A stretch of 61,806 bases of DNA, counting the filler, from Basidioascus undulatus (taxonomy: Eukaryota), in NCBI GenBank assembly GCA_000826855.1. It is 5 parts of 5 records of this genome, joined end to end, with 100 filler letters (N's around TTAATTAATTAA, not from the genome) between each part and the next. Parts side by side here need not be neighbours in the genome. Positions count along the whole stretch, not along the records: positions 1 to 12,309 come from JTLS01000924.1; 4 more parts are not named here. One strand, 5' to 3'. The translations under genes were made by a program, and so were the position numbers. Under the pieces are notes generated by a model that worked only from the letters and a program-made list of their open reading frames with translations, ran no database searches and had not been told where the DNA came from. Shown here piece after piece: positions 1 to 61,806 of this stretch (the stretch's first letter is position 1; each line of letters opens with the position of its first letter).

Positions 1-112
1 GGGTACGTCGTCCTTCCCCCTTCCCCCCCTCCCCTCCCCTTTCCCCTTTCCCCTGTCCTCTTCCCCTCACCCTCTCCCCGTCCCCCACGTCTTAAAACTC
101 CGGTGTACCGAG

Positions 113-332
113 CAGTCGCCGGCGTCGTCGGCAACCCCGGCGAGACGATCATGGTGCGGATGCAGAATGACTATGCGAAGCCTGCCGCCGAGCGGCTGGG
201 TTACCGGAACGGGCTGCAGGGTCTGTGGCGGATGACCAGGGATGAGGGCCTACGCAGCTGGACGCGCGGCATGGGTCCCAATGTGCTCAGGAGCGTGTTG
301 ATGAATTCGAGCCAGATTCCGGCTTACGATTG
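113..332 (+). CDS. DIC1: Internal exon of a mitochondrial carrier, dicarboxylate carrier (DIC1/SLC25A10-like). Upstream exons lie off-contig and downstream exons were not found.
   Basis: Peptide AVAGVVGNPGETIMVRMQND...YRNGLQGLWRMTRDEGLRSWTRGMGPNVLRSVLMNSSQIPAYDW matches the second carrier repeat of DIC/OGC/UCP carriers. It is flanked by an intron from GTACGT at 3 to AG at ~112-115 and by a GTGAGT donor at 333. Confidence 0.75.
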
Positions 333-368
333 GTGAGTCCTCTATGGAGGAAAGGGGGACGGGGATAG

Positions 369-1691
369 GAAGATAGGATCCTGAGGGAGCATAAATTCTG
401 CAATGTATTTAGGGTCAACGATCGGAATACACAGTTTATCATTGGGAGGGTTATTGGGGAGGGGGACCAGGGGGCGGAGGAAATGTGCTGTGCGCCCCAC
501 TTGCCTCCCTCCCACCGTCCGACAAGCTTAACATTCGTCCTGCGCCCACAGTCCGCGTCATCCTCTTCCGCCTGTTCAACCGCATCGAGACCTGGGAGCT
601 CCTCTCTTCCTCACTGGGCCCCCTCAAATACTCGACCTTCACGCCCGCCTCGTACGAGGCCGTCCTCGTCCGCGCCTCCCGCGCGGGGACGCCGCTCTAC
701 TCCCCGGCATACATCATCCCCGCCCCCTCCTTCGGGTACTGTTCGAACGCGTCGAACCACCTGCGCCTCCTGTCCCTCCTCATGTCCACTTCCCTCCCCT
801 CTACCCTCGCCGCCCAGACACACCTTCAAGACGCCATCGCCCTCCTCCGCGCGTACCCCTCCCTCGGGGACTTTACCGCGCTCCAGGTCCTCCTCGATCT
901 GAACATGACGCCCTTTGTTAATCTGCCGGAGAACGAGTACGTCGTTTGCGGGCCGGGGAGCCGCGCGTGCCTGGATAAGATGTTTGGCCCGCGCGTGCGG
1001 GTGGTGGAGCTGCAGGCGATGCGGTGGTTGGAGCGCACGCAGGGGGAGCACTGGGCGCGGGTTGGGGTGTCCGACATCCCCTGCGTTGCGGAGGGGCGGA
1101 GGAGGGGAGTGACCCTCGTGGATATCGAGCATGCCTTGTGCGAGGCGGAGAAGTACGCGCGCGTCGCGCACCCGTCCCTCAAGTCCTCCTCCTCCAAAAC
1201 CCAAATCAAGGGGGGGACTTTCCGACCCTCCCGCGCGCCCCTCACGGCGCACGCCCCACCCTCCTGGCCCCCCGTCGACCCCCTCGCGCGCGCTGGCGCG
1301 CCCCCGGAGCCCGAGGGAGACCCGCAGGACCCGGCGTACGAGGTCGAACGCATCGTGGATCAGCGAGGGGAGGAGGCGGGGAGGGAGTATAGAGTGAGGT
1401 GGGTGGGCTATGGGCCGAAGGAGGACACGGGAGGGCGAGCGGGAGCTGGGGGAGAGCGCGGGGGAGGTGGTAAGGGAGTGGAGGGAGTGGAAGGACGGGT
1501 TGGAGAGGCGGGTGGAGGAGATTAAGAGGGGCGCGAGGAGGGAGAAGGGGAAGGAGAAGGGGGGGAGGAGGGCGATGAGGGAGAGGAGGAGGTCCACCCC
1601 TGCCCCGGCGCCGACGCAGCCGGCGGTTTCGACGCGCTCGAGTAGGAGGGAGGCGAGAAGCCCCACGGGGAAGTGGGCGTCGGGGCTGTAG
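369..1691 (+). CDS. aGPT-PPlase1 / 5-hmdU DNA kinase helical-domain protein fused to a C-terminal chromodomain. It is 5'-incomplete and has an apparent 2-bp frameshift at ~1429.
   Basis: Exon 369-489 (EDRILREHKFCNVFRVNDRNTQFIIGRVI..EEMC) joins through a GT-AG intron 490-551 to FRVILFRLFNRIETWELL...LYSPAYIIPAP...NHLRLL...LGDFTALQVLLDL...VVCGPGSRACLDKMFG...DIEHALCEAEKYAR. This is followed by YEVERIVDQR..EYRVRWVGYGPKEDT[W]EGERELG..EVVREW (chromodomain). Restoring 2 nt rebuilds DTWE and leads to the stop at 1691. Confidence 0.75.
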
Positions 1692-2308
1692 ACTCGGTTT
1701 CGTAGACTGTATCGGGTTGAAGATGATGGAAGGACAGACGCTGCTCTTATCCTGGGGACGTTGCTTTCGCTTTGGGCGTGTTGCTTTCGCATTAGGGTCG
1801 CAGGCTTGTCTGCAGTACTTGCAAAAATGCCGTAGACTGCTCGATATGCGCTATCTCGTTGTGAGGTGGATGGGACGCTGTGGAGTGTTTGAGGACGGGA
1901 CGCAGCCTGCAAGACACGACGCCGCGAAGGCTGTAAAGGACTCCCGGCCTTCGTCGCAGAAGATGAACAGAGACAGAGATCTCTGCATCAGCATCTGTTA
2001 ACATGAACAACTTGCCATGACAGTATTAATGCATTGATTTTCACTGCAGCGACCCTGAAGTGTTAGCTTGCCTGCGTTGATTTCTTTGACACGCGCCCCT
2101 TGCCTGCCCGCCCTCGCCGAGCTTGCGCCCCGACGCGCTTTTCCTCTTGCTCGCCTCGCCCTTGCTGCTGGCTCATCATCCACCTTCCTTGCCGCGTACC
2201 CTCCCCATCCACACCGGCGCACCCATCCATCCGCGACCTCTTTCTACGCATCTCCCTTTTTCTTCTAGTTCGTGTTATCATCGCCCCCGCACCCCCCACG
2301 CCCCAGCC

Positions 2309-5300
2309 ATGAGCGTCGACGCTAGCACCCTCCTTGCCAACTCGCTCTCGCCGGGTGCGTTTGCCTTTATTCCTCATCTCGAGTCCGGTGTGGTCTCTTA
2401 CACTTGCGGTTGGGATCGACAGACGCCGCCATCCGCGCGTCGGCGACGCAGCAGCTCGAGCAGGCGAGCAATGACAACTTCGTGCGTCTCCTCGCATCTT
2501 CCCTCCTTTCCCCCACCCTCCTTTCGTTTGAGATGGACCCAGAGAAGGAGGAAGCTGAATCTGCTACATAATTCGTACATAGCCCGGCTACGTCCTCACG
2601 CTCGCGCAAGAACTCGCAAACGACGGACAGCAGCCGCATATCCGTCAAGCGTCCGGCATCGCGCTCAAGAACGCCCTCTCCGCCAAGGTGAGCCCTCAAT
2701 CCCTTCTACACCTCTTTCCTCCAGCCAGCTAACACTGTCCTCCTATACAGGACGCCGCCCGGCAAGCCGCGCAAGCCGAGCGGTGGCTGACGCTTGACGC
2801 CGGCGCGCGCTCGCAGATCAAGTCGGCCACGCTCGCGACGCTCTCGACCAAGGCCGTCGGCAACGCCGCCGCCCAGGTCGTCGCCGCCGTCGCCACGATT
2901 GAGCTCCCCGTCGACCAGTGGCCCGAGCTCATCCCCGGCTTGCTCGCCAACGTCGCCGACGCCGCGGACGAGGCGAAGCGCATCTACACCCTCATGGCGA
3001 TTGGCTTTGTGTGCGAGAGTGTCGTACGTCTGCGTTTCTCTTCGTCTGGGAGCTGCAGAGGACAGGAAAAGGGTGGAGGAAGGAAGAGATGATGGTGTAC
3101 AGGTCGTGAATGCTAATGTGGTGCGGGACTGAACAGTCTCCGGCGGCGCTGCAGGCTCGGTCAAACGAGATCTTGACAGCCGTCGTGCAGGGTGCGCGGA
3201 AGGAGGAGCCCTCGGCGGAGGTCCAGCATGCGGCCATCACCGCGCTGCTGAACTCGCTCGAGTTTGTGCGGGAGAACTTTGAGCGCGAGGTGCGTCTATC
3301 CCCCTCAACTAGTCCTTAACGCCGCCCACTCAACGCTGAACGGGTTGTGTGGATTTGTGCAGGGCGAGCGGAACTACATCATGCAGGTCGTGTGCGAGGC
3401 GACGCAGTCGGCGTTGACGGAGGTCCAGATCGGCGCATTCAAGTGTCTCGTCAAGATCATGCAACTCTACTACGACAAGATGGGCTTCTACATGGAGCGC
3501 GCGCTGTTCGGCCTCACCGTCCTCGGCATGCGCCACCAGGAGGAGGGCGTCGCGCTCCAGGCGATCGAGTTCTGGAGCACCGTCTGCGACGAGGAGATCG
3601 AGCTCGCTATCGAGGCTGCTGACGTGCGTCGTTTCTCCTCCTCTCCGGGGTTGGAATGGGAGAAAAGGAGAATGAGAGTATGGATCGCTGATGGCTGATC
3701 GTTGTATGGCTTGTGTTTTGATCAGGCTGCAGAGTACGGCGAGCCGCCCGAGCGTGAGTCCAAGAACTTCGCCAAGGTCGCGCTGCCCGAGATCCTACCC
3801 GTGCTGCTGCAGCTGCTGGCGCAGCAGGACGAGGACGCGACGGACGACGAGTGGACGGTCTCGATGGCGGCAGGGACGTGTCTCTCGCTCCTCGCGCAGA
3901 CCGTCGGGGACGCGATCGTCCAGCCCATCATCCCCTTCGTCGAGTCGCACATCCGCTCCGCGGACTGGCACCAGCGAGAGGCGGCTGTGATGGCGTTCGG
4001 GTCCATCCTCGACGGGCCGGACGCGCGCGTGCTCGCCCCTCTCGTCGCGCAAGCTTTGCCGACGCTCATCGAGATGATGCGCGACCCGCACGTGCACGTG
4101 AAGGACACGACGGCGTGGACGCTCGGGCGGATCTCGGACCTCCTCGTGCAGACTATCAAGCCCGACGTGCACTTGCACGAGCTCGTCTCTGCGCTCGTTG
4201 CGGGACTGGACGACAGCCCCAAGATCACGGGAAACTGCTGCTGGAGCTTGATGAACCTCGCGGAGCAGCTGCCGGGCCAGGAGGACGCCGAGGGAAAGAT
4301 CCAGAGCACCCCGCTCAGCCCGTACTTTGAGGGGATCATCACCGCGCTCATGCGCGTCACCGAGCGGTGCGTGCGCCTTCCTCCCTCCTCCCTTCCCTCC
4401 CCGGGGCCTTCCTTGCCGCATGTGGCTGATGCGGGATGCGGGATAGGGGCACGAACGAGAACAACTCGCGCACGTCGGCGTACGAGGCCATCTCGACGCT
4501 CGTGATGCATGCGCCGCAGGACGCGCTCGAGACCGTCTCGAAGCTCACCGTCGCCGTGCTCGACCGGATGGAGACGCTCTTGGGCATGCAGAACCAACTC
4601 CTCGGCGCAGACGACCACGCTAACTGGAACGAGCTCCAGAGCAACCTGTGCTCGGTGCTTACCGTGCGTCGTTTCCCCCTCTTCCCCTTCCCCTTCTCTT
4701 CCCTTCTCTCCCCTGTTCTCCCCTTCTGTCGGAGATCGAAATCGCCCTCGTCCCTTGGCCTTGGCTTGGCTTGTTCGTAGCTGGTGCTAATTGGGAGGGT
4801 TCGGCGCCCGCAGTCTCTGATCCGCCACCTCAACCGCGACATCCGCCCGCTTGCGGACAGGATCATGACTATTCTGCTTCGCCTCATCCAGTCTGCGGGC
4901 AAGCACTCGACCGTCCTCGAGGACGCGTTCCTCGCTGTCGGCGCCCTCACTTCCGGTACGCTTGCTTCTCTTCTCTTTGCTGCCTTGCCGCAGCTGTTGA
5001 CGTCCGCCCTACCCCGCCCCGCAGCGCTCGAGAGCGACTTCCACCCGTACCTCGAGGCGTTCCTCCCCTTCCTGTACGAGGCGCTCAAGGCGACGGAGGA
5101 GTACGCGCTGTGCTCGATCGCCGTCGGGCTGATTGGGGACGTCTGCCGCGCGCTCGGCGAGGCGTGCGGCCCCTACTGCAACTCGTTCATGAACGTCCTC
5201 CTCGAGAACCTCGCGAGCCCCGTCATCCACCGCTCCGTCAAGCCCCCCATCCTCTCCTGCTTCGGCGACATCGCACTCGCGATTGGCGGACAGTTCGAGC

Positions 5301-5937
5301 CGTACTTGGAGGTCACGATGAACGTGCTCGCTCAGGCGGGCACCGTCGTGCCGGACCCGGTGCGTTGTGTTCGACAGACTGCGCGTGTGTTTCTTGTACG
5401 CTGACTAGAAGTTCGGGTGGCAGATGAACTTTGACCTCGTCGAGTACATTGCCTCCCTACGGGAGGGCCTGCTCGAGGCGTACGTCGGCATCGTCACCGG
5501 ACTCAAGTCCGCGGACAAGGGTAAGTCTCCGTCCACTCTCACCATGCTCTCCCACCCGGCTAACGCGCCCATCTCCACGTCCAGCGAACCTCATCCTCCC
5601 GTACGTCCCGAGCATGATGACGTTCATCGCGCTCTGCGCGAACGACCAGGAGCGCACGCTCGCCGTGACGTCCTCGGCCGTGGGCCTGCTCGGCGACATC
5701 GCCGAGGCCTTCCCGCGCGGCGAGGTCGGCGACCTCTTCCGCCAGGAGTGGGTCCTCGTCTTCATCAAGTACGCCCGCACCCGCGGCGGTTCCGAGACCG
5801 TGCGCCGGACCGCCAAGTGGGCGCGCGAGGTGCGTGGCTGCTCTTCTACTCTTTCTTTGACTTCACCTTGCGTTGGTTTGTATGTTGATGTTGGTGCTGC
5901 GCTCGAACAGATGGTCCGCCGCGCGACATCCGCGTAA
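2309..5937 (+). CDS. KAP95: Importin subunit beta-1 (karyopherin beta), multi-exon
   Basis: Motifs [67 protein letters not shown] and [20 protein letters not shown] at 2309, TAA ending 5937, canonical introns. Confidence 0.97.
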
Positions 5938-6732
5938 ACACCCCCGCCCGCACGCCCTCTCCCAACCTCCCCCGATACCCCCCGCCCGTTTCTTTCTTCG
6001 CTCGTGCTCTACTCGTACATACGCTCCCGTTCCATCCCCGATACCGCGTCTAAAGGACACAACAACCAACATCACGCCCGTCGCATCCCGCATTATCGAT
6101 CTCGGCATCTGCTCTGCTCTTCTTTCCATCCATATCCATCATTCCCGCCTTCATGACCCACGCTCGAACGACACGACGCACACGCACCCCGCACGTCCCT
6201 CTCCTACTCCTCCCGCCCCCTTTTGTTTATTATCGATCAAGAGCGCTCCTTACGGGAACCGTTTCCGTCGACCGCCGCTGCACCACTCCATCTCATTGCT
6301 TCGTTCCCCCCTTTCCCCTTTTCGATTTTCTTTAGTATCTCTGTTCAGGGTAGTCGTCGTCCATCGTTTGTCGTATTCATCACATCACCTCATTTGGCTT
6401 TATGCGCGCACTCCTGTCGGGGGTTTCATCGTGCTCGATCTCTTTGGGAATGCCTTCTCTCCTTCGTCTCTTTGCTTTTCTTCATTTGGGCCGAGAATCT
6501 TCTTCGTTTCCCTCCGCCTTTCTTCGTGCAAACCGCCCCATCTCTTTTCTTTTTCATATCGCGTAGCAGCAATCTAGAAACTAGTCCACCCATCTTCACA
6601 CCCATCTTCTTTCGTGCGCCCGCATCCGAAAATGTACAGCTGAGGCCTTCGCACTGCAACAGAATGCATCACCGACTCGCGGTCGGCGTGTCTGAGATAG
6701 ACTTTTTCGCTTGCCATCTGGCGTGTGCATTC

Positions 6733-6917
6733 GCAGAGCTTGTTTGAGAGGCAGACAAAAGTGCAAGAGGCAATGCGGGAAATGGATACGAGTACAACCA
6801 TGAGCAGCGCGAGGCAATCCGGGGACATCGTGTATGGGCAGAGCTATTTCGAAAGGCAGAACATGGTGCAGAGGCAATGCGGGCAATGAATACGAATACA
6901 AACATGGGCAGTGCGAA
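6733..6917 (+). repeat. Degenerate tandem duplication with a 105-bp period (~1.75 copies)
   Basis: gcagagcttgtttgagaggcagacaaaagtgcaagaggcaatgcgggaaatggatacgagtacaaccatgagcagcgcga at 6733 aligns with gcagagctatttcgaaaggcagaacatggtgcagaggcaatgcgggcaatgaatacgaatacaaacatgggcagtgcga at 6838. Confidence 0.85.
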
Positions 6918-7005
6918 AACGTGGTTGGTATATTGTGAGTGATGCTTAACAGTGCGTGCAATGAGGGTTCAGATAAGGGAATGAGGAGAACGTGAGGTGG
7001 AGGGA

Positions 7006-10000
7006 TCAAGTGCTTCCACCCGCCGCAGCGAGCTGTGAAGTCCAAAATGCAAGGCCGTTCGTCGTCCGCTCGTTGATGTAGGCGCTGGCGCGGTCGAGCA
7101 GCTTGCGGACCACGCCAAGGCTGAAGCGCTTGTACGTCTCGCGGTCGAGGTGCGCGTCCTCCAAAGTAGAACACACGTCCTGGGAAGATTGCAGGAGTTG
7201 GTCATTCTCCAACGGGTCTTTGGTCACGAGTGTGCTCGTGCCGTACCTTGTAGTTGTCTTCCATGGCGACGAGCATCCCGGTGATGCAGCCGTAGATGAC
7301 GGACTTGTTCTTGAAGTTTTGCCCGTCGGTACGAGCGAGCTCGGACGCGACGTTGACGAAGACAGCTGCGCAACAAGCAAGTCCTCTCAGCTCCACAACA
7401 GGCGAATCGGAACGAAGAGTACGCACCGTCGAGCAAGCCGAGTCGCTGATCCTCCAGCTGCTCCTCTGTCAACGAGATGGTGTTGCGTCCTGGCACGGGC
7501 ACGCAGGGCAGGTTAACGAGGAGAGGGTGCGGCTCCGGCTGAGCGCGGTCGAGGTTGAGAAGCGTCGAGGTATAAGTGTGTTCGGACGAGATTTCGCGAG
7601 CAACGAGACACGTGAACCAGACCTCCAAGAACTGGGGGCGGAGGCCCTGCAGAAGTAGGCGGTATCAGCATCTCGCTTGGGTAGCGGAACGGCGGCAACG
7701 TACGTGGTAGGCCTCCGGGGCGAGGAAAGCGATGCGACGCATTAGCCGCAAGCCAACGTGCTGCCTTCCGGCAACGTCGGCGATGCGCTTGTACGACTCG
7801 GCGCCGTACATGAGATAGCTCGTCCAGTCCTGCGGTCCGCGCAAGGTATCGATAAGCAACGCGCTTTTGCGAGAGGGATGAAGCGAGACATACGGCCATA
7901 TCGTGCTGCACGAGGACGTGGCAGCAGCCAGCCCAGCAGTCGACGACCTTGTCCACGTACTCGCGACGGTCGGCCGCGCTTCGAGTATCGACGCCCGGCA
8001 TGTAGATGTTGGACAGCACGCGGTACAGGGCAGGCGAGATGGTGGACTTGACGATCTTTTCGATTCGATGGGGAAAGGGTATCAGCCGAATCGCGAGCAA
8101 ATACAGATGAGGCGTGAAGCCTCACCTCCGCAAACTCCCGGTCCTTCGCCTTCAGAAGGTCTTCCGCAACCTCGGCGTCGTCGGCGACGCCGCCGCCGAG
8201 GAGAGCGTTGAGCGCGGGGTCGTTGAGGTCGATGTCGAACGCGCCAAACTCGTCCTCCTGGCTCTCGTCCTCGACGACAGCGAGCGCCGGCGGAGGATGC
8301 GGGACGGCGTTGGGCAGTGCTTCCGCGCGGTAGTCGAGGAAGGCTTGGACGCATTTGAGGACCTCGAGGCCGATGTCTGGCGTCAGGGCGAGTGGCGAAG
8401 TGAGGATGCTCTTGGTCCACGCTGCCGGACAAGAACATGGTCAGCACGCAGCGAGATTGCAGCCCAGAGGTAAGGCGACGTACATGGATGCAAGAGGATC
8501 GGATCCGGATAGGAGCGCGACTGGTTGCGGGAGCTGTCGAGCCCGGACGCGCTGATAACGTGCTGGATCGAGCGGAGGACCATCTGGACCGTCATCGCGA
8601 TGTCCTGTTTCTCGCGCGAGCGGCCGTGCCTTCGCTCGGCGGGCGGCAGCTTGGCCTGCTCCTTCTCGACATCCGCGAGCTCTTTGAGGAGGACTTCGGT
8701 CATCTGCGCGAACCACTCGACGACGGGCTGGAGGTCGAGCGCGTGGTGGCGGTGCAGGACGGCCATGTACATCATCGCGCGGACGGCGATGCGGCGGCTG
8801 CCCCAGTCCGCGTCGGCGAAGCGGAGGAAGCCCTTGGCCTGCGCGAGACGCGGGCGCGCACCCGACGGCTGGAGGTAGAGCAGCATCATCGCCAGGCTGT
8901 AGTGATTGATGAGGATGGAGAGCTCGCGCGCGGACGCGGGCGATTCGCGCGTGAAGCCCATCGTCCGCGTCGGGCTGACGCGCGAGACGAGCCGGTTGAG
9001 CGTCTTGGTGCGCTCGCGGTCTGAGAGTGCCGCGGAGGCGTTGATGTCGGCGAACGCGCGGCCGAGGAGCTTGAGGAAGATGTGGAACGCCGTGTCGGAG
9101 CGGTCGAGCTCGCCGCTGAGGCTCGCGTCGTATTTGCGGATGAAGGCTGGGAAGTCGTGCTTCTTCTCGACGACGAGGTTCTGCAGTCGGCGCGAGTTGA
9201 GGATGTCGAACAGGCGCGCGAGAATGCCGCCATGGGCATCGAGCTTCCAATGCCACTTGGATGCCAGGACGAGACAGCGCGCGAAGACGGTTCGGACGTA
9301 TCGATCGCGCTGGGCGAGCGCGACGCCGGATCTCCCGCGCTCGGCCTGCTCATTCGCGGACTTGAGGTTGACGTGCCCCAGCGCAGCCGAGATGAGCGTC
9401 CAGTCCGGTCCGAGCCGCGGCTGCGCGCTCGCCACTCCCGTCGCCGAGAACTGCGCGGCGGCACAGAGCGCAAAGACGAGGTACCACGTGGCCTCGGCCG
9501 CGAGGATCGGCGGCCTACCGGGATGCGAAGACATGTGGTCCGCGATCGCGGGCGCGACGACGTCCCAGAGCGTTGAGCCCGCCGCACGCCTCTGCCCGAG
9601 ATGGACGAGCGCGACCCAGAGCTCAAGCGCGCGCTCGTCGATGAGGGTCGTGCGGATGTTGTCCGGTGTGAGGGTCTTGAGCGGGCGGACCGCCTCGTGC
9701 ACGCCGCGCTCGAGCAGCCGGCCAGCAAGCCGCGCCATCGCCGCGTCCAGCGCATCGTCCTCCCCCAAGCCGCCCGTCGTGCGGAATGCGAACTCGACTG
9801 CGAACCATTCGAGCTCGAGGAGGATATTGGCAGAGCTAGCGCGGGTGAGCGCGCGCTGGGCGTCCTCGTCGAGCGCGGCGAGGCGGTCGTGCAAATGGTC
9901 GAGCTGCGAGAAGACGCTGAGGCGCAGGTCGTCCTCGTCCCCCTCGCGTCCGGCGATCTTCGTCGCGTAGAGACAGAGGAACCGCAGGGTATTTTCCACG

Positions 10001-12309
10001 TCGGGCGGGACGGCCTTGCTCGGCGGGTCCTCCGCTCGGATCGCGTCGAAGATCGCGTCGAACAGCGCAGGCAGCGCGTCCCCGACGGCGGCGGCGTCGA
10101 AGTCGGCGCTGAGCGGCTGGCCGAACGGCGTGCACGCTCTGGGGGTTGGACGAGGGGCGAGCAGGTCGGGCGGCTTGTCCACGGCCAGGAGCTCGTGCAG
10201 CCGGCCCTTGCCGATCATCGTCGAGTCGGCGAAGCGCGCACCGGAAGGAAGCGGGCGGATCCCAAAGTCGAGCGACGAGTCGCCGACCTGCGCCCAGCCC
10301 TCGCCGTCCTGCTGCTGCTCCGCTTCGTCCGGCCGGAACATCGCTGTGCGCGGCGGAGCAGGGGGAGGGATGGGGCCCGCGGCTGGGACGTCCGCAGCTG
10401 CACCGCCGGCTGGCCGGCGGCGGCGGCGGGGCACAGTCGCAGCGGTCGCGAATGACCGGGTCGGCTTCTTGGCCGCCACCGCTGCGACTCTGCGCGCGGG
10501 TGAGGCGACGGGGAACGAGAAGATCGACTCGTCGTCGTCGATGACGATCGTGGGGCGGTGGACCTCGCTGGGTGTGCGAGAGAATGCGCGTGCGCTCGTG
10601 AACGTCGAGGTCCTCGGCGGGGCGGGGTTGAAGGGCAGCCGAGTCTGCTTCGGACTCCCCCCACCACCGCCTCCGCGGGCTCGGCTCGTCCCGCCGCCAC
10701 CGCCGCCGCCGCTCCTCCTCTTCCCGCCATCGACGAGCCGGTCCTTCTTCCCCTTCTTCTTCTTCCCTCCCGGGCCAGGGCGTTTCCGCGGGCCCGCCGC
10801 GCGCGTCAGCATGCGGTCGATAAAGTCCCCCCCGACAGCGCGGAGCTCGCGCTCCTCCTCCGAGTCCCCATCCTCGACGAGCCAGCCCCTCACGCCCGCG
10901 CCACCATCCTCGCTCGCGCTGTCGCTGCTGTCCTCCACCTCGATGACGGGCTCTGAGCCGGAAGACTCCTCGCCCCCGAGCGCGGCCCAGTCGCGTGTTG
11001 CGGCCCCACCCCCACCGCGGCGGACATGCGACTTGCCCGGTCGGAGCTCGCCGTCCTCCTCCTCGTCCCCCGCCGCGGCGGCGGGGGTCGACGAGCGCCA
11101 GCGCGCCCGGCGCGCAGCGGCCTCCTGCTCCTTGCGCATGAGCTCGAGGTCCGCGAGCGCGCGCTTGGCGAACACGCCCGGCATCGAGCGCGAGAGGAAG
11201 CGCCGGCGCTGCTCGTCCAGGATCGCTTGCTCCTCCTCGTCGGCTTCGCGTCGTCGACGAGCCGCGAGGGAGTCCGGCTGCTCCTCGTCCTCGTCGGAGG
11301 AGGAGGAAGAGACGGAGATATGTCGAGGTCCGCGCGCGGGGGAAGCGTGTCCACGTCGCCGGGGAGTCTGGGATTGGGACTGCGACTGCGAGGGGTCGGA
11401 GGAGTAATCGCGACGCGCATCGGAGGGCGGTTCGGAGGGCGGGAGCGAGACGCTTCGGGAAACGACGCGGGAGGTCGACGCAGCGGCGTTCTGGGAGGGA
11501 TGGAGCGTCAGCGACGATCACTCTTTGGCCAAACCGCGAGTACGCACGTTTGAACGAGGGGCGAGCTGGACAAGCCAATCCAAGTCAGCATAGGATCCCC
11601 GTCAGAACGTAGAGATGCAACAACACAAACTCACCGCCGGCCTCTTCGTCTTCTTCCTCCTCCTCCCCTCCTTCTCAGCACCAGCCCTCTTCTTCCCCTT
11701 CTCCCCCCTGTCCTCTCCCTCTACCCCGCTACTCTCGCTCTCGCTCAGCTCACCGCCAAACATCCCCACAATCTCCCTCTCCACCTCCCTCCTCCGTCTT
11801 CTCTCCTCCTCCTTCCTCCTCCTCTCCTCCCTTCTGCGCGCCTTCTCCTCCCATTGCCTTCTCGCCTCTTCGCTCTCTCCCTCATCCGGCTCCATCCACC
11901 CGTCCGCCAGATCAAACTGGTCCTCGACCACCGCAGCACCGGCAGGGCGGTGCCCCCCGCCGCGAGGGGCACGCACCACCGCGTCCTCCCACCCGTTCCG
12001 GAGGAGCGCACGCTGGTACCGCGCGTGCTCGAGCGTGAAGGGGTTCTGCTGCGCCGGCTTGCGCGCGCGGAGGGCGCGCCGCGGGGGGGTGGGCTTGAGG
12101 AGCTCCGCGGGCAGGGGGGGGTCGGGGACGTGGGGTGCGGCGGAGGGAGAGACGGAGGGGATGGAGGTTCCCGCCCCGCCACCGCTGCGGTTTGGTTGGG
12201 GCGTGGACTCCGTGGATAGGGGAGTGAAGAGCCGGGAGGGGGAGGTGCGCTGGGCGGCGGGTGACGGGGAGGGAGACAGTCGCTGTGCAGCGGGCGAGGG
12301 GAAGGGGGA
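7006..12309 (-). CDS. MMS22: Mus7/MMS22-family replication-fork repair protein; 5' end truncated by the contig edge
   Basis: N-terminal RALRARKPAQQNPFTLEHARYQ. The 933-aa ORF (8383-11184) contains DFGIRPLPSGARFADSTMIGKGRL, EATWYLVFALCAAAQF, LFDILNSRRLQNL...FPAFI...DTAFHIFLKLL and ELSILINHYSL. Further spliced exons run to the stop at 7006. Confidence 0.85.
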
Positions 12310-25006: not shown

Positions 25007-26829
25007 ACAAGACGATCAAGCTCTGGAAAGTGTTCGAGAAGTCCCTCAAAGTCGTCTCAGAGAACAACCTCAGCGCGTCGCACCCGTCCCCTCCGTCCTC
25101 GCTGCACCTTCCCCCCGTCGTCACGCCGCCGCACCCGTCAACGACGGCGGGGCTGCGCCTGCCGCGCATGAGCCACCACGACACGATCATCGCCGCCGTG
25201 CCGCGCAAGGTGTACGCCAACGCGCACGCATACCACATCAACTCCATCTCGATCAACTCGGACGGCGAGACGTACATCTCGGCGGATGACTTGAGGATCA
25301 ACTTGTGGAACTTGGGGATTTCGGATCAGAGCTTCAGTAAGTCTGGGGCGATGAAGGGGGGCGGTTTGAGGAGGTTGGTGGAGTGGAATGTTGGTGGAAC
25401 GCGGATGGGCGCGTCGATCGCTCGTCGGAACGCATCGAGCTGAGGGAGAGACGAGCGTTTCCATTTAGTTTAAGATGGCTGATAACCCGCTCTTCCTTCT
25501 TCCCCTCCTCCCCCCTACTCCTTCGCCCCCGCTCCGCCCTCTCTCTCTTCTTCACGCTTGCACTGCGGCCGCGGCGTAACAGACATCGTCGACATCAAGC
25601 CCGTCAACATGGAGGAGCTCACGGAGGTCATCACCGCGGCCGAGTTCCACCCGATCCACTGCAACCTCTTCATGTACTCGTCCTCAAAGGGCACGATCAA
25701 GCTCGCCGACATGCGCGACTCGGCTCTGTGCGACAAGCACGCGAAGCGTGCGTCTTCCCTCTCTCCCTCCTTCGCCCACCTCCTCCCTTCCCCCATCTTC
25801 GCTTCCCCCGGCACGCCTCCCGGACACGGTAGCTTCGAAGCTGACACGGCGATGGCTGGCCCCTTGGGATGGGGATGGACCTACAGAGTTCGAGGAGGAA
25901 GAGGACCCTTCGAACAAGTCGTTCTTCTCCGAGATCATCTCGTCCATCTCAGACGTCAAGTTCTCGCGCGACGGGCGCTACATCCTCTCGCGCGACTACC
26001 TCACGCTCAAGATCTGGGACGTCAACATGGACAACCGGCCCATCAAGACGATCAACATCCACGACCACCTCCGCGGCAAGCTCTGCGACCTATACGAGAA
26101 CGACTGCATCTTTGACAAGTTTGAGTGCGCGTTCTCGGGGGATGGACAGTGAGTCGCCATTTCCTGCTCGATCTTTCCCCGCTTGGTCTTTCCGCTCTCC
26201 CCATCTGTCTTTCCCCGCTCCTATCCCGCTTCACTCCCGCTTCTCTCCGCTCCCACCTTCCACGCTGCTTTCCGCTCCTGCCTTCCACCTCCTTCCTAAC
26301 CCTTCTCGCTGTTCCGATCCCTCCTACTTCTGGGAGTGTCACCCAGAGTATGGAGACTGACGATGCATGGGGCCGGAACAGACATGTAATGACGGGCGCG
26401 TACAACAACTACTTCCACATCTACGACACCGACCCGTCCTCAACGAACGACGTCGTTCTCCAGGCCGACAAGAGCGCGTTCAAGGCCAAGAAGATCGGCG
26501 GCGGCAAGGGCGGCGCGGGCGCGGGCAAGATCGGCGCGGGCGGCGCCGGCGGTAAGGGTGGCAAGAAAGAGGACATCAACCTCGACGCGATCGACTTCAA
26601 CAAGAAGATCTTGCACGGCAGCTGGCATCCGAGGGAGAACACGATCGCTGTGCGTTGTCCCCGTTCGGAGGCGTTCGCGGAGGATGTGAGACTGACTTTT
26701 GGCGTTTGGGCGGGGACAGATTGCTGCGACCAACAGTAAGGCTTGCCGTTTTCGTTATCCTGTAGGAGTTTGCAACTGACGATCTCCCCCCTCGCAGACC
26801 TCTTCCTCTTCAGCCGCCTGTCATCTTAA
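25007..26829 (+). CDS. CDC55: Protein phosphatase 2A regulatory subunit B55 (WD40); 5' exons off-contig
   Basis: [99 protein letters not shown] and [32 protein letters not shown] at 26827-26829. Confidence 0.97.
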
Positions 26830-27599
26830 TCGGCTCCGTCTCCGTCTCCCTCGTCCTCAACCTCCCTCCCTGTCCGCCGACCCTCGCGCTCGCGCCGCAT
26901 CCTATCTGCCTCCCCCTCTTCCCACGTCCCAAATGCCCCGGACACTTCCTACTTATCCCCTCCTGTCCTGTCTCATCCTGCCCGTCTCTTTCTCCTCCTC
27001 CTCCGAGGCCCGCGTCCTATCATCATCGCATCCTCTTCGCCCTGCTTCCTGTACCCACTTCCTCTCTTATCCCATCCGATTTCCGGTAATTCTTCTGTGC
27101 ATATTTCGACCTTCTTCCTTGAGACCCCTTTCTATAGTTGCTGGCCTGTTTTTTCTTCCGCGCGCCGGGCGGACGGGGTGGGATGCTGTGGTGCGGTGCG
27201 GTGGGAGGGCAGGGGTGGGATAGTGGTATGATTGTGAATGAAGCATGAGATGCAAGAAATGCTCAAAGAAGTTATGTGAAGATAGATGCGCTTGCTTGCT
27301 CGAACGTTCGTGCACTGCGAGAGTGACTTTGCCGTACGGTACTTGTCAGGCGAGGTCGGTCGTGTTGATAGATCCACATCTTCGCGTCGAATCTTGCGAT
27401 GAGAGATAGGCCATAAAAGCTGGTGTGTGATCAAGCTTCTCGAAGTCATCAGGGCGACTAACTACAAGACGCGACGCGTCGCCTGGCTTCCAATTTCCTC
27501 AGCGTCTTCTTTCCTTCGATCACCATCACCTCTTTACGGCACGCCCCGCGTTCGTGCTTCTTACTCCAAATTGCGATATAGAGAACGCCCCAGGCAACC

Positions 27600-28538
27600 T
27601 CTCTTTCACCAATACCTTGACTAAGACTAAAGACCCCCGGATTGTCTCAGCACACCGTTTTTCCTTGCTCGCCTCCGAGCTTCCTCGATCACATCGCATG
27701 TGACTACGCACAGCTCTCTGCCCTCTATAACGGCCGGCGCTCCCTGCCGACCTCCATCCCGCGCGTCCGCTTGACCGGAGTGGATCTCGACTCGCCAGGG
27801 AACGAACTCGTGCTCGCCGGCGTCGAGGTCCTCCTTAGCGGCAACGTGACCTTTGAGCAATTTGACAGCGCCTCCTCTCCGAATGTACGCTCGCTCGCTC
27901 TCCAACTCGAAAATCTTCTCGCAGATGACGATCCAGTCCAAAATTGCGTAAGTGCTGCGCGTTCACGTTCCAACCCCAATCGGTTCTGACGGACGAGACA
28001 CTCACGATTCCGGGCTCCCTTCGGTCTGCAGATGCACTTTCTCGACAAGCTCGAGCAACTTTCCAAAATTCAGGCCCTCTGGCTAGCCGACATGTCTTTG
28101 GACAAGCTGGACCTGGAGCCTCCGAGCCCGTCCGCGCCATTCTCCTGTCGAGATACCGTATATGCGCTGGCTCTTGGCCGATCCAGAGTATCGGACGGTG
28201 TGGCGCGTGGTTCCGGGGAGGGGCAGCGAGCCGGCGGGCACGGTGCTGGCTCGTGGGGACGCGGCGAGGGAGTTTGCGAAGCGCTTTCGGCCCGAGGTTT
28301 AGGGATTGGCACATAGCAGAGGGTGTATTTTCAATAATTCTGTCGCACGCTTTGCACCTTTCCTCGACAGAGAATCGTACTCTGGCATGCTAGTTTGCAT
28401 CGCACCCAATATCATTGGCAAACTTTACTCTTTAAATATCTTGGACGAAAATGAGATTTGGGACGCGATCTTCGCAGTACTTGGATGTCCTACAAGGTTT
28501 GACAGCGGACCGCGGTCACAGTTTTACTCTGAATCGCG
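27600..28538 (+). pseudogene. Probably decayed gene of unknown family (Leu-rich, possibly LRR-like)
   Basis: Protein-like segments occur in changing frames (FLDHIACDYAQLSAL..NVRSLALQLENLL; FLDKLEQLSKIQALWLADMSL; LVCIAPNIIGKLYSLNIL), with a GTAAGT..CAG intron at ~27948-28031. There is no continuous frame. Confidence 0.35.
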
Positions 28539-28654
28539 GTGAAGACCAGTGAAGACGGCGGCGTCTCTTGCCTCCCTATCGCCAGCACGACCAGCCGCTT
28601 ACACCAACGCCTCACAGCTCCGGCACAGTCTCGTTCATCGTATCATCTCCCAGG

Positions 28655-30041
28655 ATGTCCCTGTGCGCCTGCGCGGTCTGCCGCGCCCCCTTCCTTCAGC
28701 CGCGCAGCCCGCAGCCGTCGGAAGAGCTCAGCCGCGAGGACCTCGAGCACCTGTCCGGCGGCCTACAGATCGAACACGCCGAAACCCGTACTCTTGTATT
28801 GCTGTGCCGATGAAGGGATCTTCTGCTCGAGGCCATTTAAAGACGGTGGGGTCACGATGGAGGTCATGTACGTGCCACCTATCAGAGTGTGGTCGGTAGA
28901 CAATTAGCTGAGCGCACTAATTTATTTCGTGGTTTACAGCTTCGGGGCGATTGACTCCTCTACCGACAACGGCATTATCGTCTTCCACCAAACTTGCCTT
29001 GACATCCTCGGCGCCCGCCTTGGGCTCGCGGACAACAGTCTTCCGACGCTCACGGCGCTCGCAGAGCTCGCGTTCCAGGTTGGCATCGATGAGACGGGCA
29101 AAATTCTGGGTCTTCTGAACGAGGAGGATTATCTTAAAGTGAAGCTTACTAAGAAGACTGCAGTGCAGTTCGAGAACTTCGTATCGTGGGGCGAGGTGAA
29201 CCTGCTCCGGAGCCCAACGCGGTTGGTGACGGTTCTCCTTAACGTGAATCGACCCGAGCGCCTGGCTCACATTCCGCACACGGCTCCATTTTGCCCAGAT
29301 TGCGTGCGCTGCGCTCCTCGGTCTCCTCTGAGCGCTATACGCTGCCGAGCTCTGGGTACGCCCTCTCGCTTTTTGAGTGCCTACCGTCCGACATCATCTC
29401 CTGCATTCTCGATCACATCGCGCCTGAAGACGCGGGCGCCCTCACATCCCGGCCGGCGCTCTCGTTCTTCTCGCTATACCTTCCTCTCACCCGTGACCTT
29501 CCATTCTGCCTGCTCCGACCGCAGCCGCCGCCACGCCTTGGCCCGTGCGGCTCCCCCACGAGCCCGGCACCGGACCTCTTGCGAACGACAAAGGCGACTG
29601 GCACCTGTGCCTGTTCACTGCCCTTCACCTTCCAAAGCTCAACTCCAGCTCGCACGTTCTGAAGAACGCAGACATCCTCGCCCGCCTGCTCTACCGTCGT
29701 GTCCCTCTTCCCCTTGAAACCTCGGCGCGCTTGAATGCCCAGCGCAGCAGCTTTTCCACAGAGGGGTGGCGAGGAACCCCGAGTTCGCGCGAATGGCAAA
29801 CCAGGCCGGCATGTCCACCGAACAGCTTGCTCAAGCTGATCAGGCGCAGGACGCTGATGAGCCTTTGGCCATCCTGCATTACGGCTCGATCGCCCGTGAC
29901 TGGTACGTCTCGGGCGGGCTGAAGAACTGCTGGAACCTGTGTAGGGAGAAGCTGTATGGGCGTAAGCGGACTGGACGTGGGGGCAGTGGAGGGATCTGCA
30001 TAGCTTTTTCGGTTGCGGCGTATAGTCTTGAGCTAGGCTGA
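28655..30041 (+). pseudogene. Decayed fungal F-box-like protein gene
   Basis: N-terminal MSLCACAVCRAPF, internal IVFHQTCLDIL, F-box-like LFECLPSDIISCILDHI and C-terminal SGGLKNCW. The pieces sit in different frames with stops. Confidence 0.5.
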
Positions 30042-30230
30042 GAACTTGAATGATGGACATGTGGGCATTTTGAGCGTCTACGTCGCAATGGGAAAGCGAT
30101 CACTGTGTGCACCAGACCGAAGCCAGACATGCGACAAGCTTGCACATGTATTTCAAACAGCACAAATCACAGTACGTTATTCATGAAGGCATAGCCCCTT
30201 GGACATCTGCGCAGAGTGAAGTCCATAAAG

Positions 30231-31560
30231 CTACAGGGTGTAACGGAAGTTCAGACCGCGAGTATCGGCCCTGCCCTCAGCCTTCACCTTGCCCTGCTCC
30301 TCAGGCGTGAGCTTCTGCCATTTCGTGGCTCTCAAGCGGTTCAAGAGCGTATACTGCGCAAGGTTGGCGATGGTGAGAACGAAGAAGACGGAGCCGAGGG
30401 CCAAGCAAACTGTAAGCAGAGCACCCGATCAGTACTTTCTCTAGACTTAGAACCCTTTGGTTCGTATCAACCCATCCCCGGCCATAAACGGTGGGTCGTC
30501 AGAGCGCAAAATTTTTCCGCCGTAGACAGTTCCTGAGGGTAAAACACTCGGCGTCAGCGCTACTCCTTGTCCCTTTCTAGAGACGAAGGAACTGCTATAG
30601 GTACCCATATTGGACGCTCCCATCTAGGTGGCCTGTTCGCAAGCATCGACAAGAATGTAAGACATCCGCACCACAAAACAGTCTGGGAAGGCAGTGAACG
30701 TACAATAGCAATGCTTCTCCGTTGCGGCGTCTTGCAGTACAGAGAGAGCCACAAGATGTTGAGGGGCTGCGCCGCATATGTGAAGAAGAGGATGCCCCAA
30801 AGCTTCCCTGTGGTTTGCGGTGGTTTGGGTCACCATTGCTTTGGCTGAAGTGGGCAACGCTCAGTTCCTGACATTTGGCGCTACCGGGCCGGGAGAGAGC
30901 TGTGGTGGGTAGAAAGTGAGCATCGCGATGCCACGAACCCAAAGATTTGCACAGGCCGATGAACTGTCATACCGCTCCGAAGAGCACGGCAAGACGCGGT
31001 GGACATGCGCGGTTGCTGAAAAAGGCGACGATGAGGGTGATGACTATGCAGGTAACTATGGCCGGGAAGGAGGTTTGCGTTGTAAGCAGCTGCACAGGTG
31101 GGTCAGTGAAACCGGATCAAGCCTTACATTCCGGGAAAAGCGTACTCAGGGCCCACAGAATGCTTATGCCTGATGAAGACTCGCAATGAGAACAATTCAG
31201 AAGCTTTTTGGAATATTTTCAACTCATCGTTGTTGATGTCTCCTTGAGTGAGCCCAAGGTCCTGCATCATGGTGCCAAAGACTGCTGTGCAAAGATTGCT
31301 GCGGTCGAGACTCATGACGAAGAACCCGCACCTGAGGCGCGGCCATTATTAGCGAAGGCAATGCACCACCAAGCGCCGGTAGTCGGCTCACAAGAATATT
31401 GGAAGAAAGTTCAGGTCGGCAAGTCGGACGACTCGCCGTTCTTCTTATCGGTCCATGTCAACCCCCCCCCTCAGAGCCATTCAACTTCTCGTCCGCCGTC
31501 GGCGAGCTGGGGACTGTCCGCAGGCACGGCGGTGGAATAGAGGGGACTAGCCTCATATCT
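30231..31560 (-). pseudogene. Decayed MFS transporter, anion:cation symporter (Dal5/Tna1-like) family
   Basis: LTWTD/EERRVVRLADLNFLP (1-bp frameshift at ~31446), FFVMSLDRSNL..MMQDLGL and C-terminal YTLLNRLRATKWQKLTPEEQ..GLNFRYTL*. Most of the N-terminal helix bundle appears deleted. The start coordinate is approximate. Confidence 0.75.
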
Positions 31561-32430
31561 GGGCTACTGGGAAAAGTGCCGGACGAAGGCAAAATACGGG
31601 AGGGCAGAGAGGTTCACCAGATTGTGGGCAGGTCCTTAAGGCAGAGCAACCCATTCGACTGTCGCGCTCTTGCGTGCCGCGATCATTGGGTTGCGCGATA
31701 GCTGGCGGAGGGCTCGGAGTTTTCAGCACAAAAAGTGGGAACGTTATTGATATGCTGAGGGCCCATGGAAGCCAGCAATTCCGGGACAGTGCGGCATCCA
31801 TGAACACCTCCTGGGCGCGGAGCCCACCAGGATTAGAGAGACTGCGAACAGGTTGTTGTGGCGCTCCACGAACTCGAGTCTTTGCATGAAGTCCCGCATA
31901 GATTATCCAAGCCGCCGGACCCGCATGGCAGAACTGTCGCAACGGAAGATGGCAAGCTTGCCATCGAGCGCTGCAACGCTAGCGCTTAGAGCTTTCTACG
32001 ATGTCGGTGCGACTTCCTAACAACGTGGTATCTATCTTATCTGGGCTACAATTCTTCTCAAAATCTATACCTGGGTAATACAGACTATACAATATCCACG
32101 AACACTGCTACAGGTCGCGAGGCGAAGGTCTTCAGAGCAGTACTGAAGAAGCAGTCTGAGCTGTACGATACTTATTTCGGCACAGAGCGCTGTGCTACAG
32201 AAGATAAGCGGAAAAATGGTTTCCCTATGTCATTCTTGTGCCTTCCTGCTGTTCCTGAACGACCCAAACATCCGGACCTCCCATGTCGCCATCTTCCAAG
32301 GTGATGTTGCAAGCTCGCCATCGTGAGCTTCCTCCTTTCGGGCGAAGTCCCCGCACTTGCATTTCTCAGCACCCAGTCGCACTAAGGCTCGTTTCTCTCC
32401 AATATCTTCCATCGAAAACTCGCGGTTACC

Positions 32431-33567
32431 ATGTCTTCCTCTGAGCTGCCCGTCTACTTCATCGGTCACGCCGGCGTTGGCGTCCTCTTCCAGCCAGGGC
32501 TCGAGACGGTCCGCGAGAACCTGCGCGCGTGGGGGAAGGAGGTCAAGCCGATCACGCCGCATCCGAAGGCAGTGCTCGTGTTCAGTGGACACTTCGTATC
32601 GAAGACGCCGGGGAAGACCGAAGGTGAGCTCTGGGGAATCCTAACGCTGTGACTTGGATGCGAGTGCTGAACCGAGGGGAGACGCAGTGAACGTGAAGGA
32701 GCCGACTGAAGTCGGGCACGACTTTGTGCGGTTTTCTTCGACTGGCTGATATTTCCATGCTGACAATTTCAACTAAGAGCAACAACTTCCACGACACCTT
32801 CCCGCATGTGTGAGTATCCGTCTTGCGCTCCGCCGCGCGGCTTTTCGACACTCGCTCAACCCGGACCAACGGATACGAGTACCACTATGAGCACACCGCC
32901 TCGGCGAAATACGCCAATGAGGTGTACGAGCATCTTGGGCTTACCCTCGGCGAGGAAAACGTGGTCAAGACCGAGCGCAATCTGGACCATGGCGCATGGT
33001 ACGTAACGCAACACCTCATACTTTTAATTTATGGCTCATCTGAAGTTCAACAGGGTCCCTTTCAAACTGGCTTTCCCCCCGAGGACCCGCTTGACGTCCC
33101 GATCGTCGAGGTCTCTACCTACGCGAACGAGGACCTGGCCGCGCACGTCGCGCTGGGCGAGGCCGTTTCGGCATTGCTGTGCGTGACCTGTCTTTCGCCG
33201 CAATATCCCTGGAGCCCCTCTCAGATCTATCTTCCTACTCATTCCCATACAGTCAGCGCGGCTTCCTCATCGTGGGCTCCGGCACGGTAGTGCACAGTCT
33301 CCCCGCCACACAGGCAACCCAACCCGCGACAAACGACGGCGCAGCCAACGTCCTGTCCTGGACGCGGTCGTTCGACGCCTCCCTGCGCTCAGCGCTCCTG
33401 AACGAGAGAAGGGCTCGCGAGGGGCGGACCTCGGCGGCTCGAGACGTTCCGTCTTGCGCATCCGACGGTGGAGCACCTCACGCCGCTGCATGTCGCGCTC
33501 GGCGCGGCGGAGGGACTCGACGTCCAACCGAGGGGGAGGGAGGTGTTTAGGCCGGGGATGAGCTAGT
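32431..33567 (+). pseudogene. Extradiol ring-cleavage dioxygenase class III (LigB / 4,5-DOPA dioxygenase-like), frameshifted
   Basis: PVYFIGHAG, KAVLVFSGHF, RNLDHGAWVPFKL, DVPIVEVS, LGEAVSAL, FLIVGSGTVVHSL and AHPTVEHLTPLHVALGA. Frame breaks occur at the C6 run 33075-33080 and at ~33410-33440. Confidence 0.8.
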
Positions 33568-34610
33568 GAGTTCTCGGTTCGTTCTGGTTGGTGTAGGTGT
33601 TGGAGGAGCTGAGCTAAGAGTTTGTTGGGCACTGCAGTGCGAACTACGCTTTCGGCGCCGGGGCAGAGAAGGCAGCTGTGGCCGCGTAGTCTGATTACTG
33701 CCAGTACATTGCTGCAATGAAACTCCTTTGGTATCAAGTGAAAAAAATGTACCAGCTGGCGTGTCCCACATTTGCACCAGTACCCAGATATCGCCTGGTA
33801 TGACCTCACTCCCGGCAGACGACAGCCAAAGCGACATACGACAAACTGTCCCAGAACCAACCTTGAGTACTGTTGTACAGCGGGTATCTTTATATCCGTC
33901 TCATATCCAGAGAGTGAGAAAATCCTTGAAACTTTGCTGTGCTGCCATTCAGGAGGAGATCCGGCGCCGGGAAGACGCAAGAGCAACACATGTATCCTAT
34001 GAACTTTTGGGGGGGCTTTTCAGACGCTCTTGCCCATTCAATTTTCGTATTCTATAATTTCTTGCGTGACACGGAGGCTTGCAGTGAAGCAACGGAATGT
34101 GGCCGGAAGATCTGCTGCAACCTCTGGTCGGTCGCGCATTTCTCGTCGCCCCTCCTGCAGGCAGGACGTGCAACGGCTATTTCTGACCGCTGCGGGTACG
34201 GGCCGCTCCATGATAACTGTGCAGGCAATGGGTTGGTTCATTTCCCAGCTTGTTGACGCCTGGTAGGACAGGCTTTGCTGCCCAGTACGAGAGGCCACAA
34301 TAGGTCCGATTGCGGCTGCTGTTCTTTCGTTTGTCTGCGTCGGCACTGAGTGATCGGGCGGGCAGGGGGAACGTCTGTCTTGGCCGGGACATTTCGTGAT
34401 GTTACCCTAGTTTTACATGGCGCCGGCCAAAATAAGCGACCCGGTGCGGCAGTGCGGAAGTCCCTCGCTCAAGCTTGCTGCAGCCGGGTGGAAATGAACA
34501 CAGCGTACAGCAGTTCGCTGCAGACCTCATGCAGCAGATCCCTCAATCGCATTAAACCGTGCATAGAGTATAGCCATGTCCTCCCCCCTTCCTCCTCTCT
34601 GCCCCACCAC

Positions 34611-35654
34611 CTACCGGATCTCCCACCTCAGCCCGCTCCCCCCTCTCCCCTCGCTCCTCTTCCCCGCTCCTTCCCTGCCCACACCCACGCCTTCGCCAAT
34701 CCCAGAGCACTCCGCGCACCCCTGAGAGCCCACCCGAACGCGCACAGCCCGCGGCTTCAGCGGCGCAACGATCTTTTTCCGCCTCATCATTTCCAGCTCG
34801 AGCACGAGGATGCGCAGGTGGGACGAGAGAGATACGAGGCGAGGTTCGGGGTTGCGGAGGGGGGAGAGCGCTGGGGAAGAATAAATATGTAGGTATGGCC
34901 GTGGGAGAGAAGGAAGGGGGCGGCGTTGGAGCGGGTCGGGGGAGGGAGGGGTGGAAGAGCTGGGACGCGGACGCGGACAGGGAGTAGGGGGGAGGGTGGA
35001 GAGGTGGATGGAGCCGAGTTGTGAGGGGAGGGGAGTGGGAGATGAGGACGCGGAGAAGAGAGGGTGCGGAGGAGGAGGGGGAAGGATGTTGGAGAGGATA
35101 ACCCGCTCGGCGGAGAGCGACAGGCGGGGAAGAAGCGCGAGGAGGTTCGCCAGCGCGGATCGCCTCCTCGCCGAACTGCTCGGCTTAGTAGGCTTGCGCG
35201 GGAAGGACGGCTGGGGACTGGGTGGGTGTGGGTCGGAGAGCGGGCAGTGTGTGGAAGGTTCGAGGCGAGGCGGCGAGAGAGACCCGAGCAAGCTTGATGA
35301 GCAGGCGGCGGAGGAGATGCTTGAAGTGAGGGATGGCGTGCGCGAGGTTGGGGATAAGGAGGGCGGCGAGGGAGGGGAGAGGAGGGAGGACAGCGCCTGG
35401 CGTGAGAGACGGCGCCGGTGGGGTGGGTGAGGGTGGGGGTAGGGCGCGTCCTCGTCCTCGTCCTCCGGGAATAACGGCGCCCTCGCCGGCTCGTCCTCAT
35501 CTTCATCAAACACAAATATCTCCTCCCTCTCCTCCTTCTCCCGCCCCACCGCCGAAGCCTTCGCGCTCGAGTGCGAGCGCAGGAGGTACCGTAGCTCCGC
35601 GGGTGGGCCGACCGATAGGAGCGGGGGAGGGGGAGTTCGACGGTCGAGCATCAT
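34611..35654 (-). CDS. Hypothetical Ser/Pro-rich fungal protein with a conserved-looking C-terminal motif
   Basis: Single long ORF (ATG 35654), mostly low complexity, ending RLVSLSSHLRILVLELEMMRRKKIVAPLKPR..SGLRWEI. Confidence 0.6.
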   Translation of the reverse strand: MMLDRRTPPPPLLSVGPPAELRYLLRSHSSAKASAVGREKEEREEIFVFDEDEDEPARAPLFPEDEDEDAPYPHPHPPHRRRLSRQALSSLLSPPSPPSLSPTSRTPSLTSSISSAACSSSLLGSLSPPRLEPSTHCPLSDPHPPSPQPSFPRKPTKPSSSARRRSALANLLALLPRLSLSAERVILSNILPPPPPHPLFSASSSPTPLPSQLGSIHLSTLPPTPCPRPRPSSSTPPSPDPLQRRPLPSLPRPYLHIYSSPALSPLRNPEPRLVSLSSHLRILVLELEMMRRKKIVAPLKPRAVRVRVGSQGCAECSGIGEGVGVGREGAGKRSEGRGGSGLRWEIR

Positions 35655-37097
35655 GTTGCTTGGTTTCGTTATCGTTCTTGTCGTGGGTGTAGGTATTATG
35701 TGCCCGAGTAGCTGAAGAAGAGACGGTGGTTTGAAGAGGAGAGAGACCCCATGAGCTCGTGTGAACACCCGCGGACCTGAAGCGGGGAGGGCCAGGCCGG
35801 CTGGCCTGGGCTGGGCAAGGGGAAGGCAGCGATAAGCGACGAGTAAGCGTGTGGCCATCTCGGAACACGCGTGCCGTGTCGCCCTCGCCGTCCGCAAGCG
35901 TCTCGGCCGCGACGATCATCACTCATTTCCGCTTGGCTTGGCTCCAATTTACCGGCCTTAACATGATTGCAAGGTTCGCGCTTATCAACGCCTCGCCATG
36001 CATCGCATCCCCACAATCTGACGCTTTCGCCTTTGGGTGGGTGGTCTGGAACGTCTGGGAGATTATGGTGCGCGTCACCTAGTCCCAGCAAATGCTTCTA
36101 AGCGGCCAAATTTGGGCCGGGAAGTCGACTTCCTGAAATTGGATATTGAGGCCATAGAAGGGGTCGAAAGTTATGCACAACTTTCATGACAAGCTTTTCC
36201 CATGCTTGTCCTTTGAAAATCCCCATGTACGGCCATTTCTCCCGGGTACCACTTTTATAGCCCCATCAAAAAATATTTTTCGGGAATCCGTCTGGTAGAT
36301 ATCTTCTTCAACCCTTTAGGATGATTATATCAGATTTATTTGGCTAGAGTACCGATGCGAAATGAAGAACAGTAGGGCTGGGCGCGGGGGGAGGTCAATT
36401 TGCTGTGACTAGGTGACGCGCACCACGTAAGACACTCACACAACCACCGGAATGCGCGCAAGAGCTCGATGTTGAGGGTGTGGACAGGTGATTGGTCAGG
36501 AGTCGCAAGGCAGGGAATAATTAGCCGTGGGTTGTCTTGCGTATGTAGCCGATGGCGATGTGCCGTGCGTGGATTGCACGATGTGCTGGGACTTTGGAAA
36601 GGGAAAGGTGTATCCTGTTGTGTGAACAGGCAAGGCGTGGCATGTTGGGGTGCTATTGCTGCGGCGAGAGGGAGCAAGCTGGAGAGGAGGGTGGAATGGA
36701 AGACGCAACGGCCACCTTTGGATTTTTATGGGTTGGCCGTTGCCATCAAGCCTGGGCACCGGGAATTTGGATGTCTGCTTGATAGACAAATTTGGGGAGA
36801 CAGGTTTTGCAATGCGGGGTAACTAATAGGGGAGGTGGAGCTGAAGTTGAGGAATATGAGATGAAGGGTTTGGACAAGCTTGGAGGGGAGATAAGGAGAT
36901 AAGGCCTGAGGGTGTCATGAATCTGACTGGGTGGGGTAGACCGCAGCGGGGGCTACCGGCTGACGGGGCTCATGGTGTCAAGGATAGATTATGAGGCAGG
37001 GCTAGGGCTAGGGCGAGGACTAAGGCTACGGCGGGAGTAGGAGAGCAAGACCAGATGGGGAGCAAGCAGAGGGTAAGGGGGTGTTCTTATAGCTACC

Positions 37098-37197
37098 NNN
37101 NNNNNNNNNNNNNNNNNNNNNNNNNNNNNNNNNNNNNNNNNTTAATTAATTAANNNNNNNNNNNNNNNNNNNNNNNNNNNNNNNNNNNNNNNNNNNN
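37098..37197. other. Artificial contig-joining spacer
   Basis: N44-TTAATTAATTAA-N44. Confidence 0.97.
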
Positions 37198-37372
37198 TCT
37201 CCCCCGCCGCCGCCATGATCACACCCCTCCCCGCCCGCGTCCTGCTCGCCGGCGCAGGCCCGCGCGCCCCGCCAATAGTCGCCCGCCGTGTAGACCTCGG
37301 CGCAGCAAGCGAGATCTCATCGTCGTCCGTCTCGCGCGAGGCAGCGCGGCGGGTCGTCCGGCGCGGGGGCAT
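37198..37372 (-). CDS. 5' fragment of an unidentified gene running off the contig
   Basis: MPPRRTTRRAASRETDDDEISLAAPRSTRR..., with ATG in an ACCACGATG context. The frame is open to the contig edge. Confidence 0.45.
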
Positions 37373-38116
37373 CGTGGTTTGTGGACAAGCCGGGGAGGAC
37401 GCGTCGGGCGCGCGTCTGGGATGATTTCCCAGGGCGCTGGGGCCTACGCGTCGGCGTAGGGGTGAGTGAAGGGAGGTACTGGCGGGGTGGACGTTGAGTT
37501 TCTGATTAACTAGGGTTGAAGTAGCGTAGAAAGTCCGGTAGGCTGTTGGTGAGCTGTGAGAAGGTTCGAAACGATGAGAGAGCAAGTTGATGAGATGTTG
37601 TTGGCTTTCTTGAATTTCAAGTCCAGTCACGCCGACAATCAAAACGCTACCGTTACAATGGTCGACTTTAATTCTCCTTGCTTGTCCTTGTTCTTAGTTT
37701 ATCGTAAATGCACGTGTTGCAAAGTACATGTGCGAGGGTCGTGGATGTCCTCGACGGTGCATCCTCCAACTCGAGGACTGTCAAGCTCGCTGACATCGGA
37801 CATTCCCGGATTGCCGGACACACAGGCTGTCCAAGTCTGAATACTCATCTTGCACGACAAACACGCAGTACACTGCAGCTCTTTGATACAACAACATGCA
37901 TAGAACTCGCAACCGGGTTGAGGGCATGCTGCTGGTCCCCCGCATAAAGGCGTGCCTTGTTATCGGCCTAAGTTCTTGACAAATGATTGCACGTGTCGTG
38001 TCGCGATGCGCTCAGGCGGAAGGCTTTCCCTTGGCCTTGCTTTCTTCCCTTTCCTCCTCCCGTCCCGCCCCCACTTGCTCCCATCCGCACGGTTGGAGTA
38101 CACCGCCCAGCGCGCA

Positions 38117-41100
38117 ATGGCCGACGACGAGCTGCGCAGGCGCAAGGGCGCTGCTGAGGGTGCTCAAGTTGCTGAGGCTGAGACTGCCGAGACGGCGGTG
38201 GAGGACTCGAAAAAGGAAGACGTGGTGCTGGGGAGGACGCCGGATGGCACGGGTGCGTTTTTCGTAGGCTATGTGGGTCATTGGAAAGGGCGATGCTGAT
38301 ACTCAGATGCTATGGTTGTGCAGTCTTCAAAGTCCCCCACACAAGCGACGTCCTCACCTCGCTCTTCCACCCGGCCAAGTACCTCCTCCCCTCGCCCTCC
38401 TCCCCCCTCCCCCACTCAGCCACTTCCCCACAGGCCCAAGACCCACCTCGACCTGCTCACCCTGATCACGCTCGCCTCTCAAGTGCTCCTCTTCGCGCTC
38501 CTCCCGCTGCGCACCTCCCGCGTGCTCTTCTTCCTCCTCTTCACCTTCTGGCGCCTCTCGTACAACCTCGGCCTCGGTTACGTCCTCCGCAAGCAGAGCG
38601 AGAAGCGGTGGATCGTCGGCTGGGTCAAGAGAATGGGGTGGTTTGATAAGACGCGCAGGCCGGGCGTGAGGAAGTGGGTGGAGGAGCAGGTGAGGGGGAA
38701 GATGGGCGAGGGCTATGAGTTTGATGTGCGTGTTCCTCTTTCCTTCAATACGTCTCGTTCCTGACTCTTGTACCTTTTAGGCCTGCCCGTAAGCTCCCCT
38801 TCAAGGTTATTCCTTCTCCCCTCCTCACTCTCCCTCCATAGCGTCGAATACAACACCTGGCTCTTCTTCCGACACTGCGTCGACGTGATCCTCCTCAACG
38901 ACTTCGTGTCGTATTCGCTCTTCGCGTGGGCGCACTGCCGTCTCCCCGAAGGGCACGGCTGGCTGTGGCATGTCCTGCGGTGCGCCTCTATCCCATTCCC
39001 CTCCATCGCCTTCCTCATCCCTCTTAAATACTCGCTGCCCGGCGCCTGACTTTGAATTGCGAGTAAAGATGGGTCGGCGGCTGGGCAATGATCTTCTTCA
39101 ACCTCTGGGTTAAGGTAGACGCGCACCGCGTTGTCAAGGACTATGCGTGGTACTGGGGTGCGTGTCGGCCGTGAGGAGAGGTGGAGAGAGAAGACGCTGA
39201 TGAGGGGGGTTGTATAAAGGCGACGCGTTCTTCCAGCAGATTCAGTCCCTCGTGTTCGACGGTGTGTTTGAGCTCGCCCCCCACCCCATGTACTCGATCG
39301 GTGCGCGTTCTCCTTACCCTCACCACCAAAAACCTACCGCTTACAGTCGAGCTGTGCAGGTTACGCTGGGTCCGTAATTCTCTGTTCACAACCCAGCCTA
39401 TAACCGCGACACTGACGTGCAGCCGAACCAGCTTCTACGGCCTCTCCCTCGTCGTCGGCTCCTACCGCGTCCTCTTCGTCTCGCTCTTCGCGCACGCTGC
39501 GCAATTCGGCTTCCTCCTCTGGTTCGAGAACCCTCGTGCGCGATCCCCTCCCGTCCTTCCTCCCCCTCTCCCGCTCACACCCATTCTCCCGGACAGACAT
39601 CGAGCGCACCTACGGCGAGCGCAAGCCAATCGCGGCGCGCGTGCCGCTCACGACAGAGGCTGCGCCGGCCGAGTCACCGGCGACGACCCCGACGCTTACT
39701 GCCAGCGCGGGGACAGAGACGGAGACGGAACTGGAGAGTCTGGATGGCGCGGCGGTGGGGGTTGAAGAGCCGGAGGAGAACGGCAGCCCGACCAGCACGG
39801 TCCCGAAGGCGGAGAACAAGCGCCCGCAGACGCTCCATGATCTCGAGCACAAGTACTTCGACAGGGACCTCACGGTGTTTAAGAACTTTGATCTCTTCCG
39901 GTGCGTTCTCCCTTCCCTTCGCCTACCATGCCCCGTGCTGAGGAACATTTTACAGTGCCAACGACTTCTCCACCCTTGCTCTCCTCCTCTACGCGCTCCT
40001 CCCCTCCTTCCTGCCCGCGCTCTCGCGCCCCTCCCAGCTCGCGCTGTACTTCCTGCACGCGCTCGCGTGGCGGGCGCTGCACTCGTTCGGCCTCGGCCTC
40101 GCGCTCCGCAAGCAGAGCGAGGAAAAGTGGCTCGTCAGACACTACATCAAGTGGTACGCCCGCGACGACGCGGAGGCAGCTAAGCGCGATGCGTTTGGCG
40201 CGTGGAAGCAGGTTTATAATACATGCTTGGTGATGACTTATGGTACGTGCGCATCTATGGGGCATTCGGTTCGGGCACGAACGAGGAAGAGGCGGGGAGG
40301 GACAGCGAGAAGCGGATGGAGAGCTGATCTGTGGTGCGCGCAGCGAGCTACCTCGCCCTCGCGTGGAAGACGTACACGCTACCGACGCAGTGGACGGTGG
40401 GCACCGAGCTGTTGCGGCACACGATCGGCACGGTGAGCCTGGACCATCTCCCAACCGACCCTAGCCAACCAGGACTGATGGTGTGTGCACCCGCCCGCAG
40501 CTCCTCGTCGCCCTCCAGGTCTGGTGCGCGCTCGAAACGCACGAGGTCATCGGCGACTTCGGTGAGTCACCGCAGTTCTGCGACCCCTGCAATAAGCAGC
40601 ATGGTTGATCAGGCTGTACGCGAAGGCTGGTTCTTCGGAAACTTCTTCCTGGATGAATACCCGTCGAAGCTGTACTACACCGGCGTAAGTCCTTCCTTCC
40701 GTTCCACGCAAGAGTCAAAGCACGAGAAGTTCATTTTGGATTGATTTCGTAACAGATCTATCGCTACCTCAACGACCCCGAGCGCTCGATGGGCGGTGCG
40801 GCGCTGTTCGGCCTCGCGCTCATCTCGGGTTCGCGTCTCACGCTGACCATGGCGCTCATCTCGTACCTCGTTCGTCTCTTCTCATCCCCACCTTCCCTCC
40901 AGACCCAATCGCTGATGTTCTCGTCCCTGCAGGCGCACTGGTGGTTCCTCTCCTACGTCGAGAACCCGCACACGCGCAAGCTCTACGGCGACGCGGTCCG
41001 GCGCACCGGCGGCGCCGCAAAGACGCTCAAGAACGCCGCGTGCTCAAACTCGTTCCTCCTCTCGGGCAAGGGGCAGCACGTCGAGCGCCTCGCCAAGGAG

Positions 41101-42382
41101 GTCCAGGGTACCGTTGAGAAGGTGTATGATGAGACGGTCGAGGTTGTCGAGGAGTTCTTGAAGACTGGTACGTTGGCGCCGTGGGGTGGGAAAGATCGGA
41201 TGGGGATGGGGAGAAGGCTGATGAGAGGGCAGGAGAGTAGCGAGGCCCCAGATTAACCAGGTCGTCAAGGACACGAGGGTCCTGCTTCAGCAGTCGCGCG
41301 AGCGGCTCGTCATCACGTACGCGTTTTCTATCCACTCACTGTGTCGGGCCGAAAGCTGACATGAAGTTGGACTGCGCCAGCCGCGTCGACAAGGACCTCT
41401 CGCCGTTTGACCTCTCCAAGTACTCTATCACCGTCCAGCCGTCGTCATCCCCGCGCGAGCCGATGAGCTTCCATCTCGGCGAGCCCATCCGCATTGCGTG
41501 GACCGCGCCCGCGAACCACTCGCGCAAAGACTGGGTCGGCGTGCGTCTTTCCCCTAACCTATTTTCCCCCTTTCCATGCAAGTAGACTCATTAAGCCGGG
41601 TTCCCCCAGATCTACCGTGTCGGCGCGAACAAGGACGCGCTCATCACGCGCGTTTCGTCGCAGGGTAAGTGGGTCGCGATCCACTCGGACGAGTACGAGG
41701 GCGCGCGCCCCGTCCCGGCCAAGCGCCCCGAGGACGTCGCCGGCTCGAGTTCGTTCGCCGAGCTCCAGAATGGGGTCGTCACCCTCCGCGGGGACGCCCT
41801 CCCCTGGGCGAGCGGCAAGTACGAGCTCAGGTACCACCATGCTGGTGCGTTGGATATTCTGTTGTGAGAGCGTGGTGGATGGAGGCTGAGAAGGTTGTCA
41901 TGCGACAGGCAAGCACAACGTCATGGCCAGCTGCGGTCCGATCGAGATCTTCGGTGAGTTTTCTGAGCTTTTCCGTTACAGCGTATCCCAAGCTAAACTG
42001 CTCCTCGTCTACAGTCGACCGCCCCACCGACCCCGACGTGCTTGAGCCGATCCACAACGCGCTCTCGCGCTCCGTCGCGTACGCGCTGGACCTCGACCCA
42101 GCGCTCGTCCCCCCCTCGGCATGGCACCTGCTGCCCGAGTCCGTCGAGCTGCCTGCGCCCGGGTCGCCCGAGGCGGACCGCGATCCGGACGACATGGTGA
42201 TCATGCACGAGAAGCAGGCGCGCCGTGTCGCGCTCGCCATCCGCGAGAGCTTCGCCGTCGAGTTTACACCCCAGGTTGTTATCGCCGATGCGAATACCGG
42301 AAGGATAGCACAGAGGGTGCTCGATACGCGAAGGCTGCTCGGGATGGTGGAACGAAAGTCACCGGCGGTCACGCAGGGGTAG
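38117..42382 (+). CDS. CHO2: Phosphatidylethanolamine N-methyltransferase
   Basis: [116 protein letters not shown] and [12 protein letters not shown]. Confidence 0.95.
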
Positions 42383-43070
42383 GCTGGAGGAGGACGGAGG
42401 TGGGAGGTGGAAGGTGGGGAGGCGAAACAGGTCAGGAGGTGAAAATGGAAGAAGGCGCGGAGGGTTTGCGGAGGGTTTGCTAGAATGTCATACACAAGTC
42501 TTTTACTCGTACATTTCGGTTGCTCTATGTGAAGTGCTATCCTTTGGGGGCAGGTCGATCTAGCGTCTCTCGAAGTTGCACATCCTCGCCTTTGCTCGCC
42601 TTTCGTTTCGGCATCTTCGCAGCATTTTGATTGCCTTTACCTTGATGATTGTTCTAATCATAAACTTCTACACTTTTGGTTGGCTATCGGTCCTGTTTGT
42701 CGCTATAAAGGCCGGCTTGTAGAAGTCGATCGGACCCACAGACCCACGTGACCGTGCTGCTCTAAGGTCGAAACTCGTGCGATCTGCCTGGCGCCATGAC
42801 CCCTCTGGCTGGTTGAGGTCTCGCCACTCCATCTTGTTCCCCTGTCTGAAAACATACGTTGGGGCGCCCATTTCCTTGAACGACATTGTGCGCGACGGCG
42901 ACGGCGGCGGCCGCAACGACCTAGACAACAGCAACGACGACAAAGCCTCGGGCCAGGCCAGCTCGAGCGAGCTCCAACCGAGCCAGGCTGCTCCCGGCGC
43001 TCTGCAGCTTATTCGCGCTGTCTATACCCCAATTCATACCCTATAACGACTGCTGCACGATACACACACA

Positions 43071-46000
43071 ATGGCTGATTTCCCGGTGCGCCGCTTCCTT
43101 ATGTTTCGGCTCGCGTGTACATTGCCAACTGCCTCCCATGCCTGGTACAGTCCCGCAACCCGGACGGTCTTACTTTCGGTGGTCTCCTGCAGCAGACGTA
43201 TGTCACCCTCATCGTCTCAAGCGTGTGCCTGTGCGCCGTCGAGGGACTCCGCCGCGTCCCTCGGCGGAGAGGGAATCCGCGCAAGGTCGAGCGCGAGATG
43301 GCGCGCGAGCGGGAGAGGGTGGTCGAGGGCGAAACTGTCACGGAGAGGGCGATTAGGCTGCTAGGGAGCAGGGAGGCGCTCGTTACTGGATAGTGAGTCT
43401 GAATTCTTTTTTAGATTGTCGGTCGGGTTTGAGGGGAAAGTACTGACCCGGGACTGTGGCATGACAGCCTCTACCTCGGCCGCTGCTACTCCGCAATACC
43501 CAGCCCGCCGCACCCGCGCATCCCGCTCATGTGGATCAAGCAGGTCTTGTCCTTTTCGGACGCCGAGCTCCTCCCCCTCGTCGGTGGGGACGCGACCGTC
43601 TACCTTCGCTTCCTGCGCGGCTGCTGTCAGTCTTGCCCCACACTGCACCCGCTTAGGCACCAGTTCGCTCACACTGCCGGAGGGCAACAGGGTATTTCGT
43701 GCTCCTCCACACTCTGACCACTATGGTCATCCTCTTCCCCATCCATTACATCTACTCCAAGGACGACCTGGACCACGACAACATGGCGATCGCCTCGCTC
43801 TCGAGCCTAGTCGACACCAAGAAGGGCAAGAGCCTGCTCTGGGTGCACATGGTTCTGGTAAGTATTCTGTATTCGTGCAACCCCATACAGCATCGCTTAT
43901 TTACGGAGATTCCAGGCGTTCTGGATCACCGGAACCTGGGTAGCGACCCTGCTCTGGATCCTGCGCGGCGTCCTCCGCTACCGCGAAACCGTCGCGCTCA
44001 CTGCCCCTGTCCGCCCCGCTGAGGCGTTCACGGACCCCTACATCCCCGACCCCTCTGTCCGCTGCCGAACGATCATGGTGACCAATATCCCCAATTCCCT
44101 GCGCACCGACCGCGCGCTGTCGACATACTTCGCCTTCCACCTCTCCCGCTCCGAATCCTCTTCCTCGCGCCCAACCACCCCCGGCGCCCAGACGCGTTCC
44201 TCCTCTCCGCGCACCTCCTCCTCCTCCGCGATTGATCTCCACACGCCCGAGCGGCCCTCGGTCGACGAGCTCGCGGAGGACATGGTCGAGCGCGTGGTGA
44301 TCGTGCGCAAGATGAGCAACCTCGTCGGGCTCATCGAGCGGCGGGACGAGGTCCTCCGCCGCCTGGAGCTCGCGCACATCAAGCTCGCGAAGCGCGCACT
44401 GGAGGCGGTCAAGGAGCGGCTGGAGGACGACGAGGAGCGGCGGCGGCTCGGTCTGGACTTGGAGGGCGGCGATGGCGAGGAGGAGGCGCGCATGGCAAGG
44501 CTCGTCAAGGTCCTCGCGCCGTTCGCGAGAGAGTTCGAGCGCCCGCCGAGCAAGATCAGCGCGGCGCTGAAGAGCTTCGTCCAAAAGACGACGCAGTGCG
44601 CGCCCAGCTTGTTCACCGCTGTCGCGCCTCACTCGCGCGAGTCGTCCGCTGCGAGCACCGGCGACGCCGACGCGCCTTCGTGTAGCGGCAACGCGCAGCA
44701 GGAGGAGAAGCACGAGACGGTCTGGGAGGCGCTGCATTCCATGCCGCGCACCGACCTCGACGCGTTCCAGCCCCTTACGCGCATCCAGCCGCTTCACAAG
44801 TCGCTGTTTGCAAAGGGTGAATCCACCACGGTCCCGACAATCGACTACCTCGGCGCGAAAGTGCGTTCCCTTCGTGTTTCTTTCCTCTATCTCATGCTGA
44901 CTTTCACACTCCCTCCGTGACAGGTGAACCTCCTCTCCGCCCTCATAGCCGAGCACCGCGCGCGCCCGCTCTCCGACTTCCCCCCCGCCTCCACCGCATT
45001 CGTCACCTTCCGGACCTACACCGACGCGGAGCGCGCCTGGCGCACGCTGCCGAACCATCCGATGCGCCCGCTGACTTGCATCGCGCGGCCTGCGCCACAG
45101 TTCACCGACCTCGACTGGGAGCGCCTCGTCCGCGCCGGGTTCACGGGCCAGACCGTCCGCGACTGGGTCGTCGCGATGGGCATTTGGGGGTTCCAGATCT
45201 TTTGGATCTTCCCGATCTCGGCGCTGGCTGGTGAGTTGGCGGAAAAAGGCGGGTGCAGGAGGTCGAACAGGAGATATCTGACTCAGTCGGGTTGGCGTCA
45301 TCCAGGTCTCGTGTCGATTCAGCAGCTCTCGCGGCTCATCCCCAATCTCGTACGGGTTCCCCACGCTCTCCTACCTCACCCTGCCCTGTCCTGTTACTCT
45401 CTCTGACTTTCACATCCCTCACACGACAGCGAGACCACTTCGACCGGAACCCGCAGCAAGCCAAGCTACTCTCCGGTCTCCTGCCAACGCTCATCGTCGC
45501 GGGAATCACGCTCCTCGTGCCTGTCCTGCTCTTCCTCATCGGGCGCAAGGCCCAGACGCTCGTCACCTACTCCAAACTCCACGATCAGATCCTCATCCGG
45601 TACTGGAAGTTCTTGGTGCTTAGTGCGTTTCCGTTTTCCGCCTGCTTGCAGCCGCCGTGAAGTCTGAGGCTGACATGCGGTGACAGACATTGTCGTCTTC
45701 TTCTGCATGTGCGTTGGAGTGCCCACCAAATGCATGCCATGGCTCTGAATAGAATCTTATGTCTTTCTCCACAGCGGCGTTACGGCTTTCCGGTCGTTCC
45801 TCACCTCGTTCCGCAATCAGATCGCGAGCCCGCTCGACGTCGTCGCTGGGAGCTTTCCGCAGGCCGCGCCGTTCTTCGCTTCTTGGCGTACGTTGAGCCA
45901 TCGTCGTGCTCTTGTTCGGATAGCACGAGGCCTGACAAACGCCCGCAGTCATTCTTCAGGCGAGCTTGCATAGCATGCTCCAGCTTGGTCTCCGTAAGTT

Positions 46001-48727
46001 TCCCCTTCGCAATCTCTTACGACTGCGCGACTGACTTTGCCGGAACCCGAACAGTTGGTGTAAGTGCCGTTGTAGTCCTTTAGTTTCAAACCGCACCGGT
46101 CCTAACTCAACGTGCTTAATGAACGCCTCTCAGCTTCCGCTCATCACATACTTCTTCGGAGTTCGCACGGCGAAGATACCGCGCAAGCGCGCCGCCGGCA
46201 CGCAGTCGCGCACGATTGATTATCACTGTGCGTCCGACCATGTCCCACCGTAAAGTTCGATGAAACTGACGGGCGGCATGTTCACAGATTGGCTGCCTAA
46301 CCGTTAGTCAATACCCACAGTCTGGGGTAATCCTTGCGAAGAAATCGTGGCTGACTTAACTTGGGGTTTGCAGATCTCCTCGTGCTCACTGTAGTGCTCG
46401 TCTTCACGCTTCTCAACCCGCTCGTCATACCCTTTGCCCTTATCTATTTCTCGGTTGCCAACGTTGTGCGTAGCTCCGACTCCTCTCTCATTGCGACCGC
46501 GGCTAAGCTAGCGATGTGTACCCGTGCAGGTATTCCGCAACCAGGTGCGTACCATAGCCGATCGAGGTGGATGTCTGGGATGGCCGTTCATCGTGTTCAC
46601 CGCATAGTTCCTTCACGTTTACGCACGACGATATTACGAAAGAAACGGGCGCATTCTCGCCGTCCGCCTGCTTCGCTATTCCCTAGATGGCATGGTCCTG
46701 GGCCAGGTAAGCGCCCTTGAGAGGTTTCCGACACGTTCGACATGGTCGCTGAACATAGATACCGTAGGTCACTTTCCTCGCCTTCAATGTCGTTCTCAGA
46801 AACAAGACATACGCCGGACTGTCTGGCGCGCTGGTCGCCGTGACCGTCTTGATCAAGCTCTTCATCACGCGGCATTTCAAGGCCCGCTATTTCGCGTACG
46901 TGAAATCCGGAAATCTGTTTGGGCTTACCTGTGGGTGGCTGAACGGTTCCTCCCTTTCGTAGCCTGGAGGCGCTGGACGCTCGCCGTCGCGCGGACGAGG
47001 AGGTCGACGAGAAGCCTGCTCAGCCGGCGGAGGCTATCGACTCGGAAAAGGCTAAGGAGAATGCGAATGCCTCCGAAAAGAGCCAGCAGCAGCGGCCGCT
47101 ACGCTCCCGCCTGTCCGGCTTCTTCACCTGGCACCCAGCGTCCATCGACGTGTACTCGACCGTCCGCGCGAAGGGCAGCACGTTTGTCGACCGTATGCGC
47201 CGCAAGCCGAACCCGTTTGTCCTCCACGGCGGTGCCGGCGGCGACGGGCGGTCCGACTCGGGCGTCTTCCAGCGGTACAACTCGATCGACTCCCGCGGCG
47301 GCACGGTCGAGGACGGGGGCGAGGATCTGTCCACGCCCGGGCCCTACTGGGACAAGAAGTCTTGGCCGGCCTCGCGCCCCGTGTCGCTCGACGAGAGCAA
47401 GAAGAGCAGGACGGTGGCGGCGCCGCTCAAGGCGGGGCTCAAGATGGCCGCTCGCGTGCCTCAGGTTCCCGGCAAGGTCATCAAGAAGGCGCTCGCGCCG
47501 TCCGCGCCCAAGGCCGAGAAGCCGCCGCTTAACCTCGCGACGGTGACCGACCTGCTCGGTGTTCACGAGCCTGAGACTCTCGTCACGCCTCATCCGCCGT
47601 TCCCGCGATGGGACGATACGCCCGATCACAGGTGCGCTACTTCTTTTCCACCTACCTCAACGCCCTTGCGGCTGATCTCGGCCCTATTGTCTATCAGTGT
47701 CAAGTACGACTGCCCCTACTACGTCAACGACCTTGACTCGTTCCTCTGGCTTCCGCGCGACCCGACTGGCCCGATCGACCTCGACGACACAATCGAGCTG
47801 CACCGTTCGCTCGTCTGCAAAGGCGACGGGCAGCTCGGTGACTGGCCGCCGACATTTAATACTGTCGCCGAGGCCGTGGCAGATGCGGAGCACACAGCTG
47901 ATCAGGAGCTAGTCAACGCGCAGCTGCACGGGCAGCCGCCGCCGCTGCGGGGCAGCGCGCTCTCCATGACGGACGGCGAGCCGCTGACGCCCATCGCGTC
48001 GGACACGGGCAACATTATGCCCTTCCCTCTCACCCACTCGCCCATCCTCACCTCCTCGCCGCCGTCGCTCTCCGCTCCGCTCCGCTCCGACTCGCGCGAC
48101 TCGTCCTTCCTCCTCCCGCCCCCAATGTCACCCACCACCACGCCCAAGCGCCGCACACTCTCCGAGTCGATGGAGCTCGAGTCCCTCCGCTCCGACCTCG
48201 GGTCCGGCGGTACCGGATCCCGCCCCGGATCCCGCCCGTCCACATCCCGCCGACCGACCACCCCGCGCCGCAAAACGACGATCAAGATCGACGGCGAGGA
48301 CCTGGACAATCCGCCACTGGGCCGCCAGCGCTCGCGCCTGCTGCGCGTGCGGTCCACCTCCCGCGCACACGACTCGCCCGCGCCGTCGGCGTTCCACCCG
48401 CCCGACGCAGCGCACCACGAGCGGAGCGCGACGCTCGGCAGCCGGCGGCGCGGGTCGAGCGGCGCGTCCTCTCAGCACCCGCACGCTTCGCCCGCCGAGC
48501 AGCACCCGTTGGGCCGAACCGGTCGTGGGCGTGGGCGCTCCAACACCGCCACGAGCATCGTGAGCACCGAGGCGCTGCTCGGGCAGGTCATTGCTGAGGA
48601 GTGCGCGGCGACGACGCTGCGGGTCGAGCGCGAGCGGGAGGAGGCGCGCGCGCAGGCAAGGCACGCCCGCCAGCAGTCGAGCTTCATCAGCCGGATATTC
48701 TGGAGGAAGGATGACGAGGACAAGTAG
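43071..48727 (+). CDS. OSCA/TMEM63 (CSC1/RSN1-like) calcium-permeable stress-gated cation channel with a long C-terminal tail
   Basis: VGGDATVYLRFLR, ILFPIHY, RTIMVTNIP, STAFVTF, APQFTDLDWERL, LSGLLPTL and LNPLVIPFALIYF..VFRNQFLHVY. ATG 43071 splices in frame (MADFP|SRNPDGLTFGG); the stop is at 48727. Confidence 0.9.
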
Positions 48728-49153
48728 AACCGCCCGCCCTCCTCCCTCTTCTTTTTGTTTTGGAACTTCCTTCCGGATGCTGCTATGCCACGTTGTACAT
48801 TATTTCCTCTTTTTGGTGCTTTAGACCGAGACGACACTTCTTACGACCCCCTTATTGCAAACACTGCACGCCTTCGATTTCTTTTTTTCTATATCTTATC
48901 GCCCTCTTAGCGCTGCCCTGCATCACGTTGCTCTTGCTCGCTCGCCGTACTCTTGCATACCTGATGACCCATAAGCGCTGCATCCTCTCAATGACATGAC
49001 CACCTGCACTGCATTGTTCCTCGTCTGGTTTGCCCTGCAGTGTCGTAATGCTATCTTTCCTGTCTACACACACTTGCACAACTTCTTCGCAAGCACACCC
49101 TAAACCAACGAAAGACAAGCGACAATAATGATCATTCATTCGGTCCGTGACCC

Positions 49154-49341
49154 TCAACCACCCTCCTTCTTCGCCCCACTCACATCCCTATCCCCATCCC
49201 CATTCTCCGCTTCTCCAACCCACCGCGGCACCTCGAACGTCACGCTCTCGCACGCGAGCGTCTCGGTGTTGACGAGCGCGATCGTGCCCGACGCGGAGAA
49301 GCGCGGGAGGAGGACAACGCGCGTGCGCTGGGCGTCGTCGC
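49154..49341 (-). CDS. POL31: Last exon of the DNA polymerase delta small subunit (Pol31/Cdc1/POLD2); the rest is off-contig
   Basis: After a CTGAC..CAG acceptor the exon reads GDDAQRTRVVLLPRFSASGTIALVNTETLACESVTF...*, matching the POLD2 C-terminal pattern V.L..P.FS.TG...LVN..TL. Confidence 0.7.
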
Positions 49342-49455
49342 CTGTCCATCGTCGTCGGTCCGGTTGAGTGTCAGTCTCAGATACGCATACGAGGGGACGA
49401 CCATGTGCAGAGGGTGGGTGGGTGTATGATGGATATAAGAGAAAGCGCCTGGAAC

Positions 49456-49555
49456 NNNNNNNNNNNNNNNNNNNNNNNNNNNNNNNNNNNNNNNNNNNNT
49501 TAATTAATTAANNNNNNNNNNNNNNNNNNNNNNNNNNNNNNNNNNNNNNNNNNNN
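49456..49555. other. Artificial contig-joining spacer
   Basis: N44-TTAATTAATTAA-N44. Confidence 0.97.
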
Positions 49556-50178
49556 CATGGAACGGGTGGAGGAGGCTAGGAGGGTGGGGGAGGGGGTGGG
49601 TGGGAAGGATGAGTAATGGTGGGGGGCGGGCTTGACTCTTATTCGGCCGTGGGGGAGCAGGAAAGAACAAGTACATCCCCCGGCGCAGAGGAAGCTCGCG
49701 ATGTGGAGTGCGCGGAGGCGCCACGCGTGCTGGTGCTGGGGGTCGGAGGAGAAGAGTGACGGGTAAGGAGAGCTGCAGGACGAGCACTAAAGAAGACTTG
49801 GGTCGCTAGGTTGAGTGGTTTCTTTCTTTCAGTTGTTGGATTCGATTGGATTTGACAGTTAGCGGTGTAGGAGGGGAGAGGATCGGGCGCACTCACTCAT
49901 GAGCACATGCTGCTTCCGCCCCTCCTTCATCCGGCTCCACACGTCCCCGCCGAGGAGGGCGTACACCCGGTTCCAGAGGCGTGCATGAACGGCCTGAGGA
50001 GATGCCGGTAAGCTTGTCAGCACGGTAGTGAATGACGTGTTGGACGCATCAAGACCAGGAAGTAACCAAACGATCAATCGCGCCAGAAACGGAATCTATG
50101 GTCGCTATCTAGCACATGGCGACTCCGCACATACTCAGCTTAAGCTTAAACCATCCTCACATTGAAGGCGGAATCCAT
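49556..50178 (-). CDS. 5' part of an unidentified multi-exon gene
   Basis: Short exons between clear GT..CTGAC/CTAAC..AG introns: MDSAFN | IATIDSVSGAID | AVHARLWNRVYALLGGDVWSRMKEGRKQHVLM. The exact phases were not resolved. Confidence 0.4.
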
Positions 50179-51577
50179 CCTGGAGGGGTGTGGATGGGAT
50201 GGAGACGGCGCAACTGAGAAAGAAGACGGCTGATGACGACTGACGAGCAAAAAGGCAAACGTGTCGGGAGCGCAAGTTGCCGCTGTCGACTCCAGACACT
50301 TCCGTCGTCGGTACCCATCACACCAAATCACATAGAATAACATCATTATGCCGCCCAATCAGACTATAGTAATGTCTCTTGACGCTCCGGGGAGCGTTTG
50401 GAGCGTCGTTAAGGCCTGCCGCGCCACATAATACATTGAGCGTCTCACTCAGTCGCGCAAGGACCGCCGATGGTAAGCAAACCTTTTTTACCCTTCTCTG
50501 GCGAGAAGCCGATGTGCTGGGAATGGGGGAGTCCTGAGATTGCCGAGGCTGAGCACAGCCTGAACTAGCCTGACTGTACGGTATTAACACTAGTACTGGT
50601 TGAAGCAGGACAGATCTTACACTGCTGGGCGCCCTGGTTCCGTCGGCGAGATCTTGCGAGATTAATCGGAAGCACGCAAACACAAGGATGGAGAGCTTTC
50701 CGGAATACGTACTCCTTGCAATTAACCAGGTGGATAAAGTGTAATTACGATCGGGTTTCTATGCTATCGCGAGAAACGCCTACTTGGTCCGTCTTCTGTC
50801 GTCAGAGCGCTCTGCTCCGTCCTCCGTCCACTCCATCTTCTGGGAGTTGTGCAGCTCTTCATTTCCGGAGTTATTTTTGGCCCCTGAAGGGCTCTGGGGC
50901 AATGTCGAAGTAATACTCACACCCACACGCAAAGTCCCCAAGACTCGCGGGCTTCAGTCGTCCTCTCGATTCGCTGAATTTTCACCGAAGAAAGTCATCG
51001 TCTGTGACTGATGGAATCCAAGTGTATCAGCTGAAAATATAAAGTATTCAATAATTCTTCCATACCATTAATGAGAAAACCCGTGAAAATCTCCAGCTCG
51101 GTCTGCCGATCCATTGCTCGTGTCAACTTGCATGGCACAAACAGCAGTATCACGAGTTTGACGAGGCCTAACTATTGGGTACCTCCTATTTACTTCGTAA
51201 GGAAGCCGCCAGAGCTTCAAACGGCCGTGTGTCACTTTAGAGATTGGTTACCGTGTCTCCCGTTCGTTAACACGCTGCTACCAAAGGCTTCGCTGTGCAC
51301 AAGCTACGCGTCCACCCTCAAACTCACCTACTGAAAGACACATTTATTTTTCTGTTCAAGTGGGTTTCCAAGTATCCCGATACAGGACGGCAAGCGGTAT
51401 GGCAGTCGACCACTGTGCGCGCCATTTTTCCCTCTTCATCCGGTTCCGCTGGCACCCGCCTCTCCACCCCGTGTGGCGCTCTCCCCTCTTTCCCTTTCGC
51501 CACTCACTCCATCATCTCCATTTCATACCGTTATAGTTTCTCTCCCGGTCTCCTCAAGATACGCGGCGTCCACACGG

Positions 51578-52165
51578 GGTGCCTCTGGGCACCACCGTTT
51601 TCGTCCTTCTGCTTCGGTGCCTCTGCGCACTTCGTTTTTCTTCCCGGTTGACTCTGCACGTTTTGTTATCCTTCTTCCCCGGTGCCTCTCCGCATACTGT
51701 AATTCTTCTTTCAGGTGCCTCTGCGCACTTCATTCTTGTTTTTCCCGGGTGTGTCTGCGCACTGTACTCCCTTCTCGTTCGAACTCTAATGCCCCCGTCC
51801 TTAAAGTGGCTTTTCTTCCATTGTTTATCGTAGTGTCTCTAGGCACCACCGCTCCTCATTTCTCCTTCCGTCCGTGACACAGGGTACCTCTCCTCGTACC
51901 TCTCGCTTCTGCGGGGCACATAACTTTGACTCCCCTACCTTAGATGCAAGTAAGACGATCTGAGCTTCCTTCAATCGGTAGCAAGAGCTACTCACGGCGC
52001 CGCTCGTTTGTCTTCGTTTCGAGAGTCTCGGCGCAGCCTCCTTTAGTTGTTTTGGAACACCTCCGGTTGACTCTCTTCCCTCATGTCCCCCCACAATGCT
52101 CTTCCTTCAATGGATCTCAAGAGTTTCTCATTCTTCATTATCCTTCACAGTGTCTCCGCGTACTC
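51578..52165 (+). repeat. Degenerate array of a ~34-bp unit with core GGTGYCTCTGCGCAC and pyrimidine-rich spacers (left copy)
   Basis: Core copies start at 51578, 51616, 51646, 51681, 51714 and 51748 (spacing 38, 30, 35, 33, 34), then at 51832 and 52149. Confidence 0.8.
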
Positions 52166-52174
52166 CGTCCTCGT

Positions 52175-54713
52175 TGCGATTGAGATCCGTGTTGTGGTCG
52201 AGGCCGATCCAGTAAGAGCTCGTCCTGCCGTCGTAGCGCGATGCCGCTTTTGTGCCTGTGCTGCTGTGCTTCGCGCCGGGACAGTTCTGGACGTTCATGC
52301 CTCGCAAGCCTGTGGAAGACTCATTGTCAGGTCAAGCTGCACACTAGATATCTTTATTGAAATACTCACCGCTCTCTCCAGCTCGCCCAAATAAGCTTGG
52401 AAAGTCTCCCGCGAGCGATCTTTTCGAGCTGAAAAGCGTACCGCAGGTCAGCAAAGCCTTGAAAACGATCCCGGAGGAATAAACGCAGTAGATGGGGCCG
52501 CCTATATCATCGTTCTCGTCAACGTCAACGTCAGAGTAGCGTTACGGATCGAGCAGCGCGTTGTTGTCGTTCAACAGTCGTAACCGCACCAAAAGCCGAA
52601 AGGCGAGCACGAAGGGTTGTCGTCCTCGGTCGGTGCATCTCCGCCCGGAATACCTGGTACTCCTGGCGGTGGCACCGGCGATGGGCCTGAGTGCACCGGC
52701 ATCACGGGGGGCAGCCCGTTTACCTCGTGGAGCCACGGCGGCAAGGGGTCGACGGGGATGGTGTCAGGGCCAAGAACAATCGGGGCGAGGGCGGCAATGG
52801 GGAGCAGGATTGTGATGGGCGAGTCAGATGGGCGGCACGGCAGTCGAAACGACGACGGGGCCGTCGGGATAGGTGCTGGTAAAAGTGATAAAGGGACCCG
52901 GCGGCGCAGAAAGCTTCTGGGGGCCTTTGTAGGATGTGTAAAACGAAGCACCGTCATCTTTCAGGAAAAAACACTCACTGAAGACGGGCGTGACAGCGTT
53001 GGGCATTGAAACATCGGCAGGGAGCGGCTGCGACGGCGGGCTATCTGGCAGGAGACCGATCACGTATGGCCCGACGTTGACGCTGCTCGCCGTGGTCGGA
53101 ACTGGTACAACGACTGTTGTTGTGTCGTACACGAACGTCTCCGAGACTGCATTGGATGTCGGGGTCGGAATTGGATCTGCAGAGTTAGAGCAACGTAGGT
53201 AAGGCGAGCAAGCACGACCAGACGGGGTCAGGGACATCCCACATCAGCAACACAAAGAAAGCACGGACTCCATGTGTATTGACTACCTACGGTGGTCTGA
53301 GCGGCCGCCGTGGTGGTTGTTCCTGTAGTTTCTCCTGTTCCGCCAGCGACCTGTTTCGAGTGCACGGTGGTCAGCCTGAGCTCGACGGCTCGACGCAACT
53401 TTGTAGCTTGCATTGCAAATTGCCGAAGAATAGTGTAGCCAATCTATGCCCGACAGAGTCACTTCGCATGGTCCTGATACTCCCATAAGCCAGTGATGCG
53501 CACCGTTAAAGTTAAGGTAAGGGACACTTGCGTCCCGGCACGACGAGCCACAGAACTGCAAGGGCACCGTTGCAAGCGGACATTAGGCATGGTCATGTCC
53601 GCATTTCAAGATTAAAGCCGGTCCATTGCACGATTGGCGTCCAGAGATAGTCGAGCACATAGTCAATCGATCTGTTGGTTGCGAGACTCACCAGCAGGTT
53701 CAGACTTAGTCATCAAGTTCTCTCGAGAGAGATTGATAGTGCGATATGGAATAAAACTGACGCTGGCCACACAGTGCTGGCACTCTGGCTGAGCGCTCCG
53801 TAATACATGTTGATCTGCTCGCCCATGGACTGTCAGTCCTTAGCGGCTGCGCTTGATGCAGAAAAAATCCTCTGTGATGAGAGTCGGCCAAAGCGGAAAT
53901 CAAGTCAGCACTTCAGGAATGGAGACGAAGAAGGTGGAGTGGATGGACAGGGAGAAGACAAATACGATTTCATTCACGTGGTGTAAGGGGACATCCCCCA
54001 CCGGCCCAGGCACAATCGACGACCCAAGTTGCGTAGAGCTACAAGCATGCGAGGTTAGCCGGTGCTGCTCATGTATGTGTGTAAGCAGATGAAGACAGTG
54101 GCCGTGGCCGTACATAATAGTCACTAGCTTCGTCAGTCGGCACTGGACAGGAGCCTTGGTTGCAGCAAACGGAAGTGAGGAGATTGGCAACTGGGAGATG
54201 ACGTGTTAATGGAAAGTGAGACAGGAACAGGCAACGCAGCGTAAAGCAGAAGCTCTTACCGCCGTAGCACGTCGCAGCTGCAACACAGACTTGCTGAGAC
54301 CACAAGGTCGTGGGATTCTGCTCAGCGGATACATTAGTTAGCCTTCGGTTGAATCTGCTTATCGAATTTCACATGTACAAGGCACTCACCCACGCGAAAG
54401 AGTTCAAGCACGAATCGACCAAGATCTGGCAAGTTTGGTCCGGCACATATGCGTTCACGCATCCAGCGTTCACTCGCTTATGCAGTAAATTGGCCAGGAC
54501 GCTGCGAGTACCGTTCACTGAGTCGGCTGGTGAGATAACCAGGCCGATGCCGACGGAAGCTGCGATTTCAAAATTGGCCGGAGAGCCAGCGAGTCGTGCG
54601 GTGGGAGCTGGGAGGACGGCGTCGAAACGAGCGAATGAGATGGTAGCGAGCGTGAGCGTAGAATTTTTTGAAACGAAATGCCACTTCAAAACTTTCGCTC
54701 CTTCAGTCTCCAT
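52175..54713 (-). pseudogene. N-terminal half of a Cys-rich secreted-type protein with a Pro/Thr-rich stalk, decayed
   Basis: Spliced exons read LLHKR|VNAGC..TCQILVDSCLNSF; WSQQVCVAAATCYG; DCAWAGGGCPLT; YYGALSQSASTVWP; YLWTPIVQWT; SVPYLNFN|DWLHYS, then a Pro/Thr-rich region. There is a frameshift at ~52830 and in-frame stops. Confidence 0.6.
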
Positions 54714-54879
54714 CGTCGCCGTCCCCGCGTGCGAGCAAGCAGGGAAATGCAGACACCGCGGCTCGACGTTATGCCCGGGTCACGCACGGTTGTGCGCATA
54801 GGCACATGAAAAGGAAGTTTATTAGTGACCCGAATTCTTGAATGACTCTGGCAGCTTGATAGGACCTGCGGAAATGGGG

Positions 54880-55996
54880 GGTTATGCGCTCCGACGCAGT
54901 GAGGAAAAGAGGATCAGCACGCAGTGACATCAAGCGCCCAGGAACAAGGAGGAAGACGGGGGTGCACAAGAACAGCACCAGAGATGGGAAAGGAGAATTT
55001 GACATCAAACTGTGGGATGAGGTTTCGAACAAGAAGGATGAAAGTGCGCGGAGACACATGGGCCGAAGGAGAATAGAGTGCGCAGAATTTACCTTGGGAG
55101 AAACAGCACGTTGTGCGCAGGGGAGTGGATTGCTGTCTGTAGAGACTGACCATTTCTTGCGGTAAGATGATCGACTGGGGGAAAATAGAGTCAACGTTGT
55201 TAGTTTCGAGCAACGATGGAAGTAGACAGTAAAGAACGTGGTATAATCAGACACCGTACGAAGCAAGAATAGAGGGTACGACATAAGGATGTAGGGATTA
55301 GGCTTCCAGCGACAAGGAGGACAGACGCAGAGCAGGGGAACTGCGACTGGAAGACGAGCGGACCGTGGTCGAAACCGCGGTGTGGGGTGAAATCCGGGGG
55401 AAGAGGGTCAGAGATATGTGCTCGGAGGAAGCGAGATGGAAGACAGGCAGGCAATGCGCAGACACACCCGGCACGACGGACGTGCGTAGTGCGCCGCGGC
55501 AGAGACACCCTAAACGAAGAACTAGCAAGAAGGACTAACACTTGCGATAATTTGAAGAAGGCTAGTAGCCTTGTCGTCAGGGATGGGAGAAAGGCGTCAA
55601 GGCTACCTGTTTCAGCGTGGTAAGAGAAATGCGGCCAGTGCGTGGTGGCACGGACGGAAAGAAGAAAAGAAGGACGGTGGTGTCTCGAGACACCACAAGA
55701 AACGGGGAAGAGAATGTGTTCTCAGGGATTGAAACGAGAAGAAGAAAGTGCACAAGAGGCACCCAAGAAGAAGAAGAACCGAGTGCTCCGAGGCACCCGA
55801 GGAAGAAGAAGAACGGCTGCGCAAAAGCAGTGAGCGAAAAACGAACAAATGAACGCCGCCAGCGTCGTGGTAACTAGTACTTCTTACTCCATGATTGAAG
55901 GACACTAAACTGCGTTGTGGTGAGACCTGAGGGAAGGGAGTCAAGGTTGTGTGCTCCACGGAGCGAGAAGGAAGAGGAGCAGGGCGCAGAGGCACT
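54880..55996 (-). repeat. Second array of the same repeat family in inverted orientation (right copy)
   Basis: Reverse-complement cores start at 55044, 55078, 55113, 55454, 55680, 55748, 55783 and 55982. The reverse complement of 55647-55703 aligns with 51823-51878. Confidence 0.75.
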
Positions 55997-57600
55997 AGCA
56001 TAGCTCTCGTTACGATACCCCCAGCCAACTCAGTGGGTAGGAAGCCAAGGGGTCCCAACGACAGCATCGGCCTTAACACCGTCACGAATAGCAAGTGCTT
56101 TTGAATAGATGGTGCGGTGGCGCAATATGCTGAATTTCAACTTTCCTTTTCAGCGGAGCATTTCTTCGAGTTCCAACATGTTTCGCAATTTTTGGAGTGC
56201 GCATTGCGGTGGCGGAACGACCGCGGTGGTGCTAACATCACCACTTAATCTACAGTGCTTTCGTGCACTCTGCGGATAACGCACCCGCACTGAGAAACTA
56301 CGTATCGTAAGTGTAGCTCCATACGTGCGAACGGGTCAGATATATGGATTGTGCGTTGCAGACCTCAGGTACGCAGTCCCGCAGCTTCTCCGAGGTTCTC
56401 CCTGACTCCGGTTTCTTAAGGGCCAAGGCGGATGCGCTTGGTCAGTTGTTAAAGAACCTCAGGACGGAGCGCTCGTTGACTCTTTCTTGAAGGTTGGTGG
56501 ACTGGGTCTACGATCTCCAAACCCCGGCGGGGATATACGCTCAGCTGCTGCAAGCCGTCGACAACATCAACCAGGTCGTCTGGGCCATAGCATTATCAAC
56601 ATGGCGAAGCTCGACCTGGTCTTGATCGTTACCAACAACACCGGAAACAGCGCGATTGTTAGCCTTTGGTCCCAATGGGGCTTGCAGCTCCAGTCCGCAT
56701 CCGCGAACCCCACAATAACGAACCCGCTACAGTCGCAGATCCAGAATTCCCTCCGAGCCCTCGGCGCCGTTTCCGGGTACCTCAACAAATTCGCAGATAA
56801 GTTCAAGACAACAGCCACAAATGTCATGAACATCCTGCACGCCCTCGATGTCCAAGTAGGCTCTCCTTTCCCCGAGTAGATCGATCTGCAGTTCTACAAC
56901 TGGCTGCGTGCACAGCTGAGCAACTACGATACCAAGGTTAGACGTGTGCGCTGCACTTCGGTCCTAACCAATGATGGCTGATGGCGCGATGTCAGCTTAC
57001 GACCTTTTTGACAAGCTCTAACGTCAATACGATGCCTTCCTCGTCGCGCATCACATGGCGTGTACAGGACAAGCTAACATGGCGACCGCAAGTTCCAGGT
57101 TCCTCTCCGAGTCGTCCGGAAAGCTGACGCACTCTTCCTCAGATCAAAAGCGATTTCGATAGCCGAGCGCGCATCAACGTCGCGCAGCTGCTTCCAGATC
57201 GGCCGATGGACTTCCCCCGTGGCGGCTCAATTGATGCGTAGCAGAACCGCATGGGCCGGATATCCGCTGATGGGTGTTTACTTGCACCGATTCCAATCCT
57301 TCCCGCAACGTTGGCTCCAGGGCAAGTCTGTGCACTTCTGTCCTCCCATGGAGTCGCGGCGGCTGACAGTCGACCCAGCTTCCTTGAGCAACCTCAAACT
57401 AAACCTCACAGATACCTACCTCCTCGACGCGAACCAGAATAAGCACGAGTGGCGGCTTAAAGAGAGCCTCACTAGCAGCGTATACTACGGCCTCATCCGC
57501 GACAATGCCAACGCCATCACGCTTCATCGCTTCCCGGCTGCAGCGATCCGGTCTACGTGTGGGATGACCATCCCATTACCGCCACGCCTTCTGACGACAT
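55997..57600 (+). pseudogene. C-terminal half of a secreted-type protein (EHxxExQ...NxAK...YLN domain), decayed; no start of its own
   Basis: IALVTIPPANSVG..VTN joins through a GC-AG intron (56091-56153) to TEHFFEFQHVSQFLE. Further on: AVDNINQVVWA/IINMAKLDLV (frameshift) and NSLRALGAVSGYLNKFADKFKTTATNVMNIL..PE*IDLQFYNWLRAQL (in-frame TAG 56877-56879). The 3' end is approximate. Confidence 0.55.
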
Positions 57601-59656
57601 CACCGCTGCGTGGAAGGTCAACTGCCCTTCCCCCACACTTCGGCTGTTCAACACGTATCGTGCGTATGCCATGTCGGCATGATCAGCTGCCTCTCTGCAT
57701 CGCCTTCCCTTCACTTACTCAGTGGTGATGTCCGCACGCTGTGATGAACAGTCAATGGTCAGCAGCTCCACTGTTGGAGGGTTCACAATCCGACACATAC
57801 GTACATCTACCACGCCTGAGCGCCGGGCGCTCTCGCGCAAGCAGAGAGCACTGTCAAGAATGATCGAGTGCGGTCATCTTTGTGACAGTACATGACAAGA
57901 GGGTGTGTAGGCCCTCGCAGCGAAAGGAGGGAATTCGAGCACTGCATCAACGAGATCGGAACGGAAGTCCTCACAGCGAGCTAAGCTGCTCTTGCCCTGG
58001 GACGGAAGACCCTGGCACTGCCGGTTTGGTCGGACGTTGACTGCGCAGAAGGTGACGGGTTCGCTTGAATGAGCGAGAATATCTATCAACATGACACGTG
58101 GCGTTGAAGCGAACAAGACGACGCACTATCCTTGCGATTCTCCCACCAGGCGTCCGTTGATAGGCTTGATTCGACGCATTCACCGACTTACTTGTGGCAA
58201 ACTTTCTTCAAAGACCCGCAGACAGGACAGCGGTGGTGTGCTTTCGCAGGAAGCTCTTGAGTATCTGGAGTGTGAGAGACCAGCCGAGCCAGGGCACTGT
58301 GGCGCCTACCATATAAATCATACCGGTAATATGGTTAACAATTGGCAGAATATGTGTTGAGACAGGCGGTGCGACGTTCGAACTGCAACGCACACCTCCG
58401 GCCGAGCGACCCGCTTTCCAGGACTGCCGCCTCATGATCAGGTCTTGCTTGAAAGGTAATTAAACCCGTAAATAATTTCAGAATGAGTTCAGGAGCACCT
58501 AGTATTAGAGAACTAGAAGAGATGTTTGCCAGCCATACTGTCACGCAGTCCGAGCGAAGCGCGAAGCTCGTGAGCTCCGCAGAGCAGTGCAACCCGGAGG
58601 AGGAGCCAAGGGGGGAGCTCCGTAGAACTCATGTTGAGTCTGATTGTTGGAGCGCGATCGAGAGAAGAGACAAAGGAAGAACAAATGACGGAACAAGCCC
58701 GAGTCGAGACTGGCGGAAAATCATGGAGACGAGATGCTGCCAGTGATACAAGGCGTGCGGAATGGCTTTAGTACATAGAATACATAGAATTACAAGGATA
58801 AGTTAGCATGTGCTGAAAAATAGTTCAACAGTCGAACGAAGAGCTCTACCGTTCTCGATGGATGGTTGTGAGCGGTACATGTCTGAACGCAGCGATACAC
58901 TGTTGACTTGCTGTCTGGACAGCCTCAACACTCAATCACCTTCCACTGTAACATGTTTCCGTCTGAAACGATTCTAGAAAGGATGTGCAGCAGCGGACGC
59001 TGGCTCTTAGACGACGGCGACTGAGGTCAGCAGCCAAAGAAATTCAGCATGCTCCGAAGGGATCGTATTCGACAGAGCTTTGGATGCCGCGACACGGACT
59101 GGAAACCGATGTTCGAAATAGAAAAGCCAATGCAAGTTGAGCGGTTCCATTAGTAGCCAGATGGCGCTCGCAGCCAGCAATTTCGAGTAATGCAGATCCA
59201 AGAAAGCGTGCGCGAAGGAGAGCGCAGCGGTTGCGGCAGGTCCGAGGAGCTAACCCGTCGGACCGTCAAGCGTCCAGACTAGTTTTAATTCCTTTCTACA
59301 GTCGAACGAACAGCCCCATCGAGCAACAGATGCAACGTCCGTACGTGCGCGACCGGCTCACACTCGTGCGCAGCGTCGCGCGCCTAACACACAGAACGAG
59401 TACATTTGCGCGTAAATATAACGGGTATAAGCAATACAGCGGTTGTGGCGAAGAGCGAAGTACGAGGCGCGCGGGGAGGAGATGAGCGACTGACGGATGG
59501 GGCGGCTGGTAGAAGAGGACGGGGCATGGGCGGCGGATTGTGCAGGGCGCGAAAGGCGAGGAGACGCGTGAGGTGGATGTGGGTTACGGGCGTCGGAGGC
59601 GGAGGTGAGGGGACGAGGATGCGGAGCGGAGCGAAGGCTAGATGACCGCCGACTCG

Positions 59657-60972
59657 CTACGAGGCTGAGGCTGCGGCTGGTTGCGTGTCTTTCTTCACCA
59701 CCCACCACGCACACGATCAGTCCCAGTTCTCCCATTTCTCCACACGAAAAGACGGCTGTTCTCGATACGGCGAGGCAGGAAAGGGAAGGGGCGACCCACC
59801 TCGGACTCCACCACGGGCGGCTCGTCGATGAAATCTGGGAGGGCGGACGCGGACGCGGGCTGAAGGTACGACGGCATCTCTTCTTCGAGGAAGAGGTCGT
59901 CGTTAAGGGCGTCGAGCTCTGCGGGTAATGATGGGGCGGGAGGTTCAGCAGTTTGGGGCGGAAGAGGTACGAGAGGAGGAAAGAGTGGCGGGGCAGAGGA
60001 GGGAAAGATAAGGGAGCTTCGAGGGGAGGATGGGGTTGGGGGAAGCAGGCAAGACGGGGGGAAGTGGGAGCGTGCGGAGAAAGGGGGATGGGAGAGAAAG
60101 GAGGGAGGGAGATGAGGGAGGGGAAGAGGAGGAAGAACGAACGCACCCGCTTCCAAGTCCGCCTCATCAATATCATCCGGGACGTTGTACGCCCTGCCCA
60201 AGCTCTCCTGGATCTCGTTCGCCTGGTCGATGAGGTCCTCCATGTCGTATTGGACGGACTGCACACCCCCGCGCGCGCGACACCCAATCAGCATCCCCGC
60301 GCAACTATCACGATCTTGAGAAGCGGGTAGAGAGAGGGGGTTAGAAAGGGGAAGAAGGGATGCACCTCGATCTTGTCGATATCAATCTTGCCGTACTGCT
60401 TCCGCATCTCCTTGTTGGCCGTCTTCATCGCATCGACGGTCGCCATCGTGTTGTAGAGGTTGTCGGTCGTGAGCGACGCCTGCTCCATGTTGAACGTCTG
60501 CTGCTGCAGCTGCGCCAGCTGGGACTCATACCTGCCCGTGCGTCCCCCTCTCCCACATCAGTCCCATCTCGCCGCTGGCCCCGGGCAGGACGGGGCGCAC
60601 ATCTTCTTCTGCTGCAGAACGCGAAGCGCGCGCTGCTGGACCGCTTTCTGTGCACCTCCAGCCAGTTGAGTTCGTACACGCAGGGTGAGGGAGGAGGACC
60701 AGGAAGACGCGACGCACCTTGCCCGGCCCGTCCCTCAACCGATTCATCTGCTGCTTGAACGCCGCGAGCTCGCCATCGAGCTTCTTGACCTTGACCTCGA
60801 TCGAGCCCGCGCGCGTCTCTGTCTGTCGCACCGCATCACACCAGCGCCACAGTCAGCTCGGGCGGGGGCGGGAGGAAGTCGGGCCGGCGGGGAGGGAACG
60901 GACTGAGTTGATCGCGTCCTGGAGGGTGGGCTTAGGCTTGGACGAGGAGACGCCGCCGAAGAGTCTTTGCAT
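59657..60972 (-). CDS. VPS60: ESCRT-III Snf7-family protein Vps60/CHMP5
   Basis: [118 protein letters not shown]. The last-exon acceptor is ambiguous (stop at 59657 or 59638). Confidence 0.95.
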
Positions 60973-61691
60973 GCTGGGCGATTGGGCAGGTGCGAGGGTG
61001 GAAATGTAGTGATGAGGGCAAAGTGCAGGCGATGGTCGAGTCGGGAGTCGAGAGCAGTGCAGCAGCGACAGCGCCGGAGACATATGAAGGTGCGCTTGAC
61101 GTAAGCAACTCGACTGGAAGCGAGACGACGACCTACCAGCTGTCTTCCTTCCCTCCTTCACCTCGACATACGTTCTTCAGAGTCAATGTATTTCGTGATT
61201 AACCGCATTGACATCCTGGTCACCGACGTGTCGAGCTCAACCCCCATCGCATGCTCGCAAGCTCTCTCCTTTCACTCACCTTCCAGCATCCCTCCTCGAC
61301 CGCATCGTCTTCATTGCTCTCGCTCTTCAATCTCTCGTCCCCGCTGCCTATGCTTCGGATGTTCAAGAATCAGACTAACTAAAACAAACCGCTCCCGGAG
61401 CGTGACGCCATGACGGACAGTGCCGATGTCGTCCGCGTCCTCTTTCGAAGACTTGACGACCTACGTCTCCTCCCTCCCCCTCCCCATCCCCACCCCAGAA
61501 CAAGTGCACTCTCGCACTGATCGAATCGACATTTGGTACTCGATCCGCGCTTCGTGCCGCTCCATTCTTTGGGTGGACAGGGGAGGGTTACGAGGCTGGT
61601 CGTAGGGGAGGACAGGTCAAGGAGGGAGGCGGTCGGTGCGTGCATTACCTCTCCCCCTTCCCTCCCTTTCTCCTCTTTTTGTATTCTTTTT

Positions 61692-61806
61692 GGTTAGGGT
61701 TAGGTTAGGTTAGGTTGGGTTGGGTTGGGGTTAGGTTAGGGTTAGGTTGGGTTTAGGTTAGGTTGGGTTAGGTTAGGTTAGGTTAGGTTAGGTTAGGTTG
61801 GGTTAG
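61692..61806 (+). repeat. Telomere-like (TTAGG/TTGGG/TTAGGG)n repeat at the contig end
   Basis: ~115 bp of mostly TTAGG pentamers with TTGGG and occasional TTAGGG units; the G-rich strand points to the end of the sequence. Confidence 0.85.

Follow-up and report, generated by a model that had tools for sequence, protein, structure and literature searches.

The 61.8-kb stretch of the Basidioascus undulatus genome analysed here (the window) carries a nuclear gene that combines an HMUDK_hel domain with a chromodomain. On balance, we favour the reading that it belongs to an HMUDK_hel-Chromo family, that its catalytic core is intact, that its 5′ exons lie outside the window and that its chromodomain is cut by a deletion, and that intact members of the family would act on pyrimidines in heterochromatin.

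The window was compared with two DNA assemblies from different studies, X1 and X2 (years 2014 and 2025), and with the X3 contigs. The latter are labelled 'DNA?' and are treated here as RNA-type, because an X3 contig skips three GT..AG introns and thus behaves as cDNA. The features of the locus are as follows.

About 95–333 (within 1–345), + strand: mitochondrial-carrier exon (Pfam Mito_carr PF00153, E 2.6e-9)
334, + strand: start of the carrier intron, GTGAGT; outside the HMUDK_hel gene, as is all of 1–345
346–368, + strand: G/A-rich stretch 5′ of the first visible exon; 346–364 are common to the carrier intron
366–368, + strand: TAG, closing the frame immediately 5′ of 369; fits a 3′ splice site (..ATAG/G)
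369–489, + strand: exon with HMUDK_hel profile positions 31–70 (EDRIL..KFCNVFRVNDRNTQF..), 47 bits, aligned to homologues
490–551, + strand: predicted 62-nt intron, GT..AG, with a CTTAAC branch-like site at 526–531
552–1183, + strand: exon part with HMUDK_hel profile positions 72–280, 233.4 bits
1184–1333, + strand: linker rich in Pro/Ser/Ala (translation, homologue alignment)
1334–1429, + strand: first half of the chromodomain (Pfam Chromo positions 1–32 of 53; family profile)
1429–1431, + strand: one-base deletion site, T of the conserved TGG (Trp) gone; the frame shifts +1
1431–1520, + strand: second half of the chromodomain and the next helix (EGERELGESAGEVVREWREWK..), +1 frame; family profile positions 36–65
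1523–1525, + strand: TAA stop of the frame with the catalytic domain (translation)
1689–1691, + strand: TAG stop of the +1 frame (translation)
1666–1890, strand not assigned: further cover by an X3 RNA-type contig (X3 record 6), possibly a 3′ untranslated part

A long antisense open reading frame at 614–1987 could not be assigned to any family, and we attribute it to the 65–70% G+C content.

A first-pass annotation had assigned the gene to HMUDK_hel from its motifs, and profile searches bear this out. Both exons score above the PF18723 cut-off of 25 bits, and the domain as a whole scores far above chance level: profile positions 31–70 match the first exon with E 2.9e-12, and positions 72–280 of 281 match 552–1183 with E 4.4e-69. 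Position 71 is missing because its codon is split by the intron. PF18723 was formerly called aGPT-Pplase clade 1. When 369–489 is joined to 552 onward, every motif of the annotation is present in the spliced translation, namely D.IL...KFCNVFR..DR.TQFII (369–440), FRVILFRLFN (552–580), LYSPAY (695–712), the HhH-like LGDFTALQ (863–886), GPGS (950–961) and DIEHALCEAEKY (1121–1156), the last of which represents the family-invariant D.EH.LCE..KY. The intron that this joining requires is a prediction: the reading frame, the splice signals and the continuity of the profile (70 to 72) all fit, but the junction lies outside RNA contig cover, as the X3 contigs leave 369–578 and 1369–1665 uncovered. Between these gaps, an X3 contig spans 579–1368 with 0 differences from the window.

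Across 43 aligned rows including the window, 18 columns are invariant (R, F, T, Y, A, L, P, G, F, Q, GxG, F, D, C-E..K-Y). The C-E..K-Y signature, present in 43/43 rows, is also kept in two phage clade-1 proteins. The window copy deviates at 3 of 54 strongly conserved columns, compared to 2–13 of 68–76 in the other 19 fungal rows. Judged by this alignment, the putative catalytic core of the window copy is intact and very well conserved; as the 5′ end of the gene is not visible in the window, an intact core need not imply an intact gene.

The whole PF18723 domain (1–281) is not encoded in the window, which holds only positions 31–280; profile positions 1–30 and about 50–100 N-terminal residues of intact homologues are absent. 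No ATG opens the frame at 369, and the TAG at 366–368 adjoins it. The X1 contig matches 346–3000 and diverges before 346, the X2 contigs stop at 361–367, and the carrier mRNA (an X3 contig) covers 115–333 and then runs into an exon missing from this stretch. Because X1 diverges at this point and the carrier mRNA splices to an outside exon, we suspect a wrong join at ~346: window 1–345 was probably joined wrongly at the contig end, making the contig start chimeric. As the first ~345 bases would then be a misplaced piece of the carrier gene, the 5′ exon or exons of the HMUDK_hel gene would not be in the window. Splicing of the carrier exon to 369 is ruled out, as 334–368 amounts to only 35 nt and the carrier mRNA continues elsewhere. 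The TAG at 366–368 would instead be the acceptor of the exon at 369.

This region can be read in two other ways. In one, the gene is fully working, its upstream exons lie a short way beyond the window, separated by an ordinary intron that ends at 368, and the deletion in the chromodomain is an artefact or private to the strain. We consider this unlikely, even though 366–368 reads as a normal ..TAG/G acceptor and the 30 letters of X1 that precede 346 contain, by eye, a CTGAG branch-like site. In the other, which is also unlikely, though slightly less so, the locus is a decaying pseudogene broken at both ends, and its RNA is residual transcription. The stop that adjoins 369 and the absence of a start codon agree with such decay. 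Hand translation of the same 30 letters of X1 followed by the window from 346 onward gives GLAGD-stop-DVRWEE, a weak sign that resembles the family's ..RRLAGDxxPWTED.., expected before the ED at 369; if the two are homologous, an in-frame TGA and about 19 extra bases would separate the window copy from its relatives. However, the likeness spans few residues, lies in G-rich DNA and could be fortuitous.

The 3′ part of the gene encodes a chromodomain, whose type and aromatic-cage residues had been correctly recognised by the first-pass annotation, but the core Trp is lost and the third strand and the helix are out of frame. Pfam Chromo (PF00385, cut-off 25.1 bits) matches from 1334 with positions 1–32 of 53 at 27.6 bits. 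The spliced translation contains AYEVERI (1334–1354), RVRWVGY (1391–1411) and KEDT (1418–1429), and all three cage aromatics, the Y of AYEV and the W and Y of RWVGY, are in the window; the cage positions are aromatic, all three, in 18/18 fungal homologues. We built a family profile from 18 fungal homologues, using their C-termini; its positions 2–34 match the main frame (43.8 bits) and its positions 36–65 the +1 frame (14.8 bits, nt 1431–1520). The position in between, 35, which holds the Trp of the '..DTWE..' motif, is lost at ~1429. The loss of this position together with the displacement of the second half to the +1 frame indicates a one-base deletion at ~1429. On its own, the second half of the chromodomain gave no signal in Pfam or BLASTP. 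The gene end at 1691 that had been annotated is the stop of the +1 frame; the frame that carries the domains ends at 1523–1525, and the product as it stands terminates in about 31 Gly-rich residues before this TAA.

The chromodomains of CDYL2/CDY1, Clr4, MPP8, Chp1 and HP1 share their fold and cage residues with the fungal family. Sequence matches to CDY/Clr4/MPP8/HP1-type chromodomains reach E 1e-9 with the family profile and 2.8e-5 with the half domain of the window. Unlike them, the window copy has its third strand and helix out of frame. Because the deletion cuts the chromodomain after the second strand, the product as sequenced would lack a foldable reader domain, which makes chromatin targeting, part of the original annotation, doubtful for the window copy. 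Going by the reading frames, the window copy would be either a recently disabled gene or an enzyme without its chromatin anchor.

The fully working gene and the decaying pseudogene also differ in how they account for this 3′ end. A working gene agrees with a catalytic core that is conserved like that of the best fungal members and has RNA-type contig cover, and with a post-shift part that is still recognisable, so that any lesion must be young. Nevertheless, X1 and X2, although from separate studies, both lack an indel relative to the window at ~1429 (4 letters differ within 346–3000), the site is not a long homopolymer, and 1369–1665 is without an RNA contig that could support a corrected message. 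X1 and X2 are possibly one strain, and the deletion may be private to it. A pseudogene agrees with the frameshifted chromodomain and with the finding that no homologue exceeds 49% identity among the matches listed. However, only 3 of 54 strongly conserved columns differ and the branch is of ordinary length, which is unexpected for an old pseudogene, and the want of a closer homologue may only reflect unsequenced close relatives. We keep to the reading of an intact core with a deletion-cut chromodomain.

Two assertions of the first-pass annotation concern the origin of the gene: that it is a host gene and not phage contamination, and that a chromodomain supplied by a retroelement or a separate transcript would undo the interpretation. 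The scan of 126 open reading frames of the window found importin-beta, Mus7/MMS22, a Mot1-like gene, 6PF2K and others as neighbours. A homologue search with the Mus7-like open reading frame gave no match at E ≤ 1e-20. Three importin introns are confirmed by joints in X3 contigs. No reverse transcriptase, integrase or transposase was found in the 126 open reading frames. Considering (i) the spliced fungal housekeeping neighbours, (ii) the placement of the window in a 20-row fungal clade, (iii) the recurrence of the fusion in one polypeptide among homologues, and (iv) the absence of a retroelement domain nearby, the gene belongs to the host. Bacterial or phage contamination, or accidental read-through into a retroelement chromodomain, has a negligible probability. 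It is true that outside these fungi the domain belongs to bacteria and phages (331 phage records match), and that chromodomains do exist on chromoviral integrases. However, in two DNA assemblies the locus runs on into spliced fungal genes, a spliceosomal-type intron is required, the two-domain polypeptide is conserved, and the chromodomain is closest to CDY, Clr4, MPP8 and HP1.

In a tree of 45 rows, the 20 fungal rows including the window form one clade (SH-aLRT 99), which stands beside actinobacterial-type rows (SH-aLRT 97) and is nested among bacterial homologues. The window row groups with Polyporales/Russulales-type sequences, and its end branch of 0.78 falls within the fungal range of 0.10–1.05. 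Among the matches listed, 16/120 carry both domains in one polypeptide and the best homologue is 49% identical; Chromo is present in 12/28 hand-picked representatives, and three Basidiomycota clusters of the Atlas with the fusion have 57, 139 and 72 members. The fungal family looks as if it arose by a single ancient transfer from bacteria, after which the domain was fused to a chromodomain.

The HMUDK_hel + Chromo architecture is not new: it is already in public protein databases, unnamed. A basidiomycete 'Chromo domain-containing protein' family has the same two domains, order, motifs and clade as the window copy; its entries include those of Amylocystis lapponica, Ganoderma sinense, Trametes, Obba rivulosa, Phanerochaete sordida, Punctularia, Cyclocybe and Lyophyllum. 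Compared to this family, the window copy is at most 49–50% identical, lacks the N-terminal ~90 residues within the window and has a chromodomain split by the one-base deletion. Iyer et al. 2013 reportedly named these domains and mentioned basidiomycete members. The literature searched yielded no account of the fungal chromodomain fusion and no test of a PF18723 protein on its own.

The closest non-fungal relatives are stand-alone bacterial PF18723 proteins with about 35–42% identity among the matches listed. They are annotated as 'nucleotide kinase domain-containing protein' or 'putative DNA base hypermodification protein'. Their mobile cassettes contain CapH/CapP-like regulators and genes for MazG/MazG_C, 4′-phosphopantetheinyl transferase, dCTP-deaminase-like, thymidylate-synthase-like and thymidylate-kinase proteins. 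MazG/MazG_C is found in 60/80 bacterial loci, a dCTP-deaminase-like gene in 20/80 and thymidylate kinase in 10/80; at least one such cassette partner is present in 75/80 loci, and none was seen in the fungal window. This company of nucleotide enzymes suggests that the ancestral substrate may be a nucleotide rather than DNA. PADLOC returned no match to the PF18723 proteins themselves. A DNA-directed context is suggested by fusions of the domain with N6_N4 DNA methylase, MT-A70 and Zn_clus, and by phage cassettes that hold a thymidylate-synthase-like gene and glycosyltransferases. Identity to the phage proteins is only 25–33%. Phage clade-1 proteins, such as a ViI-like phage phiEa2809 gene beside a MazG-like gene and Brevibacterium phage LuckyBarnes gp38, share the Pfam family and the ..(Q/E)(N/H)..CE..KY..R motif with the fungal proteins and belong to base-hypermodification gene sets, but have neither chromodomain nor introns.

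The fold was examined on an AlphaFold model of the fungal homologue P0001 (pLDDT 88.8) rather than on the product of the window itself. In this model, VIA-align finds the HhH-glycosylase-like fold that had been proposed, with Z scores of 9–10 for the helical domain, below the method's own caution line of about 13. The best structural match is QNG1/DUF2419 (7ugk, 7u07; Z 9.7 and 9.4; 226–242 residues aligned), albeit at 12% identity and an rmsd of 5.6–5.7. The phage glycinyltransferase PUGT follows (Z 9.3, 218 aligned, rmsd 4.0), and ten or more HhH glycosylases, among them Mag1, AlkA, AGOG, EndoIII, OGG1, MutY and ROS1, give Z 5–7.5. The chromodomain part matches known chromodomains with Z 7–8. 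Foldseek against the PDB gave no match of the catalytic domain at E ≤ 0.001 (PUGT, E 0.45). By sequence, with either a single sequence or a profile, only chromodomains matched in the PDB, and no NCBIfam family matched. No Pfam match to HhH-GPD was found, and the resemblance to EndoIII, AlkA and OGG1 exists at the fold level only.

QNG1, a queuosine-nucleotide glycosylase, lacks a chromodomain, and its substrate is a free modified nucleotide. The ADDT/AADT family (PF18724, formerly aGPT-Pplase clade 2), which includes PaMx11 gp46/PUGT (8z2m), M6 gp51 and ViI gp247, shares the HhH-glycosylase-like helical fold with the model (Z 9.3) but shows no detectable sequence relationship to the fungal proteins: hhalign gives PF18723 and PF18724 a probability of 0.1–0.2, there are no Pfam cross-hits, and the window has no PF18724 match at E up to 1. 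Reported portions of the sister-family work describe a mechanism in which a Cys attacks C6 and both Cys and Glu are essential (PMC8989533, PMC11472151, PMC13458397). PUGT E243/C247 (as given in part of PMC11472151) and the fungal E-H-x-L-C both place an acidic residue four before the Cys in a C-terminal helix, a likeness of motif spacing, not of superposed structures. ADDT enzymes need a 5-hmdU DNA kinase, and none was seen in the fungal 61.8-kb window.

The helical domain might also be a DNA- or modified-base-binding module instead of an enzyme, in which case the fungal protein would be an adaptor between a DNA feature and methylated histones. We regard this as quite unlikely. Pfam calls PF18723 the 'helical domain of a 5-hmdU DNA kinase', the domain is fused to thymidylate-kinase-like and MazG_C (predicted kinase) domains, and Table 3 of PMC5889632, as far as available, lists SP10 gp186 as a kinase + glycosylase-like fusion. 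In the available portions of PMC5889632 and PMC8989533, no activity is demonstrated for any PF18723 member; in the phage ViI pathway described there, the transfer step requires the clade-2 enzyme, and the clade-1 gene is not reported to be needed. However, the Cys, Glu, Lys and Tyr of one helix are invariant in phage, bacteria and fungi, a pattern more often seen in active sites; all of the nearest folds belong to enzymes, and most bacterial and all fungal members are without a kinase domain.

We return to an enzymatic role. By analogy, the family most likely comprises heterochromatin-targeted enzymes that act on modified pyrimidines in DNA; that they write or process a non-canonical base, as originally annotated, is inferred from their relatives. 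In intact members, the chromodomain would dock on H3K9me/H3K27me-type heterochromatin and the helical HhH-like domain would flip a 5-substituted pyrimidine out of DNA, candidate bases being 5hmC or 5hmU produced by the TET/JBP oxygenases reported in some fungi. The invariant Cys-Glu..Lys-Tyr helix would then act on the flipped base, either (a) attaching a group at C5, in the manner of the phage amino-acid:DNA transferases, or (b) removing the base, as do QNG1 and DNA glycosylases. No TET/JBP, kinase, hydroxymethylase or MazG-type partner was found among the 126 open reading frames of the window. Base J of kinetoplastids, made by a JBP oxygenase and a glucosyltransferase, offers an analogy only, as a eukaryotic, chromatin-linked pyrimidine hypermodified after replication (available part of PMC13229309); its enzymes are unrelated to the fungal HMUDK_hel-Chromo proteins, and the sources consulted report no modified base in these fungi.

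A bolder version, which we hold to be very doubtful, posits a hypermodified pyrimidine that has so far escaped detection in the heterochromatin of many mushroom-forming fungi: 5mC or T oxidised by TET/JBP would be further derivatised, or excised, by a chromodomain-guided, Cys-dependent HhH-type enzyme, and B. undulatus, as a natural mutant, would only recently have been deprived of the targeting module. If true, eukaryotes would have their own equivalent of phage thymidine hypermodification, used to control transposons or to mark self and non-self. More generally, should intact members act on DNA, the base chemistry that fungi direct to chromatin would extend past 5mC and its oxidised forms, and its source would be the hypermodification systems of bacteria and phages. 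Whether they do is directly testable in tractable species with intact genes, such as those of Phanerochaete, Trametes, Ganoderma and Cyclocybe.

The plus-strand frame read from position 369 of the window (EDRILREHKFCNVFRVNDRNTQFII.. in translation) is interrupted by a predicted intron, resumes as FRVILFRLFNRIETWELL.. and then reaches ..VDIEHALCEAEKYARVAHP. This gene, present in one copy in the window, matches HMUDK_hel (PF18723; Pfam cut-off, 25) and the chromodomain family (PF00385) far beyond chance:

369-488, plus strand, HMUDK_hel positions 31-70 (Pfam, 47 bits)
490-551, plus strand, predicted intron (62 nt, GT..AG)
554-1183, plus strand, HMUDK_hel positions 72-280 (Pfam, 233.4 bits, E 4.4e-69)
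1337-1429, plus strand, Chromo positions 1-32 of 53 (Pfam, 27.6 bits)

The feature described in the first-pass annotation is real: its domain assignment is correct, and every motif that it listed was found where it had been placed. A 458-codon open frame on the opposite strand (614-1987, minus) overlaps the gene, has no family match and is probably incidental to the G+C-rich composition (55-73% across the whole window).

The end at 1691 proposed in that annotation belongs to a different frame, as the frame of the domains stops at 1523-1525. All forward frames of 1290-1700 were searched with a profile made from 18 fungal homologues, C-terminal regions only. Profile positions 2-34 are matched in the domain frame (43.8 bits) and positions 36-65 in the +1 frame (14.8 bits, nt 1431-1520). 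The absent position 35 is the Trp of ..DTWE.., a W in 17 of the 18 homologues, and the DNA at the break reads ..GAGGACACG-GGAGGGCGAG.., the T of TGG being gone. The second half of the chromodomain is too short to obtain a score of its own in Pfam or BLASTP. All three cage aromatics are present 5′ of the break, beyond which the third strand and helix fall in another frame. Of three public sequencing runs (X1, X2 and X3), X1 and X2 display no indels relative to the window (346-3000 compared for X1), so the deletion stands in two assemblies from separate studies. Judging from sequence, we take the one-base deletion to be genuine and the chromodomain of this copy to be disabled.

The gene is also incomplete at its 5′ end. 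A TAG at 366-368, missed in the first-pass annotation, shuts the domain frame one codon ahead of 369, and the window contains no start codon for the frame from 369. Intact homologues carry about 50-100 extra residues before the ED that matches 369, including ..DTF..F..ER...RR.AG.P.PWT. Window 1-333 codes for part of a mitochondrial carrier (PF00153 by Pfam; exon about 95-333) that ends at a GTGAGT donor. Contigs from the three runs were compared with window 1-3000. X3 (labelled ‘DNA?’) is cDNA-like, because its contig omits three GT..AG introns of the importin-beta gene (2353-2422, 2481-2583 and 2685-2749); in it, carrier exon 115-333 runs on into other sequence that has 0 matches in the window with up to three mismatches allowed. 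A 24.9-kb contig of X1 (DNA, 2025) spans 346-3000 with 4 letters differing and diverges ahead of 346 into sequence absent from the window. In X2 (DNA, 2014), one contig stops at about 364-367 and a second starts at 361. The G/A-rich 346-364 has no second copy in the window and is imperfectly complementary to the C/T-rich 30-86. Window 1-345 was most likely wrongly joined via a short low-complexity string common to both sequences, giving a probable assembly chimera at 346-364, and the 5′ part of the gene most likely lies outside the window. The incompleteness of this copy within the window probably has an assembly cause. A branch-like CTGAG stands among the X1 letters preceding 346, and 366-368 would make a fair splice acceptor. 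Translated by hand in one frame, the X1 letters and the window from 346 onward give GLAGD-stop-DVRWEE, loosely like the expected ..RLAGDxxPWTED.., a weak hint that there may be more damage upstream.

A Pfam scan of the 126 window ORFs of at least 150 residues identified as neighbours importin-beta, Mus7/MMS22, a Mot1-like DUF3535+SNF2 gene, 6-phosphofructo-2-kinase, PEMT, PHM7 and Snf7. With these fungal genes around it and no transposase or reverse transcriptase among the 126 ORFs, the gene at 369-1691 is a host gene, as had been claimed. No TET/JBP or candidate kinase partner turned up among the same ORFs. Part of the locus has RNA-type coverage, as X3 contigs span 579-1368 (0 differences from the window) and 1666-1890; contig depth gives no basis for ranking expression. 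Four pairs of 44-N runs, the runs of each pair 12 bases apart, recur every 12.39 kb or so (12310-12409, 24709-24808, 37098-37197 and 49456-49555) and look like masking, not biology.

A 90%-cluster protein collection yielded 203 homologues at E ≤ 0.001 (8,000 candidates scored), and PF18723 and PF00385 occur together in 16 of the best 120. The named double-domain proteins among those listed are all from Agaricomycetes (Amylocystis, Ganoderma, Trametes, Obba, Phanerochaete, Epithele, Amylostereum, Punctularia, Cyclocybe and Lyophyllum). Identity among the homologues listed reaches 49% at most, leaving no close orthologue on record. The ESM Atlas holds three Basidiomycota clusters with both domains (57, 139 and 72 members). 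When 1.84 billion representatives were searched by profile, 1,717 proteins reached E ≤ 1e-30; the larger counts in this search include chromodomain-only matches, the chromodomain columns having been retained in the profile. Architectures were scanned in 28 of the best 150 proteins, a non-random set chosen by hand for unusual length. HMUDK_hel is accompanied by Chromo in 12 of the 28 (three with two chromodomain stretches, P0135, P0154 and P0168; one, P0225, has a fungal Zn2Cys6 cluster in addition), by MazG/MazG_C in three, by thymidylate kinase in two, by NADAR and an N6_N4 DNA methylase in one (P0229) and by MT-A70 in one (P0248), and stands alone in nine. Iyer, Zhang, Burroughs and Aravind (2013) reportedly named the domains and mentioned basidiomycete members; a search of the accessible literature for a paper on the fungal HMUDK_hel-Chromo fusion found none. 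The gene belongs to a known but uncharacterised basidiomycete family and is therefore one more member, not a new architecture.

A 45-row tree (19 fungal rows, the window, 23 bacterial and 2 phage) unites the 20 fungal rows, window included, in one clade (SH-aLRT 99), which groups with four bacterial rows, an Amycolatopsis protein among them (97). Of the two phage rows, both long-branched, one joins this group as well, so the placement of the root is uncertain. The end branch of the window has an ordinary length (0.78). At columns where conservation among the other rows is 85% or more, the window departs at 3 of 54, and the other 19 fungal rows at 2-13 of 68-76; there is no sign of decay in the visible catalytic core.

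The AlphaFold model of the homologue P0001 (43-row alignment; mean pLDDT 88.8, pTM 0.87) contains a helical domain at about 47-337 and a chromodomain at 377-443. Foldseek matched it confidently to chromodomains only (PUGT weakly, E 0.45). An independent structure search, whose own guidance treats Z values under about 13 as weak for a helical protein, retrieved QNG1/DUF2419 (Z 9.7 and 9.4), PUGT (8z2m; Z 9.3, 218 aligned, rmsd 4.0) and, at Z 5-7.5, Mag1, AlkA, AGOG, EndoIII, NTHL1, OGG1, MutY and ROS1. As all of these are HhH-type base-flipping enzymes, the HhH-glycosylase-like fold suggested earlier is supported, at modest Z. The last long helix carries an invariant C-E..K-Y motif (43/43 rows), which two phage clade-1 proteins also keep. 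Enzymes of the sister clade 2 (ADDT/AADT) use a Cys to attack C6 of phosphorylated 5-hmdU and require a nearby Glu (PMC8989533); in PUGT the corresponding residues are C247 with E243/T244 (PMC11472151), and a second structure has a metal bound by E222/T223 (PMC13458397). The fungal E-H-x-L-C has the same E-to-C spacing as PUGT. We infer that the fungal Cys/Glu may be equivalent to these active-site residues; the profile comparison of the PF18723 family with ADDT was not significant. No reported activity for any PF18723 protein was found in the literature consulted. Five ViI genes suffice, the necessary ones not then being known (2018, PMC5889632), and necessity was demonstrated for the kinase and the clade-2 enzyme of this pathway (2021, PMC8989533).

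The gene product matches 331 phage records, all below 60% identity (25-33% among the matches listed). The HMUDK_hel gene comes after a thymidylate-synthase-like gene and two glycosyltransferases in phage LuckyBarnes, and after a MazG-like gene in a ViI-like phage. In phage phiEa2809 (loci L001/L108), the clade-1 CDS annotated at 92390-93298 (302 residues) seems to end too early, as the HMUDK_hel match extends to 93499 inside a 431-codon open frame (record 92390-93499). Relatives are encoded in at least 569 bacterial stretches (one-genome-per-species contigs), 80 of which were kept for counting partner genes:

MazG_C, 60/80 loci
M78 peptidase, 48/80
unnamed protein of about 300 residues, 48-51 of 80
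Xre-type HTH, 45/80
4′-phosphopantetheinyl transferase, 29/80
dCTP-deaminase-like, 20/80
Nmad2, 16/80
thymidylate-synthase-like, 11/80
thymidylate kinase, 10/80
at least one of these partners, 75/80

The HTH is similar to CapH and the M78 peptidase to CapP, both from defence systems. The cassette runs CapH-like HTH, CapP-like M78 peptidase, unnamed protein of about 300 residues, HMUDK_hel, MazG+MazG_C and 4′-phosphopantetheinyl transferase (bacterial locus L024, 5815-10415; also L033, L046, L036 and L080, among others), with variants carrying thymidylate kinase, thymidylate-synthase-like, dCTP-deaminase-like, Nmad2 or TIR genes. This widespread cassette seems to be a module for nucleotide modification or defence that has yet to be described. 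A 2026 paper places aGPT-Pplase among predicted, unvalidated defence domains (PMC13092281).

Since 75 of the 80 bacterial loci carry partners, the ancestors of the fungal gene would have worked within nucleotide-modifying cassettes, which were probably mobile. The fungal version appears to have kept only HMUDK_hel from the cassette and to have gained a chromatin reader. A possible role for intact members of the family, which agrees with the HhH fold, the invariant residues, the aromatic cage conserved among them and the DNA methylase fusions, would be that of a heterochromatin-guided enzyme acting on modified pyrimidines.
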